A stretch of DNA of 64,000 nt, taken from an uncultured delta proteobacterium (GTDB lineage Bacteria; Desulfobacterota; Desulfobaccia; Desulfobaccales; 0-14-0-80-60-11). The notes under the pieces were generated by a model. The model had not been told where the DNA came from, searched no databases, and worked only from the letters and a program-made list of their open reading frames with translations. The translations under genes were made by a program, and so were the position numbers. Below are positions 1 through 64,000 of this stretch, piece by piece (within the stretch, counting starts at the first letter, position 1; each line of letters starts with the position of its first letter). Location: assembly GCA_963797235.1 (NCBI GenBank), contig CAWCOX010000004.1, positions 462,400 through 526,399 of the forward strand, read 5' to 3'.

Positions 1-166
1 GGCCTTCTGATTATGGAAGATCCTGCCCACCTTGAACTCGTCTTTGACACGCTCCAAAAAAACTTGGGGCGGTCCTTGACGGAAATCGGTAATCTGGAAA
101 TAGATTTTACTTTATCGCCGCAGAAATGTGGCCTGAAGCAAGCCAGGCCTAAAGCTACGCTCAGCC

Positions 167-204
167 CGTAGGCCGGGAAAGCGCCGCGCCTCCCGCCTTT
201 AGCA
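167..204. repeat. GC-rich REP-like hairpin (CGTAGGSCGGGAAAGCG..GCGCCTCCCGCCTTTAGCA)
   Basis: Inverted repeat GGCGGGA/TCCCGCC. Near-identical copies at 452-489 and, reverse-complemented, at 54407-54441. Related GGGCGG..CCGCCC hairpins near 1223-1247, 39127-39152, 50357-50388 and 53884-53908. Confidence 0.7.
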
Positions 205-451
205 TTATATTGTGAGCGTTGCTCCTCGGCGCCCTCTGGCCCGCCCCTAATTCCTGCCCAGTTCCTGCTGTGCGCACCCCCTAACTTTGAACCATGAACC
301 TTGAACTACTCTCGTGTTGGGGTGGGGGGGGGCAACTTTTTACTTCCGCCTTTGCGCCTTTGCGCCTTTGCGTGAGGTTTCTTTAGTTTTGAACCTTCAA
401 CCAGCGTGTAGGTGCGGACCTATTGTGCCCGCCCTAAATTCCGGGTGGTGC

Positions 452-489
452 CGTAGGGCGGGAAAGCGAAGCGCCTCCCGCCTTTAGCA
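452..489. repeat. GC-rich REP-like hairpin, second copy
   Basis: Same ~38-nt sequence as 167-204 with 3-4 substitutions. Confidence 0.7.
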
Positions 490-519
490 ATGAGGAAAAA
501 AGATGGTGTGTAGGAAGGC

Positions 520-1066
520 CCCCTGCAAAACCAAAAACTCGAAACTCGGAACTATCTTCGCTTTTACTGGCCCCTGACCCCTGACCACTGACCACTGTCT
601 CTTCTGTTCTGGCCATTTCTCTCCCCCGGCCTTACCTTATGTGCATGTGTAACTTAACCGCCTCTCCCCCGAACCGCCCGCCCTTCAAGCGGCATAAATG
701 CGGCACAACCGCGGCACCACCACGACGCTTCAGCGGTCCCGGACCGCTAAGTCAGCGCCACCTCAGAGAACTAAATCCAGCCAATATAAGGTACTTATGC
801 GCACCAAATTGCGGAATTTTTTCAGCTGCCGGCACAAGCTGGCCCCGATTGGCCACTTTTTTCGGCGCGAAGTCCCTGCAAACCCGGCCGACTCACCTGG
901 AAAACCTAGTAATATGCAGCTACTTGGATGATGTACAATTTTTCTCTTCCCTAAGTTGTACTTGGCATTGCCTTTTTCGCCCCCAGGCCCGGCCTGGCCA
1001 CCATTGCCGTTCCCAATGCAACTTGGGAACCAGGGGAAACCGTGATTAACCCGCACCTCAAAGCAG
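520..1066 (+). repeat. Dispersed ~0.5-kb non-coding repeat, copy 1
   Basis: Block-wise ~75-80% nucleotide identity to the reverse complement of 54873-55345. Example: ATGTGTAACTTAACCGC at 645 corresponds to 55246 on the minus strand. A partial third copy lies at 43245-43372. Contains three GCGGCA boxes at 689, 700 and 711, exactly 11 bp apart. Confidence 0.8.
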
Positions 1067-1382
1067 TCACTTTCTTAACTCCCTCCCCCTTGAGGGGGGA
1101 GGGCTGGGGTGGGGGTGGTGCAGGCAGTTTCTTTCCCTTGCAACGGGATTATCTGATCTTAAGTTTTTCTAAACTAGTCGCTCTTGAGCCTTGGGCTCAC
1201 CCGTAAATTATCAAAAGGTTGGTGGGGCGGGCGTCTCGCCCGCCATCTCAGTGCGCCGTGCCCCCACATTTTTGCGGCTTGCTTTGCGACTTTGCGTCTT
1301 GTGCGTGAGATCAAGCTTTTCTGAACCGCCTATGAGCCGGTTGGCTGCACCTTGCGCTCCTTGAGATTACGAAAGGAACCCT

Positions 1383-1994
1383 ATGCCCGAAAAACTGACG
1401 GATTTGCCGAAAGGCATTGACCTCAAAGACGAAGACATCTTTGAGGCCATGAAGAGCATCCCCGGCTACCTGGACATCACCCCCGGAGATTTTAAAGAGG
1501 TCTACCGCCGGGCTTACGCCCACGCCCTGGAGCGCCTGAGCCGGGCCGTCAGCGCCGGGGAGATCATGACCCGGGAGGTGGTCTCGGTGCGCCCCGACAC
1601 CCCCCTGGCCGAAGTGGCCGCGGCCATGGGCGGCCGCGGCATCTCCGGGGTGCCGGTGGTGGACGACGCCGGCCGGGTGCTGGGCGTCATCTCGGAAAAG
1701 GATTTTCTGACCCACATGGGCGTGGCCGAGCCCAAAAATTTCATGGTCCTGGTGGCCTCCTGCCTGCAAAGCCGGGGCTGCGTAGCCCTGCCCATCAAGC
1801 AGCGCCGGGCCGCCGACCTCATGACCTCTCCCGCGGTCACCGTGGGGCCGGAGACCAGCATCAAGGACATCGCCGCGCTCTTCACCGGCCGGGGTATCAA
1901 CCGGGTGCCGGTGACCGATCCGAGCGGCCGCCTCCTGGGTCTGGTCAGCCGGGGCGATCTCGTCCGGGCGGCCATGGGCGGGGGCGCCCCATGA
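1383..1994 (+). CDS. CBS-domain pair protein
   Basis: 203-aa ORF with two CBS-like modules (..MTREVVSVRPDTPL..GVPVVDDAGRVLGVISEKD.. and ..MTSPAVTVGPETSI..RVPVTDPSGRLLGLVSRGD..). Its stop overlaps the next start (ATGA). Confidence 0.8.
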   Translation: MPEKLTDLPKGIDLKDEDIFEAMKSIPGYLDITPGDFKEVYRRAYAHALERLSRAVSAGEIMTREVVSVRPDTPLAEVAAAMGGRGISGVPVVDDAGRVLGVISEKDFLTHMGVAEPKNFMVLVASCLQSRGCVALPIKQRRAADLMTSPAVTVGPETSIKDIAALFTGRGINRVPVTDPSGRLLGLVSRGDLVRAAMGGGAP

Positions 1995-2530
1995 TCGCCG
2001 CTTACTTCCGCAAAATGGCCGGCACCACCCAGAGCCCGCCCCGGGCCGGGCTGGCCGAGATTCTCTGGTCCTGGCTCGGCGCCTGCCTGGGCATCGGCGC
2101 GGTGGCCTGGCTCGACGGCTGGTTGGAAAAGACCGATGTGCTCCTGCTCATCGGCTCCTTCGGGGCCTCGGCGGTCTTGATTTACGGCGCCATCAAGAGC
2201 CCCCTGGCCCAGCCCCGGAACCTGGTGGGCGGGCACCTCATCTCGGCCCTGATCGGCGTCACCGTCTATTCTCTGCTCTCTCCCCTCCCCTGGCTGGCCG
2301 CGGCCGTGGCCGTGGCCACCAGCATCGCGGTGATGCACGCCACCCGGACCCTGCATCCGCCCGGCGGGGCCACCGCCCTGATCTTCGTCATGGGCAGCCC
2401 CAAGATCCATCACCTGGGCTACCTCTATGTCCTGATGCCGGTGGGGGCCGGGGTGGCGGTCATGCTCCTGGTGGCCCTGCTGGTCAATAACCTTTCCCCC
2501 CGGCGCCGCTACCCGGAATTCTGGTGGTGA
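1991..2530 (+). CDS. HPP-family integral membrane protein
   Basis: 179-aa hydrophobic ORF carrying the family signature LHPPGGATAL. Translationally coupled to the upstream CBS gene. Confidence 0.8.
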   Translation: MIAAYFRKMAGTTQSPPRAGLAEILWSWLGACLGIGAVAWLDGWLEKTDVLLLIGSFGASAVLIYGAIKSPLAQPRNLVGGHLISALIGVTVYSLLSPLPWLAAAVAVATSIAVMHATRTLHPPGGATALIFVMGSPKIHHLGYLYVLMPVGAGVAVMLLVALLVNNLSPRRRYPEFWW

Positions 2531-2547
2531 ACCGAGGCCCCAACGTC

Positions 2548-2577
2548 ACAAGGCAGGACCCCCGGGTCCTGCCTTGT
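2548..2577. terminator. Hairpin between convergent genes (no clear U tract)
   Basis: ACAAGGCAGGACCC/GGGTCCTGCCTTGT perfect inverted repeat between the HPP gene (+) and the HExxH gene (-). Confidence 0.35.
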
Positions 2578-2598
2578 GCAGTTCAAAGGCTGCGCGGC

Positions 2599-3057
2599 CT
2601 ATTTTTCGTCTTTTTCCTGGTGATAAATCAAAGACACGGTCTGCGACACCCGCTTCGCCCAGGATGGATCATCCTTGTTCAACTCCACCTCATCATAAAA
2701 ATCGCTGAAATCATGATCCACTAATTTGTAAGGAGCTTTGCTTTCGGAATCGAAAAAGGTATGCCGCAATTCATGCCGCAAAACTCTCTCAATATCAGCC
2801 TCTTCACAGTGTTGCAGCAATTTGCTGTCGAAGAGCACAATATAGTCGTAACCGTCTTCCGGCGCTTCATTTCTGGACAGATATCTCACCAGCTCCGAAG
2901 GTTTGACAATCTTCCCCAGAGCCACCGTGCCTTTCTGCATCATCTTCTTTTTATTAATCAGAAAAAGTATCTTGGCATTGGCCAGGTGCGGAAAATATTT
3001 GCCTTTCAGATTTTCATACATTTCGTAAACGCTGTCCGGGACATCGTCATACTTCAT
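2599..3057 (-). CDS. Small HExxH metallopeptidase-like protein (phage-type / SprT-like)
   Basis: 152-aa ORF with HELRH (HExxH). Visibly lower GC than the flanking genes. No signal peptide. Confidence 0.5.
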   Translation of the reverse strand: MKYDDVPDSVYEMYENLKGKYFPHLANAKILFLINKKKMMQKGTVALGKIVKPSELVRYLSRNEAPEDGYDYIVLFDSKLLQHCEEADIERVLRHELRHTFFDSESKAPYKLVDHDFSDFYDEVELNKDDPSWAKRVSQTVSLIYHQEKDEK

Positions 3058-3240
3058 GGAAATTCTCCTTTTTAAAGCATTATTGCAGCATCAGGGACCG
3101 ACACCAGGCGGAGGATTTTGAGTCTGATGCGGTGGGCGGAAGTCAGATAACCCGCATGGTTGACGCCTTACGGTCAAGCCGAACCTGCTCCCCAATTATA
3201 AAGGTTCCGCCAATTTCCGCCAAGGCTAAACTGGCCCAAA

Positions 3241-4041
3241 CTACTTGGCGGGGCGCGCCTTCTGCCTGGCAAAAAAGGCTTCCAGGGCCTGCATGTGCTC
3301 CGGACTATGGTGGCAGAGGGCCTGGAAGGCGGCGGAAATCTCCAGGGTTTCTTCCAGACTCTTGCCCTGGGCCAGACTGAACAGGCGCTTGGCCAGGCGC
3401 AGAATTCTGGCCGGCTGCCTGGCGATCTCGGCCGCCATTTCCAGGGACCGTTCCAGGAGCCGCTCGTGCGGCACCACTTCGCTCACCAGGCCGATCCGCA
3501 GGGCCTCGGCCGCGTCGATGACCCGACAGGTGAACGCCAGCTCCAGGGCCTTGGCGTAGCCGATCACCCGGGGCAGGAAATAGGCCCCGCCATCGCCGGG
3601 GATCAGACCCACGGAGGCGAAGGTCTCGCCGAAGCGGGCCTTATCGCTGGCGAGGCGAATATCGCACATGCAGGTCAAATCGCAGCCCGCCCCGATGGCC
3701 GGGCCGTTAACCGCGGCGATGGTGGGCACATCCAGCCTCTGAAACGCCAGAGGAATCTGCTGGATGCCCTGGCGGTAATTATTGCGGATCTGGTCCGGGT
3801 CGCCCGCGAACATCCCCTGCTTGTTATACATGTCCTTGACGTTGCCGCCGGCCGAAAAGGCGCTGCCCGCGCCGGTGAGGATCATGACGCTCAGGGCCTC
3901 GTCAGCCTGCACCCGGAGCAACGCGTCCAGGATCTCCTCGATCATGGCCGGCTCCGTAATGGTATTGCGCACCTCCGGCCGGTTCAGGGTGAGGACGGCG
4001 ATGGTTCCCCGTTGCTCGAAGCTGATTTCCCGATAGGTCAT
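3241..4041 (-). CDS. Enoyl-CoA hydratase/isomerase (crotonase) family protein
   Basis: 266-aa ORF with a typical crotonase N-terminus (..GTIAVLTLNRPEVRNT..) and oxyanion-hole region (..GAGSAFSAGGNVKD.., ..AAVNGPAIGAGCDL..). Confidence 0.85.
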   Translation of the reverse strand: MTYREISFEQRGTIAVLTLNRPEVRNTITEPAMIEEILDALLRVQADEALSVMILTGAGSAFSAGGNVKDMYNKQGMFAGDPDQIRNNYRQGIQQIPLAFQRLDVPTIAAVNGPAIGAGCDLTCMCDIRLASDKARFGETFASVGLIPGDGGAYFLPRVIGYAKALELAFTCRVIDAAEALRIGLVSEVVPHERLLERSLEMAAEIARQPARILRLAKRLFSLAQGKSLEETLEISAAFQALCHHSPEHMQALEAFFARQKARPAK

Positions 4042-4056
4042 GGCTCTCTTCCCTCC

Positions 4057-5582
4057 TTAAGAGCAAATTTTTTCGATGGCCGCCTTGATCTGGCAGGCCC
4101 TCCAGCCGAAATCGGTCAGGCAGGCCACGCCTTCCTTAATATAAGCTGCGTCATCAGGGTCGCGCAACAGGTCGACCACCAGCGCTGGGGCGGCCTCCTG
4201 GAGCGCCTCCAGCAGCCTTTTATTGGAGGGATAGAGATGCGCGTCGAAGCAGAAGAGGATGGTCAGGTCTGAGCGTTTAGCCAGGTGTGCCGCCTGTTGA
4301 ATTTCATCTTCCGCCGGCTCGATGGAGACTATTTGAATCTCGGGTTTGAGCCCGAATTTCTGAAACTCTTGCCGCACAAATTCCTGTTCATCGCAAAACT
4401 TCCTTTCTCGATCATGATCTTCGCATCGAGAGCTGAAAATTGCGGCAAGATCACGGCAATACCTGGCGCTGCGGGCCGCAGCGGCAGCAATTTTCTCTCA
4501 TCTTGGAGAACCTGGACGGATTCACGGCAGATTCTGGCCGCCAGCAGGGCGCCGGCCGGTTCAGCCGCGGGCTCTCCCCCGGCAAATCTTCGTTCTCTCT
4601 TTAATTTCAATCTTCTGATCCGCTCGACGCTCTCCTCCAGCTCTTTCAGGGGCAGTCGCTTGCTTTTATAGGCCTCGAGCAGTTTATCGTAAACCTCTTT
4701 TTGGGCCTGGAGGTCGTGGCAGACCAGCAGCAGATCATGTCCCGCCGCGGCAGCCAAGATCCCCGCCTCGCCGATGGGGCAGAGCGCTTTAATGGCGCCC
4801 ATTTCCAGATCGTCGCTGGCAATGACCCCCCCGAAGTTGAGCTCACCTCTAAGGTAATCGTAAATAATTCTTCTGGAAAAGGTGGCGATCCTTTGGGGAT
4901 CGGGATCGAGTTTGGGATAGTGGGGATGAGAAGACATCACCAGATCGACTCCGGTTTGAATCGCCTGCACGAACGGCTTAAGATGCACCTCCTCCATCTC
5001 TTGCCAGGTGGAGCCGATGACCGGCAGTCCCAGATGAGCATCCACCGGGGCATGACCCTTGCCGGGAAAATGCTTGGCGCAGGCTGACAGGCCGCCCCGT
5101 TGCATGCCGGCAATCCGCGCCGCGCCCATTGCCGCCACTAGCCGCCAATCTTTGCCGTAAGCCCGGATGCCGATATTCGGACTGTAGGCCTCGGTCAAGA
5201 CATCGAGCACCGGCCCCAGATTCACATCCAGCCCCAGCCGGCGCAGTTCTTTGGCCTCGATCTCGCCCTGCTGCCTGGCATAGTCGAGGTTTCCGGCCGT
5301 GCCCACCGCCAGATTGTCCGGGAACACGGTAATCCCGTCCCGGAACATGATGACCCGCCCGCCTTCGTGGTCCGCCGTCACCAGCAGTCTGCGGCCGAGG
5401 GCCTCTTCCAGATCGGCAATCAGTTTTTTAAGCTGCGCCGGAGAGTCGAAATTGATCCGGTAGAGAATTAGCCCGCCGGCATGCAGCTCTTGGAAATGAC
5501 GGACAATCGCCGGAGTGATCTTGGTTCCGGGAATACCGATGACCAGCCGTTCTCCCACAAGTTCTTCGAGTTTCCTGTCCAT
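4057..5582 (-). CDS. nagZ: Glycoside hydrolase family 3 beta-N-acetylhexosaminidase (NagZ-like), frame-disrupted
   Basis: The 420-aa ORF shows GH3 N-terminal hallmarks (..VTADHEGGRV.., ..KHFPGKGH.., ..VIASDDLEMGA..). The C-terminal domain continues in the overlapping ORF 4057-4377 in another frame. The shift maps near 4400-4415. ATG at 5582. Confidence 0.75.
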
Positions 5583-5583
5583 T

Positions 5584-6288
5584 TTAAGCAACCGTGCCTT
5601 TCAAGTAAGCCTGCCTCCTGGCCTCGGGCAACCGCTCGATGGCATACCGGAGCATGGTGCGGGGCATCTGCCGGTAATGTTTTCGTAAGAAAGCTTCCGC
5701 CACCGCGGTCTGGCGTTTTTGCACCTCCCGGAGCATCCAGCCCACGGCCTTGTGGATCAAATCTTCCGGGTCCCCCAACAGGAGGCGGGCAATTCTCAGG
5801 GTCTCGTCAAAGTCCTGCCGTTTGATGAAGTGCAGGGTGGCGATGATGGCCAGGCGCCGCTCCCACCAGTTCCCGGAAGCGGCCAACCGGGTCAGGGTAT
5901 CCTTGGGGCGGTCGTCCAGGTAATGGCCCAGCAGGTGCGGCGCCGAGACATCCACCAGATCCCAGTTATTGACGAACCGGGTATGTTCCAGGTAGAAGCG
6001 GTGAAGCTGATCTCTGACATCCTGGTCGCCGCGATCATATTGGCGAATCAGGATCAACAAAACCAGCAGCCGGTCTTCGTGGAAAGTTGATGGCAGCAAG
6101 CGCCGCGCCTCAGCCAGGGAAAGCTCCTGATATTTTTTGGCCAGGCCTCGCAAGACCGGGACGCGAATGCCCCGGAACCGGTCGCCCGCGCCGTACTCGC
6201 CCGGCCCTGTCTTAAAAAACCGTTGGAGAATGGCGGCCTGCGAGGCATCTCCCAGGCTTTCGAGCTCTCTCCGGATTTCTGCGATCAT
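5584..6288 (-). CDS. DNA alkylation repair protein (AlkD-like HEAT-repeat family)
   Basis: Starting from MIAEIRRELESLGD.., the sequence matches the family pattern (..RFFKTGPGEYGAGDRFRGIRVP.., ..WWERRLAI..). Start chosen at the internal ATG at 6288. Confidence 0.7.
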   Translation of the reverse strand: MIAEIRRELESLGDASQAAILQRFFKTGPGEYGAGDRFRGIRVPVLRGLAKKYQELSLAEARRLLPSTFHEDRLLVLLILIRQYDRGDQDVRDQLHRFYLEHTRFVNNWDLVDVSAPHLLGHYLDDRPKDTLTRLAASGNWWERRLAIIATLHFIKRQDFDETLRIARLLLGDPEDLIHKAVGWMLREVQKRQTAVAEAFLRKHYRQMPRTMLRYAIERLPEARRQAYLKGTVA

Positions 6289-6417
6289 CACGGCGCGCCT
6301 ATAAATAATCCATAAAATTCCAATCAGCCATCTTAATATCACCTATCTAAGCCCATTTCTCGCAATTTTTGCGGCTAACAATGCAAAAATCTTTTTGGTA
6401 CAATAGCTTGGCTCTCT

Positions 6418-7954
6418 ATGGAAATCCAAACCCTTTTTTCAAGCGGCAGCAGTCTGACCTGGCAGGATTACTCGGTTCTGTCAGTGATTCTCGCCTTGGT
6501 GGTTTTTGTCGGTTTTTATTCCGGCAGAGAAGAAAAATCCACCAACGACTTTTTCCTGGGGGGGAGAAAAATCCCCTGGTGGGCGGCCGGTCTGGCGTTT
6601 GTCGCCGCGGAAATCAGCGCCCTCACCCTGATTGCGGTGCCCGCCATCGCCTATATGGAAAACTGGGAATATGCCCAGTTTTTTATCGGCGATTTTCTGG
6701 CCCGGATCGCCATCACCTTTCTGTTTATCCCGGCTTTTTACCACTATAACTGCACCTCTATTTATGAATTCTTAAAATATCGCTTCGGACCGGAAACCCA
6801 AATCGCCGGCTCGATCCTGTTTTTCATCACGCGCCTGTTGGCTTCCGGCGTCCGGCTGATGGTAGCTTGTTTGGCGGTGAGCATCTTAGTCGGCTGGCCT
6901 ATCCTGCCGACCATTGTGCTGTTTTCGGTCATCTGCATTCTCTATGTCGCCTGGGGCGGGATCAAGGCGGTGGTCTGGACCAATGTGATTCAAGGCCTGA
7001 CTTACGTAACTGCGGGAATGGTGGCCATCGGTTTCCTGCTGACGCAGCATCGACGGCGGCGCCGCGGGCGTGCTGGCGATTGCCGGCGCGGCCGGCAAAC
7101 TGAAAATCTTCAACTGGGGACCGGGCCTGGCGGCATCGGGATCGGGAGCCTTCCTGAAGAGCCTGTTCACGGATCCCAATCTCCTGGTGCTGGCGACTTT
7201 GAATGGCTTTTTTGGTTCGATGGCGGCCTTTGGGACTGATCAGGAGTCCATGCAGCGACTGCTGACGGTGGAAACGAGACGAGAAAGTCAGAAAACCATG
7301 CTGCTGACCCCCATCGGCAGTTTTCTGATGATGCTCATCTTCCTCTCGGTGGGCGCCTGCCTTTATGCCTTCTATGCCCAGCATCCCGGGATGCCGCTGC
7401 CGGCAAAACTGGACAAAATTTTTCCGCATTTTATCGAGCAGGCGATGCCTCCATACATGCGGGGGCTGATGCTCTCGGCGCTGGTGCTGGCGAGCTTTGA
7501 CACGCCCTTAGGTTCCCTGACCGCTTCCTTTGTCACGGACATCTATCGTCCGGTGCTTCATAAGTCGGGAACCGAACGCCACTATCTTTTAATTTCCCGG
7601 GTCTGTGTGGTGGTTTTTGGCATTATCCTGGCGTTCATCGCCTTCATTTTCAGCCATTTTGAAAAATTCCTCTGGCTCGCTTTCAAGATTGGCGGGGTTA
7701 CCTACGGCTCTTTACTGGGGGTCTTTCTGCTCGGTCTGCTGACCACCAGGCGCTGCAACCGGGTCAATGTCGCGGCCATGGCCCTTTCTGCCTTGAGCAT
7801 GCTAATTCTGTTGATTCTTTCGGAGACGCATGTCTTCCCGCTGGGCTGGACCTGGCTGTTGCTGATCGGCACCTTTTTGACTTTTTCCACCGGTTGGCTT
7901 TTTGGCAAACCAGCCGAGAGCGTCGCGAACTCCCTCCCCAAAACTGAGAGATGA
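6418..7954 (+). CDS. Sodium:solute symporter (SSF) family transporter, frame-disrupted
   Basis: ORFs 6418-7239 and 7070-7954 are the N- and C-halves of one SSF protein (..NDFFLGGRKIPWW.. / ..GTDQESMQRLL..). A +1 shift maps near 7044-7050. Confidence 0.8.
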
Positions 7955-8348
7955 GCCGGAAGCGGTTATCGACTGCTGAACTGGCTTAAAAGAACAGATT
8001 CGTCTGTAACCAACCTCTTTATGTGCCACGACCAAGATTTAAAATGACAACAATCACAGTACCTGACACTTTTGCCAGACAGAATCCGATTCTGTCGTCC
8101 TATCCTACAAAATTGCCCTGACCAGACAACTGGACAGAAAGATGGAGCCTGGCTGGTCCACTGACTGATTGCTCTAAGAAGAGAGGAGATGTTGCGTTCG
8201 GAAAGCCGGAGAGAAAAAAGGATAACCAAATCATGAAACGCAAGTTGTTGGTCTTATCGGTGGAGTGGAGGAAAATTGCAGGTCTGATCTGGATATTGGA
8301 AGCTTTTGGCGCCGTGATAAGTCTCGGATCATAGCAGATATCTTCTAT

Positions 8349-10985
8349 TCATCCCTCCCCGTGTAAAATAAGCCCGGACCAAAAGTAGGGATGGGGCTCT
8401 TTGGCCCGCACTGCCTGCCGGGCGACCTTTAATGCCTCAATCTTGGGTTTCCCCTCCTTCAAGGCTTTATAAAACGCACTATAGAACTTCATGGACTCGT
8501 CTACCGGGATATTCCACAGGGACACCATGACGCTGCGGGCCCCCGCCTGCTGGAAGGCCCGGGCGAAGTTGAGCACCCCCTCCCCCTGCATCACCTGGCC
8601 TACCCCGGTCATGCAGGCGGCGAGGGTCACCAATTCGGCGTCCAACTTGAGCTGTAGCACCTTGCTGAAGGATAGAAAACCATCGTCCGGGGATTTATTC
8701 TCCACCTGGGTCAGTACCAGGGTGGGCTCTTGCACCCCGGCAAGCTTGTCCGCCAAAAACCCGTGAGTGCCGAAGAAGAGATAGCGATACTGCCCTAGGT
8801 TTTCATGGCGCACTCTGGTTTCCGTAGCGTAGACGTCCAGGAGCACCTGTGGCGGTTGGGGCTTTTCCTGGAAGAGGGCCGCCAATTCCAGCACGGTCTG
8901 CCGGGTCTCCGGCAGCGGCGGAAACTCCAGCCGGCCCCACCCCCGGTCGGTGGCCGCCATGGTCATAGCCTTCTCCGGCCCCGCATGCTTGAGTTCCCCC
9001 GCCTTCTCCGTGCCTGCCTTATAGGCCAGATAACGGCTGCTATCCTTGGTGTAGATGCAATCCCCCAGGGCAAAGAGGGCTTGAGCCGCGTGGGACGCTC
9101 CCAGGTGACGGTTCAGGGCCAGGATGGCGGCGGATTGAGAATAGGTTACCGGCCACTGGTCTCCCACCAAAGTGCACTTACCCCAATCCGGCCCCGCCTT
9201 CACCACCAAGGCCTCGAAGGGAAAGGCCCCCAGGGCGCCATCCGGCACGATGATCAGCCGGGTGCCGGGATTCACCCCGGACAGCGCTGGGGCCAGAAGA
9301 TCTTGATATAAGGAGGCCGCGTCGCTCACGCCAAAGCGTGACAAATCCTCCCGCCTCAAGACGCTCTTGCGAAAGGGCGCCAGCATGGCCCCCAGGCGCC
9401 TCTCCAGGGCTTCCTGCCCCAGGGCCAGGCGGAAGATCTGGGTCTTGCCACCGGGCTCCACCCGGAAGATGTAGCTCTCCTTCTCCCCCAGGGCATACTC
9501 TATCAGTACTTCCCCCGGCTTCAGGGGCAGCTCCTGGGCCTTATAGGGCTGGGGATACGCCATGGCGGCGTAACGGGGTTCTCGCCGACGCAGATCTGTC
9601 ACAAACCCTTCTCGTTCTTTTTGCAGGGCTTCAATTTTCCTCAGGAATTCCTGCACGGGCTGCTCTTTTCCTTCCCTCTTCCTCCCACGTTCTTGCATCC
9701 GTGCCAGCCTTTGTTCTTCTAGCTCCTGCAGGTTTTCCCGGAGACTCTTTTCTTTGGCTGCCAAGTCCGGGGGCAACTGCGGGGCTACCCGGGCCGCTCC
9801 GGCGGCCAGGGCCTCCATCAAGGACCGGGCCTTGATGGCCTCGGCAAAATAGAAGGCCGCGGCCGCGGGGTCCTGTCCATAAGTTTGCAAGCCCGGAGGG
9901 GCAGGTTCGCCTTTTAGGGCCATCTCCCCCAAAACCTCCGTCATCTCCCGGTAGGCCCGAAAATAGCCGCCCAGGAGGCCGGACTCGAAGAAACTCGTGC
10001 GTTCCCCCGAAGTTCGAGACCGCAGCCATTCGATATTCTTAATGGCCTCCAGGAAGGCGGCAAACGCCTCGGGCCGGTTTCCTAACCCTTTGAGAGCCAC
10101 CCCCTTTTGCGTGTAATACTGCGCCTGGTATTGGGCCCGGTTCCAAGGCTTGGGAGTAAGTTTAGAAGTCAAGAGGCTCAGTGCTGAATCGTACTTGCCG
10201 GTAGCCAAGTAGAGTTCCACCATCCCCATGTCGCCTTGCTTACCCGGGGCTCGGCGGAAAGTAGATTCCGCCTGGCTGTAATCCTTCTTGGCCAGATAGA
10301 GAAATCCCAGGTTTCTGAGACTCACCGTGGTCCAGAAGTTTTCCGGTCCCAACGTCTTCTCCCTGATCTCGGCGGCCCGCCGGGCCAGGGGCAAGGCCTG
10401 GTCATAGGACCCCATCTGGGTATAAAGGGTCACCAGGTTGTTCAGGGCAGCTGCGGTCTGCGGGCCTTCCGGCCCCGAGACCTTCTCGCTGATCTGCAAA
10501 GCTCGCTGGCTCAGGGCCAGGGCCTTGCCATGCGCCCCCATCTGCCCATAAATAGAGGCCAGGACCATCAGGCTTTGGGCGGTCCGAGGGTGTTCCGGCC
10601 CCAAGGCCTTCTCGCTGCGCTGCAGGGCCTGCTGGGCCAGGGGCAGGGCCTGGTCGAAGGAGCCGAGCTGAGAATATAACCAGGCCAGACGGGCCATGCT
10701 GGCGATGGTGAGGGGATGGTTCGGCCCCAGAGCCGTCTCGCTGAGCTTCAAGGCCTCCTGGAACGGGCGGAGGGCGCGTAAGAACATACTACTGTCCACA
10801 TAATTATTGCCCTCTTTAAGCAGTTCCTTGACCTTGGCCACTTCCGGCTTCTGGCCGGCGACCGGCGTCTCTTCATCCGCGGCGGGCTGAGGAGCTGCCT
10901 GAGAGCCGATTTTCTTGGCATAGCCGGAAGTCCCCGGCAAACCGAGGAACATGAGGCAAACGCAAATGGAGATAAGCCGGCGCAT
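8349..10985 (-). CDS. Secreted TPR-repeat / CHAT-domain (caspase-like) protein
   Basis: 878 aa. N-terminal signal peptide (MRRLISICVCLMFLGLPGTSG). About 5 TPR units (..ALGPNHPLT.. repeated). C-terminal CHAT region with a His/Cys dyad context (..FFGTHGF.., ..LAACMTG..). GGGAGA RBS. Confidence 0.85.
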   Translation of the reverse strand: MRRLISICVCLMFLGLPGTSGYAKKIGSQAAPQPAADEETPVAGQKPEVAKVKELLKEGNNYVDSSMFLRALRPFQEALKLSETALGPNHPLTIASMARLAWLYSQLGSFDQALPLAQQALQRSEKALGPEHPRTAQSLMVLASIYGQMGAHGKALALSQRALQISEKVSGPEGPQTAAALNNLVTLYTQMGSYDQALPLARRAAEIREKTLGPENFWTTVSLRNLGFLYLAKKDYSQAESTFRRAPGKQGDMGMVELYLATGKYDSALSLLTSKLTPKPWNRAQYQAQYYTQKGVALKGLGNRPEAFAAFLEAIKNIEWLRSRTSGERTSFFESGLLGGYFRAYREMTEVLGEMALKGEPAPPGLQTYGQDPAAAAFYFAEAIKARSLMEALAAGAARVAPQLPPDLAAKEKSLRENLQELEEQRLARMQERGRKREGKEQPVQEFLRKIEALQKEREGFVTDLRRREPRYAAMAYPQPYKAQELPLKPGEVLIEYALGEKESYIFRVEPGGKTQIFRLALGQEALERRLGAMLAPFRKSVLRREDLSRFGVSDAASLYQDLLAPALSGVNPGTRLIIVPDGALGAFPFEALVVKAGPDWGKCTLVGDQWPVTYSQSAAILALNRHLGASHAAQALFALGDCIYTKDSSRYLAYKAGTEKAGELKHAGPEKAMTMAATDRGWGRLEFPPLPETRQTVLELAALFQEKPQPPQVLLDVYATETRVRHENLGQYRYLFFGTHGFLADKLAGVQEPTLVLTQVENKSPDDGFLSFSKVLQLKLDAELVTLAACMTGVGQVMQGEGVLNFARAFQQAGARSVMVSLWNIPVDESMKFYSAFYKALKEGKPKIEALKVARQAVRAKEPHPYFWSGLILHGEG

Positions 10986-11020
10986 ATTATTCTCCCATGA
11001 CCCTGCTTAGGGTAAGTTAG

Positions 11021-11749
11021 CTAACGGCTCGTCGCGGCTTGGGAACGGACCCAGGCCTTCAGGTCATTCAGGGCCGCGTCTCCCGGTCGTTTTTGCAGCA
11101 TGGCGTCCACCACTTTGGCCATTTCCGGATACTGTTTATATTCGGCCAGAATGCTGAAAAAATACAATTCCGGGGTGACATCGTCGGCTGCGGTGCCTTT
11201 CTCTAAGTCCCGATAGACCTTCTCGGCTTCCTTGATTTTTCTTTGAGCCTCACTGGAGAGTGGCGCCGCGGTCTTGGCCACCATCTCGCCCCTGGACCCC
11301 ATGGTCTGAATGACTCCTGATTTACTCATACTGGCAGGGCACAAAAGGGGCGCCCCCTCCAACTGCCTGGAGGCTTTGCCGGGGAAGATCTTCACCTCCG
11401 GCTGGGGTGCTGGCTGCTTTCCGGCCACCACCTTGCTCTCTTGGTCGCCGGCCATTAAAGTCACCGGACCTTTCCAGGTTTCTTGCCGACCGCTGGCAAA
11501 ATAGAGGAGTGTCAGGGAAGTAGCCGCCGGAAGCTTGAGGCGGTCACCCTGGCGGACCTTCATAAAGGCCTGCACCTTGGCAGGCTCCTGATTCTCGCCT
11601 TTATTCCTGTATATGGCCGCACCGGTGAGTTTGGTGATCAGCCCCACATCCGGCAAGGATGTTTGGGCCGCCACGGGTGCCGCCAGAAGAGAGGTGAACA
11701 CCGCCAGGCAAAAAAAACCAGTGTACTTCATTCTACGTTTGGCTTTCAT
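11021..11749 (-). CDS. Secreted FecR-like domain protein
   Basis: Start at ATG 11749 with a GGAGGA RBS. Signal peptide (..FFCLAVFTSLLAAPVAAQ). The segment ..GAAIYRNKGENQEPAKVQAFMKVRQGDRLKLPAATSLTLLY.. resembles the FecR beta-sandwich. Lies 14 nt after the cyclase stop and 35 nt before the CHAT start. Confidence 0.5.
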   Translation of the reverse strand: MKAKRRMKYTGFFCLAVFTSLLAAPVAAQTSLPDVGLITKLTGAAIYRNKGENQEPAKVQAFMKVRQGDRLKLPAATSLTLLYFASGRQETWKGPVTLMAGDQESKVVAGKQPAPQPEVKIFPGKASRQLEGAPLLCPASMSKSGVIQTMGSRGEMVAKTAAPLSSEAQRKIKEAEKVYRDLEKGTAADDVTPELYFFSILAEYKQYPEMAKVVDAMLQKRPGDAALNDLKAWVRSQAATSR

Positions 11750-11763
11750 TACCGCTTCCTCCG

Positions 11764-13653
11764 TCAGGAATGCTCCTCGGCTTGCTTTAGACCCTTCACC
11801 TCCAGGACTTCCACCGGTTCCCGGCGGCCCTTGACCCGTACTTGCTTCGCCCCGCCCGTCACCACCCACGGCCCCGCCGCCTTGATCGTATCCGCGCTGG
11901 CCACAATGGTCCAACCTAACTCTTTGGTGAGGCTCTCCAGCCGCGACGCCGTGTTAACCGTATCCCCGATGGCGGTGAATTCGAAACGTTTGGGCGAGCC
12001 GACATTGCCCACTACCACCTCGCCCGTATGGAGTCCGATGCCGATATGGAAATCCTGCCAATCCCGGTCGGGAAAACGCCGGGCTATCCAAGCCTGGAAG
12101 TCCGAGGCCCTTTCGGCCAGAGCCAGGGCCGCGGCAATCGCCCGCCGGGCGTGATCGGGGTGGGGAGCCGGCGAACCAAACACCGCCATAATAGCATCGC
12201 CGATAAACTTGTCCACCGTGCCGCCCTGCTCCAGGATCGGCTCACAGGCCCGGCTGAAGTAATTATTTAGCAGCTCCACCACTTCCTGGGGGGCCAGTGA
12301 TTCCGACATGGGGGTGAAATTTCGGATGTCGGAAAACAGGACCGTCACCGTCACCGCCTCCCCTCCCAGATCGGGCTGCTTGCCGGTAGCCAGAAGCTTC
12401 TCCACCACCTCATCGGAGACGTAGCGCCCAAAGATCTGCCGGAGTCGGGTTCGCTCCCGTTCTTCCCCCGTGAGCCTCAGCCCCAGGACCCCCAGATAGC
12501 TTGCCAGAAGGCCTAGTTGAGGAATGGCCACGGGCATCAGCCAGTCGCGGCGAAACCACAGGTAGGCGAAAACCGCCACCATAACTGCCAGCAGACCCAG
12601 AGCCGCCAATCCCTGTCGAGGAGAAAGTTTGAAGAACACCGCGGTTCCTACGATCAGCACCATTAACAGGTAAATCAGGCGCCTGAGGGCAGAAACCGGC
12701 CGGGGAAACCGTCCCGTCAGGAGGGTCTCCACGATGTTGGCGTGGACTTCCGGGCCGCTCATAAAGCGGGCCGGAAAATTCATAAACCCGCGGCTATACG
12801 GGGTCTGATGAATGTCTTGAACGCCTGTCGGCTCATAGGCAATAATGACGACTTTATCCTTGAGGCCCTGGATTTGGGGATCAGATTCGGCCCCGGGATT
12901 GAGCAAACGCCGGAAAGGGACGCGAGGGACAGTGCCGGGGGGGCCGCTAAACCGGATGAGGGAAAGAGGAGGAAAGAGGCGAGCGCGGTCCCCGGGTGCC
13001 GCCCGCTCCGCCAGGAGAGCGGCAAAAGTGCCCCAGCTCTCGCCTTCATTCGTAGGGATGGCAGGCAGAAATCGACGGATTACCCCATCAGGATCTTGGA
13101 AAAAATTGACTAACCCCACGTCCTCCAGTTTCCCCGGCAATGAACCCCAGTAGTCGGGAAGAGGCAGGAGGATCTTCGCCTTGCCCTGCGTTTCGGCGAT
13201 CTTTTCTGCCGCCAGGATTGTCTTGCCGGCGGCCAGTTGTTCCCTGAAAGCCAGGTCGTAGGTGCGGCTCTGGCCGCTTTCCGTCAATTTCAGCCTTTTC
13301 AGCCACGATTCCGCGCTGACCGAAAAGAGAAAGTCCAGGCCGATGACCTTGGCCCCGGCCTGTCGCAAAACCGCAAGCGCTCGGGCAAAGTGGGGGCTCC
13401 AGAACACCAGGGGCTCGTCCTGGTGCTCCAGCCGCGTCTGGTCATCAATAGCTACGATAACGACATGCTGGGGCTGGTACTGTAGGCCCGCCACCTGGTG
13501 CCAGACATCGTAATACCAATCTTCAGCGGAGTTAAACCACCCCATCCGCTGTGTCACTTCCAAAGCTCCGCCGATAAAGATAATTAGAAGCACAACGCAG
13601 AGGAATTTTCTATGCATTGATACCGTCAATAAGGGTCCTAAATTTGTCCCCAT
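11764..13653 (-). CDS. CHASE2-sensor class III adenylate cyclase
   Basis: 629 aa. N-terminal TM, a periplasmic CHASE2-like region, 3 TM segments, then a cyclase domain (..VTVLFSDIRNFTPMSE.., ..VDKFIGDAIMAVFG.., ..FTAIGDTVNTASRLES..). The Lys/Asp specificity pair suggests ATP as substrate. An alternative start is at 13617. Confidence 0.85.
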   Translation of the reverse strand: MGTNLGPLLTVSMHRKFLCVVLLIIFIGGALEVTQRMGWFNSAEDWYYDVWHQVAGLQYQPQHVVIVAIDDQTRLEHQDEPLVFWSPHFARALAVLRQAGAKVIGLDFLFSVSAESWLKRLKLTESGQSRTYDLAFREQLAAGKTILAAEKIAETQGKAKILLPLPDYWGSLPGKLEDVGLVNFFQDPDGVIRRFLPAIPTNEGESWGTFAALLAERAAPGDRARLFPPLSLIRFSGPPGTVPRVPFRRLLNPGAESDPQIQGLKDKVVIIAYEPTGVQDIHQTPYSRGFMNFPARFMSGPEVHANIVETLLTGRFPRPVSALRRLIYLLMVLIVGTAVFFKLSPRQGLAALGLLAVMVAVFAYLWFRRDWLMPVAIPQLGLLASYLGVLGLRLTGEERERTRLRQIFGRYVSDEVVEKLLATGKQPDLGGEAVTVTVLFSDIRNFTPMSESLAPQEVVELLNNYFSRACEPILEQGGTVDKFIGDAIMAVFGSPAPHPDHARRAIAAALALAERASDFQAWIARRFPDRDWQDFHIGIGLHTGEVVVGNVGSPKRFEFTAIGDTVNTASRLESLTKELGWTIVASADTIKAAGPWVVTGGAKQVRVKGRREPVEVLEVKGLKQAEEHS

Positions 13654-14381
13654 TAGAGCATCATTGGGTCACTTAGTAAAGACTTCTGAACTAAAATTGT
13701 AAATTATGGGGATAGATAGCATGCTCTAATTATCGGGCTGAATCAGGCATGGCAATTAAACATGGCTAACCAATCCCTTGGTCAAAGCAGGCGCAAGAGT
13801 TTCATACCGCGCCCGGAGCTGGCATATCCACGTAGCCTCTGCCTTTCCATTGGCTCACGACTATCGGGCAGTGCTGGCCTGGGGGCCTTAAGCTCTAGTC
13901 TAAAAATGGTTTTGGAGACCCTCATTCCGAGATTTATGCCAAAAGAATCAGTCTATTCTCGACGCGCCCCAATTTTTTAGTTAAGCATGAACTTGATAAA
14001 GTCAAATTTATCTCAGGTTCAAAGCGTAATAAACATCAATGAGCAAGTGCATATTTGTGACCTAAGAACCACTGCTTCCTCTTAGCACCATATCTAGTTG
14101 CATCCACTAAAGAGCTGAGGTCACTTGGATATTGCTCCTCAAGGTATGGCAAAGACTACAAATATCCCAAAGACCGTTGAAAGTTATCTTGCCAAATCTT
14201 ATTCTATAATCGGATCGGCAAAAAATTTAGATATGATTGGATAATGGGAAGTTACTGGACGCCTTATAAGTCCAGGACCATAGTCGATCGCAACACCTAA
14301 AGCTACACCCACGCCTCATCTCAAGCCAATCCACTCATAAAACCAACTTTTTAAATGTCATCCACCTGGTTCCCTCAATCG

Positions 14382-14471
14382 GGCAATCAGGTTCTTTTGG
14401 CATTTTAATCTGAGGCAATTAGCCATTTATGACCAGAGGCAATTAGCCGATTTGACCACGGGCAATTGGCC
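14382..14471 (+). repeat. Four direct GGCAATYRG(CC) boxes upstream of the decayed riboswitch locus
   Basis: GGCAAT occurs at 14382, 14414, 14438 and 14461. The middle units are a ~24-bp tandem repeat (GAGGCAATTAGCCATTTATGACCA / GAGGCAATTAGCCGATTTGACCAC). Each box is near-palindromic (GGCAATTAGCC). Confidence 0.6.
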
Positions 14472-14540
14472 GATTAGCCCATGTGAAACTAATAACAATG
14501 ACTTTATATTGTTGGCAGTTGCAAATATTAATGCTTTTCC

Positions 14541-14641
14541 AGAAAAGCCAAACCCGTCGCGAGGCGAGGGCGGAAAGCCACGGGTCTCATGGATGGAGAC
14601 AGCCGGGTCGCCTGGAAGCATAACCCGGGATCCATTTTTTA
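14541..14641 (+). promoter_or_regulatory. c-di-GMP-I (GEMM-I)-like riboswitch with intrinsic terminator
   Basis: RNA reads GCCAAACC-CGUC-GCGA-GGCG-AGGGCGGAAAGCC-ACGGGUCUC..GAGAC-AGCCGGGUCGCC, followed by hairpin CCGGGU..ACCCGG plus U6. It has the same blocks as the copies at 57.4 and 57.6 kb. It also resembles the Vc2 aptamer as I recall it (CAAACC, GNRA hairpin, GGGACGCAAAGCC, AGCGGGGUUACC). Confidence 0.7.
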
Positions 14642-14836
14642 CTTCCGGTCGCATCACGGAGCGACAGAAAAGGCGTCTTCGGCGTCAACCCCGCCGCCTT
14701 AGTTTTAGCAGGCGGAGTCCAGGTAGCATCCGACGTCGAGGCGGCACCCGTACCCATACCGCCCAGCGCCCTCCTCCTGGGTTCGGGCCTGCTGGGCCTG
14801 GTGGGGCTGGGCTGGAGGCGTAAGAAAAGCCAATAA
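14624..14836 (+). pseudogene. PEP-CTERM protein remnant (C-terminal sorting signal only)
   Basis: The open frame has no start codon and ends ..AAPVPIPPSALLLGSGLLGLVGLGWRRKKSQ*. The tail is ~80% identical in nucleotides to that of the gene at 55498-56193. It lies directly after the riboswitch terminator. Confidence 0.7.
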
Positions 14837-14864
14837 ACTAACCTTTGCAAGCTGAGAAAACGCC

Positions 14865-14893
14865 GGCAGGGCCAGAAATGGCCCTGCCTTTTT
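14865..14893 (+). terminator. Rho-independent terminator
   Basis: GGCAGGGCC-AGAAAT-GGCCCTGCC followed by TTTTT. Confidence 0.75.
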
Positions 14894-15470
14894 GTGGCCA
14901 CAATGCACGCGGAGGGGCAAAATTGGGCGGACAGCTGACGAGAAGGTTGCTCTTTTCCAAGGTAGCCTTGCTCCAGAAGTTATATGAAAGTAATCACTCT
15001 TTCTATTAAAAAAGCCGGGGATTTAGCTGCTCATCTTTTTGAAGATGGGCCTTCTAAAGTTCCCCGGCTTCCGGCCACGGAGAGCGCTGCACCTTCCACT
15101 CTGCCAACGTCTGTCGACAAGTCCTCTGACTTTGTCCGGGACGTTCCGTAGCTCACAGATTGTTCAGCCAGGAGGGGCGGCCAACTTCCTCATTATCCTC
15201 AACTCAAGCTACCTTGCCTGAGCAGGCTAACCGGAGACCTTTCCGGAAATCAGGCTGAACGACCTGTCAATCATCTGATAATCATCTATGCGAGAAAGAC
15301 AAGGTGACGTAAGTAAATAATCCAACGTTCTGACCAACTCCAGAGCATAAAATCAAAGGATAGACTGAAGATATGATCCAGATAGGTAGAATTTTCAGTA
15401 CCTTGATAGTGTCGGATCATAGCAGTTATCTTTATGCTGTTATCCTCGAAGCAGAAAGATCTGTGCAGGA

Positions 15471-15887
15471 CTAAAATTCGTAACGCAGGTTGGCGTTGAC
15501 GTATTGGACCATAGAGCCGGCCCGGCCTACCTCGGCGTTGTAATTGACTTGGGCTTAAAGGTTTTCCTTTAGCCTTGCAGTGATGCTTGCTCCCACCAAC
15601 GCGAGGTTCCGTTTGGCTGCGTCAGTCTGAAAAATGGAGGTGCTGCTCCCCTGACTGCGGCTGGCGTTGAGGCCCCGGCCACCGTTGGCAAATTCGTGTT
15701 GATCTAGGGCATTGCCCTGAGGGGCTACCTTCACCGAGGCCATCTTGAGGGGAATGGTAACTCGCCCGCCCTGCCCGGTTTGCAGGGAATGATGAGTAGT
15801 GATCCACTGCTGAGCAAACCAACCGTGGATCTGACGGCATCTACGCAATTTTCTAGAACGAATACTCCAACCCGGCGGTGACTCCAT
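15471..15887 (-). pseudogene. Outer-membrane beta-barrel fragment with an in-frame TAA
   Basis: The ORF ends ..NLALVGASITARLKENL* at 15555-15557. The same frame continues AQVNYNAEVGRAGSMVQYVNANLRYEF*, a typical OMP C-terminal strand ending in Phe. There is no signal peptide, and it overlaps the end of the upstream OMP gene. Confidence 0.45.
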
Positions 15888-17079
15888 GCAAAAGCACGCC
15901 GGAACCGCAATTGACGCCGTGGGCAGTCACCGTAGCCGGCCCGGTTTCATAGGTTTCCTGGATCTGTCCCGGCGCCAGAGCCACGCCGTGGAGCCAGAGC
16001 GCCTGGTAACCGAGCTTGAGTGCAAGCCCCATGGCAAATTGATATTTGCACCGCAAGCCGGCTTCACCGACGAAGGCGGCGTGGTTGGTCTTGGCCCCCG
16101 ATGGGTACACGACCTTTTCGAGGCTGACCCCGGTTGACTCTGAGGCATGGTTCCAATACCCACCGACCTTTATCAATCCGCCAATCGAAAAGCGGCCACG
16201 TTCGAATAATTTCCCAACAGCACCGATCTGGAGGCCATAAAGATTGTTGGTTGTGCTCGTATTCCAGAAAGGCGGAAATGTTCCGGTGACAGGTATGCCC
16301 CGAAGATTTTCAATCCGTGCGACATCGAAAAGATTGAGATTCGGATCGAACTTCCATATAGGCAGAAGGCGATCCGGGGGTGGTATGGTCCCTTGAAGAT
16401 TTTCATTCAGTTGCAGCCAGCGAAATCCGGCCAGCACGGTTATCCAATTCGAGAGATTATACCGCACGTTGAATTCCGCATTGTAAAGTTCCGTGGAGTA
16501 GTCCCAGGTCATTGACTGGTATGAAAAATCCTGAGTTTGAAAAAAGCCGGGGGCCCTCATCACCAGCCAGTTCGGCGGATTATCCGGACCAATGGATCGA
16601 GTGGAGTCCCAGCCGCTGATGCGAAAGAAAGATAATTCTGCACCAAACTTGGAATCGGCATGGTAAGTCACGCCCACTCTGAATCCAGGGGAAAAGCCCT
16701 GATTCAGATCGCTGCTGTTGAGAGCCGGAGTGCCGGGGGTGGTCGGGATCCTGGCGAAAGACACGTCGCCCGGCACTCGCTCAACTAGCGTCCGACTTGC
16801 CGTGCCGACACGGTCGAAGACGATCGTTTCCGCAGAGACGGTCCAGCGCGGCGGGTGAGACGACCGGGAGGAATCGGCATCGTTGGGGCCGGCGTCTTGA
16901 TTGGCGTTGGCTTCCGGGTGACTGAACGCCGTGGTCCCCGTCGCGTCATGTCGGAAATTCCCGCTATCCGGGGTGCCAGCGACAGGGGCATTGAACTGGT
17001 TGACCTCTGCCGCCCCGGCTACGCATGGTGTGGACAGGGCGAAGATCGCCAGCAGTGTTGCCGAAATAAGTTGTTTCAT
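15853..17079 (-). CDS. Outer-membrane beta-barrel (porin-like) protein
   Basis: 408 aa. Signal peptide MKQLISATLLAIFALSTPCVAGAAE. Alternating amphipathic strands. C-terminus ..GVTAGLEYSF. Confidence 0.65.
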   Translation of the reverse strand: MKQLISATLLAIFALSTPCVAGAAEVNQFNAPVAGTPDSGNFRHDATGTTAFSHPEANANQDAGPNDADSSRSSHPPRWTVSAETIVFDRVGTASRTLVERVPGDVSFARIPTTPGTPALNSSDLNQGFSPGFRVGVTYHADSKFGAELSFFRISGWDSTRSIGPDNPPNWLVMRAPGFFQTQDFSYQSMTWDYSTELYNAEFNVRYNLSNWITVLAGFRWLQLNENLQGTIPPPDRLLPIWKFDPNLNLFDVARIENLRGIPVTGTFPPFWNTSTTNNLYGLQIGAVGKLFERGRFSIGGLIKVGGYWNHASESTGVSLEKVVYPSGAKTNHAAFVGEAGLRCKYQFAMGLALKLGYQALWLHGVALAPGQIQETYETGPATVTAHGVNCGSGVLLHGVTAGLEYSF

Positions 17080-17703
17080 CTTCCCCGTTGCAAAGATTCC
17101 TTCAGAGATGACGGTAAAGGGTTTAAGTTGAGATTTTGCGCAACCTGGGCCACCATGTCAAAAGGATTTGGGGAGCCCTGGCCTGGAGAAATTCCCCCAG
17201 TCTCTGTCCTTAAATCCGCATCCTCTCTTCGACGGCAGGATAGCAAAAATTTTGTTAGAAAAGTAATTTTTCCCGAATGATGGCATATTAAATTTCTCCC
17301 CTAGCCCGCCTTTTTCATGAAGTTTTAAAGATATGAGACAACCCATTGAATCGCTGATGAAAATTCGGGAAGGCGAAAAAGCAGAGTGTTTTTTGCACAG
17401 GCTGGCAAGCCTGTGCCACCAAGTTCTTTGAAGTTTGGTGAATTATTCTGGATAGTTGTATTTACGGGAGAATACCAAGGTACTTGCCACTATCCGCTCT
17501 CCTGAGATCTTTTCAATGATTCGAATATGGGAATCTTTTTGGACAAGCCTCGGGTTTAAACCATTAGAGCCAAAATGAACGATCCCTTCACCGTCGAGGA
17601 GCGAGAGGCCATCATCATGGGCTTCCAGCGATATGCCCCCCACTAGGTCAACTACGTGGCCTCGCGCACCTGGGCTTGGCGCAGCATCATGCGGAGATTT
17701 GGA

Positions 17704-18609
17704 CTACGGAGCATAGCTCAGAAGCATTTCTGGCGGGACAGGCGCGGTGAAATCGATGGACATCATGACACTCATAATGAATATGGTCAGAATGGAGAAG
17801 ATAAAAAGCTTCTTGGCCCAGAGTCGCTCATCGGATGCCTTGTAGCCCGACCAGGCCATATACAGCCAGGACAGGCCCAACACGGTCGCCACTGCCGAGG
17901 TGCTGTAACCGGTGTAGCCGCCTACGGTCAGCATCAGCGTAGCGGCCATAAAGGCCAAGATATAACCGACCATATGCTTTTTTGCCGCGGCGGTTCCCTG
18001 CTTGACCGGCAGAACCGGGATGGCCGCAGCAGTGTAATCATCAAACCGAAAAACCGCGATGGCGTAGCAGTGAGGCATCTGCCAAAGGCTGAAGATCGAC
18101 AACAATATCACTGCTCCCAGGTCGAAGCGACCGGTGACGGCGCAATATCCCGCCAGGGGCGGTGAGGCTCCCGCCAGACTGCCGATCAACGCGCCATAGA
18201 CGGAATGGCGCTTCAGGTAGAGGCTGTACACGCCCACATAAATCGCCAGGCCAGCCAGCACGATGACTACGGACAGCAGGTTGGTTTCCGCCCAGAGCAG
18301 TGCCAGGCCCGCCAGGCCCAAAATCGTGGCGTAGACTACGGCGATCTTCGGTGAGATGAGCCCCTTGGCCAGGGCGCGGTTGCATGTTCGGATCATCTTT
18401 CGGTCTATTTTTCTATCGACACAGTTGTTGAAAACGCAACCTGAAGCCACAACCAGGGATATGCCGATGAGAGTCGGTGTGAGAGCCAGGCCATCAACCC
18501 GCCCTTTGGAGGCCAGAAAAAAGCCGGCTGCCGCGGAGATCAGGTTTCCGAAAACGATCCCCGGTTTGGCAACGAGCACATAGTTTTTGATCCTTGCAGG
18601 CATGCTCAC
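17704..18609 (-). CDS. cyoE: Protohaem IX farnesyltransferase (haem O synthase)
   Basis: 301-aa UbiA-family membrane protein (..[16 protein letters not shown].., ..[14 protein letters not shown]..). Last gene of the cyo cluster. Confidence 0.9.
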
Positions 18610-18617
18610 ATCATCTT

Positions 18618-18758
18618 CAGCTATCAGCTTTCAGCATTCAGCATATCAGCTTTTTAAATAAAAATAATTTGTTCCGTTACCTCAACCAATCAACATTATC
18701 GACCTAATGTGCTAACTCATGGTTTTTGCTGATAGCTGAAAGCTGACTGCTGAACGCT
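18618..18758. repeat. Long imperfect inverted repeat built from GCTGA-NN heptamers, with an AT-rich loop
   Basis: Left arm CAGCTATCAGCTTTCAGCATTCAGCATATCAGC, right arm GCTGATAGCTGAAAGCTGACTGCTGAACGCT, ~75-nt AT-rich spacer. It fills the whole cyoD-cyoE spacer. Confidence 0.7.
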
Positions 18759-18762
18759 AACC

Positions 18763-19089
18763 TCACATCATTCGGTAATTCAGGCTAGACATGATCCAGA
18801 GGGTTCCTCCGACGAAGAGGGCCAAGATCAATAAAGTGAAGATCAGGGCCACCACGTTCCAGCGTGCCGCCGAGGAAGTGTCCAGATGCAGGAAGTAATG
18901 CAGGTGCACCAGAATCTGCACGAGGCCCGCACTGAATATGCCGGCCAGGGTCGCCGCGGAGGACCAGGCGCCGCTCACCACCAAGGCAAACGGCATGGCG
19001 GTCAGAATGAGGGAAAGAACAAAGCCGGTGAGGTACGATTTGAGACTTCCCCTGCTGACGCCGGTGCTGTCGATCGGTGCTTGACTCAT
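18763..19089 (-). CDS. cyoD: Quinol oxidase subunit IV
   Basis: 108-aa protein with three TM segments (..LKSYLTGFVLSLILTAMPF..) in the position expected for cyoD. Confidence 0.8.
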   Translation of the reverse strand: MSQAPIDSTGVSRGSLKSYLTGFVLSLILTAMPFALVVSGAWSSAATLAGIFSAGLVQILVHLHYFLHLDTSSAARWNVVALIFTLLILALFVGGTLWIMSSLNYRMM

Positions 19090-19707
19090 TTAGACAACTC
19101 CCATCAGGTAGACGATACTGAATATGCCGATCCAGATGATATCCAGAAAATGCCAGAACATACCCAGACGCAGCAGCCGTGATTGGACCGGAGAGGTCAA
19201 CCCTTTGACGGCTACCTGGCCCATCATGCACGCCATCCAGATCAGCCCGAAAGTCACATGGGTGCCGTGAGTCCCTACCAGGGTGAAAAAACTCGACAGG
19301 AAGGCGCTGCGGTCCGGTCCAAAGCCCGCGGCCATCAGGCCGCGGAACTCATTGATTTCCATGCAGACAAATCCGAGCCCCAGCAGAAAGGTGACGGCGA
19401 GTCCGATCAGCACCCACTTCTTCTTGGCGTCGCGCCCGGCCAGCATGACCAGACCATAGGTGACGCTGCTGCACAGCAGAAACAAGGTTTCACCCGACAG
19501 GTAAGGCAGGTCAAACAATTCCTTCCCCGTCGGGCCATTGGCATAGTTGCGGCCCAAGACGGCAAAAGTCGCGAAGAGCGTCGCAAATATGATGAGGTCG
19601 CTCATCAGATAGAGCCAGAAACCGAAGGTCTGCATCGCGACGGTATCGGGGTGTGCAACTTCTTCGTTATGAGCGATGCCGATGGTCGAAGCGTCTGTGG
19701 TCATCAT
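19090..19707 (-). CDS. cyoC: Quinol oxidase subunit III
   Basis: 205 aa with haem-copper oxidase subunit III features (..FGFWLYLMSDLIIFATLF.., ..HGTHVTFGLIW.., ..FWHFLDIIWI..). Confidence 0.9.
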   Translation of the reverse strand: MMTTDASTIGIAHNEEVAHPDTVAMQTFGFWLYLMSDLIIFATLFATFAVLGRNYANGPTGKELFDLPYLSGETLFLLCSSVTYGLVMLAGRDAKKKWVLIGLAVTFLLGLGFVCMEINEFRGLMAAGFGPDRSAFLSSFFTLVGTHGTHVTFGLIWMACMMGQVAVKGLTSPVQSRLLRLGMFWHFLDIIWIGIFSIVYLMGVV

Positions 19708-21727
19708 TTACCTCTCCGGTACAGGTTCTGGTCTGTCTGCGGGACGTCTCTTGGCGACGGCGGTCAATTGTCGGTAGCGTTCATTTTCGATCCGCTCGAC
19801 CTCGGCGGCGGGAATGAGGTAATGGATGTCGTCGTCGATTGAGCGGGCAATGACCGTGACCAGCATACCCAGGGCGGCCAGTATGGCCAGCCACCAGATG
19901 TACCAGATCATGGCAAATCCGAACATGAAAGCCAGGGCGCCGATGATCAGGCCGTGCGGCGCGTTCTTCGGCATCTCGATGTCGTGATATTGTTCCGGCC
20001 GCAGGTAAGCGACGCCCTTTTCCTTCATCTCCATGAAGGCATCGATGTCCTCGACGACGGGTATTTTCGGGAAGTTATAGACCGCGGGGGGAGAAGCGGT
20101 CAGCCACTCCAGGGTGCGGCCGTCCCAGGGATCGCCGGTCGGATCGCTGAGGGCCTGGCGCTCCTTAAGGCTGAGGAGTAATTGAATTACCATGAAAGAC
20201 GATGCCGAGCGCGATCACGGCCGTACCCAAGGCGGCGACGAGCAGAAGGGGATGCCAGGCCGGGTTGGCATAATGCACCATGCGGCGGGGCATGCCCATG
20301 AAGCCCAGCACATACAGGGGAATAAAGGCCAGAATAAACCCGATCTGCCAGCACCAGAAGGCGCGTTTGCCCCAATTTTCCTGCAAACGAAAGCCGGTGG
20401 CCTTGGGGAACCAATAATAATAACCTGCCAAAAAGCCGAACAGCGAACCGGGGATCAGCACATTGTGGAAATGCGCGATCAGAAACAGGCTGTTGTGGAG
20501 CACGTAATCAGCGGGCGGCATAGCCAGCATGACGCCGGCAGACCCGCCGATGGCGAAGGTCACGATGAACCCCAGGGTCCAGTACATCGGCGTAGTAAAC
20601 CTGATGCGGCCGCGATACATGGTGAAAAGCCAGTTGAAGGTCTTCACCCCGGTGGGGATGGCAATCATCATGGTCGCAATCCCGAAAAAGAGGTTGACGT
20701 TCGGGCTGGCGCCCATGGTGAAAAAATGATGCACCCAGACGGAAAAGGACAGAACCGTGATGGCCGCAGTGGCATAGACCATGGATCTATAGCCGAACAG
20801 CCGTTTTCCGGAGAAAGTGGCGACGACCTCCGAAAAGATCCCGAAAGCCGGCAGGATGACGATATAGACCTCGGGATGCCCCCAGGTCCAGAACAGGTTG
20901 GCATACATCATCATGTTGCCGCCGAGGTCGTTGCTGAAAAAATGCATACCCAGGTAGCGATCGAGGGTTAACATGGCGAGAGCGGCCGTCAGCACCGGAA
21001 AGGCCCAAACTACGAGCACCATGGTGCAAAGAGTAGTCCAGACAAACATCGGCATCCGCATCAGCGTCATGCCGGGAGCGCGCATTTTCAGGATGGTGAC
21101 GAGAAAATTGATCCCGGTCAGGGTCGAGGCGATACCGGCGATCTGGAAGGACCAGATCCAATAGTCCACCCCGGTGCCGGGGCTGTACTGTTGTTGGGTC
21201 AGTGGGGCATATCCCGACCAGCCGGCCTGGGAAAACTCACCCACCCCCAGAGATACCATGACCAGCAACGCCGCGGCCGTGGTTAGCCAGAGACTGAGCG
21301 AATTCAGAAAGGGAAAGGCGACATCGCGGGCCCCGATTTGCTGCGGCACCACGATATTCATCAACCCGACCAGAAACGGCATGGCCATGAAGACGATCAT
21401 GATCGAGCCGTGGGCGCTGAATATCTGATTGAAGTGCTCAGGGGTCAGATAGCCCAGGGAGCCGCCCGCGGCCATGGCCTGCTGGCCGCGCATCAGAATG
21501 GCATCGGAGAAGCCGCGCAGCAGCATGACCAAGGCGAGGATAATGTACATGATGCCGATCTTTTTGTGGTCGAGGCTGGTCAGCCATTCCTGGTAAAGGT
21601 AGGTCCATTTGCGGTAGTAAGTGATCAAGCCCAGGATCACCAGGCCCAGGAGAACCGAACCAACTACGGCACTCATGGTGATCAGGTTTTCATACGGAAT
21701 CGCCGCCAGGCTTAACTTGCCAAACAT
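19708..21727 (-). CDS. cyoB: Quinol oxidase subunit I, frame-disrupted
   Basis: The ORF starting MFGKLSL.. has haem-copper subunit I motifs (..WFFGHPEVY-like [14 protein letters not shown].., ..HHFFTMG..). The C-terminus (..[17 protein letters not shown]..) is in ORF 19708-20193, in another frame. The shift is at ~20194-20197. Confidence 0.85.
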
Positions 21728-21835
21728 CTCAATGTCCCTCCGCAACGTCGGTTCCCGCGTGTGGTGGAAACGGAGCCCCTGCTCATGGGGCCGGGCATTT
21801 CCTTCCAATTCGGATCGAATTTGCGCAGGATATCC

Positions 21836-22657
21836 TCAAACAGACTCGGGCTTGACTGCCGAGAAATAGGTGACCGGGTGGTAGCCGACGCTCGGCCTGG
21901 CGAGCTGCTCATATCGGTCCAGATCAAGCAATTCCTTCGATTGTCTGATCTTTTGCACCCACGCTTGAAACTCTTCACGGGAAACCGCCTGCGCCTGGAA
22001 ATGCATGTCAGCGTAACCGCGGCCGCTCAATTGGTTATTCTGACCGGCATAGGTGCCTGGCTTATCAGCCAGGAGGTGCAGCCGGGTTTGCATGCCTGCC
22101 ATGGCGTAAATCTGGCTGCCCAGCTGCGGGATGAAGAAGGAAGTCATGACGTTGTCCGAGGTGAGTCTGAAGCTGAGCGGAACATTGACGGGAAAAGTGA
22201 TTTGATTGACCGTGGCGATATTTTCATCCGGGTAAATGAAGAGCCATTTCCATTCCAGGGATATGGCTTCGATGGTGATGGGCTTGGCCGCCGATGGGAT
22301 GGGCTTATAGGGATCCAGAGAATGGGTCCTGGTCCAGGCCAGAATCGACAGAACCGTGACAATGGCAATGGGAACCGCCCACATGACCAAATCGATTTTG
22401 GCGGAATAATTCCATTTCGGCAGATAAGTCGAGGCGGTATTGGAAGCTTTGTACTTCAGGGGAAACCAGAAAGCCATGATGAAGACGGGAATCACGACGA
22501 TCGCCATGAGCACGATGCCCGCCAGGATGACGAACCGCTCCGCCTCGCCGATCGGTCCTTTGGGGTCGAACAAAAGTATCGTGCTGCAACCTCCGAGGAA
22601 AGTTACTGCACCTAGGGATGACAAGCCGACAAAAACGAAATATTTCTTTCTCTTCAT
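21836..22657 (-). CDS. cyoA: Quinol oxidase subunit II (lipoprotein); C-terminus appears frame-shifted
   Basis: Lipobox ..FLGGCS, two TM segments and a cupredoxin-like domain. After ..YFSAVKPES* the expected continuation LFEDILRKF.. is in the overlapping frame (21712-21978). Confidence 0.8.
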   Translation of the reverse strand: MKRKKYFVFVGLSSLGAVTFLGGCSTILLFDPKGPIGEAERFVILAGIVLMAIVVIPVFIMAFWFPLKYKASNTASTYLPKWNYSAKIDLVMWAVPIAIVTVLSILAWTRTHSLDPYKPIPSAAKPITIEAISLEWKWLFIYPDENIATVNQITFPVNVPLSFRLTSDNVMTSFFIPQLGSQIYAMAGMQTRLHLLADKPGTYAGQNNQLSGRGYADMHFQAQAVSREEFQAWVQKIRQSKELLDLDRYEQLARPSVGYHPVTYFSAVKPESV

Positions 22658-23123
22658 CTATCCCCCAATGTCTCAAGGGTCTTCACATTTTGGAAAAATC
22701 AGCAAAGATTATCATCAGGTCCGGTCTTAGCGACCTTAGATCGCCATCCAACCGGGTGATCTGAAAGCCTGGGTTCTCAAAGCCGCTTGGCCCGGTTTTT
22801 ATTAGGTGATGGAGGGCGAAGGATCGTGGGGCCGATGAGGAAAACGGGCCTTAGAGAATGCCTATAAGGTAGGGGTTTAAGATCACCGTGTCAAGATTAC
22901 CCGCTGGCGATTGGCAAGCAAGGGAGACGGGCACTCCTGATAATTCTCCGCAGGCAGAATTATCTACTAATTTTGCCTATGATTCGAATCTGGAAATCTC
23001 TTGAAATGATGAAGCCCCGGGTAGAAATACCCAGGGCTTCAAACGAACCTTTATCGGATGCCAAAATCGGGATCGCCGGTTTTGACTAACCTTTTCTTAT
23101 GGCTTCGCTCGCCGGGGGGCCGA

Positions 23124-23543
23124 TTACCGCACAATCAGCACGCTGCAGGGGGCGTGGCGGCTCACTTTTTCCGCGGTGGTGCCTAAAAGCGCCCAGACCC
23201 CGGAAAGGCCGCTGTGGCCTACCAGGATCACATCAAACTCTCCCCCTTTGGCAACCTCAACGATGGTCTTGGCCGGGTGGCCGGCGCGCAGGAGAGCCTT
23301 TAACTCAATCCCGGCTTCGGCGGCCCGGGCCCGCGCCGCCTCCATCAGCTCGCGGAATTTTTGGTCGGCCAGATCCTTGGCTTCCTGGAACTCGCCAACG
23401 GTGGCGCTGATATGCGGCAGTCTCTCCTCCACCGCCAGCGCCCAAATTTTCCCTTCATGAACCGTGGCCAGATCTATGGCAGCCTCCAGGGCCCGATTGG
23501 CTCCATCCGATCCATCATAGGCCAGCAGGATTTTTTGAAACAT
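23124..23543 (-). CDS. Universal stress protein (UspA family)
   Basis: MFQKILLAYDGSDGANRALE.. ..ILVGHSGLSGVWALLGTTAEKVSRHAPCSVLIVR. GGGAGGA RBS before ATG 23543. Confidence 0.85.
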   Translation of the reverse strand: MFQKILLAYDGSDGANRALEAAIDLATVHEGKIWALAVEERLPHISATVGEFQEAKDLADQKFRELMEAARARAAEAGIELKALLRAGHPAKTIVEVAKGGEFDVILVGHSGLSGVWALLGTTAEKVSRHAPCSVLIVR

Positions 23544-23602
23544 CGTTCCTCCCGTTATCATGCTTGTCTGGATGTTTCATATTCTAGCCCTAAAACTCCC
23601 GC

Positions 23603-24783
23603 TCATTCTTCGACATAATGTAAAAAGTGCTCCGATGTGCCCAAAAATTCCGGCTCATAAGGGACCACGGTCTTGGGCTGGAACCAGGTCTGGGCAATAA
23701 AGGTCGGCACCACGGCGGAGCCGATGACCACCGTCACCAGGACGGAATATTGGGACTGGCTGATAATGCCGCGGGTCAGCCCGTAAAGAGCCGAGATGCT
23801 GCCGAAAGTGAGGCCGGTGGCCATGAGCAGGGTGGTGTAATTACTTTCCCTGATGCGGCATCTTAAAGGCCCGGCATAGCGGCCAGACCCCGATGATTTT
23901 GGCGGCGATCTTAACCCCCAAGAGGATACGCGATCAGCACGATTCCCGTGTACAAAGCCGGCAGGGAGATCAAGGCGCCCGCCTTAATAAAGAAAAACGG
24001 GGTCAACAAGGTGAAGGTAATGGTCCGCATGCGCCGCATCAGGACCTTGTCCCGCACGAACACGCCGGCGACCACCAGCCCGAAGAGATAGGCCGGCAAG
24101 ACCGCCTCGCTGTTGGCCGTGACCGCCAGGGCGCCCAGAAAACAGAGCACCAAAAAGACGAATTTGACTTCCGGCTCGCTGACCCGGCCGCCCCATTTGG
24201 AGAACATCCAGCGGCTGACCCGCGGCAACAGCCACAGGGCAATGCCGGTAACCACGACAAACACCAGCATCCAACGGTTAAAATTGGCAAACAGCACCCC
24301 CAAGGCCAGCACCGTGCCCAGGTCGGTGACGAAACAGGCGGCCAGGATGAGCTTGCCGATGTCGGTCTCATTCAGGCCGGTCTCCACCATGACGGCATAG
24401 ACCACGGCCACCGAGGTGGTGGACAGGGCGATGCCGGCAATCTCGGCGGCTTGCAGGTCCCAGCCGGTGACGTAATAGGTGAAGGCCATGGCCCCCAGGA
24501 AAGGAAATAAGAAGGAGATGAACCCGATGACCAGGCTGGGCTTGAGATGCTTCTTGAAGGAGGCGGGATCGATTTCGGCCCCGGCCAGGAAGGTCAGCAT
24601 CATGGAGCCGAAGGCGGCCAGGACGTCGATCCAGGGAGCGGAATGGAATCCCAGAAAGTTTCCTGCCAGTACCCCCAGGAAGATTTCCACCAGGGCCACC
24701 GAGATGCCGGTGCGGATGGAAATGAGGCTGGCCGCCAGCGCTACGCCCAGCCAACTGGCCGCAGTAAACCAGACCTGTTCCAC
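23603..24783 (-). CDS. Cation:proton antiporter (CPA2 / Kef-type), frame-disrupted twice
   Basis: The 290-aa ORF (GTG 24783) has a Na_H_exchanger-type TM pattern. The sequence continues as LGVKIAAKIIGVWP.. and then ..NYTTLLMATGLTFGSIS.. in two other frames. The shifts are at a G5 run (~23913) and near 23835. Confidence 0.75.
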
Positions 24784-24947
24784 TTTAATCCTCCTGCTGC
24801 CGGGATGGAGGGCAATAAAAAAGCCCCTGCTTCACCAAAGGTGAACACAGGAGCCATCAGCGTCGGCGCGGTTCGGGTGGATTTATCCTCCCAGGCGGAC
24901 CCCATCGCCTCGCCCCCCAAATTAAGGCCGCGGCTCAGCGAATGCAA
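24784..24947 (-). promoter_or_regulatory. Structured 5' leader with intrinsic terminator upstream of the antiporter (candidate riboswitch or attenuator)
   Basis: Possible promoter TTGCAT-17-TAATTT (24947-24919). The leader contains hairpins GGCG..CGCC and GGGAGGAU-AAA-UCCACCC. A 14-bp terminator stem (24823-24856) plus U6 (24817-24822) sits ~35 nt before the RBS and GTG. Confidence 0.45.
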
Positions 24948-25046
24948 GGATTTTTTACGAAATAATTAATTCCACCCGGACAAATACCCTGGATAGTTGG
25001 ATTCGACGCGGCATCGCCGCCAACCGCCCACTCCCTTGAGTCTAAC

Positions 25047-26342
25047 TTAGGGTGATACCGCTGACGTGGAGGCGAACCCGGCGCGTAACAGTGAATCCCG
25101 GCTGACCATGCCTTGATAAATCCCCTCCGCATCGATAACCGGCAAACGCTTGATCGCCCGCTCCAACATCAGTTGCAGGGCTTCATCTATCGGGGCGTCT
25201 TCCTGAACCGTCACGATGTGGGTGTTCATGATCTCACCGGCAGTCTTCAGTTCCAACTGCCGCTGGAGATCCTGGTGCCGGCGCCCCCGCTCGGTAAAGG
25301 GAATTTTGCTCACAAAATAATCCCAGATACCCGGATGGCGCTCGGAAAAAGCGACCAGGAGGTCCCGATCCGAGATCAACCCCAGGAAACGTCCTGCCTG
25401 GTCCACCACGCCAACCCGTTGCAGGTCATTGCGGTCAATGAGACGAATCACTTCCTCGACAGGAGTGTCGGGAAGCACTGTCGGAGTGTCTCGGCGCATG
25501 ATGTCGGCAACGGAGCGCAAATTTTCCACCCTGATTTCCTGCGCTTGAAAGGCTTTCCAGTCCGGGGATTCCCGCATACTGGTGCGAAACACGTCCACCC
25601 GCGAGAGGATGCCGGCCAGTCTTCCGGCGGCATCGACCACCGGGAGGCGCTTCACCTTTTTTTCAAGCATTAATTGAACCGCCTCCGTTACCGGCTTATC
25701 CTGCTCTATCGTCACTGCCGGCCGCGTCATGACTTCTCTGGCCCTCCTCGGTGCGAGCGCCTCCAGGACCGCGCTCACTTTTTGGCGATCCGATTCCGCC
25801 AGCAAACCGATCCTCATGGGCATTCCGGCCTTATAGATTAAATCCCCCTGGGCGATGACTCCGACCGGCCGGTTCTCTCCATCCACCACGGGCAGGCCGG
25901 TAAAAGTGGAAGAGAGCAGCAGGCGGGCCACTTCGGCCAGCGAGTCGTCCAGGCCGACCTTTTTCGGAGCCGGAGTCATGATGTCTCGCACCCTGGTCTG
26001 TCTGGGGATGAGAATGCCCCGGGTCCGATGGGAAACGACGCTCAAATCCTGCACCGCCACGATACCGTCGGTGACCATCTCCGCGGCCTTCGCCAAGATC
26101 CGCTCAGACTCGGAAGCCGGCACGATAATCGTAATCCGCACCGGCATGTTGTAGGAGAGGACCTCAAGCCTGCCGGTGGCCAGCTCCCCACTTTCATAAG
26201 AGCCCTCTATCCCCCTGGTCACCAGACAACGCGCCGCGATCTTCAAGTCGTGGACAAATTGGACGACGGCAGCATAAAGGGGCTGCCCCTGCCACCGCGC
26301 TTCCTCACTGCTAAAGATCTCAATCTTTTTATACTGCTGCAT
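25047..26342 (-). CDS. DUF190 (CrcB-associated, PII-like) domain fused to four CBS domains
   Basis: The N-terminus MQQYKKIEIFSSEEARWQGQPLYAAVVQFV.. is DUF190-like. It is followed by 4 CBS modules (..IMTPAPKKV.., ..VMTRPAVTI.., ..IMRRDTPTV.., ..IMNTHIVTV..). AAGGTGAGG RBS. It lies 14 nt after crcB. Confidence 0.7.
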   Translation of the reverse strand: MQQYKKIEIFSSEEARWQGQPLYAAVVQFVHDLKIAARCLVTRGIEGSYESGELATGRLEVLSYNMPVRITIIVPASESERILAKAAEMVTDGIVAVQDLSVVSHRTRGILIPRQTRVRDIMTPAPKKVGLDDSLAEVARLLLSSTFTGLPVVDGENRPVGVIAQGDLIYKAGMPMRIGLLAESDRQKVSAVLEALAPRRAREVMTRPAVTIEQDKPVTEAVQLMLEKKVKRLPVVDAAGRLAGILSRVDVFRTSMRESPDWKAFQAQEIRVENLRSVADIMRRDTPTVLPDTPVEEVIRLIDRNDLQRVGVVDQAGRFLGLISDRDLLVAFSERHPGIWDYFVSKIPFTERGRRHQDLQRQLELKTAGEIMNTHIVTVQEDAPIDEALQLMLERAIKRLPVIDAEGIYQGMVSRDSLLRAGFASTSAVSP

Positions 26343-26355
26343 AATTAGCCTCACC

Positions 26356-26730
26356 TTACCTTAGGCGGCCCACCAGCATGCCCAGAAAAACCAAGGCTCC
26401 ACCAATGAGGTTGTTGGAAAGAAAGTTGGCCAGGGTGACCAGGTGCGTTCCCGCCCGCATGGAATTCACCGTCTCCAGGCCAAAGGTGGAAAAGGTCGTC
26501 AGGGCCCCAAGATACCCGGTAACAAAAAAGAGGCGAATCGAAGGGTTCATGATGCTGAAGCCGCGGTCGGCCAGGGCAAAAGAGAGACCGATGAGAAAGC
26601 AGCCTGAAAGGTTGACGATAAGGGTTCCCCAAGGGAATCTGGTGCCAAAAAGCTGCACGGCCAGCAAGGACACGCCATATCGGGAGAGCGCCCCGATGCT
26701 GCCGCCTAACATTACCAGGACTATTTTCAT
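26356..26730 (-). CDS. crcB: Fluoride channel CrcB/FluC
   Basis: MKIVLVMLGGSIGALSRYGV.. ..GTLIVNLSGCFLIG.. ..GYLGALTTFSTF... An alternative start at 26817 overlaps the pepP stop (TAATG). Confidence 0.85.
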   Translation of the reverse strand: MKIVLVMLGGSIGALSRYGVSLLAVQLFGTRFPWGTLIVNLSGCFLIGLSFALADRGFSIMNPSIRLFFVTGYLGALTTFSTFGLETVNSMRAGTHLVTLANFLSNNLIGGALVFLGMLVGRLR

Positions 26731-26816
26731 GATCCAGCCATCATGCCTGAGCAGCTGCCGCAGCCAATTAAGGGCGAAGAGTTTCTCGCCGCGCCTTTTC
26801 CCCTTTTCCCCGCTCA

Positions 26817-27926
26817 TTAATCCCACTCGTAAAAATCCACATAGCCATTCAACACTTCGGCTCCAGCCGTCTTGATCAGGGCCATATCCTCCAGCCGCAC
26901 CCCGCCCCAACCCGCCAGGTAGATGCCCGGCTCCACGGTCACCACGCTGCCGGCCTGGAGCACCGTGCGGCGCTCCGGGATGGGGCTCAGGGTGGGGTTT
27001 TCGTGGACTGCCAGGCCCACCCCGTGGCCCAGGGAATGGCCGAAGGCCTCGCCGTAGCCACCGTCGGCAATCACCTGCCGGGCCAGGGCGTCGGCGTCCA
27101 GGCTATCCATCCCGGCCTTAAGCCCCGCCTCGGCCTTAGCCTGGGCCCGGCGCACCAGGCTGTAGATCTTCCGGAACTGCTCATCCGGCGGCCCCAGAAT
27201 ATAGGTGCGGGTGATGTCGGCGCAGTAGCCGTGCAGCCGGCCGCCCATATCGATGATAATGGGCTCGCCGGCCTTGAGGACATGGTCCCCCGGCTGGTGG
27301 TGGGGCCGGGCGCTGTTCTCACCGGCGGCCACGATGGGGGCAAAGGCCATGGACTGGCACCCCCCTTCCCGCAGACCCCGTTCGATCTCCCAGGCCACCT
27401 GGCTTTCCGTCTTCCCCGGGGTGAGCTCCCGGGAGACCTGGCGCAGCACCGCCTCGCTTAGTTCCAGAGCCCGGCGCATGGCGGCCAGTTCCTCCGGGGC
27501 CTTCACTTCCCGCAGCTCTTCCACCACCCCTTCCAAGGGGCGCCACTCCACCTGGACCCCTTTGGAACTGACGGTTTCAGTCAAGCGTTGATAGGCCCGA
27601 AAGGTAACGTGGGCCGCTTCGAACCCCAGCCGCCGCACCCCAAGTTCCTGGAGCAGCCCGGCCAGGGTTTCCCCCAGGCTCACCTGATAAATCACTATCT
27701 GAAAGGCCGGGGCCTCCTGCCGGGCCCAAAGCTCGTAGCGAAAATCGGTGAGCAGCACCGCGGCGGCCGGGGTGATGAGCAGGGCGCCCCAATCGGCATC
27801 ATCGGCAGTGAAGCCGCTGAGATAGCGGCGGCTCGCCAGGCCGGAGACCAGCAGAGCATCAATTTCCCGCCGGCTGCAAAGATCTCTCAAGGCGCCCAGA
27901 CGCGGCATTTCGAGGGAGGTTGACAT
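26817..27926 (-). CDS. pepP: Xaa-Pro aminopeptidase (M24B)
   Basis: Creatinase-like N-terminal domain plus an M24 core (..DMGGRLHGYCADITRT.., ..HSLGHGVGLAVHE.., ..VVTVEPGIYL.., ..GVRLEDM..). ATG at 27926. Confidence 0.85.
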   Translation of the reverse strand: MSTSLEMPRLGALRDLCSRREIDALLVSGLASRRYLSGFTADDADWGALLITPAAAVLLTDFRYELWARQEAPAFQIVIYQVSLGETLAGLLQELGVRRLGFEAAHVTFRAYQRLTETVSSKGVQVEWRPLEGVVEELREVKAPEELAAMRRALELSEAVLRQVSRELTPGKTESQVAWEIERGLREGGCQSMAFAPIVAAGENSARPHHQPGDHVLKAGEPIIIDMGGRLHGYCADITRTYILGPPDEQFRKIYSLVRRAQAKAEAGLKAGMDSLDADALARQVIADGGYGEAFGHSLGHGVGLAVHENPTLSPIPERRTVLQAGSVVTVEPGIYLAGWGGVRLEDMALIKTAGAEVLNGYVDFYEWD

Positions 27927-28206
27927 GAAAGGATTTTGGGAAAAACCCGGCTGAAAAGCAAGGAAAAAGCTCGCCGCCAAATTTTTCCTTGCCGGCAACG
28001 AGAGGGCTGACCGTAATCTCAACTGCTGAAAAACCAGGGCGGGGCCGCCGCGCAAGTCGTCTCCCGGGTCGCTATTGACAATCAGGCTATTTCGAATTAA
28101 TCTTATTATTTAATGCCTGTTCTGATGGCCGGGTAATTTTCTGTTCCCACCCTGAAGCAAGGTCGTTGGCGGGCAACTGCACTCCACTATTTCCAGGATT
28201 TATGCT

Positions 28207-28830
28207 TTGATCAAACTGGTTGCCTTTGACTGCGATGGCGTCTTGTTCGACTCCCGGCCGGCCAACATCGCCTTTTACAATGACATCCTGGCCCGCTTCG
28301 AGCAACCTCGGATGGACCTCGAAGCCGAGGATTTCGTCCATAGCCACACCGTCTGGGAATCGGTGGAACATATCTTTCAAGGGTATCCTGATCTAAACGC
28401 GGTTCGCGGTTATTGCCGCAATTTCGATTACAGCCCCTTCATTCCCATGATGGTGGAAGAACCGCACCTGCGGGAATTTCTGGAATTTTTGCGCCCCGCC
28501 TGCTTTACGGCCCTGGCCACCAACCGCGCCACCACCACCGACGCGGTGCTCAGCTATCATCGGCTGACGGACAGGTTTGATCTGGTGGTTTCGGCCTCGG
28601 ACGTCGCCTGTCCGAAGCCGCATCCGGAATCCTTTGAACGGATCCTGAGTCACTTCGGTCTGACGCCCCGGGAGACTATCTATATCGGGGACTCCGAGGT
28701 GGACCAAGCCTTTGCCGCTAATGCCGGGGTGCCCCTGGTGGCCTTCCGCAATCCCCGGCTGCAGGCGGCCTATTACCTTGATTCCTTCGCCGCCGGCCCG
28801 GATTTGCTCCGGCAACTCAACGGCTGTTAA
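28207..28830 (+). CDS. HAD-superfamily hydrolase (phosphoglycolate phosphatase-like)
   Basis: Motif I is [13 protein letters not shown] and the C-terminal motif is ..[17 protein letters not shown]... TTG start. A TTGACA-17-TAATCT promoter candidate lies near 28071-28099. Confidence 0.8.
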
Positions 28831-28853
28831 TCACACTGAAAGAGGAGCCTGCC

Positions 28854-29015
28854 ATGAAGAAATATCAATGTCAGATCTGTGGCTATATCTATGACCCCGA
28901 GCAAGGTGATCCGGATAACGGCGTCCCCGCCGGCACCCCTTTTGAAAAACTGCCCTCGGGGTGGGTCTGCCCCATCTGTGGCGCCCCCCAAGATCAATTT
29001 GTGCCGGTGGACTGA
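28854..29015 (+). CDS. Rubredoxin
   Basis: A 53-aa ORF absent from the >=60-aa track: [53 protein letters not shown]. It has two CxxCG knuckles and a GAGGAG RBS. Confidence 0.9.
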
Positions 29016-29059
29016 ACCGGCTCCCAGCCGGCGTCTGCCTGCCATAAAAATCGAGGAAC

Positions 29060-29800
29060 ATGAGCTCATCCGCCTTTAAAACCGGCAAGGCCGTATCCCA
29101 AGCCCGCCCCAAGAAATCCCTGGTCCGGGAGTACGCCGAGGCCCTGGCCATTGCCTTCGTTCTGGCCCTGGTCATCAAATTCTTTCTGTTCCAGGCCTTT
29201 TCCATCCCCTCGGGGTCCATGGAAAAGACCCTGCTGATCGGCGACTACCTGCTGGTAAACAAACTAAGCTACGGTGTCCGCAACCCCCTGGACAACAAGG
29301 TGCTGATCCCCCTCGGCCAACCGCAACGCGGTGATGTGGTGGTCTTCATCTTTCCCCAGGACCCCAGCAAGGACTACATCAAGCGGGTTATCGGCCTGCC
29401 CGGGGACACGGTCCAGATCGCCAATAAAAAGGTCTTGGTCAACGGCAAAGCGTATGAGACCCCCCAGGCCCATTACGAAGACACCCTGATCATCCCGGCT
29501 CCTCGAAACCCCATCGAATCCGCCCGGGATAATTTCGGCCCGGTGGTGGTCCCCCCCAGCAGCTATTTCGTTATGGGCGACAATCGGGACCGCAGCTATG
29601 ACAGCCGCTTCTGGGGCTTCGTGCCCATGGATAACTTCCGGGGCAAGGCCATGGTCATCTATTTCTCTTGGGCCGGTGACCATCACGACGGCTTCTTCCC
29701 GGCCTTAATGAGTGGACTGGGTGGACTGGTGCACAATTTCGCCTGGAATAGCCAACAGTTCCGGATACGCTGGGACCGCCTGGGTAGGGTGATCCATTAG
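29060..29800 (+). CDS. lepB: Signal peptidase I
   Basis: ..IPSGSMEKTLLIGDYLLVNK.., ..YIKRVIGLPGD.., ..GDNRDRSYDSRFWG... Confidence 0.9.
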   Translation: MSSSAFKTGKAVSQARPKKSLVREYAEALAIAFVLALVIKFFLFQAFSIPSGSMEKTLLIGDYLLVNKLSYGVRNPLDNKVLIPLGQPQRGDVVVFIFPQDPSKDYIKRVIGLPGDTVQIANKKVLVNGKAYETPQAHYEDTLIIPAPRNPIESARDNFGPVVVPPSSYFVMGDNRDRSYDSRFWGFVPMDNFRGKAMVIYFSWAGDHHDGFFPALMSGLGGLVHNFAWNSQQFRIRWDRLGRVIH

Positions 29801-29817
29801 AGGGACTGTTTTCCGTA

Positions 29818-30778
29818 ATGCGAAGCTTCCCGGCCCCAGCGATCACCCGCAGAAAACGGCAAATAGCCAAACGAAAATCTTTCATTTTCCTCACTCTGAC
29901 CCTGCTGGTCATCTGGGGCTGCGGCCCCGCCGCCTCCAATCCCATCGCCGTCTTCTGCTCCCCGGACTCGCCCCGGATGCAGCAGGCCATCGCCGCCCTG
30001 CGGGAAAATCTGCCGGACGCTCCCCTGGAAGTGGTCTGCGTCCCGGAATTCGGCGATGAACTCAAGGCCAGCCTGCGCCGCCTTCGGCAACTCAAACCCC
30101 GGCTGCTGGTGGTCCTGGGTACCCCGGCTTTTATCGCGGTGACCCCGGTGGAGAAACAGCTCCCGGTGGTCTTCGCCCTGGTGGCCGACCCTTATTTTAC
30201 CGGCGCCGCCTCTGAGTGCGGAAGACCACCAGGAGAATCTCACCGGTATCGCCTCGCCGGCGCCCCTGGAGGCGGCCCTGCAACAGGGCGCCGGCCTCCT
30301 GGGCCAGGCCTCCTGGGGGCTGTTGTATGATCCCAGCGACGGGATAGCTGCAGAACTGGCGGCCGAATTCACCCGAAAAGCCCCGCAGTTCGGGATCACT
30401 CCCCTGGTTGAGGCCAGCACCCGAGCGGCTTCTGACCCCCAGGCCTTGAAACGCCTCTTGGGCCGGGGTGCGAGGGTAATATACCTCCCGCCCGCGGCCA
30501 GCGCCGGGCGCTACGCTTCTCTGGTGCTGGACCGGGGCCGTCGGCTGCAGGTCATGGTGGTAAGCGGTTATCCCGAAGGTTCCCATCAAGGGGCGCTTTT
30601 ATGGGTGGCTTTGGACTACCGCCGCCTGGGCGAAGAGGCCGCCGCCCTGGCCCAACGGGTCCTGAAAGGCGAGGCCCCCAAACAGATTCCCATCGCCCAG
30701 GCGACTCCTTTAAAGGTAGAAGTGGATGAAAAGCTGCTGCGCCATTGGAGCGGCTATCCCGGAAAAAATTGGCAATGA
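29818..30778 (+). CDS. ABC-transporter substrate-binding lipoprotein (ABC_sub_bind/BMP-like), frame-disrupted
   Basis: Lipobox ..LLVIWGCG. The two ORFs 29818-30330 and 30323-30778 join as ..ADPYFTGAA/LSAEDHQENLTGIASP... The shift is near 30205-30212. Confidence 0.6.
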
Positions 30779-30790
30779 ATAAAACATTTT

Positions 30791-30876
30791 CACCACCAAA
30801 ATACCGAGGGCACCACGAAACACCAAGAAAATCATTGCCTTGGTGCGCCTTGGTGATCTTGGTGTCTTGGTGGTGA
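30791..30876. repeat. CACCAAG-heptamer hairpin element, copy 1
   Basis: The left arm is rich in CACCA(A/C)G units, and the right arm is CTTGGTGCGCCTTGGTGATCTTGGTGTCTTGGTGGTG. It lies immediately 3' of a stop codon. Confidence 0.75.
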
Positions 30877-30907
30877 AGCATTTATTTCGATTGGCTTGGA
30901 GGATTAC

Positions 30908-32236
30908 ATGACCACATCCCCGAAATTCGACCCGGCGGCCTGGCAGCCGGAGATCAGCATGGTGCAATACACCCTGGACAACGGCCTTACCCTCCTGGTC
31001 TTGCCCGACCGGAGCCTCCCCATCGTTTCCCTGCAGATTCATTACAAGGTGGGCTCCCGCCACGAGCTGCCCGGCATCACCGGCATCTCGCACCTCTTCG
31101 AGCATCTGATGTTCCGGGGCACCGAAACCCTGGGCCCCGAGGAGTTCTCCCGCATCCTCCAGGCCAAGGGCGGCGAAATCAATGCCTTTACCACCAAGGA
31201 TCACACCTCCTACTTCGAGAATCTGCCTTCCGAGCACCTGGAACTGGGCCTGGAGCTGGAGGCCGACCGCCTGCTGCACCTGAAACTGGACGACGACACC
31301 TTCTCGCCGGAACTCCAGGTGGTCATCAGCGAACGCAAACTCCGGAGCGTCGACAGCCCCCTGGGGCTGGTGCAGGAGCAGCTCTATGCCACCGCCTTTA
31401 CCCAACATCCCTATCAATGGCCGGTGATCGGCTGGGACCAGGACCTGCACCATCTCAGCCTGGCGGATTGCCTCACTTACTACCGCAGCCACTATCACCC
31501 GGGGAACATGACGGTGGTGATCGCCGGCGACGCCGAGCCCGAGCGGGCCCGGGACCTGGTGGACCGCTATTTCGGGGCCGTCCCCAACCCCGGCGTACCC
31601 AACGAACGGACCTTCACCGAGCCGCCCCAACGGGGCGAGCGCCGGGGCGTGGTCAAGAAGGTCTCCCAGGTGGAGGCCCTGCTGGCGGGCTACCACGCCG
31701 TGGGCATGGACCACCCGGACCTCTATCCCCTGAGCCTGCTGGCCATCATCCTCGCCGGCGCCAAGTCCTCCCGCTTCTACCAGGAATTCGTCCGCCCGGG
31801 CAAGGCCGCGGCCCTGGAAGTGGAGCTGGCCCCCCTGCCCTTCGCCTCCCAGGACCCGGACCTGCTGGTGGTGGCCGCGGTGGCCGCTCCCGGCCAACCC
31901 CTGGCGGCCTTGGAAAACGAGCTCTGGCAGGCCCTCGCACACTTGCGTCAAGACGGGGTTGAGACCCTGGAACTGGCCCGGGCCAAAAAATTGCTGCGGG
32001 CCCAGATGGTGAAGAGCCTGTCCCACAACTTCTTCCGGGGCCTGCTGGTGGGCCTGTTTCACTTGAAGACCGGCGACGCCGCCAAGGCCAACCAGATCCT
32101 GGCCGCCTACGAAGCGGTCACCGAAGCCGACATCCTGCGGGTCGCCCAGACGTACCTCAAGGACGACAACCGCACCGTGGTAACCTTGCAGCCGGTCTCT
32201 GGAGAAGAAAGCGCCGCCCTGGGACCATTGGCGTGA
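30908..32236 (+). CDS. M16 (pitrilysin) family zinc peptidase, catalytic subunit
   Basis: Inverted zinc motif HLFEHLMF (HxxEH). GGAGG RBS before ATG 30908. Confidence 0.85.
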   Translation: MTTSPKFDPAAWQPEISMVQYTLDNGLTLLVLPDRSLPIVSLQIHYKVGSRHELPGITGISHLFEHLMFRGTETLGPEEFSRILQAKGGEINAFTTKDHTSYFENLPSEHLELGLELEADRLLHLKLDDDTFSPELQVVISERKLRSVDSPLGLVQEQLYATAFTQHPYQWPVIGWDQDLHHLSLADCLTYYRSHYHPGNMTVVIAGDAEPERARDLVDRYFGAVPNPGVPNERTFTEPPQRGERRGVVKKVSQVEALLAGYHAVGMDHPDLYPLSLLAIILAGAKSSRFYQEFVRPGKAAALEVELAPLPFASQDPDLLVVAAVAAPGQPLAALENELWQALAHLRQDGVETLELARAKKLLRAQMVKSLSHNFFRGLLVGLFHLKTGDAAKANQILAAYEAVTEADILRVAQTYLKDDNRTVVTLQPVSGEESAALGPLA

Positions 32237-32316
32237 GCCTGGCCGTGCCCATCCACTGACCACCGATCACTGGCCACTAACTGCTTACTGCTCACTGCTC
32301 ACTGAAAGGAAACGAT

Positions 32317-33630
32317 ATGGCAGACTATATTCCCGAAATCCACCAGGCCACCCTGGCCAACGGCATGAACCTCCTGGGCGTGGAGTTCGGCCGGGTCCCA
32401 TGGCTGAGCCTCACCTTCATGGCCAAGCGGGGCTCCGAAACCGACCCTCCGGGCAAACCCGGGGTGGCCGATTGGGCCGCGGAACTCCTCACCCTGGCCA
32501 CCGCCTCCCGCAGCCAGTTGCAACTGGCCCAGGACATCGAGTCCCGGGGGGCGAGCCTCTCGGGCACCGCCGGCTACGACGCCACTCTCCTCTCCATCGA
32601 AGGTCTGGCGGAGGATTTCGGGGAGCACCTGGCCACCCTGGCGGAGATCGTCCAGACCCCGGCCTTCTCCGAGGACGAGTTCCACCTCATCCGGGAGCGC
32701 CGGCGGGCCGAACTGACCCACCAGTTGGAGGACCCCCGGGAGCTGGCCAGCCTGCGCTTCCTGCGTCTCTTTTTCGGGGAGGCGCCCTATGGCCACGCGG
32801 TGCAAGGCGACCTTAAGAGCCTGGACGCCCTCGGACTGCCGGATCTGCAAAACTTTTACCAGCGGGAGATCACCCCGGCGACCTCCACTTTGGTGGTGGT
32901 GGGGATGCTGGATTTTGCCACGGTGGTTCAGGAGGCGGAACGCCTCTTCGGTTCCTGGCAGGGCGTCGGTCCGGCCAGCCCGGCCTATACCGCGGCGCCG
33001 GATAAAACCGCCGCGCCCGGCATCTATCTCCTGGACCGCCCCGACCTGACCCAGAGCGAAATCCGGGTGGGCCACCTGGGTCTGCCCCGCTCCCACCCCG
33101 ATTACTTCCCTCTCAGGCTGGCGAACTACATCCTGGGCGAAGGCGGCTTCTCTTCCCGCCTCATGGCCCGCATCCGCTCGGATCTGGGCTTCACTTACGG
33201 CATCCGCAGCAATTTTTCCTTCCGCCGGGCCCCGGGTCCCTTCATCGTTTCTACCTTTACCCCGGCGGCCAACACCACGGCGGTGGTCAAAGAGATCAAG
33301 GCCGTCATCCAGGAAGTGCAGGAAAACGGCGTCACTGCCCAGGAACTGGCCGAGGCCCAGAGTTATTTCGTGGGCCATTTTCCCTTGGGGCTGGAGACCT
33401 CGCGGGGCATCGGCCGCCAGGTCCTGTCCATCGACCTTTACGACCTGGGCCGGGATTACCTGCAGGGCTATTGTGATAAAATTCGCAACATTACCCTGAA
33501 GAACGCGGCCCAGGCGGCCCGGGACCATCTCCGCCCCGACGCCCTGGTCACCCTGGTGCTGGGCCCGGCGGCCCAGTGCGCTGAGGCCCTGAAGGAATTG
33601 GGCCCGCTGCAAACCATCCACGAAATTTAG
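32317..33630 (+). CDS. M16 family peptidase-like protein lacking HxxEH (probable non-catalytic partner)
   Basis: 437 aa with M16 N- and C-domain architecture but no HxxEH motif. Paired with the upstream M16 gene. Confidence 0.75.
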   Translation: MADYIPEIHQATLANGMNLLGVEFGRVPWLSLTFMAKRGSETDPPGKPGVADWAAELLTLATASRSQLQLAQDIESRGASLSGTAGYDATLLSIEGLAEDFGEHLATLAEIVQTPAFSEDEFHLIRERRRAELTHQLEDPRELASLRFLRLFFGEAPYGHAVQGDLKSLDALGLPDLQNFYQREITPATSTLVVVGMLDFATVVQEAERLFGSWQGVGPASPAYTAAPDKTAAPGIYLLDRPDLTQSEIRVGHLGLPRSHPDYFPLRLANYILGEGGFSSRLMARIRSDLGFTYGIRSNFSFRRAPGPFIVSTFTPAANTTAVVKEIKAVIQEVQENGVTAQELAEAQSYFVGHFPLGLETSRGIGRQVLSIDLYDLGRDYLQGYCDKIRNITLKNAAQAARDHLRPDALVTLVLGPAAQCAEALKELGPLQTIHEI

Positions 33631-33740
33631 GCTACCAATTTTTTAGTTGACAAATGTCTTCCGATGTTATGAGATAGGAGTGATTTTGTGAAAAAAAGGA
33701 TAAGCCCTTTGGGGACCATTTTAAGAGGGAGGAAAGTTGC

Positions 33741-34982
33741 ATGTCCGATACCCCATTAATTGATCAACTTGAAAGCGGACCTTGGCCCAGTTTTGTCAAG
33801 GATCTGAAGCGGGCCGCCGCCAAAAAGGCTTCGGCTAAGGATTTGTTGCGGCAGTTGGATCGTTCCTATAAGGACAAGATCACCCACTGGAAGCACGGCG
33901 GTATCGTGGGCGTCCTGGGTTACGGCTCCGGCATCATCGGCCGTTACTCCGACCTGCCGAACGAATTCCCCGGCGTGGAACATTTCCATACCGTGCGCGT
34001 CAATCAGCCCTCCGGCTGGTTCTACACCACCCAGGCCCTGCGGGACCTGTGCGCCATCTGGGACGAGCATGGCTCCGGCGTGCTGAACGTGCACGGCTCC
34101 ACCGGCGACATGGTCTTCCTGGGCACCACCACCGATCAGTTGGAACCCTGCTTTGCGGCCCTGACCGCCAAGGGTTGGGACCTGGGCGGCTCCGGTTCCG
34201 CCATGCGGACCCCGAGCTGCTGCGTAGGCAAGGCCCGCTGCGAATACGCCTGCTACGACACCATGGACCTGTGCTACCAGGCCACCCAGAACTTCCAGTT
34301 CGATATGCACCGCCCGTCCTTTCCTTATAAGTACAAGATCAAATGCTCCGGCTGCCCGAATGACTGCGTGGCCGCGGTAGCCCGCGCCGATATGAGCGTC
34401 ATCGGCGTCTGGAAGGACGACATCCGCATCGACCAGTCTGCAGTGGCCGCCTATGCCGGCGGTGACCTGAAACCCCGGGCCGGCGGCACCCCTTATGCCA
34501 AGCTGGATGTTAAGGCCGACGTCACCGATCTCTGCCCGACCGCCTGCATGAGCTACGACGGCAAGAAGCTGACCATCGACAACAAGAACTGCAACCATTG
34601 CATGCACTGCATCAGCCTGATGCCCCAGGCCCTGCGGATCGGGACCGAGACCGGCGCCACCCTGCTCCAGGGCTCGCATGCTCCCATCCTGGAAGGCGCC
34701 CAGATGAGCTGGGTTATCGTGCCTTTCATGCCCATGGAAGCCCCCTTTGACGAATTCATGGAGCTGGTGGGTAACATCCATGAGTGGTGGTCGGAAAACG
34801 GCAAGAACCGGGAGCGCGTCGGCGAGTTGATGCTGCGCCTGGGCATGCGGAATTTCTTCCAGTCCGTGGGCCTGGAACCGCCCCCACAGACCATCCGGAC
34901 CCCCCGGGCCAATCCCTTCTTCTTCTGGCATAAAGAAGACTTCGAGGCCGAGGCTGCGGGCCGCAAGTACATCAAACTGTAA
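33741..34982 (+). CDS. dsrA: Dissimilatory sulfite reductase alpha subunit
   Basis: ..GPWPSFVKDLK.., ..THWKHGGIVGVLGYGSGIIGRYSD.., sirohaem/FeS cysteines (..CCVGKARCEYAC.., ..KCSGCPNDC..). Strong GGGAGGA RBS. Confidence 0.95.
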   Translation: MSDTPLIDQLESGPWPSFVKDLKRAAAKKASAKDLLRQLDRSYKDKITHWKHGGIVGVLGYGSGIIGRYSDLPNEFPGVEHFHTVRVNQPSGWFYTTQALRDLCAIWDEHGSGVLNVHGSTGDMVFLGTTTDQLEPCFAALTAKGWDLGGSGSAMRTPSCCVGKARCEYACYDTMDLCYQATQNFQFDMHRPSFPYKYKIKCSGCPNDCVAAVARADMSVIGVWKDDIRIDQSAVAAYAGGDLKPRAGGTPYAKLDVKADVTDLCPTACMSYDGKKLTIDNKNCNHCMHCISLMPQALRIGTETGATLLQGSHAPILEGAQMSWVIVPFMPMEAPFDEFMELVGNIHEWWSENGKNRERVGELMLRLGMRNFFQSVGLEPPPQTIRTPRANPFFFWHKEDFEAEAAGRKYIKL

Positions 34983-35046
34983 GGCTATCAACCATTCAAG
35001 TCGATTAACTGACTTAATGGCGATAATATGAGGAGGAATTAAGACA

Positions 35047-36117
35047 ATGGCTGATCGTATTACTGATATTGGACCTCCAAAGTTTGACAAATTCTTGCCG
35101 CCCGTCATCAAAGAGAACTACGGCAAGTGGAAATATCACGAGATCCTGGAACCCGGCGTGCTGGTGCACGTTGCCGAGTCCGGGGCCAAAATCTTCTCCG
35201 TCCGGGGCGGCTCGCCTCGGCTGGTATCCACTGACTTCGTCAAAGAGCTGTGCGACGTCGCCGACAAATTCTGCGACGGCTACCTGCGTTTCACCAGCCG
35301 GAACAACGTCGAGTTCCTGCTCACCGACCAGAGCAAGATCGCCGGCGTCAAGGCCGAATGCAAAAAGCTCGGCATTCCCATCGGCGCCACCGGCCACTCG
35401 GTGAGCAACATCGTCCATACCCAGGGCTGGGTCCACTGCCACACCCCGGCCATCGACGCCTCGGGCATCGTGAAAGCCGTGATGGACGACCTGTTCGAGT
35501 ATTTCGGCAGCCACAAGCTGCCGGCCCAGGTTAGGATCGCCCTGGCCTGCTGCCTCAACATGTGCGGCGCGGTGCATTGCTCCGACATCGCCATCCTGGG
35601 CATCCACCGCACCCCGCCCAAGGTGAACCACGAGCGGCTGCGCCATCTGTGCGAAATTCCCACCACGATCTCGGCTTGCCCCACCGGCGCCATCCGGCCC
35701 CATCCGGACAAGACCATCAAGAGCGTCGTGATCAACGAAGAGCGCTGCATGTACTGCGGCAACTGCTACACCATGTGCCCGGCCCTGCCGGTGTTCGATT
35801 CCGTCAAAGGCGGCGTGGCCCTGCTGGTGGGCGGCAAGGTCTCCAATTCAAAGACCCCGCCCATGTTCTCCAAGCTGGCGGTGCCTTATCTGCCCAACAA
35901 CCCGCCCCGGTGGCCGGAAGTGGTCCAGGCCATCCGCAAGATCCTCATCAAGTACGCCGAAGGCGCCAACAAGTGGGAGCGCGTCGGTGAGTGGGTCAAC
36001 CGGATCGGCTGGGAGAAATTCTTTGAAGTTTGCGAAATTCCCTTCACCTTCCAGCACATTGACGACTACCGTTGGGCTTATGACACCTACCGGACGTCGA
36101 TGCATTTTAAATTCTAA
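35047..36117 (+). CDS. dsrB: Dissimilatory sulfite reductase beta subunit
   Basis: ..[25 protein letters not shown].., ..[14 protein letters not shown].., ferredoxin-like insert (..CPTGAIRP.., ..[12 protein letters not shown]..). Confidence 0.95.
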
Positions 36118-36130
36118 GCAGGTGGAATAA

Positions 36131-36373
36131 ATGGCACTATCCAAAGAAGAGTTGGTGGAGTTCGTTTACCAGTTGGTGTTCAAGGCCCAGGGCAAGAAAC
36201 AGCTCAAGGCCATGGATCTCCAGAAGGCCGTAATGAAAGAGCATCCTGATCAGGACAAGACCATGGTCAAGTTCGCCATCAAGGAGCTCATCGACGGCGG
36301 CCGCTGCGTCTACACCTACTTCGGTGGAAGCTTCGTGGAGATTCCCCACGAAGAAGGCGCCGCAAAGCACTGA
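36131..36373 (+). CDS. dsrD: DsrD
   Basis: 80 aa in the position immediately after dsrB, with the typical ..KFAIKELIDGGRCVYTYFGGS.. region. Confidence 0.9.
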   Translation: MALSKEELVEFVYQLVFKAQGKKQLKAMDLQKAVMKEHPDQDKTMVKFAIKELIDGGRCVYTYFGGSFVEIPHEEGAAKH

Positions 36374-37833
36374 TGAAACAGCCCTGTCCCCGACTGCTGC
36401 TCGCAGCTCTCCGGGGTGGGGCTGGTAAGACCACCTTGACCTTGGGGCTTCTGGCCGCCTGGCGCGACCAGGGTCGTCGATTAGTGCCTTTTAAAAAAGG
36501 CCCCGACTACATCGACCCCGCCTGGCACGCCCTGGCTGCCGGATGCCCCAGCCACAATCTGGACCCCTTTCTTATGGAGGGGGACCAGATTATGGCCATG
36601 GTGGCCCGCCAGGCCGCCCAGGCAGACGCCCTGGTTATCGAAGGCAACCGCGGCCTGTACGACGGTCTGGATGCCCAGGGAACCTATAGCACCGGCGAGT
36701 TGGCCAAATTTCTGGCCACTCCCGTGGTGTTGGTGGTGGACTGCACCATGCGGACCCGCACCACCGCCGCCATGGTCCTGGGTTGCCAGCATTTCGACCC
36801 CGACGTCCCCATCCGGGGGGTGGTCCTCAATCAAATCGCCCGCCCCCGCCACGAAGACATCATCCGCCAGGCCATCGAACGCTACTGCGGCATTCCCGTC
36901 TTAGGGGCGATCCCGCGTCTCAAGTGCGCGGTCTTTCCGGAGCGCCACATGGGTTTGGTGCCGCCTCAGGAACACGTCACCGCCATCCGGGCCATCAACA
37001 CCGCCCGGGACCTGGCCCGCAAGTACCTGGATCTGGAGGGCCTCTGGCGGGTAGCCTGCCAGGCCCCTCCCCTGCCGGCCTGGCCGGAGAGGGTCCAGCC
37101 GGTTTCAGCGGCCGCGGCTCGGGTGACCATCGGCGTGATCCGGGACTCCGCCTTTCAATTCTACTATCCGGAAAACCTGGAGGCTCTGGAACAGCAGGGC
37201 GCCCGCCTGGTGGAAATCAGCGCCCTGGACGATGCCATGCTGCCGCCGGAGTTGAACGCCCTGTACATCGGCGGCGGCTTTCCCGAAACCCACGCCCAGG
37301 CCCTGGCTGAAAATCTGAGCTTCCGCCAATCCGTCAAGGCCGCGGCCGTGGCCGGCCTGCCCATTTATGCCGAATGCGGCGGCCTCATGTTTCTGGGCGA
37401 AACCATCCAGATCCGGGAAGAAAAATTCCCCATGGTGGGCCTCTTCCCCTACGACTTTGTCATGGGCAAGAAGCCCCAAGGCCACGGCTACACCGTGCTG
37501 GAAGTAGTCCAGGAGAACCCGTTTTTCCCCATCGGCGCCCGGCTCATGGGCCACGAGTTCCATTATTCTCAGATCGCGCCGGACCCCGCGGCCGACGCGG
37601 CCATGGCCTTTCGGGTTACCCGGGGCACCGGCATGGGTGGCCGGCGGGAAGGCCTGGTTTTTAATAACGTCCTGGCCACTTACACCCATTTGCACGCCAT
37701 GGGATCGGCCCAATGGGCCCCGGCCCTGGTGCAGCGGGCCCTGGAACATCAGCGCGACAATCTCCTCCTGGATGAGCTGCCCGGTGGTCCGGAAATGGCC
37801 TCCCGGGTGGGCCGTCTTCCCGAAACTCATTGA
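36373..37833 (+). CDS. dsrN: Cobyrinic acid a,c-diamide synthase homologue (DsrN, sirohaem amidase)
   Basis: ..LLLAALRGGAGKTTLTLGL.. P-loop plus a C-terminal glutamine amidotransferase domain (..IYAECGGLMFLG..). The TGATG start overlaps the dsrD stop. Confidence 0.85.
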   Translation: MKQPCPRLLLAALRGGAGKTTLTLGLLAAWRDQGRRLVPFKKGPDYIDPAWHALAAGCPSHNLDPFLMEGDQIMAMVARQAAQADALVIEGNRGLYDGLDAQGTYSTGELAKFLATPVVLVVDCTMRTRTTAAMVLGCQHFDPDVPIRGVVLNQIARPRHEDIIRQAIERYCGIPVLGAIPRLKCAVFPERHMGLVPPQEHVTAIRAINTARDLARKYLDLEGLWRVACQAPPLPAWPERVQPVSAAAARVTIGVIRDSAFQFYYPENLEALEQQGARLVEISALDDAMLPPELNALYIGGGFPETHAQALAENLSFRQSVKAAAVAGLPIYAECGGLMFLGETIQIREEKFPMVGLFPYDFVMGKKPQGHGYTVLEVVQENPFFPIGARLMGHEFHYSQIAPDPAADAAMAFRVTRGTGMGGRREGLVFNNVLATYTHLHAMGSAQWAPALVQRALEHQRDNLLLDELPGGPEMASRVGRLPETH

Positions 37834-37954
37834 GCTTATAAAGTTCGTCCATACGGCCACTTGACGCCGGCCGGCCGCTGGCATAAAATAGTCTTGAATA
37901 TAGCCATGGGGCCCCTTATCGGCCCATGATTTTAGGAGAAGGAGGAAGAGGTTA

Positions 37955-38143
37955 ATGGGTTTTCGTGTCGAAGTGGATACCGACAAATGCACCGGGGACG
38001 AAGAATGCGTCAACGTTTGTCCCGTGGGCGTCTTTGAGATGAAGAATGACAAGGCGAGTGTGGCGAATGAGGATGAGTGCCTGGGCTGCGAGAGCTGCAT
38101 CGAGGTCTGCCCGTCCGGCGCCATCACGGTTACCGAAACCTAA
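37955..38143 (+). CDS. Ferredoxin, 7Fe-type motif pattern
   Basis: 62 aa. The first cluster motif CTGDEECVNVCP has Asp in place of the second Cys. The second motif is CLGCESCIEVCP. Confidence 0.9.
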   Translation: MGFRVEVDTDKCTGDEECVNVCPVGVFEMKNDKASVANEDECLGCESCIEVCPSGAITVTET

Positions 38144-38165
38144 AAATTTTTTTGGCATTTCCAGA

Positions 38166-38197
38166 GCGGCGGCCCACTTCCTGGGCCGTCTTTTTTG
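38166..38197 (+). terminator. Rho-independent terminator
   Basis: GCGGCGGCCCA-CTTCC-TGGGCCGTC followed by TTTTTT. Confidence 0.75.
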
Positions 38198-38282
38198 TGG
38201 CCTGCAACGAGTTTTCGCCAGGTGCGTCTCGCGCACCTGGGTAATCAATAGCTGCGGCAATATCGTCAGGAGGAGAGGCTAA

Positions 38283-38471
38283 ATGGCTTGGCAGGTTGAA
38301 GTTGATGTGGACCAATGCACCGGCGACGAAGAATGCGTCAATGTCTGCCCCGCGGGCGTCTTGGAGATGGCTGGCGACAAAGCCAACCCGGCGAACGTCG
38401 ATGAATGTCTGGGCTGCGAGTCCTGCGTGGAGGTCTGCCCCTCGGCGGCCATCACGGTAACCGAGATGTAA
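38283..38471 (+). CDS. Ferredoxin paralogue (tandem duplicate)
   Basis: 62 aa, ~74% identical to the preceding ferredoxin, with the same Cys/Asp pattern. Confidence 0.9.
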   Translation: MAWQVEVDVDQCTGDEECVNVCPAGVLEMAGDKANPANVDECLGCESCVEVCPSAAITVTEM

Positions 38472-38495
38472 CTTCGGCAGCATTAAGAATATTTC

Positions 38496-38530
38496 GGGGA
38501 GGCGGAACTGGTTTCCGCCTCCCTTTTTTT
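38496..38530. terminator. Bidirectional terminator
   Basis: GGGGAGGCGGAA-CTG-GTTTCCGCCTCCC followed by T7. It sits between the convergent ferredoxin (+) and slyD (-) genes. Confidence 0.8.
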
Positions 38531-39039
38531 CAGGAACACTGCCCTTCCAAGTCGTCGCTGCAGGACTTGCACTGCTTCAGCGGCTCCAACTCCTCCGGCG
38601 TCGCGGGCCTCACCTCCATCACCTTCACGGCATAATGGAGGTCGTGCCCGGCCAGGGGATGATTCATATCCAGGGTGACGCAATTTTCTTTCACTTCCTT
38701 GATGGTCAAAGGATACTCCGGCTCAACGGGCAGGTTGGCCGGGATTACCCGCTGGCCCACTTTCAGTTCCTTGTCCGGCGGAAAGACCTTGCGGCTCCAC
38801 TCCCGGACGTTTTCCGGCTCGTAGAGGCCGAAGGCCTCGTCCGCCGGGATGACAAACTCCACCGCATCCTGAACCCTGAGCCCAATGAGGCGGCGCTCCA
38901 GCGCCGGCAGGAGTTCTTTGTAGCCCGCCACAAAGGTAAGCTGTTCCGGGGCCTCGGCCGTGCCTCGAAGCTGCTCGCCGGAATCCAGGCTCATGCGGTA
39001 TTCCAGGACGACATATTGGTCTGGCGCGATCACTGTCAT
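38530..39039 (-). CDS. slyD: FKBP-type peptidyl-prolyl isomerase (SlyD-like)
   Basis: ..VVLEYRMSLDSGE.., ..DMNHPLAGHDLHYAVKVMEVR.., Cys-containing tail. Confidence 0.8.
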   Translation of the reverse strand: MTVIAPDQYVVLEYRMSLDSGEQLRGTAEAPEQLTFVAGYKELLPALERRLIGLRVQDAVEFVIPADEAFGLYEPENVREWSRKVFPPDKELKVGQRVIPANLPVEPEYPLTIKEVKENCVTLDMNHPLAGHDLHYAVKVMEVRPATPEELEPLKQCKSCSDDLEGQCS

Positions 39040-39246
39040 ATAGTCCTATCCTTAAAATGATGATATAATTTATAAGATTTGGCTGGCGGCCGTGACGGCC
39101 GCCCCACCAAAAAAATATGCCTCTGGTGGGGCGGGCCTCCGTGCCCGCCTTTAGGTAAACCGGCAGTCGGCAGGTGCAAAGCACCAAACAACATGTTGAG
39201 AAATTATATCTGAACCGGTGGTTATTCGTAACCCTCTAATGACAAA

Positions 39247-39722
39247 ATGATTCGCAAGGCCCAAATTCAAGAAGTCCCGGAAATCTGCCGCATGTTGCAT
39301 GAGTTTACCATGAGGGTGGCATCCTGCCCCGGACCATGGCCGATCTTTACGGCCAGTTCGGGAATATTTTGTCTACCGCACCGACCAGTGGCCCCATCAT
39401 CGGAGTGGCCGCCCTGCATGTCTTCTGGGCCGGCCTGGGGGAGATTCGCTCGGTGGCCGTGGCGCCGGACTTTCGAGCGAGGCCGGGGTCATCGGCTCCC
39501 GCCTGGTTCAGAACTGTCTGGAGGAGGCCAAAGTTTTGGGCTGACAAAATTTTCCTCCTCACTCTGGCTCCCGATTTCTTCAAGACGCTTCGGCTTTCGA
39601 CTGGTTTCCCGGGAGGACCTCCTGCCCATCATCTGGAGCCGAGTGCGTCAATTGCGTCAAGTACCCCGATAACTGCAACGAAATCCCCATGCTCCTGGAG
39701 TTGGAAAACTTGAAATCCTAAT
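39247..39722 (+). CDS. GNAT N-acetyltransferase (short ArgA-like type), about 5 frame shifts
   Basis: Pieces of one protein are spread over three frames: MIRKAQIQEVPEICRMLHEFT / MADLYGQFGNIL..GVAALHVFWAGLGEIRSVAVAPDFR / GVIGSRLVQNCLEEAKVLG / ADKIFLLTLAPDFFK / GFRLVSREDL / ECVNCVKYPDNCNEIPMLLELENLKS*. Confidence 0.6.
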
Positions 39723-39806
39723 AACCGACTAAGCGTTCTTGCGCCTTGGCGAGAGCTATTTTTCTCACGCCAGGACGCAAGGCGCCAAGATTAAACTACT
39801 TAACCT

Positions 39807-42307
<2,501 letters not shown>

Positions 42308-42314
42308 AAAATCT

Positions 42315-42434
42315 CACCACCAAGTCACCAAGAGCACCAAGATTCACGAAGGATTGTTTCCTTGTGGTGGATAAATTCACCACAAAGATATAACTTTCTT
42401 GGTGTGTCTTGGTGCCCTTGGTGTCCTTGGTGGT
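42315..42434. repeat. CACCAAG-heptamer hairpin element, copy 2
   Basis: CACCACCAAGTCACCAAGAGCACCAAG ... CTTGGTGTGTCTTGGTGCCCTTGGTGTCCTTGGTGG. Directly 3' of secA. Confidence 0.8.
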
Positions 42435-42446
42435 TAATATTTAATT

Positions 42447-43064
42447 ATGGCAAAAATCGACCTTAAGCAAGAACTCAAGCCCCTCTACACCGCCTCCGCC
42501 GAAAAGGCCACCCTGGTGAGCGCCTGGCCCCTGAAGTACCTGATGTTCAACGGCTACGGCGACCCCGACACTAACCCGGACTTTCAAGCCGGGGTGGAGG
42601 CCCTCTATACCGCCTCCTATACCCTCAAGTTCAGCCTCCGGAAGGAATTGGACCTAGATTGGGTGGTGCCCCCCCTGGAGGGCCTCTGGTGGATGCTCCT
42701 GGATGACTTTGACCCGGACCGCCGGGACGACTGGCGCTGGACCCTGATGCTCCCCCAGCCGACCGAGGTCACCCGGGAATTGCTGGACCAGGCAGTGGCC
42801 GCGGCTAAGCAGAAAAAGTCCCTGCCGGCCCTGGAGAAACTGCGCCTGGAGATCTATGACGAAGGGCGGGCCGCCCAGATTCTTCACGTCGGTCCCTACT
42901 CCGAAGTCACGCCCACCATCGACCGGCTCCACACCTTTATTAAAGAGCAAGGCTTGCATCTCTGCGGCAAGCACCACGAAATCTATCTGAGTGATCCCCG
43001 GCGCACCGCCCCGGAGAAGCTTAAGACCATCCTCCGGCAGCCCGTCTCTACCGAAGCAGCCTGA
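42447..43064 (+). CDS. GyrI-like small-molecule-binding domain protein
   Basis: 205 aa. ..LKPLYTAS.. ..EGLWWM.. ..ILHVGPYSEV..HHEIYLSDPRRT.. is typical of the GyrI-like fold family. Confidence 0.7.
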   Translation: MAKIDLKQELKPLYTASAEKATLVSAWPLKYLMFNGYGDPDTNPDFQAGVEALYTASYTLKFSLRKELDLDWVVPPLEGLWWMLLDDFDPDRRDDWRWTLMLPQPTEVTRELLDQAVAAAKQKKSLPALEKLRLEIYDEGRAAQILHVGPYSEVTPTIDRLHTFIKEQGLHLCGKHHEIYLSDPRRTAPEKLKTILRQPVSTEAA

Positions 43065-43244
43065 CGGTAAATCAAGGCCGCCGGTCCGGCGGCCAAGGCT
43101 CCAAACCCCGGTTTCCATTACTGACATTTTGCACTGCCGATTTATTTATTATTTTCCAATAGTTACCATCACTTGCCTCCACTTTCCCGCAAAAAAGGCT
43201 ACCTTTGTTGCGCTTTTGGCATCCTTCGATTCCGGGTCATTCAT

Positions 43245-43372
43245 CCATTCTCTTCTGGAAATTTATCTCGTCCTGATTTAGGTTATTTTAAATGGCAAAC
43301 AACCGCTCCACCTCCGGGATGACTTCCCGCCAGCGGCACAAATGCGGTACAAGAGCGGTACCGGAATGCTGA
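43245..43372 (+). repeat. Partial third copy of the ~0.5-kb dispersed repeat
   Basis: TTCTGGAAATTTATCTC ... AACCGCT ... then GCGGCA, GCGGTA, GCGGTA at 43333, 43344 and 43355 (11-bp phasing), matching the 5' part of the copies at 520-1066 and 54873-55345. Confidence 0.65.
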
Positions 43373-43594
43373 TGAGGTGTTAAGTTTCCGGCTCGTTAGT
43401 GGCATAATTATAAAAATATCAGCAACTTTTGCTGATCAACTTGCGGCCGATCTTGACGTTCCGGAACAGGAATGGTCTAATTAAAGCCTTTTAAGGCGAT
43501 TTAGGGCGTTCTAAAATTACCTTAAAAGTTAGCTTCCCAACCTGGCTGCAAAAGAGTGTCATTCTGTGCTCCATTACTTATTAAGGACAAGCCC

Positions 43595-44776
43595 ATGATC
43601 ATTCCCGGATTTCGCTTTGCCGCCACCGCGGCCGGCCTCAAGAAGACCGGCGCCCTGGACCTGGCCCTGCTGGTGGCGGACACACCCGCCGCCGCGGCCG
43701 GGGTCTTCACCACCAACCGGGTCAAGGCCGCCCCGGTCGTGCTCTCCCGGGAGCGCCTGCGGGCCGGGAGCGCCCAGGCCATCCTGGTAAACGCCGGCAA
43801 CGCCAACGCCTGCACCGGCCCCGAAGGCCTGGAGGACGCCCGGGAAACTACCCTGGGCGTCGCCGAATTGCTGAAGATCCCGGAACGCCTGGTACTGCCC
43901 GCCTCCACCGGGGTCATCGGCCAACCTTTCCCGCTGGAGAAGATCACCCGGGCGCTGCCCAAACTGACGGCCCGCCTCAACCCCCAGGGCTTCCCGGAAG
44001 CCGCTGAGGCCATCCTGACCACCGATACCCGGCCCAAGACCTCTTTACTGCGCACCAGGATTGACGGCAAAGAAGTGACTCTGGCCGGTATGGCCAAGGG
44101 CGCCGGCATGATCCACCCGGACCTGGCCACCCTGCTGGTCTTCATCTTTACCGATGCTGCGGCCACCCCCCAGGTCCTGAAATCCCTGCTTCGCCGGGCC
44201 TTGCCGGTGAGCTTCAACCGCATCACCGTGGACGGCGACACCTCCACCAACGATACGATTTTGTTGCTGGCCGGCGGCCGGGCGGGCAATCCTCTGATCC
44301 AGGGGGAAGGCCTCGCCATGGCGGCCCTGGGGGAGATGCTCGACCAGGTGATGGGCGATCTGGCGTCCCAGGTGGTAGCCGATGGCGAAGGGGCCAGGCA
44401 CATGTTCCGGGTGGAGGTCCGGGGCGCGGTCACGGCCAATGAGGCCCTGAAGGCCGCCCGCACCGTGGCCCTCTCGCCCCTGGTGAAGACCGCCATGGCC
44501 GGCGAGGACGTCAACTGGGGCCGCATCATGGCGGCCCTGGGGCGCTCCGGGGCCCGCTTCGACCCCGAGCAGGTGGAGATCGCTTACGGCGACGTCCTGG
44601 TGGCGCAGCAAGGCCGCGGCCTCGGCCCCGAGGCCGAGGCCCGGGCCCAACAAGTCATCCAGGCCGGGGCCTTCAACCTGACCATCGACCTGAATAACGG
44701 CGACTTCACCGACTACTACGAGACCTGCGACTATACGGAAGATTACATCAAAATCAATGCCAGTTATCGGAGTTGA
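43595..44776 (+). CDS. argJ: Bifunctional ornithine acetyltransferase / N-acetylglutamate synthase
   Basis: ..GFRFAATAAGLKKTGALDLALLV.., ..GMIHPDLATLLVFIFTDA.. (autoproteolytic ATLL site), C-terminus ..INASYRS. Confidence 0.9.
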   Translation: MIIPGFRFAATAAGLKKTGALDLALLVADTPAAAAGVFTTNRVKAAPVVLSRERLRAGSAQAILVNAGNANACTGPEGLEDARETTLGVAELLKIPERLVLPASTGVIGQPFPLEKITRALPKLTARLNPQGFPEAAEAILTTDTRPKTSLLRTRIDGKEVTLAGMAKGAGMIHPDLATLLVFIFTDAAATPQVLKSLLRRALPVSFNRITVDGDTSTNDTILLLAGGRAGNPLIQGEGLAMAALGEMLDQVMGDLASQVVADGEGARHMFRVEVRGAVTANEALKAARTVALSPLVKTAMAGEDVNWGRIMAALGRSGARFDPEQVEIAYGDVLVAQQGRGLGPEAEARAQQVIQAGAFNLTIDLNNGDFTDYYETCDYTEDYIKINASYRS

Positions 44777-44809
44777 ACGCCGCGTCTAATAAAATCAAGG
44801 TAATAACTG

Positions 44810-45496
44810 ATGAGAAGGTATTTATATGTTCTTGCCATTATCCTCTTTACTTCCATCTATGCCTCGCCGGCCAGCGCCGTTAACGTCTTTAAGCGCTACG
44901 CCAAAGTAATTTGGATTGATCAACCCAGACAAACGGGAACCGCCTATGAAAAAGGACAAAAACTTTTTTCCTTTCCCCTGATGACTGGAGATGATGAAAC
45001 GCCGACTCCACCCGGAGCTTATGTGGTAAGAGTGAAGGATGCCAATTATTATTCCCGCCATTTCAAGCAACCTATGCCTTACTCGATATTCTTCGATTAC
45101 AAAGCCAAGAGAGCCATTCACGAAGGAGAAGTCGCTGACCCTGAGCATCTGGCGAAATGGGCTTCCCACGGCTGCATCCACGTTGAAGAACCCTACATCA
45201 AAAGATTGTTTGATTGGACCGAGGTAAACAAAACCCTGGTGGTGGTGCGCGGCAAAAGAGACTGGGCCCTGGAAGAGCAGATCGGCGAAGTTGACGAGGG
45301 CATCCAGGATAACCAAGAGGATCAAGATAACCAGGATCAAGATAATCAAGAGAACCAAGGCAATCAAGAGAATCAAAGGTACCAGGAGGACCGGGAGAAT
45401 AATGAGGACCAAGGGAATCAAGGGCGTCAAAAGGACCAAGAGAGCGAGGACGAAGAATCACCCGGGCCGGATACCCCCGGCCAGCAATCGGAATAA
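44810..45496 (+). CDS. L,D-transpeptidase (YkuD) domain protein with a D/E/Q/N-rich tail
   Basis: Signal peptide. ..RAIHEGEVAD..WASHGCIHVEEPYIKRLFDW.. (catalytic His/Cys). C-terminal ~70-aa low-complexity QDNQEDQDNQDQDNQENQGNQENQ... Confidence 0.8.
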   Translation: MRRYLYVLAIILFTSIYASPASAVNVFKRYAKVIWIDQPRQTGTAYEKGQKLFSFPLMTGDDETPTPPGAYVVRVKDANYYSRHFKQPMPYSIFFDYKAKRAIHEGEVADPEHLAKWASHGCIHVEEPYIKRLFDWTEVNKTLVVVRGKRDWALEEQIGEVDEGIQDNQEDQDNQDQDNQENQGNQENQRYQEDRENNEDQGNQGRQKDQESEDEESPGPDTPGQQSE

Positions 45497-45543
45497 CTGG
45501 TCCCGGTCATAGAGGCATTCAGAAAATCGTGGCAGTCCGGCTA

Positions 45544-46083
45544 ATGAAAACCTGGCTCTATCTCCTGATCATCGCCCTGGCGGCTCCGCTTTTTCCTGCG
45601 GCTGCCGGGGCCGGTGCCTTGCAGAAGCATGACAAGGTAATCTGGATCGACCAGGAAAACCAGAAGGGCGCGGCCTACGGGCGAGGCCGCAAGCTCTTGG
45701 AATTCCCCATACTTTCCGGCGATGATGAAACCCCGACGCCGCCGGGAACTTATGTGGTCAAGCTCAAGGATAAAACTTATTATTCGCGCAAATATGCCCA
45801 GCCGATGCCTTACTCCCTTTTTTTTGATTTAAAAGGCATGAGAGCCATTCACGAAGGGGATTTGCCTGACCCCGGTGAAATATCGGCCTGGGCGACTCAC
45901 GGTTGTATCCATGTGGAAGAACCTTACATGAAATGGCTGTATGATTGGGCCGAGCCCGGGAAAACGGTCGTGGTAATTCAAGGACGGCGAGTAGGGGGAG
46001 ACGAAGAGAACAGCGCCTTAGAGGAGAAACGAGACCGAGGAGAGAACGGGGAAATCAGGGGAGAAGACGACACCGAGGATTGA
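45544..46083 (+). CDS. L,D-transpeptidase (YkuD) domain protein, tandem paralogue
   Basis: Same core (..RAIHEGDLPD..WATHGCIHVEEPYMKWLYDW..) with a shorter acidic tail. Confidence 0.8.
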   Translation: MKTWLYLLIIALAAPLFPAAAGAGALQKHDKVIWIDQENQKGAAYGRGRKLLEFPILSGDDETPTPPGTYVVKLKDKTYYSRKYAQPMPYSLFFDLKGMRAIHEGDLPDPGEISAWATHGCIHVEEPYMKWLYDWAEPGKTVVVIQGRRVGGDEENSALEEKRDRGENGEIRGEDDTED

Positions 46084-46198
46084 ATAAATCTCATTACCGG
46101 CTGTGTACAACACCTCGGGACTGCAAACGCGTCTTTCCAACATTGAGAGAAAAAATATTTGAATAGCTCGGAAAAAGGGTGCAGCAGGATCGCCCTTT

Positions 46199-46330
46199 TT
46201 AATAGGCAATGAAAGTAACGTAATAAATTGAAAGCATGCAGACTAAAACAACACTAACAGCTGCAAGTCCGAGAAGAATTCCTTTCAGTATCTTCCTCTT
46301 TCTTATAAGATCTTCTAGTATATTTTGCAT
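46199..46330 (-). CDS. Hypothetical 43-aa single-TM peptide
   Basis: MQNILEDLIRKRKILKGILLGLAAVSVVLVCMLSIYYVTFIAY, in an AT-rich islet. It ends at a bidirectional hairpin (46171-46200). Confidence 0.3.
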   Translation of the reverse strand: MQNILEDLIRKRKILKGILLGLAAVSVVLVCMLSIYYVTFIAY

Positions 46331-46365
46331 ATTAACCCTAATTTAATTTATTCGCAAATAAATCC

Positions 46366-46524
46366 TTAGTAATTCATCTCTATTTTTACCATGTCAGCAT
46401 ATTCTCTATAGAGACTCCCACGTCTTTTATGGCCATTAGCCTCCTCCTCTTGTGCCCGGCAAAGCAGCCATTCATAAAATTCGCGCAGTTCATTCTCGCT
46501 TCTCACCAATACCGCACTAACCAT
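46366..46524 (-). CDS. Hypothetical 52-aa protein
   Basis: MVSAVLVRSENELREFYEWLLCRAQEEEANGHKRRGSLYREYADMVKIEMNY. Strong AGAGGAGGG RBS 6 nt upstream of the ATG. Confidence 0.35.
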   Translation of the reverse strand: MVSAVLVRSENELREFYEWLLCRAQEEEANGHKRRGSLYREYADMVKIEMNY

Positions 46525-46697
46525 CAGAGGCCCTCCTCTTTGATCGGCTGATTATTGTACTGCCTTGATTGCTTTCATCTTATGCTTGCCACGATGTTGG
46601 TTAAATGTAAATTCCACTGAGAAAATTATCAATCAGGAAATTCCTGAATTTGTTATGGGTAATATTACCTATAGACTCTATTCGAAAAGCCCGCTCC

Positions 46698-49424
46698 CTA
46701 TGCCGTCCGCGCTCGCCGCCGCAGCCACCATTTGGCCGCTTCCACCACCGGCAGGATGAGAAGCCCCAGGACCGCGGCAATGAGCCAGTCCTGCCAGCCC
46801 AGCGGCGTGGTGTGGAATAGGCGGGCCAGCGGCTCCCATTCGATCACCGCCACCATCATCGCCAGAGAGAGCACCAGGGACATAACGAGGAAGCGGTTTT
46901 GAAAGAGCCCCACCTTAAAGGCCGAGAGGTAATCGGAGCGACAGTTGAAGGCGTTCACCAGTTCGACCAGGACCAAAGTGATAAACACCATGGTCTGGGC
47001 TCGGATCAGGACCTGGTCCGGGTCTCCCAGGCCCCAGGGGTTCCAATAGAGGTAGTAAATGAACAAGGGAATGAGGATGCCGGTGAGGTAAAGGGCGATC
47101 ACCCCGCACAGGGTGTTCACCGTCCGGCTGAAGACCCCCTCCCGGGCCGGCCGGGGCGGGCGCCGCATGATGTCCGGCGCCTTGGGGTCCACGCCCAGGG
47201 CCAGGGCCGGCAGGCCGTCGGTGGTGAGGTTGACCCAGAGGATCTGCAGGGCAATGAGCGGCAAAGGCAGGCCCAGGAAGAAGGACCCGGTGAGCACCAG
47301 GATCTCGGCGATGTTGCAGCTCAGCAGGTAGATCAGGTACTTTTTGATGTTATCGAAGATGGCCCGGCCTTCCTCCACCGCGGCCACCAGGCTGGCGAAG
47401 TTGTCGTCCGCCAGGATCATGGCCGCGGTCTCCTTGGTGACTTCGGTGCCGGTGAGGCCCATGGCCACCCCGATGTCGGCCCGCTTCAGGGCCGGGGCGT
47501 CGTTGACCCCATCGCCGGTCATGGCCACGACCTCGCCCTGGCTCTTGAGCAGGTCCACCAGCCGCAGCTTGTGATCCGGGGCCACCCGGGCGAAGACCCG
47601 GGTCTCCTTCAGGGCCTCCAGCAGCGCCTCATCGCCCAGTTGGTTCAATTCCAGCCCGGTTAGGACCACGTGCCTTTTTTGGTGAGGAGGCACCAGCCCC
47701 ACCTCCCGGGCGATGGCCGCGGCGGTGTCCGGATGGTCGCCGGTGACCATGATGACCCGGATGCCGGCCCGATGGCAACGGCCCACGGCCTCCCGGGCCT
47801 CGGGCCGGGGCGGGTCCATCAACCCCACCAATCCCACCCAGACCAGGTCCACTGCCGCAGCTTCATGGGTTAATTGGGGAAGCTTTTTCACCCGGCGGTA
47901 CGCCAGACCCAGGACCCGGAGGGCCCCATGGGCCATCATAGCCCCCTCGGCCATGATCTGCCGCCGGTCATCACCAGTGAGCGGCCTCTCCCCGCCGGCG
48001 GTCAAGACCCTGGCGGCGTGGTGCAGCAGACTCTCCGGGGCCCCCTTGAGGCACATGATAAACCCGCCTGTACCCTCGTGGAAGGTGCTCATCCGCTTGG
48101 TTTCCGAAGAGAAGGGAATCTCTGCCAGGCGGGGGAACAGGTCCAATTCCTCGACATTCAACCCGGCCTTCCGGGCCAGCACCAGCAGTGCCCCTTCGGT
48201 GGGGTCGCCCCGCACCGTCCAGAGACCGTCAGTCTCCTCCAGGGCCGCGTCGTTGCAGAGCAGGGAGATGCGGGCCGCCATGGACAGGACCTGGTCCTTC
48301 GCCGGCGCCAACTCCTGCCGGCCGACCAGGAATTGACCCAGGGGTTCATAGCCCGAGCCGGTTACCTCGATCTCCCGGCCATCCAGAAAAAGTTTACGGG
48401 CCGTCATCTCGTTTCTGGTGAGGGTGCCGGTCTTGTCGGTGCAGATCACCGTGGTGCAGCCCATGGTCTCCACCGCCGGCAGGCGCTTGACGATGGCGTG
48501 GCGCCGGGCCATGCGGGTGGTGCCGATGGCCAGGGAGCCGGTTACTACCGCCGGCAGGGACTCCGGCACCGCGGCCACCGCCAGGCTGATGCCCCAAATG
48601 AGCATTTCTAGCCAGCCGTGGCCCCGGAGCACGCCCAGGACGGTGGCCCCGGCGGCCACCGCCAGACAGATGATGCTCAAGATCCGGCCAATGGAGACCA
48701 TGCGCTTTTCCAGCGGCGTGGCTTCCTCTTCGACCTCCGTCAACAGGCCAGCAATCCGGCCGAACTGGCTCTCCATGCCGGTGGCGGTAACCACTGCCCG
48801 GCCCCGGCCGTAAGTGATCACCGTGCCCCCGAAGACCATGCAGCCTTGGTCGGCCACTGCGGTCTCCGACGCGGCCACGGCGGCCAGAGCTTTATCCACC
48901 GCGGTGGACTCGCCGGTGAGCAGCGCCTCATCCGCTTTCAGATTGACCACTTCCAGGAGGCGGGCGTCCGCGGCCACCCGGTCCCCGGAATGGAGCACCA
49001 GCAGATCACCGGGCACCACCTCGCTGGCGGGCACCACCTGTTCTTTGCCCTCCCGCACCACCGTGGCCTCCGGGGCCGCCAATTTCTTGAGGGCCGCGGC
49101 CGCTTTCTCGGCCCGGTACTCCTGGATAAATCCCAAAACCACGCAGGCCAGGACAATGGCCAGGATGACCCAGGCATCCAGGCTTTCGCCCATCAGGAAA
49201 GAGACGGCCGTGGCTGCAATCAGGATGGCGATCAGGAGATTTTGGAATTGCCGCCAGAGAATCAGCCAGGGGGAAATCTGCCTCGCCGCCACCAGGACGT
49301 TAGGGCCATAAAGACTGAAGCGCTCCCGGGCTTCGTTGTGGCTCAAGCCCTCGAGCCCGGTTCCCAGCAATTCCAAAACCTGCACGGGGCTCAGGGTGTG
49401 CATCGGAGTGACTTCTGTTCCCAT
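46698..49424 (-). CDS. P-type cation-transporting ATPase (P2 / Ca2+- or Mg2+-type)
   Basis: ..ICTDKTGTLT.., ..MVTGDHPDTA.., ..VAMTGDGVNDAPALKRADIG.., 10 TM pattern. The start is ambiguous (49424 or 49403). Confidence 0.9.
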   Translation of the reverse strand: MGTEVTPMHTLSPVQVLELLGTGLEGLSHNEARERFSLYGPNVLVAARQISPWLILWRQFQNLLIAILIAATAVSFLMGESLDAWVILAIVLACVVLGFIQEYRAEKAAAALKKLAAPEATVVREGKEQVVPASEVVPGDLLVLHSGDRVAADARLLEVVNLKADEALLTGESTAVDKALAAVAASETAVADQGCMVFGGTVITYGRGRAVVTATGMESQFGRIAGLLTEVEEEATPLEKRMVSIGRILSIICLAVAAGATVLGVLRGHGWLEMLIWGISLAVAAVPESLPAVVTGSLAIGTTRMARRHAIVKRLPAVETMGCTTVICTDKTGTLTRNEMTARKLFLDGREIEVTGSGYEPLGQFLVGRQELAPAKDQVLSMAARISLLCNDAALEETDGLWTVRGDPTEGALLVLARKAGLNVEELDLFPRLAEIPFSSETKRMSTFHEGTGGFIMCLKGAPESLLHHAARVLTAGGERPLTGDDRRQIMAEGAMMAHGALRVLGLAYRRVKKLPQLTHEAAAVDLVWVGLVGLMDPPRPEAREAVGRCHRAGIRVIMVTGDHPDTAAAIAREVGLVPPHQKRHVVLTGLELNQLGDEALLEALKETRVFARVAPDHKLRLVDLLKSQGEVVAMTGDGVNDAPALKRADIGVAMGLTGTEVTKETAAMILADDNFASLVAAVEEGRAIFDNIKKYLIYLLSCNIAEILVLTGSFFLGLPLPLIALQILWVNLTTDGLPALALGVDPKAPDIMRRPPRPAREGVFSRTVNTLCGVIALYLTGILIPLFIYYLYWNPWGLGDPDQVLIRAQTMVFITLVLVELVNAFNCRSDYLSAFKVGLFQNRFLVMSLVLSLAMMVAVIEWEPLARLFHTTPLGWQDWLIAAVLGLLILPVVEAAKWWLRRRARTA

Positions 49425-49480
49425 AGCCGCTATTTTATCCCCTAAACCCGTGATCCTCAAAAGGAAAAGGCTAAAAGCGC

Positions 49481-49519
49481 TTGCATCAATTTTAGATAGT
49501 TCTTAATATTTTACTATCT
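49481..49519 (+). promoter_or_regulatory. Sigma-70 promoter candidate with an overlapping palindromic operator
   Basis: TTGCAT (49481-49486), 17 nt, TAATAT (49504-49509). The inverted repeat AGATAGT (49494-49500) / ACTATCT (49513-49519) brackets the -10. It lies 46 nt upstream of the DUF169 gene. Confidence 0.5.
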
Positions 49520-49564
49520 CGACATTTTTTCCGGGACTACCGACTCACCAACCAAGGAAAAATC

Positions 49565-50353
49565 ATGGATTATAAAGCTGCCGCCACCCAATTGAAAGAA
49601 GCTCTGCGCCTCAAGACCGAACCCTTCGGGGTCGCTTTTCTGAAAGACGCCTCCTCCCTACCCGAGAAGACCCGCCGGCCGTCCCAGGTCTTCGGCAAAC
49701 GCGTCACCATCTGCCAGGGCGTTACCATGGCCCGGATTTACGGCTGGCCGGTGGGCCTGACCAAAGACGACCTGATTTGCATCCCCGGCATGCTGGCCTT
49801 TGGCTTCACGCCGGCCACCGACCCCATCCTGGAGTTGGGCCAGCTTTTTTGTGAGGTGGGATTCCACCAAGACTTGGGGCCGGCTCTCAAGGAGGTGGAG
49901 GGTCTGCCCCACTTCGAACCCCAGGAGGTGGGCGCCATCTACCTCTGCCCCCTGGAGCGCCTGGCCTTGCAGCCTGATGTCGTGGTGGTCTACGGCAACC
50001 CGGCCCAGCTCACGCGCCTCATCCAGGCGGCTGCCTTCATCCTGGGAGAGCGGGTCAAAGGCGAATTCGGCGGCAAGGTGGAGTGCGCCTCCTATCTCAT
50101 CGGCCCTTACCGCCACGGCGAATTCACCGTGGCCATCCCCGGTCAGGGCGACCGGATCTTCTCCATGACCCAAGACGACGAGCTGGTGCTGTCGTTCCCG
50201 CTTAAGTATCTGGAGGGACTGCTCATCGGTTTGAAGGAGGCGGCCCGCAAAATCGGGGCTCGCTACCCCATCACGGTGTATCAGAATTTCAGCCCGACCT
50301 TTCCCCCCGTCTACCTGGAGCGGGCCAAGAAATGGGGGATCATCGAAGAATGA
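49565..50353 (+). CDS. DUF169 domain protein
   Basis: 262 aa. ..EPFGVAFLKD.. ..TICQGVTMARIYGW.. is typical of DUF169. Confidence 0.7.
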   Translation: MDYKAAATQLKEALRLKTEPFGVAFLKDASSLPEKTRRPSQVFGKRVTICQGVTMARIYGWPVGLTKDDLICIPGMLAFGFTPATDPILELGQLFCEVGFHQDLGPALKEVEGLPHFEPQEVGAIYLCPLERLALQPDVVVVYGNPAQLTRLIQAAAFILGERVKGEFGGKVECASYLIGPYRHGEFTVAIPGQGDRIFSMTQDDELVLSFPLKYLEGLLIGLKEAARKIGARYPITVYQNFSPTFPPVYLERAKKWGIIEE

Positions 50354-50428
50354 GTGGCAGGGCGGCTCGCGAGCCGCCCCTACGGATGATTGCTGTTCTT
50401 ATTTTGGAATTGAAGGCAGAACGCTCTT

Positions 50429-52207
50429 ATGCTTGAGCCGCCCCCCCTGGAATTTCGGCCCATTGCCCTGCGGGTCCTGGAAGAGCGTTATCTCCGCCGT
50501 GACCCCGACGGCCGGGTAATGGAGACGCCGGAGGAACTGTTCCTCCGGGTGGCCCGGGGGGTGGCGGCGGCCGAGGAACGCTACGGCGGCCCCAAGGCCG
50601 TGGCCCGCCGGACGGCAGACTTCCACGAGGCCCTGCGTTCCCTGAAATTCCTGCCCAACACCCCCACTCTGATGAACGCCGGCCTGCGGCAGGGACAATT
50701 GGCCGCCTGCTTTGTCGTCCCGGTGCTTGACGACCTGCGCTCCATCCTGGAGGGCGTGCGGGACATGGCCCTGATCCATCAGACCGGCGGCGGCACCGGC
50801 TTTTCCTTCACCCATCTCCGGCCCCGGGGCGACCAGGTGCGCAGCACCGGCCGCGTGGCAAGCGGCCCCGTGGGCTTCATGCGCATCTTCGACACCGCCA
50901 CCGAAGTGGTGAAGCAGGGCGGCCGGCGCCGGGGCGCCAACATGGGCATCCTCAACTTCGATCACCCGGACATCCTGGAGTTCATCAAGGCCAAGGCCGA
51001 GCCGGGGATGCTCAGCAACTTCAACCTCTCCGTGGCAGTCACCGACGACTTCATGGCGCGGGTGGGACGGGACGAAGAATATCCCCTCATCAACCCCCGC
51101 ACCCGGACGGAGGTGGGCCGACTCCGGGCCCGGGAGGTCTTCGACCTCATCTGCCGTTGCGCCCTGGAGACCGGCGACCCGGGTCTCCTCTTTCTGGACG
51201 CCATCGAGCGGGACAACCCCACCCCGGAAATGGGCCGACTCGAAGCTACCAACCCTTGCGGCGAGCAGCCCCTGCTGGCCTATGAATCCTGCAACCTGGG
51301 CTCCATCAACCTGGCCCGCCTGGTCCGGGACCGCGGCCTGGACTGGGAAGAACTGGACCGCCTGACGGACCTGGGGGTCACCTTTCTGGACGACGTCATC
51401 GACCAGAGCCACTACCCCCTGCCCCAGATCACCGCCATCACCCAGGCCAACCGCAAGATTGGCCTGGGGGTCATGGGCCTGGCGGATTTGTTTATCCGGT
51501 TGGGGATCGCCTACGACTCGCCGGAGGCCCTGGAGTTGGGCGAGCAGATCATGGCCCGCCTCCAGGCTCGGGCCGTGGCGCGCTCCGAAGCCCTGGCCCA
51601 AGAGCGGGGCCCATTCCCCAATTTCCCTCGCAGCCGCTATTGCAAGGAGGGCCGCAACCCCCGGCGTCACGCCACCGTGACCACCGTGGCCCCCACCGGC
51701 ACCATCAGCATCATCGCCGGGGCCTCCAGCGGCATCGAACCCCTGTTCGCCGTGGCCTACCGGCGCCGGGCCCTGGAGGGGACAGAATTTGGCGAGGTCC
51801 ATCCCCTCTTTTTACAAAAGTTGCGGGAATTCGGCCTGCAGGAAGAGGAGTGGCTGCCGCGCCTCCTCACCACCGGCCGGGTGCGGCCCTTCAAGGAACT
51901 GCCGGCAGCGCTCCGGCGGCTCTTCCCCACCACCTTCGAGGTGAGCGTGGACTACCAGGTTAAAATGCAGGCCGCCTTCCAGCGCCACGTGGAAAACGCC
52001 GTCTCCAAGACCATCAACCTGGCCTCGGACGCCACGGAGGCGGACATCGCCCAGGCCTACACCCAGGCCCATACGCTGGGCCTCAAGGGCATCACCGTTT
52101 ACCGTTACGGCTCCAAATCCGGCCAGGTTCTGAGCCTGCCGACTGCGGCCCAGGCCCTGACCCTGGCGCAGGAATTCGCCGAAGAATGCCGCCTCTGCTC
52201 GGTTTAG
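50429..52207 (+). CDS. nrdJ: Adenosylcobalamin-dependent ribonucleotide reductase (class II)
   Basis: ..FLPNTPTLMNAG.., ..GGGTGFSFTHLRPRGD.., ..GGRRRGANMGIL.., ..TNPCGEQPLL.., ..TVAPTGTISI... Confidence 0.9.
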   Translation: MLEPPPLEFRPIALRVLEERYLRRDPDGRVMETPEELFLRVARGVAAAEERYGGPKAVARRTADFHEALRSLKFLPNTPTLMNAGLRQGQLAACFVVPVLDDLRSILEGVRDMALIHQTGGGTGFSFTHLRPRGDQVRSTGRVASGPVGFMRIFDTATEVVKQGGRRRGANMGILNFDHPDILEFIKAKAEPGMLSNFNLSVAVTDDFMARVGRDEEYPLINPRTRTEVGRLRAREVFDLICRCALETGDPGLLFLDAIERDNPTPEMGRLEATNPCGEQPLLAYESCNLGSINLARLVRDRGLDWEELDRLTDLGVTFLDDVIDQSHYPLPQITAITQANRKIGLGVMGLADLFIRLGIAYDSPEALELGEQIMARLQARAVARSEALAQERGPFPNFPRSRYCKEGRNPRRHATVTTVAPTGTISIIAGASSGIEPLFAVAYRRRALEGTEFGEVHPLFLQKLREFGLQEEEWLPRLLTTGRVRPFKELPAALRRLFPTTFEVSVDYQVKMQAAFQRHVENAVSKTINLASDATEADIAQAYTQAHTLGLKGITVYRYGSKSGQVLSLPTAAQALTLAQEFAEECRLCSV

Positions 52208-52407
52208 CTTGTGTAGATGTGCAAAATTACGCACCCTTCATTCTTACTCTGGCATTTTGGCTGAGCGGGATATAACATATGAGAGGCGGGCGGCAAGGCC
52301 TAACCTTCACCTTAACCAAAGCCTGCCCGCGGCTTTCTAACTCAGAGGCAACTTAGGGAATGTCCCCCTAATCCTAACTTCAACGCCATCCCAGGAGGTT
52401 CCAAATC

Positions 52408-52844
52408 GTGAAACGTTTCGTCATGCCTATGGGCATCTTGGTCTTAGCCCTGCTGTTTACCGCCGGCCTGGCCACGGCCCAGGACGTCAAGACCTTGGTG
52501 GAGCGGGGTATGGAAAACAGCCAGTCCGGCCGGTACGACCAGGCCCTCAAGGACTTTAACGACGCCTTGAAGTTGAAACCCAACGATGCCCTACTCATCA
52601 CCTACCGGGGCGTGGTCTATTACGCCAAGGGCCAAAACGACCTGGCCATGAAGGACTTCAACCAGGCCATCGAGATTGATCCCAAAGGCGGCAAGGCTTA
52701 CTACCAGCGGGGCATGATCTACGCCAACCAGGAGAAATACGGCCAGGCCGTGCCGGAGCTGAAAAAGGCCAAGAGCCTGGGGTACGGCGTCGACCCGGTC
52801 TTCATCGAGAGCCTGGAGAAGAAGGCACCGCCGCGAAGAAATAG
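52408..52844 (+). CDS. Secreted TPR-repeat protein; native stop lost by a frame shift
   Basis: GTG start with a GGAGG RBS, a signal peptide and 3 TPR units. The computed 462-aa ORF runs on antisense through hisG. The likely real end is ..EEGTAAKK* (TAG at 52842-52844), just before the terminator at 52866-52901. Confidence 0.6.
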
Positions 52845-52865
52845 GCTAAGTGACTGCCGCTCAAC

Positions 52866-52901
52866 AAAAAAGGCAGGGGCCCGGAAGCCCTGCCTTTTTT
52901 T
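52866..52901. terminator. Bidirectional rho-independent terminator
   Basis: A6-GGCAGGGGC-CCGGA-AGCCCTGCC-T7, between the TPR gene (+) and hisG (-). Confidence 0.8.
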
Positions 52902-52977
52902 ATTGCTGGCGGGCAAAAACCCGCCCCACCTCACCAATCTTGCACCGGCTGGAAAGCCTGGGCCACCAAAGCGCCCC

Positions 52978-53853
52978 TTAAATCACCTTATGCAGCGGAT
53001 ACTCCACGATGCCCTGAGCCCCGGCCCGGATCAGGCGGGGGATGAGGCTCCGCACCTCGGACTGGTTCACCACCACCTCCACCGAATACCAGTCGGTTTC
53101 GTAAAGACTGGCGATGGTGGGGGCCAGCAGGCTGGGCAACAGGTCCACGATATTCTTCAGCTGCTTTTCCGGGATATTCATCTTCAGGCCCACCATGCGT
53201 TCGGCCCGAAGCGCCCCCAGCAGCAGGACCGTCAGGCCCTCCATCTTCTGCCGCTTCGCCGGGTTGCTCTCCCAGACCTGGGTGTTGGCGATGAACTGGG
53301 TGTTGCTCTGGAACAGCTCATGGATGATCTTGAGGCCGTGGGCCTTGATGGTGCTGCCGGTCTCGGTCACTTCGACGATGGCGTCCACCAGCCCGGCGGC
53401 CACCTTGGCCTCGGTGGCTCCCCAGGAAAACTCCACCTTGACCGGGATCTGGCGCTGCTCGAAGTAGCGCTTGGTGTAATGCAGCAGTTCGGTGGCGAGC
53501 TTTTTGCCCGCCAGGTCCCGCAGGCTCTTGAGCTCCGAATCCGCCGGCACCGCCAGCACCCAGCGCACCGGGTTGAGGCTGGACTTGGAATACATCAGGT
53601 CCGCCACCACCGTCACCTGGGAGTCGTTCTCCATGATCCAGTCTTTGCCGGTGATGCCGCAATCCAGGGTGCCGTTCTCCACATAGCGGCTCATCTCCTG
53701 GGCCCGGCAGACGGAGCAGGCGATCTCCGGGTCGTCGATATCCGGAAAATAACTCCGCCCGCTCACCTGGATATGCCAGCCGGAGCGGCGAAATAGCTCC
53801 AGGGTGGCCTTCTCCAGGCTGCCCTTAGGGATCCCCAATCGCAGTTTATCCAC
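52978..53853 (-). CDS. hisG: ATP phosphoribosyltransferase (long form)
   Basis: ..LRLGIPKGSLEKATLELF.., ..DCGITGKDWI.., ..LVDAIVEVTETGSTIKAHGL... Confidence 0.9.
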   Translation of the reverse strand: MDKLRLGIPKGSLEKATLELFRRSGWHIQVSGRSYFPDIDDPEIACSVCRAQEMSRYVENGTLDCGITGKDWIMENDSQVTVVADLMYSKSSLNPVRWVLAVPADSELKSLRDLAGKKLATELLHYTKRYFEQRQIPVKVEFSWGATEAKVAAGLVDAIVEVTETGSTIKAHGLKIIHELFQSNTQFIANTQVWESNPAKRQKMEGLTVLLLGALRAERMVGLKMNIPEKQLKNIVDLLPSLLAPTIASLYETDWYSVEVVVNQSEVRSLIPRLIRAGAQGIVEYPLHKVI

Positions 53854-53918
53854 CCCCGTACACCTCCTTGGGATATACCTTACATAGGGCGGGCGTCTCG
53901 CCCGCCGCAGTTTGCCAC

Positions 53919-54326
53919 TTATCCGGCCCCATAAACCTTCTTGGGATCGAAGACCGGCGTACCCACCACCTCCCAGCCTTCTCCCCGGCGGCGGCGGTAA
54001 AAACAGCTCTTGTAGCCGGTATGGCAGGCCGCGCCGCCCACCTGCTCCACCTTTAAAAGCACCGTATCATTATCGCAATCCAGGTAAATCTCTTGAATAC
54101 GCTGCACGTGCCCGGAGGTGCCGCCCTTGTGCCACAGCGTCTGGCGGGTGCGGCTGAAATAATGGGCCTCCCCGGTCTTCAGGGTCGCCTCCCAGGCCGC
54201 CTCGTTCATGAAGGCCAGCATCAGCACCTCACCCGTGGCCGCGTCCTGGACAATGGCCGGCAGCAGGCCCCCCAGCTTGGCGAAATCGGGTCTCTCTGAA
54301 TCTTGCATATTTTGCATATTTTTCAT
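53919..54326 (-). CDS. hisI: Phosphoribosyl-AMP cyclohydrolase
   Basis: ..[21 protein letters not shown].., ..[18 protein letters not shown].., ..[22 protein letters not shown]... Confidence 0.9.
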
Positions 54327-54406
54327 ATCAGGAAAAATTAACCTTTTTGGCTTGAATCTGCAAGGTTGAATGCTGATTTTTGCAGAGAGAAGTCCTAACC
54401 CACTTA

Positions 54407-54441
54407 CCGAAGGCGGGAGGCGCTCGCTTTCCGCCCTACGA
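54407..54441. repeat. GC-rich REP-like hairpin (reverse-complement copy) flanked by a ~28-bp direct duplication
   Basis: Reverse complement of the element at 167-204. It is flanked by TTGAATGCTGATTTTTGCAGAGAGAAGTC (54366-54394) and CTGAAGCTGATTTTTCCAGAGAGGTGTC (54442-54469). Confidence 0.7.
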
Positions 54442-54464
54442 CTGAAGCTGATTTTTCCAGAGAG

Positions 54465-54848
54465 GTGTCTACCACGATGTCCAAAGTCATCTCATATCGC
54501 GCCCTGGCCCGGCAGCAGCAGCTCAACTACCTGAAGCAAAAAGATCGGGAGTATCGCGAGCGGGAAGATTTCCTGGGCCGAACGCAAAAGCTCCTGTTCC
54601 GGTTGGAGGCCCAGATGCGCCAGGCCGAGATGCAGCAACTGGAAGTCTTTCGGGAGCTGGCGGCCTACTTCAAGATTCCTCTGAACTTCCCCGACCTGGG
54701 AGACCGGGTGGGGCTGCAGCGCTGGTTCGCCACCGATCCCTTTCTGCAGATTCTGCAGGCCTTCTTTGCCGGGCGCCTCGCGGTTGAGGAGTGCCACCAG
54801 AAAATCATGGAACTGCAGGGGAACCCTGGTCCGGCCCGGGAAGATTAA
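54465..54848 (+). CDS. Hypothetical protein (coiled-coil-rich)
   Basis: 127-aa ORF with native-like composition. I recognise no family. Confidence 0.4.
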
Positions 54849-54872
54849 GCGCAGCGAGGGTTCGCCGGCCTA

Positions 54873-55345
54873 CTGCTTGGAGGCGCAGGTTTGGCAATTT
54901 TTGGGTCCCGGTTTTGAGCCGGCGGCTAAAAAGGCAATGCCAGCTTGAACTTAGGGCAAGAAAAATTGTGCATAAAGCAACTAGCTGAATATTGCAAGAA
55001 TTTTCAGGTGAGTCGGCCAGTTTGGCGCGATTTGTACGGTGAAGATAGGACACAATCGGGGCAGGCTGTGCCGGCATCTGAAAAAATTCCGCATTTGGGT
55101 CCGCATAAGTTCCTTATTTTGCTAAGTTTAGTCCGCTGAGCGGCCGCTGACTTAGCGGTCCGACACCGGAGAAGGGCCGCTGATGTACCGCAATTGTGCC
55201 GCCTGGCGGCCGGGAGGTTCGGGGGTAAAGCGGTTAAGTTACACATGGAGATAGGGTAAAGTCAGCGGAGAAAAATTTCCAGAACAGCCGAGAGAGTTGA
55301 CCCGATTGAAAGTTTGAGGTCAAGGAGATAGCTATTTTTCTTAGA
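54873..55345 (-). repeat. Dispersed ~0.5-kb non-coding repeat, copy 2 (inverted relative to copy 1)
   Basis: The reverse complement aligns block-wise with 520-1066 and has the same three 11-bp-phased GCGG(C/T)(A/C) boxes. Confidence 0.8.
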
Positions 55346-55395
55346 AGATTGGTCTGACGTAGCCCCAGGTTGATAAGAAGCATTAAATGACCAAA

Positions 55396-55421
55396 GGCAG
55401 GGTCTCTCTCGAGACCCTGCC
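55396..55421. terminator. Hairpin terminator downstream of the PEP-CTERM gene
   Basis: GGCAGGGTCTC-TCTC-GAGACCCTGCC. The T-rich tract is on the + side (TCTTTTATT), with only a weak U tract on the - side. Confidence 0.5.
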
Positions 55422-55497
55422 TCTTTTATTGACTTCCTGCCTGGCTCGAACTCACTCCGGTCAGACTCCCGAGATCAGATCAAGGGCAGTTGAGGGT

Positions 55498-56193
55498 TTA
55501 GCTCCGTTTCCGCCAGCCCAAGCCGACCAGGCCCAGCAGGCCGGAGCCCAGCAGCAAGGCGCTGGGGGGGATGGGAACGTAGACACCGTCTCCAGGGCAT
55601 GTTCCGAAATAAAATGTTGCGGATTCAATACCCGTACCGCTGTTAACTCCTGGGATAGATAAAACGAAACTAGCAGTTTGATTAAGGAACGGGTTGTGCG
55701 GTCCGTTGCCGGCAATCGACGCGTTCGCATTGCTGTAAGTGCCGCCGGTATCAGCCGGACCGATAAGAGTGTCCTTCGGGCCTGCGCCGCCGGTCCCCAG
55801 ATCGTTGAGCAGAAAGCTTAAGGAGCCAGTTTGGGACAGCACCCATCCAGTTGGGACGGTTGAGCCAGGGCTAACGGTCCCACCCGAGGTTATAGAAATA
55901 TTTTGTGAAGACGAGCTTGTTTCTGAAATTGAGCCTGTTTGCGTGAAGCTGGTTAACACGAAAGCAAGACCGCTCAAGCACTGGGCGACACTTTTCGGAT
56001 TAGCCAATTTGTTAGTTATTGTGATGTCGACCTCGTTAGAGAGTGTGGTGATTGTGACCAACGCATCTATCGGGTTGCCACCACTTTCAGTGATGCCGGG
56101 CCATGTCTCCCAAGTCATCATGCTCGCCGACGCCGGCGTGATCCAGCATGTCAAGGCCAAAATGACCAACATTACTAAAGTTTTTCGTTTCAT
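55498..56193 (-). CDS. PEP-CTERM sorting-domain secreted protein
   Basis: Signal peptide MKRKTLVMLVILALTCWITPASA. Ser/Thr/Gly-rich body. C-terminus ..VPIPPSALLLGSGLLGLVGLGWRKRS (P-x-P motif, TM segment, basic tail). GGAGGAGGA RBS. Confidence 0.85.
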   Translation of the reverse strand: MKRKTLVMLVILALTCWITPASASMMTWETWPGITESGGNPIDALVTITTLSNEVDITITNKLANPKSVAQCLSGLAFVLTSFTQTGSISETSSSSQNISITSGGTVSPGSTVPTGWVLSQTGSLSFLLNDLGTGGAGPKDTLIGPADTGGTYSNANASIAGNGPHNPFLNQTASFVLSIPGVNSGTGIESATFYFGTCPGDGVYVPIPPSALLLGSGLLGLVGLGWRKRS

Positions 56194-56371
56194 ACCTCTA
56201 TCCTCCTCCTGACGAATCAGCTCACCCCCCCTGCTTGATTGGCTTCAACCAGCCAATCTGCCGGGGTAACTTGTGACCGACGGTCTGCTCATCTCCTTAG
56301 GCCAAATCCTGGCTTGGGTTTCCCGGTTTTTTTGCAAAAAAAAACCGGCGCGCCCTAATGTATCCAGTAAA

Positions 56372-56452
56372 GCAACCAGGCTACCCCTTCCTAAGGACCT
56401 TAGTTTGCTGCCCCCGCCTCAAGACGGGTTCTGGTTCCCGCCCTCAGCCAAA
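56372..56452 (-). promoter_or_regulatory. Divergent GEMM-like aptamer variant in the leader of the distal PEP-CTERM gene
   Basis: RNA: GGAACCAGAACC-CGUC-UUGA-GGCG-GGGGCAGCAAAC-UAAGGUCCUUAGGAAGGGGU-AGCCUGGUUGC. It keeps the tetraloop hairpin, the UUAGGAAG block and closing AACCAG/CUGGUU pairing, but GGGACGGAAAGCC is replaced by GGGGCAGCAAAC. Confidence 0.4.
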
Positions 56453-56466
56453 ACCAAACCCCGGTT

Positions 56467-56505
56467 AAAAACAGACAGGGTTTCTGCGGAGAAGCCCTGT
56501 CTGTC
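56467..56505 (-). terminator. Rho-independent terminator of the proximal PEP-CTERM gene
   Basis: On the minus strand, GACAGACAGGG-CUUCUCCGCAGAAA-CCCUGUCUGU followed by U5. Confidence 0.8.
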
Positions 56506-56580
56506 TATCCAGATGATCCATTGTGGCCGACTACGGGCGACCACCTACTTTTGGTTGCCGCGGGCCTCGGAGGTTAGAGT

Positions 56581-57177
56581 TTAGCTCCGTTTCCGCCAGC
56601 CGATACCCACCAGGCCCAACAGGGCGGAGCCCAGCAGCAGGGCGCTGGGCGGGATGGGCACGGCGGAGGTTTCGACGTCGGATTGCAGGCTGATCGTCAA
56701 TCCAGTAGTGGTCCCGTGGAGCTGCGAGGTTACGTCCTGTGCAGTTCCGTTTTCCACGAGCGTACAATAATTCACGTTGCATTCGAAGTTCTGCAAGGCA
56801 GTAGAAAAGCCGGTGGCCTCATCAGAATAGAAGGTGAGAGTGAAATCTCTGACATTTTGGAATCCATCACCCAAACTAAAATAGGAACTCCCTATAGTCA
56901 GAGTCGCGAAATCACTAACGGGCCCGCCCACACACTCAAGCAATTCTACGCCAAACGTGCCAGCGCTGAGGCTGTCCTTAGCAATTGTGCCAGTTACCTT
57001 CGCATACTCAGCTGCGAGGCTAGTCTGGTAACCATAAATGGTTCCCGCGGTAGTCACCGTGGGGTTGCCATCGGTTAAGTCGCTTATGCTGATGAATGGG
57101 GTTGTGGTGGCCAACGCTTGCCCCGGGAGCCAGCAAACCAGGGCGGCCAATGCCATAATGAGAGCCATTTTCTTCAT
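56581..57177 (-). CDS. PEP-CTERM sorting-domain secreted protein
   Basis: Signal peptide MKKMALIMALAALVCWLPGQALA. C-terminus ..AVPIPPSALLLGSALLGLVGIGWRKRS. Confidence 0.85.
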   Translation of the reverse strand: MKKMALIMALAALVCWLPGQALATTTPFISISDLTDGNPTVTTAGTIYGYQTSLAAEYAKVTGTIAKDSLSAGTFGVELLECVGGPVSDFATLTIGSSYFSLGDGFQNVRDFTLTFYSDEATGFSTALQNFECNVNYCTLVENGTAQDVTSQLHGTTTGLTISLQSDVETSAVPIPPSALLLGSALLGLVGIGWRKRS

Positions 57178-57376
57178 TTGTTTCTCCTCATCTGCAGATG
57201 TGGTGGTGCAAAAAGAGATCCTTCATCCAGTCGACTGACGCAGCAATCACTCTAGCTTATTCTTTTTACACCTCCTTATTGACTTCCTTGTTCAGGTATT
57301 ATCTCCACCCCGTCGGGGGAACATTTAACGTGACTGCACCTTGCCAAGGCCTGCGGGCCTGCCGTCCAGGCCCCAA

Positions 57377-57470
57377 TAAAAAAGCCGCGTTACCCGTTTC
57401 AGGTAACCCGGCTGTCTCTTCCTAAGACCCGTGGCTTTCCGTCCCCGCCTCACGACGGGTTTGGCTTGCA
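57377..57470 (-). promoter_or_regulatory. c-di-GMP-I (GEMM-I)-like riboswitch A with terminator
   Basis: RNA: GCCAAACC-CGUC-GUGA-GGCG-GGGACGGAAAGCC-ACGGGUCU-UAGGAAG-AGAC-AGCCGGGUUACC-UGAAAC-GGGUAACGCGGC-U6. The terminator stem uses the aptamer 3' strand. Confidence 0.75.
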
Positions 57471-57590
57471 TGTAAACTAATTATGTAATATTTCTTGTCA
57501 AGTCACTTTCAGCTAAGTCAAGTCACTTTTAACTAATTTTTCCTGGCTTTTCGCTGGAGGCCTCCCCTGCATGACTGGATTGGCCCAAAT

Positions 57591-57682
57591 AAAAAAGCCG
57601 CGGTCGCCCTCTTCAGGCAACCCGGCTATCTCTTCCTAAGACCCGTGGCTTTCCGTCCCCGCCTCACGACGGGTTTGGCTTG
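57591..57682 (-). promoter_or_regulatory. c-di-GMP-I (GEMM-I)-like riboswitch B with its own terminator (tandem with A)
   Basis: The aptamer is identical to A except for one position. Its terminator is GCCGGGUUGCCUGAAGAGGGCGACCGCGGC-U6. A degenerate third copy lies at ~57697-57748. Confidence 0.75.
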
Positions 57683-57756
57683 TCTTCGTTAGTGGCGATC
57701 TCTTCCTTAGAGCCTTGCTCTGCCCTCATCGCCTCACGTCGGCATCATTTGTGTGT

Positions 57757-57785
57757 ATATTAATTATGAAACAACTGCTTGTCAA
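57757..57785 (-). promoter_or_regulatory. Sigma-70 promoter for the riboswitch/PEP-CTERM transcript
   Basis: On the minus strand, TTGACA (57785-57780), 17 nt, TAATAT (57762-57757). A ~60-bp tract of >85% AT lies immediately upstream (57810-57870). Confidence 0.65.
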
Positions 57786-58321
57786 GCTATTTTTAACTAA
57801 TTTCGAAAATATTTTCTTATATTAAAATAATTTATATTTATTATAAATTTAAAAAATATAAGTTATTTTGCAACCGATTCATCCAAGCTTTAAGCTTGAT
57901 GGATTATCAGCCGCTTTCCTCAATTTTTCTATAGGTAAAATTACCTATTCGGGACTAGGTATTTTTACTTAAAATACTAGCCGGACGTGGAACCCGGTTA
58001 TTGAGAGCGGCAGACTTGTTTTCGCCAGGGTCCTTCCCGGGTTCCCCTGCCCTAAGTATATGCAAAGGCCGGACCATAAGCTTAATTAATTATAAACAAC
58101 TAAAACCACAGGATAAATAGAAGAATCGTCCTGAAGCAATGGTTCAGATCTTGAAAAGAAAGGGGCAATCAATGTTCACCAAAAGAAACATAATGTTCTG
58201 GCTATTCACAAAGAAAGAATGAGGATGGCGATCGGCAGGACCCTGCGGCTTCCTTCTCCCCTGGGAGCCCGGCTGCCTGGGTTTTTCGGCAAATTTTGGC
58301 AAATAGGGAGAAGGGCAGGCT

Positions 58322-58440
58322 AAAAAAAGCTGGCCAGGAAGGGGGAGGACCCGGCCAGCTTACCCATCGGCAGGAGAAAGCTCTGAACTCACCGGAGGGG
58401 GCAAAAAGGTTATGGGTTCAGGTTCTTTCTCTTATACATT
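58322..58440 (-). ncRNA. Candidate sigma-54-dependent sRNA 1 (C-rich loops)
   Basis: Runs from the predicted TSS (~58440) to the terminator GCUGGCCGGG-UCCUCCCCCUUCC-UGGCCAGC-U7. The 5' stem is GAAAG..CUGAAC / GUUCAG..CUUUC with loop UUUUUGCCCCCUCC. The linker is UUUCUCCUG. Confidence 0.6.
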
Positions 58441-58450
58441 GTATTGTTTA

Positions 58451-58466
58451 TGCAGAAATCATGCCA
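58451..58466 (-). promoter_or_regulatory. Sigma-54 (-24/-12) promoter
   Basis: The minus strand reads TGGCATG-ATTT-CTGCAT, against the consensus TGGCACG-N4-TTGCW. Confidence 0.65.
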
Positions 58467-58668
58467 TGTAATACTAAACCAGGCATTACTTGGTAAATCA
58501 GTAGGTTAGGCTGCTAGCCAAATTTCTCGGGTCGGTTTTTGGTTCAATATTTTGGACGAATCGACCGGCCAAATCCTCCCAACCAAGCCCACCCCGGGGT
58601 TGGTCGGCCGCAAAAATTTTGACGCGGGGGGGGCAATTTTTCCCTGATATCGATCCGGTCACCAGGGC

Positions 58669-58783
58669 AAAAAAAAACTGGCCGGATGGGGGAGGAACCC
58701 GGCCAGTTCGGTGAAAGGAGAAAATGGTATATGAACTTTGATTAAGGGGGGGATGTGGGTACCTTAATGGGGTTCATATACGC
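58669..58783 (-). ncRNA. Candidate sigma-54-dependent sRNA 2 (paralogue of sRNA 1)
   Basis: Perfect 10-bp outer stem GUAUAUGAAC/GUUCAUAUAC and 7-bp inner stem AUUAAGG/CCUUAAU. Loop UACCCACAUCCCCC. Linker UUUUCUCCUUUC. Terminator ACUGGCCGGG-UUCCUCCCCCAUCC-GGCCAGU-U9. Confidence 0.6.
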
Positions 58784-58793
58784 CAATATTTAA

Positions 58794-58809
58794 TGCAGGT
58801 ATTGTGCCA
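58794..58809 (-). promoter_or_regulatory. Sigma-54 (-24/-12) promoter
   Basis: The minus strand reads TGGCACA-ATAC-CTGCAT. Confidence 0.65.
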
Positions 58810-59164
58810 AATACCGGCTTTGTTATTTTATATCATATTTCAATATGTTATCCCTTAGTCGCTCAAACCCCTCGGTTCAATAATTTATACCGAGGAAGGG
58901 TTTTTGTATATCATTATAGCCTCATCCATCTAATTTAATTTAACAATAGCGTTTTTAGGTCTAATTCAATTTTTTGTTCAAGCCGCGGCGCCGGCCGGGA
59001 ATCTAGCCAAAATTGTCTGGTGCTCTGGTCAGCTGGTCAGCAACCGCGGCCGGCTGCACCGACGCCTCCGGGGCGGAAGCGGGCGCCACTCCTGCGACTT
59101 TTTACGGGAAAGAGGCCGCTAAAACGATTATAATGACTTTATCAAACGAGAGGTCAGACTTTCC

Positions 59165-59512
59165 ATGTGTATCTTCTGCGGGGGGCAATGCGGCGGCGCC
59201 GGTGAATTTCTGATTTCCATCGGTTTGCCGTTTTTGGTGCTCTATTTTTTGAGGATAAAGCAGGCGCTGGTCAGGCTAGGAAATAGAATTGTGCGCCGGG
59301 GCCAAGCAATGCCGGCTGCACCGGCTAAATGTGAATGTTGTGGCCAGCCGCGGCAGGATTGTCAAGCGCCGCAAAGTCAATCCATCGATCTCAAAGACTT
59401 AGAGCTGCTTGAATTGAAATCTCAGCATAACGAGTCTACCGAAGTTTCCTTAGAGACAACTAGATTAAATAACCAATTAAAATTAGTAAAAAGAGAGAGT
59501 GTCCGGAGTTAA
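59165..59512 (+). CDS. Hypothetical Cys-rich single-TM protein
   Basis: 115 aa: MCIFCGGQCGG.., a TM segment (FLISIGLPFLVLYFL), then ..KCECCGQPRQDC... Low-GC region. It overlaps the next gene by 14 nt. Confidence 0.4.
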   Translation: MCIFCGGQCGGAGEFLISIGLPFLVLYFLRIKQALVRLGNRIVRRGQAMPAAPAKCECCGQPRQDCQAPQSQSIDLKDLELLELKSQHNESTEVSLETTRLNNQLKLVKRESVRS

Positions 59513-59993
59513 AGGCTGGTTGTTGTTACTATGTTTAAACCTCACTATTTTTATTCCCGCTGTAAATCTTTATCAAATTAATTGTATTCTTGATTTATTT
59601 AATTCTCGCCGGAATAAAATACTCTTATTAATGTTTAAGACGCTATTGGCCTATAACGTCTTGGCAATTGCTACGATGCTATTTCTGGCTATCTTCAGTT
59701 TTTATGCCGGACAGAGGCTTTGGCAGATTAAATCAAGGGCCGTGAAGACCGCCAAGGTATTTTTGGTCACTCAATTATTGCTAATCTTGGTTATCACCAT
59801 TATCCGGCCGATTATGACCGCAACCGTAGATACCGGGGGGCAGGTTTTCGGTGCCATATTAATCAGCTTAATTCCTTCCTTATTGCAGTTTGGCCTCTGG
59901 TACTTATATCTGGCTAAATCGCGTCGAGTCCGTAATACCTATGGTGACGGCGAAGCTAAACTATCTGTGATCCCTCACCTTCTGCAAAATTAA
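59499..59993 (+). CDS. Multi-TM membrane protein (DUF2569-like)
   Basis: 164 aa with 4 predicted TM segments and low GC (~40%). The family call is from general resemblance only. Confidence 0.45.
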   Translation: MSGVKGWLLLLCLNLTIFIPAVNLYQINCILDLFNSRRNKILLLMFKTLLAYNVLAIATMLFLAIFSFYAGQRLWQIKSRAVKTAKVFLVTQLLLILVITIIRPIMTATVDTGGQVFGAILISLIPSLLQFGLWYLYLAKSRRVRNTYGDGEAKLSVIPHLLQN

Positions 59994-60172
59994 CTGACCA
60001 GACTGGATTTACTTTAGAGAGTTGGGGGCATAAGCCCCTGCCTCACCTCTTCCGGACCATCCATCATCATGCCTTCCTGGATTCTCTTTTTTTCCCACGA
60101 CAGGTGGATTCTGGTCAGGTGCGTCTTAAATTAAGATAAGCGTCCGGAGCAGAAATCCAAAGGAGAGCACAG

Positions 60173-60700
60173 ATGAAATTAAAGATCATGGCAACGGCGT
60201 TGGCTTTAACCGTGGTGTTGATTTGGGCCTGCAGCGAATCTACCGCCCAGACGGCCAAGGCCACCCTGATGAACACCCAGGGGCAGAAGGTCGGAGAAGC
60301 AAAGTTGACCCAGTCTGCCGAGGGGGTGAAGATCGACCTGGCGGTGGAAAATCTCCCGCCCGGGGTGCACGCCTTCCATATCCATGAAAAGGGAGACTGC
60401 CTGAGCCACGATTTCACGAGTGCCGGCGGCCATTTCAATCCCTTCGGCAAGCATCATGGTCTGGAAAATCCCCAGGGCCCGCACGCCGGCGACCTGCCCA
60501 ACCTGACGGTGGGCCCCGATGGTCGGGGCACGGTCTCGACGGTGGCCAAACTGGTCACCCTGAAGGAAGGCGAGAAAAATTCCCTCTTTCAACCCGGGGG
60601 GACTTCCCTGGTCATTCATGAGAAGGCGGACGACAACGTGAGCGACCCGGCCGGCAACGCCGGAGCCCGCATCGCCTGCGGCGCGATCATCAAGCCCTAA
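60173..60700 (+). CDS. sodC: Periplasmic Cu,Zn superoxide dismutase
   Basis: Signal peptide. ..GVHAFHIHEKGDC.., ..GGHFNPFGKHHG.., ..HAGDLPNL.., ..LVIHEKADD..GNAGARIACG... Confidence 0.95.
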   Translation: MKLKIMATALALTVVLIWACSESTAQTAKATLMNTQGQKVGEAKLTQSAEGVKIDLAVENLPPGVHAFHIHEKGDCLSHDFTSAGGHFNPFGKHHGLENPQGPHAGDLPNLTVGPDGRGTVSTVAKLVTLKEGEKNSLFQPGGTSLVIHEKADDNVSDPAGNAGARIACGAIIKP

Positions 60701-60717
60701 TTCCACTCCGGAGTATC

Positions 60718-61674
60718 TTAAAGGGACGCGGCCTGGCGAGTCAATCTATTTTCCATAAACCGGATCAGGCGGCTCATCGTCTCATTGTAAGGGGTGGCCA
60801 CCCCGGTCTCCCGGCCGTAGCGGCAGATGGCGCCGTTGAGCGCCTCGATTTCGGTGCGCCGCCCGGCCTGCAGGTCCTGCCACATGGAGGGCCAATGCGC
60901 CGCGGTGGGGGGCACCAGATTCTCCAGGAAATGGTGGAAATAGCCGGCCGCCTCCGGATGATGCAGCGCGACGCCCCTGGCCCGGGCCACGTCATAGATC
61001 TCAGCGATGATCAGCCCCATCAGGTCCCGAGTCTCGGGGTCGTCGCCCAGGGCCCCGTAAGTGGCGCCCAGGATGGCGCCCAACGGGTTCAAGGCGCAAT
61101 TATACAACACCTTGTCCCACAGGTGCGGGATGATCTCGGCCACCACCTCGGTGGGGATGCCGGCCCGGTTCAGATCCACCGCCACCCGGGACAGTTGGCC
61201 GCCGGGAAGCTCCGGGTCCAAAGCCCCCAGCAAGACCGGTGCGGCGTATACCGTCACCGTGACCAGGCCCGGCCGGATAACCTGGGCCCCGAAAATGACC
61301 CGGGCCCCGATGGTACGTGACCTCCCGAACTCCTCGGCAATGATCTCCAGGTTGCCCAGGCCGTTTTGCACGGAAACGATCAGCCCATGAGAAGCCAGCC
61401 TGCCTCTCAGCCGGCGGCAGGCTTCCTGGGTGGCAAAGGATTTGACACAGAGCAGGATAACCTCATAGGGCTCATCGGCCTCGGGTTCGAGGGGCGCGGC
61501 GCTGATGGGACCGACCTGAAAATTCCCCCAAATGCCGTCAATCTCCAGCCCTTGAGCCGCGGCCCGGGCAAAATGCTCGCCCCGGCCCAGGCAGGCCACC
61601 GCCTGGCCGGAGCGCTGCAAGAGACCAGCAAAGACCGAGCCCAGGGCTCCGGTGCCAACGACGAGATAGCGCAT
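60718..61674 (-). CDS. panE: 2-dehydropantoate 2-reductase
   Basis: MRYLVVGTGALGSVFAGLL.. Rossmann N-terminus. The ApbA_C region includes ..LWDKVLYNCALNPLGA.. and ..SMWQDLQAGRRTEIEALNG... Confidence 0.85.
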   Translation of the reverse strand: MRYLVVGTGALGSVFAGLLQRSGQAVACLGRGEHFARAAAQGLEIDGIWGNFQVGPISAAPLEPEADEPYEVILLCVKSFATQEACRRLRGRLASHGLIVSVQNGLGNLEIIAEEFGRSRTIGARVIFGAQVIRPGLVTVTVYAAPVLLGALDPELPGGQLSRVAVDLNRAGIPTEVVAEIIPHLWDKVLYNCALNPLGAILGATYGALGDDPETRDLMGLIIAEIYDVARARGVALHHPEAAGYFHHFLENLVPPTAAHWPSMWQDLQAGRRTEIEALNGAICRYGRETGVATPYNETMSRLIRFMENRLTRQAASL

Positions 61675-61841
61675 AAGAAGTTTTCAGTTGCCAGTTGCCA
61701 GTTAAAAAAACCGGAGTGATTAAATCATTAAATCTTAAAACCTATTTCAAGACCTCTCCGGCGTAGTCCCCCTCCCCCTAACCCCCTCCCACCAGGGGAG
61801 GGGGGATAAAGCCTTGAACTCTTGTAGGTTATTCCTGGGAA

Positions 61842-62141
61842 ATGATACTAGCTATGAACACCATACGCCAACTGATTAAGGAATTGTTGCTGGAGGAGAC
61901 CCTCTCCAGCCTGGAACTCTCCCAGCGCCTGTCGGTCTCGGAAAAAGAGGTCCTGGACCACCTGACCCATATCGTCCGGGCCCCAGGGCCGGGTTGCCGG
62001 TTTCAGATAACCCCCGCGGTCTGCAAAAATTGCGGTTTTGCCTTTAAAAAGCGGGAGCGCCTCACCATTCCGTCCCGCTGTCCCATCTGCCAGCACGAAT
62101 CCATTCGCCGGCCGCGCTTTGCGTTGGTGCGGCAAAAATAA
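61842..62141 (+). CDS. Small HTH plus zinc-ribbon regulator-like protein
   Basis: 99 aa. N-terminal winged-helix-like region (..LSSLELSQRLSVSEKEVLDHL..). C-terminal CxxC..CxxC (CKNCGF..CPICQH). Confidence 0.55.
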   Translation: MILAMNTIRQLIKELLLEETLSSLELSQRLSVSEKEVLDHLTHIVRAPGPGCRFQITPAVCKNCGFAFKKRERLTIPSRCPICQHESIRRPRFALVRQK

Positions 62142-62148
62142 GAAATCT

Positions 62149-62231
62149 AACCACCAAGACACCAAGAGCACCAAGTTCCACCAAGAAATGATCTTGGTGA
62201 CCCCTTGGTGTCCTTGGTGCCCTTGGTGGTA
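62149..62231. repeat. CACCAAG-heptamer hairpin element, copy 3
   Basis: ACCACCAAGACACCAAGAGCACCAAGTTCCACCAAG-AAATGAT-CTTGGTGACCCCTTGGTGTCCTTGGTGCCCTTGGTGGT, between convergent genes. Confidence 0.85.
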
Positions 62232-62239
62232 CATTTCTT

Positions 62240-64000
<1,761 letters not shown>

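Follow-up and report, generated by a model that had tools for sequence, protein, structure and literature searches.

Several bacterial regulators act through C-rich loops that pair with G-rich ribosome-binding regions, as described for sX13 (PMC3771888), 6C (PMC6486639) and LhrC (PMC4132741). The genes for LhrC and CcsR occur as several copies in tandem, and a two-component system induces LhrC (PMC4132741, PMC3771888, PMC6486639, PMC4615179). Non-coding RNAs that depend on sigma-54 have been described in Desulfovibrio (PMC4641369, PMC3333781), and a sigma-54 promoter is predicted for Pxr of Myxococcus and other Cystobacterineae, an RNA of about 108 nt with three stem-loops whose paralogues stand in tandem, each behind a sigma-54 promoter of its own, and change more quickly than the orthologues do (PMC5568312). 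Finally, the published PEP-CTERM box of the PrsK/PrsR system (Haft et al. 2006) ends in TTTACA and is found about 63 nt upstream of a sigma-54 motif (PMC1569441).

The window analysed here, a 64-kb stretch of the source genome, was compared with 8-21-kb loci of relatives, which were reached via matches to the PanE protein (exact-sequence look-up of the PEP-CTERM and HisI proteins gave no match). The Desulfobaccales, sulfate reducers that oxidise acetate, are widespread in soils, wetlands and sediments and have few cultured members, and we know of no characterised regulatory RNA in the group. Units A and B of the window (Table 1) are real, and are two members of one previously uncatalogued Desulfobaccales family of predicted sRNAs. 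The reading that we favour, and hold to be probable, is that they are tandem genes of one non-coding RNA family of about 115 nt that would be activator-dependent and would pair with G-rich ribosome-binding sites.

Table 1. Features of the two sRNA units and of the neighbouring third promoter, in window coordinates.
Feature	Position	Strand	Basis or remark
Distal upstream box GAACAAAAAATTGAAT, candidate enhancer site	58964..58979	-	Starts 170 nt upstream of promoter A TGGCA
Proximal upstream box GTATAAATTATTGAACC, candidate activator site	58874..58890	-	Ends 64 nt upstream of promoter A TGGCAC
Promoter A, sigma-54-type -24/-12, TGGCACAATACCTGCA	58794..58809	-	1 of 2 window matches
Small RNA A, predicted ~113-115 nt	58669..58783	-	5' end predicted +/-2 nt; fold, compensatory changes, family model
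RNA A helix P1	58781-58772 with 58736-58727	-	Predicted fold
RNA A helix P2	58768-58762 with 58747-58741	-	Predicted fold
RNA A apical loop UACCCACAUCCCCC	58761-58748	-	Predicted fold
RNA A linker CAUUUUCUCCUUUCACCGAA	58726-58707	-	Predicted fold
RNA A terminator stem	58706-58697 with 58687-58678	-	Predicted fold
RNA A terminator loop UCCUCCCCC	58696-58688	-	Predicted fold
RNA A U9 tract	58677-58669	-	Sequence
Proximal box of unit B ATATTGAACC	58541..58550	-	Ends 74 nt upstream of promoter B
Promoter B, sigma-54-type, TGGCATGATTTCTGCA	58451..58466	-	1 of 2 window matches
Small RNA B, predicted ~118 nt, divergent paralogue	58322..58440	-	Fold; family-model match
RNA B outer stem	58431-58425 with 58380-58374	-	Predicted fold
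RNA B inner stem	58421-58416 with 58388-58383	-	Predicted fold
RNA B large loop holding GCCCCCUCC	Between inner-stem strands 58421-58416 and 58388-58383	-	Predicted fold
RNA B terminator stem	58360-58350 with 58338-58328	-	Predicted fold
RNA B terminator loop CCUCCCCCUUC	58349-58339	-	Predicted fold
RNA B U7 tract	58328-58322	-	Sequence
Third sigma-54-type promoter TGGTCCGGCCTTTGCA (58076-58061) and CTGAACC box (58147-58141), uncertain role	58061..58147	-	Box 64 nt upstream

A pattern scan of the window with TGGCAYN5YTGCW gave two matches, promoters A and B, against 0.33 expected from shuffled sequence, and at least two matches occurred in 2 of 100 shuffles. Both have GG and GC 10 nt apart within TGGCAY-N5-YTGCW, both lie on the minus strand, 343 nt from one another, and about 115 nt beyond each of them comes a strong terminator hairpin with its U tract (U9 in A, U7 in B). 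The first-pass annotation, which had assigned to both units near-consensus sigma-54-type promoters and GC-rich terminators with U7-U9 tails, was right on both counts. Promoter B is kept in one relative (L001), while in a second (L003) its -24 element is CGGCAT. Across all family members the GG and GC of the promoter are invariant and the spacer is variable: GG-N10-GC was present at a fixed distance in 9/9 genome copies found without the promoter pattern, and of about 123 metagenome copies picked up by the RNA body alone, 119 retained the promoter at a fixed distance, those that depart from the pattern doing so by single-base changes. Judged by their sequence, the sRNA genes have genuine-looking sigma-54-type promoters.

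Upstream of these promoters, RACAAAAAWTTGAAT starts at 168-172 nt in 32 of 44 loci, and a YTGWAYN box is located at 62-85 nt in 51 of 57 units, with 35 units at 62-65 nt and 12 at 71-75 nt. The two boxes, conserved in position, look like candidate sites for an enhancer-binding activator. The proximal box of unit B is one helical turn farther from its promoter than that of unit A. The window and the loci of relatives contain neither a recognisable sigma-54 gene (rpoN) nor one for an activator, and no protein with a GAFTGA motif is encoded within a few kb of the RNA in any locus, in agreement with the earlier remark that the window encodes no enhancer-binding activator.

Searches placed the family at 40 loci in 38 species-level genomes, which are Desulfobaccales or MAGs with similar labels, and on 117 metagenome contigs. 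In two relatives (L004 and L006), identity over the RNA body is 92-98%, against only 68-69% for PanE. In the MAFFT alignment (set A3), 96.2% of the pair cells of the three-helix fold are paired and 12 pairs show compensatory changes; in a separate metagenome set aligned to the model (A6), the values are 97.8% and 10 pairs. Not one of 500 shuffles came up to the observed values, for pairing or for compensatory changes, in either set, and slid controls pair 16-42% of cells. The three C/U-rich single-stranded segments are nearly invariant across the family and are conserved more tightly than the helices. Tandem copies are present in 12 genome loci and 20 metagenome loci, many relatives carrying one conserved copy and one or two divergent ones. 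Genes upstream of the RNA vary; downstream, the usual neighbours are a hypothetical gene and hisI-hisG, and in most loci this hypothetical gene is oriented towards the RNA, with 30-100 nt between it and the terminator.

A homologue search with a covariation check and an Rfam scan had been proposed at the outset. The former found promoter, fold and C/U-rich motifs jointly conserved in roughly 40 genomes and over 100 metagenome contigs, with compensatory changes in both sets; in the latter, Rfam 15 at its gathering scores returned no match for the units, and no hit to LhrC, mmgR, ar14 or ErsA in the window or in 18 related loci. The best sub-threshold scores (threshold in brackets) were 23.5 bits (110) for LhrC RF00616, 20.4 (41) for mmgR RF00519, 19.2 (58.8) for ar14 RF02344 and 16 (50) for ErsA RF01719, all far below gathering, and we reject membership of any of these families. 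Membership of the Qrr family is likewise rejected, since Qrr, as well as GlmY/GlmZ and CrcZ, gave no Rfam match even at E <= 10. The literature, searched for the conserved sequence strings and for sigma-54 together with C-rich sRNAs, yielded no prior description.

The two units differ markedly. Unit A (predicted fold -37 kcal/mol, z = -7.1; 136.6 bits against the family covariance model) is the copy that has been conserved under constraint. Unit B (-41.7 kcal/mol, z = -3.8) scores 34.1 bits, E = 3e-5, against a model built from A-type copies; it is intact only in the window, L001 and L003, has uncompensated stem mismatches and is internally deleted in a further relative (L008). Unit B is a young, weakly constrained and fast-evolving duplicate. 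Two earlier claims need amending. Three exposed C/U-rich motifs had been ascribed to each RNA: the apical and terminator loops are single-stranded in both predicted folds, but most of UUUCUCCU in unit B is paired within the outer stem GAGAAAG/CUUUCUC and is not an exposed linker there. Compensatory pairing had also been read from the comparison of A with B; the predicted folds do contain the stems quoted, but their differences between the units are paralogue divergence, and true covariation is visible across orthologues only.

As to function, the gene layout (boxes that end about 64 nt and start about 170 nt before a -24/-12 promoter, followed by an RNA predicted to begin directly at its 5' helix and to end at an intrinsic terminator) suggests that the RNAs would accumulate once the activator is switched on. 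They would then pair with G-rich ribosome-binding regions of several mRNAs, blocking translation or altering mRNA stability. Such pairing is plausible by analogy, because the CCUCC/CUCCU core of the 16S anti-Shine-Dalgarno recurs in the apical loop, in the UUUUCUCCUUU linker and in the terminator loop, because there is a weak resemblance to LhrC, ar14 and mmgR, and because C-rich-loop regulators have been described. Pairing with the motifs is equally good for every strong GGAGG site, that of hisG for instance, but is not seen for the adjacent PEP-CTERM gene. A duplex scan of the window with six single-stranded segments was unspecific, its best duplexes being random G-rich stretches, and no PEP-CTERM start region was among the top hits. 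Two observations sit less easily with the pairing model: one motif of unit B is buried in a stem, and the conservation of the three single-stranded segments goes far beyond what a pairing seed typically shows, for which protein binding would also be a fitting explanation.

The RNAs could instead be decoys, whose repeated C/U-rich single-stranded motifs titrate an RNA-binding protein, the 30S subunit or S1, as CrcZ, CsrB and RsmZ do via other motifs, and pair with no mRNA. The presence in each RNA of three such motifs, almost unchanged across the order and more constant than the helices, is what a decoy would display, as is the multi-copy, tandem arrangement of the genes, and CrcZ provides a precedent for a sigma-54-dependent decoy RNA. 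However, we know of no protein in the Desulfobaccales group that binds C-rich motifs; none is encoded beside the RNA. Moreover, the motifs are the anti-Shine-Dalgarno core and so have a ready-made class of targets for pairing, and we judge titration to be unlikely.

The first-pass annotation had proposed that both RNAs serve specifically to regulate the PEP-CTERM genes beside them, with PrsR as their activator, and form a three-layer module with c-di-GMP riboswitches. A third sigma-54-type promoter, overlooked at that time, speaks for such a module: lying between unit B and the riboswitch array, some 880 nt from the first ATG, it points towards the riboswitch/PEP-CTERM array, repeats the TGAACC box with the 64-nt spacing unchanged, and is conserved only in the window, L001, L003 and L008, which are the genomes that carry the riboswitch/PEP-CTERM island. 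No conserved fold or terminator follows it, so we do not count it as a third sRNA, and it had no match in the metagenome scan. The 64-nt spacing fits the published 62.8 +/- 10.6 nt between PEP-CTERM box and sigma-54 motif (PMC1569441), pairing of the motifs with AGGAGGAGGA, the site of the second PEP-CTERM gene, ranks in the top 1-3% of windows, and PEP-CTERM-like genes recur near the RNA in four other loci (L004, L013, L016 and L050). Nevertheless, the evidence weighs against the module: (i) one relative (L002) has neither PEP-CTERM genes nor riboswitches at this locus and yet keeps two RNA copies. (ii) Downstream of the metagenome loci there was a riboswitch in 0/37 and a PEP-CTERM-like gene in 3/37, the conserved neighbours being the hypothetical gene and hisI-hisG. 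(iii) A sigma-54 promoter was found within 450 nt of a PEP-CTERM-like gene in 0/11 cases, a riboswitch in 8/11. (iv) The upstream box ends in TTGAACC, not in TTTACA. (v) The ribosome-binding site of the adjacent gene is a poor match (9.7th-75th percentile), and hisG does as well as the second PEP-CTERM gene. On this last point the earlier reading was mistaken: CAGGAGGAGGA, placed before the adjacent gene, precedes the second PEP-CTERM gene (ATG 56193), while the adjacent one (ATG 57177) carries GAGGAGAAAC.

A dedicated module is thus not borne out, and we give it a small chance, smaller than that of a decoy. Riboswitches are found near the RNA only in the small clade of the window and in two other loci, and the adjacency of RNA and PEP-CTERM genes reflects the insertion of an island at this locus in that one clade, not a family-wide partnership. 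In the Desulfobaccales genomes examined, the PEP-CTERM system appears, from the sequence, to be under c-di-GMP riboswitch control. Within the clade of the window, one activator may drive both sRNAs and the third promoter, in a feed-forward circuit with the c-di-GMP-riboswitch/PEP-CTERM array.

Two further readings are highly improbable. That the units code for very short peptides (MNPIKVPTSPP, 11 aa, in A; MYKRKNLNP, 9 aa, in B, possibly as a leaderless mRNA) could draw on the nearly invariant ATG of GUAUAUG, on the 11-codon frame intact in 31/55 A-type copies and on the 9-codon frame intact in 3/3 B copies, with its ATG at the predicted transcript start, but we reject it: in 24/55 A-type copies indels of 1-2 nt destroy the frame, leaving 1-4 codons or no ATG and the helices intact, neither frame has a ribosome-binding site, the three B copies resemble one another too closely to inform, and the ATG of unit A is conserved because it forms one strand of helix P1. 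That they are cis-acting leaders or attenuators, whose conditional terminators govern read-through to downstream genes, has hardly any credit either and is also rejected, for although the units are co-directional with the riboswitch/PEP-CTERM genes in the window, the next gene, 30-100 nt past the terminator, is convergent in most loci, no alternative antiterminator pairing is conserved beside the strong, invariant terminators, and riboswitch 1 has its own invariant TTGACA-17-TAATAT promoter. The earlier statement that neither unit has a conserved ORF holds for A, and the sequence comparisons support the view that the units are non-coding, independently transcribed sRNA genes.

The same layout may extend beyond this order. 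With unrelated sequence and different upstream repeats it is present in four or five Myxococcota genomes, it is also present in a Steroidobacteraceae genome with a shared linker UUUUCUCCU, and it occurs twice in one unclassified MAG; none of these units of other phyla had an Rfam match at the gathering or the E-value threshold. We tentatively suggest, as a possibility that is for now doubtful, that a sigma-54 promoter followed by a 5' hairpin with a C-rich loop, a CU-rich linker and a terminator with a C-rich loop defines a recurrent cross-phylum class of regulators. If true, this class would couple enhancer-dependent signalling to the repression of strong ribosome-binding sites. For the Desulfobaccales, our results provide a well-supported new RNA family, with alignment, fold and covariance model ready for curation, whose conserved enhancer-type promoter boxes offer a possible handle on the cognate activator and its signal. 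They also add, at a wide phylogenetic distance, another instance of C-rich motifs that seem to target ribosome-binding sites, and they set right a tempting link to the PEP-CTERM sorting system for which support is wanting.

The family can be set beside four groups of described systems: (i) Like LhrC (Listeria), RsaE/RoxS (Firmicutes), sX13 (Xanthomonas), 6C (Actinobacteria), and CcsR/'cuckoo' and ar14 (Alphaproteobacteria), it has several C-rich motifs, placed as in those RNAs in hairpin loops, linkers and the terminator loop; its fold differs from theirs. To our knowledge, these C-rich-loop RNAs use sigma-70-type or stress-sigma promoters, not sigma-54. (ii) The sigma-54-type promoter with its candidate activator sites recalls the enhancer-dependent promoters of Qrr1-5 (Vibrio), GlmY/GlmZ (Enterobacteria), CrcZ/NrsZ (Pseudomonas) and four ncRNAs of D. 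vulgaris, the last a precedent among sulfate reducers (PMC4641369, PMC3333781, PMC3045617), and multiple copies are shared with Qrr; the sigma-54-dependent ncRNA genes of Desulfovibrio adjoin their activator genes, however, and the RNA genes of Desulfobaccales do not. (iii) The PEP-CTERM box regulon also has a box about 63 nt before a sigma-54 motif, compared with 64 or 74 nt here, but that box (17-nt motif 1) ends in TTTACA and the Desulfobaccales box in …ATTGAACC, and its promoters precede PEP-CTERM genes whereas promoters A and B drive terminator-ended sRNAs; the organisms studied here carry PEP-CTERM genes as well, preceded by riboswitches instead. (iv) Pxr, from a different phylum and with no C-rich loops described, lies beside its activator gene nla19, between that gene and one for an NADH dehydrogenase, whereas the Desulfobaccales RNA has no activator nearby and is accompanied by a hypothetical gene and hisI-hisG. 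Set apart in this way by neighbourhood and description, the two families are nonetheless alike in length, in their three predicted stem-loops, in their sigma-54-type promoter, in their tandem copies and in the faster divergence of their paralogues.

We demonstrate here the gene structure, conservation, fold and non-coding nature of a small RNA family and, by sequence, its promoter type. As the first-pass annotation had claimed, the minus strand carries two promoter-terminator units, A and B, one behind the other in the same orientation, and both promoters and both terminators, with their U9 and U7 tails, have been located (see the table). The pattern TGGCAYN5YTGCW has 2 matches in the 64 kb, promoters A and B alone, with an expectation of 0.33. 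The stems claimed for both RNAs are present in the predicted folds (unit A, -37 kcal/mol, z = -7.1 vs shuffled controls; unit B, -41.7 kcal/mol, z = -3.8). The check for an already known family, Rfam 15 on the window, gave no match over unit A or unit B; with relaxed thresholds the units show some resemblance, in every case far sub-threshold, to LhrC, mmgR and ar14, which are C-rich small RNAs, and to ErsA. The reading of these units as small RNAs with sigma-54 promoters is well supported in silico.

Features of the small-RNA locus and of its surroundings in the window
Feature	Position	Strand	Remarks
Unit A promoter	58809-58794	-	TGGCACAATACCTGCA
Unit A RNA, 3' end	58706-58669	-	end of an RNA of ~113 nt; CTGGCCGGGT/ATCCGGCCAG + U9
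Unit B promoter	58466-58451	-	TGGCATGATTTCTGCA
Unit B RNA, terminator	58360-58322	-	end of an RNA of ~118 nt; nearly the same as A's, + U7
Unit B linker	58380-58356	-	
Third sigma-54-type promoter	58076-58061	-	TGGTCCGGCCTTTGCA; between unit B and riboswitch array, facing array
Third promoter with CTGAACC box	58061-58147	-	box exactly 64 nt upstream
c-di-GMP-I-GGC riboswitches	57688-57612, 57474-57398	-	Rfam 15; just downstream of units
c-di-GMP-I-GGC riboswitches, partial/extra copies	56433-56370, 57742-57694	-	
Aptamer stretches complementary to unit B linker	57680-57640, 57464-57425	-	
Conserved hypothetical protein gene	54465-54848	+	~123-127 aa; converges on small-RNA locus, diverges from hisI
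DUF2569 gene	59165-59993	+	overlapping ORFs 59165-59512 and 59499-59993
Fluoride riboswitch	24841-24918	-	elsewhere in window
Classic c-di-GMP-I riboswitch	14537-14615	+	elsewhere in window

Close relatives of the PanE protein encoded 2 kb off carry the label Desulfobaccales or Desulfobacca. Two related contigs with the same gene order (L001 and L003, PanE identity 96% and 92%) keep both units; a third (L002, 78%), without DUF2569, riboswitches and PEP-CTERM genes, retains A and has a second, divergent A-like copy; and two others (L004 and L006, 68-69%) carry one A copy apiece, the RNA body, with 92-98% nucleotide identity, being conserved much better than the neighbouring PanE protein. The search of relatives for homologues succeeded twice: (i) a genome-collection scan with three requirements only, namely the promoter, CCTCCCCC at ~100 nt downstream of it, and a run of T, gave 55 loci vs ~8 chance matches expected, with the A-type RNA in 40 of them, representing 38 species-level genomes; and (ii) a metagenome scan with the RNA body as sole pattern, the promoter being left out, gave 117 contigs. 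Tandem sets of two or three copies, usually one canonical and one or two divergent, occur at 12 genome and 20 metagenome loci, and some copies are dispersed besides, because two MAGs have members on separate contigs (L012 and L061; L017 and L025). The UUCUCCU linker is no longer present in the copy on L061.

Unit B is a paralogue of A, because it matches a covariance model from A-type copies (34 bits, E = 3e-5) and because the two units have in common their promoter, 5' UGUAUA, GAAC/GUUC stem core, CUUUCUCCU and terminator. Unit B is found in the window, L001 and L003 only, its stem mismatches are left uncompensated, its conservation is barely above that of the spacer preceding it, and in the close relative L008 (5025-5144, plus strand) it is internally deleted, the spacer start and the terminator remnant GGGTCCTCCTCCTCCCGGGCCAGCTTTTTTT alone being left; it is apparently a recent copy under little constraint. 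By RNAduplex, its linker is complementary to a stretch found inside each of the two riboswitch aptamers (-29.6 kcal/mol; rank 5-6 among ~16,000 windows), a pairing of doubtful significance because this stretch belongs to an aptamer helix.

In a MAFFT alignment of 55 copies, scored over the 5' helices P1 and P2 and the terminator helix P3, 96.2% of pair cells are paired and 12 pairs show both-sided changes, values reached by 0 of 500 shuffles, whereas slid controls have merely 28-42% of cells paired; RNAalifold recovered all three helices. A separate metagenome set (104 distinct sequences, model-aligned) is 97.8% paired with 10 compensated pairs; compensatory changes support the fold in each set. 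The claimed lack of a conserved ORF is also borne out: the putative 11-codon frame is cut to 1-4 codons, or its ATG is missing, in 24 of the 55 copies because 1-2-nt indels hit the internal loop, and the helices of these copies are intact. The strongest conservation lies in the single-stranded parts of the RNA, namely the apical loop UACCCACAUCCCCC, the linker CCAUUUUCUCCUUUCACCGA and the terminator loop (U/A)CCUCCCCC.

The promoter core GG-N10-GC, whose spacer sequence varies among copies, sits 12-14 nt ahead of the first helix in every genome copy, including the 9 found independently of the promoter, and in 119 of ~123 evaluable metagenome copies, the others having single-base changes in GG or GC. 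Of 57 units, 51 have a proximal box (…ATTGAACC) within 62-85 nt upstream of the promoter; the distance from the end of the box to TGGCA is 62-65 nt in 35 units and 71-75 nt in 12. A distal box, RACAAAAAWTTGAAT, is seen at 32 of 44 loci, with its start 168-172 nt upstream of the promoter. Judged by sequence, this pair of boxes ahead of the promoter has the layout typical of enhancer-dependent promoters. No gene for a GAFTGA-type protein was found within the fetched loci. Just beyond the window edge, a conserved sigma-54-like element, (T/C)GGCA(T/C)-N5-NTGCA, lies ~30 nt 5' of the glmU start codon on the plus strand (L001 6198, L004 6160, L006 5986).

We propose that an enhancer-binding activator would turn the small-RNA genes on, and that single-stranded motifs of the CCUCC/CUCCU type would then pair with G-rich ribosome-binding regions, by analogy with the C-rich-loop RNAs of other phyla that act by such pairing, sX13 (PMC3771888), 6C (PMC6486639) and LhrC (PMC4132741). 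Alternatively, the RNAs may be decoys for a protein partner, a role consistent with the extreme conservation of the motifs. As for the pairing with PEP-CTERM ribosome-binding sites claimed by the first-pass annotation, good pairing is predicted for the second PEP-CTERM gene, whose AGGAGGAGGA site gives a duplex with the RNA motifs in the top 1-3% of windows, and not for the adjacent gene; the hisG site is predicted to pair as well as that of the second gene.

Downstream of the RNA, the conserved context is the convergent hypothetical gene, the family's most constant neighbour, and after it hisI and hisG; most genome loci have this arrangement, as do 21 of 37 evaluable metagenome loci. The hypothetical protein has no match in Pfam or NCBIfam. 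The upstream neighbours are variable (zur/znuABC, hydantoinase, panE, sodC or APS kinase gene). DUF2569 is encoded by one uninterrupted ORF (275-283 aa) in L001, L003 and L004, and the split of this gene into two in the window suggests a frameshift or sequencing error. The proposed three-layer module of small RNAs, riboswitches and PEP-CTERM genes with PrsR is unsupported as a family property: the only genomes with c-di-GMP-I-GGC riboswitches near the small RNA are those of the window's clade (the window itself, L001, L003 and L008) plus L013 and L016; they are found in 0 of the 37 evaluable metagenome loci, 3 of which have a PEP-CTERM-like ORF downstream; and, of 11 PEP-CTERM-like genes on the fetched DNA, 0 have a sigma-54 promoter <=450 nt upstream. 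Such a riboswitch lies within that distance upstream of 8 of these 11 genes, and riboswitch 1 has its own invariant promoter, TTGACA-17-TAATAT. For the window's clade, the predicted third sigma-54-type promoter, conserved solely in the four genomes with the riboswitch/PEP-CTERM island, keeps the PEP-CTERM link alive; the first ~60 nt of its transcript are conserved (GCAGGGGGAACCCGGGAAGG…CUGGCGAG), with neither a conserved fold nor a conserved terminator. The published PEP-CTERM box, with TTTACA at its end, precedes PEP-CTERM genes (PMC1569441); the small-RNA box has a similar spacing, of 64 nt, but differs in sequence.

Units of the same design, with a sigma-54 promoter, a C-rich-loop hairpin and a C-rich-loop terminator, and unrelated in sequence, are present in Myxococcota (L024, L032, L035, L039 and L014, with upstream repeats TGCAAT…TTGCAAT), in one Steroidobacteraceae genome (L049, with a long inverted repeat upstream and the linker UUUUCUCCU), in one unclassified MAG (L011 and L037) and in L019; their upstream repeats are different, and none of these units matched Rfam. 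They raise the possibility that such a design is recurrent across phyla, but as a lead only, because part of it was built into the scan pattern. Sigma-54-dependent small RNAs are known, including Qrr, GlmY/GlmZ, CrcZ, Pxr and four Desulfovibrio ncRNAs (PMC4641369, PMC3333781, PMC5568312), and so are C-rich anti-ribosome-binding-site RNAs. Since no match of the family to any of these was detected by sequence or model, it is new, though its kind is known.
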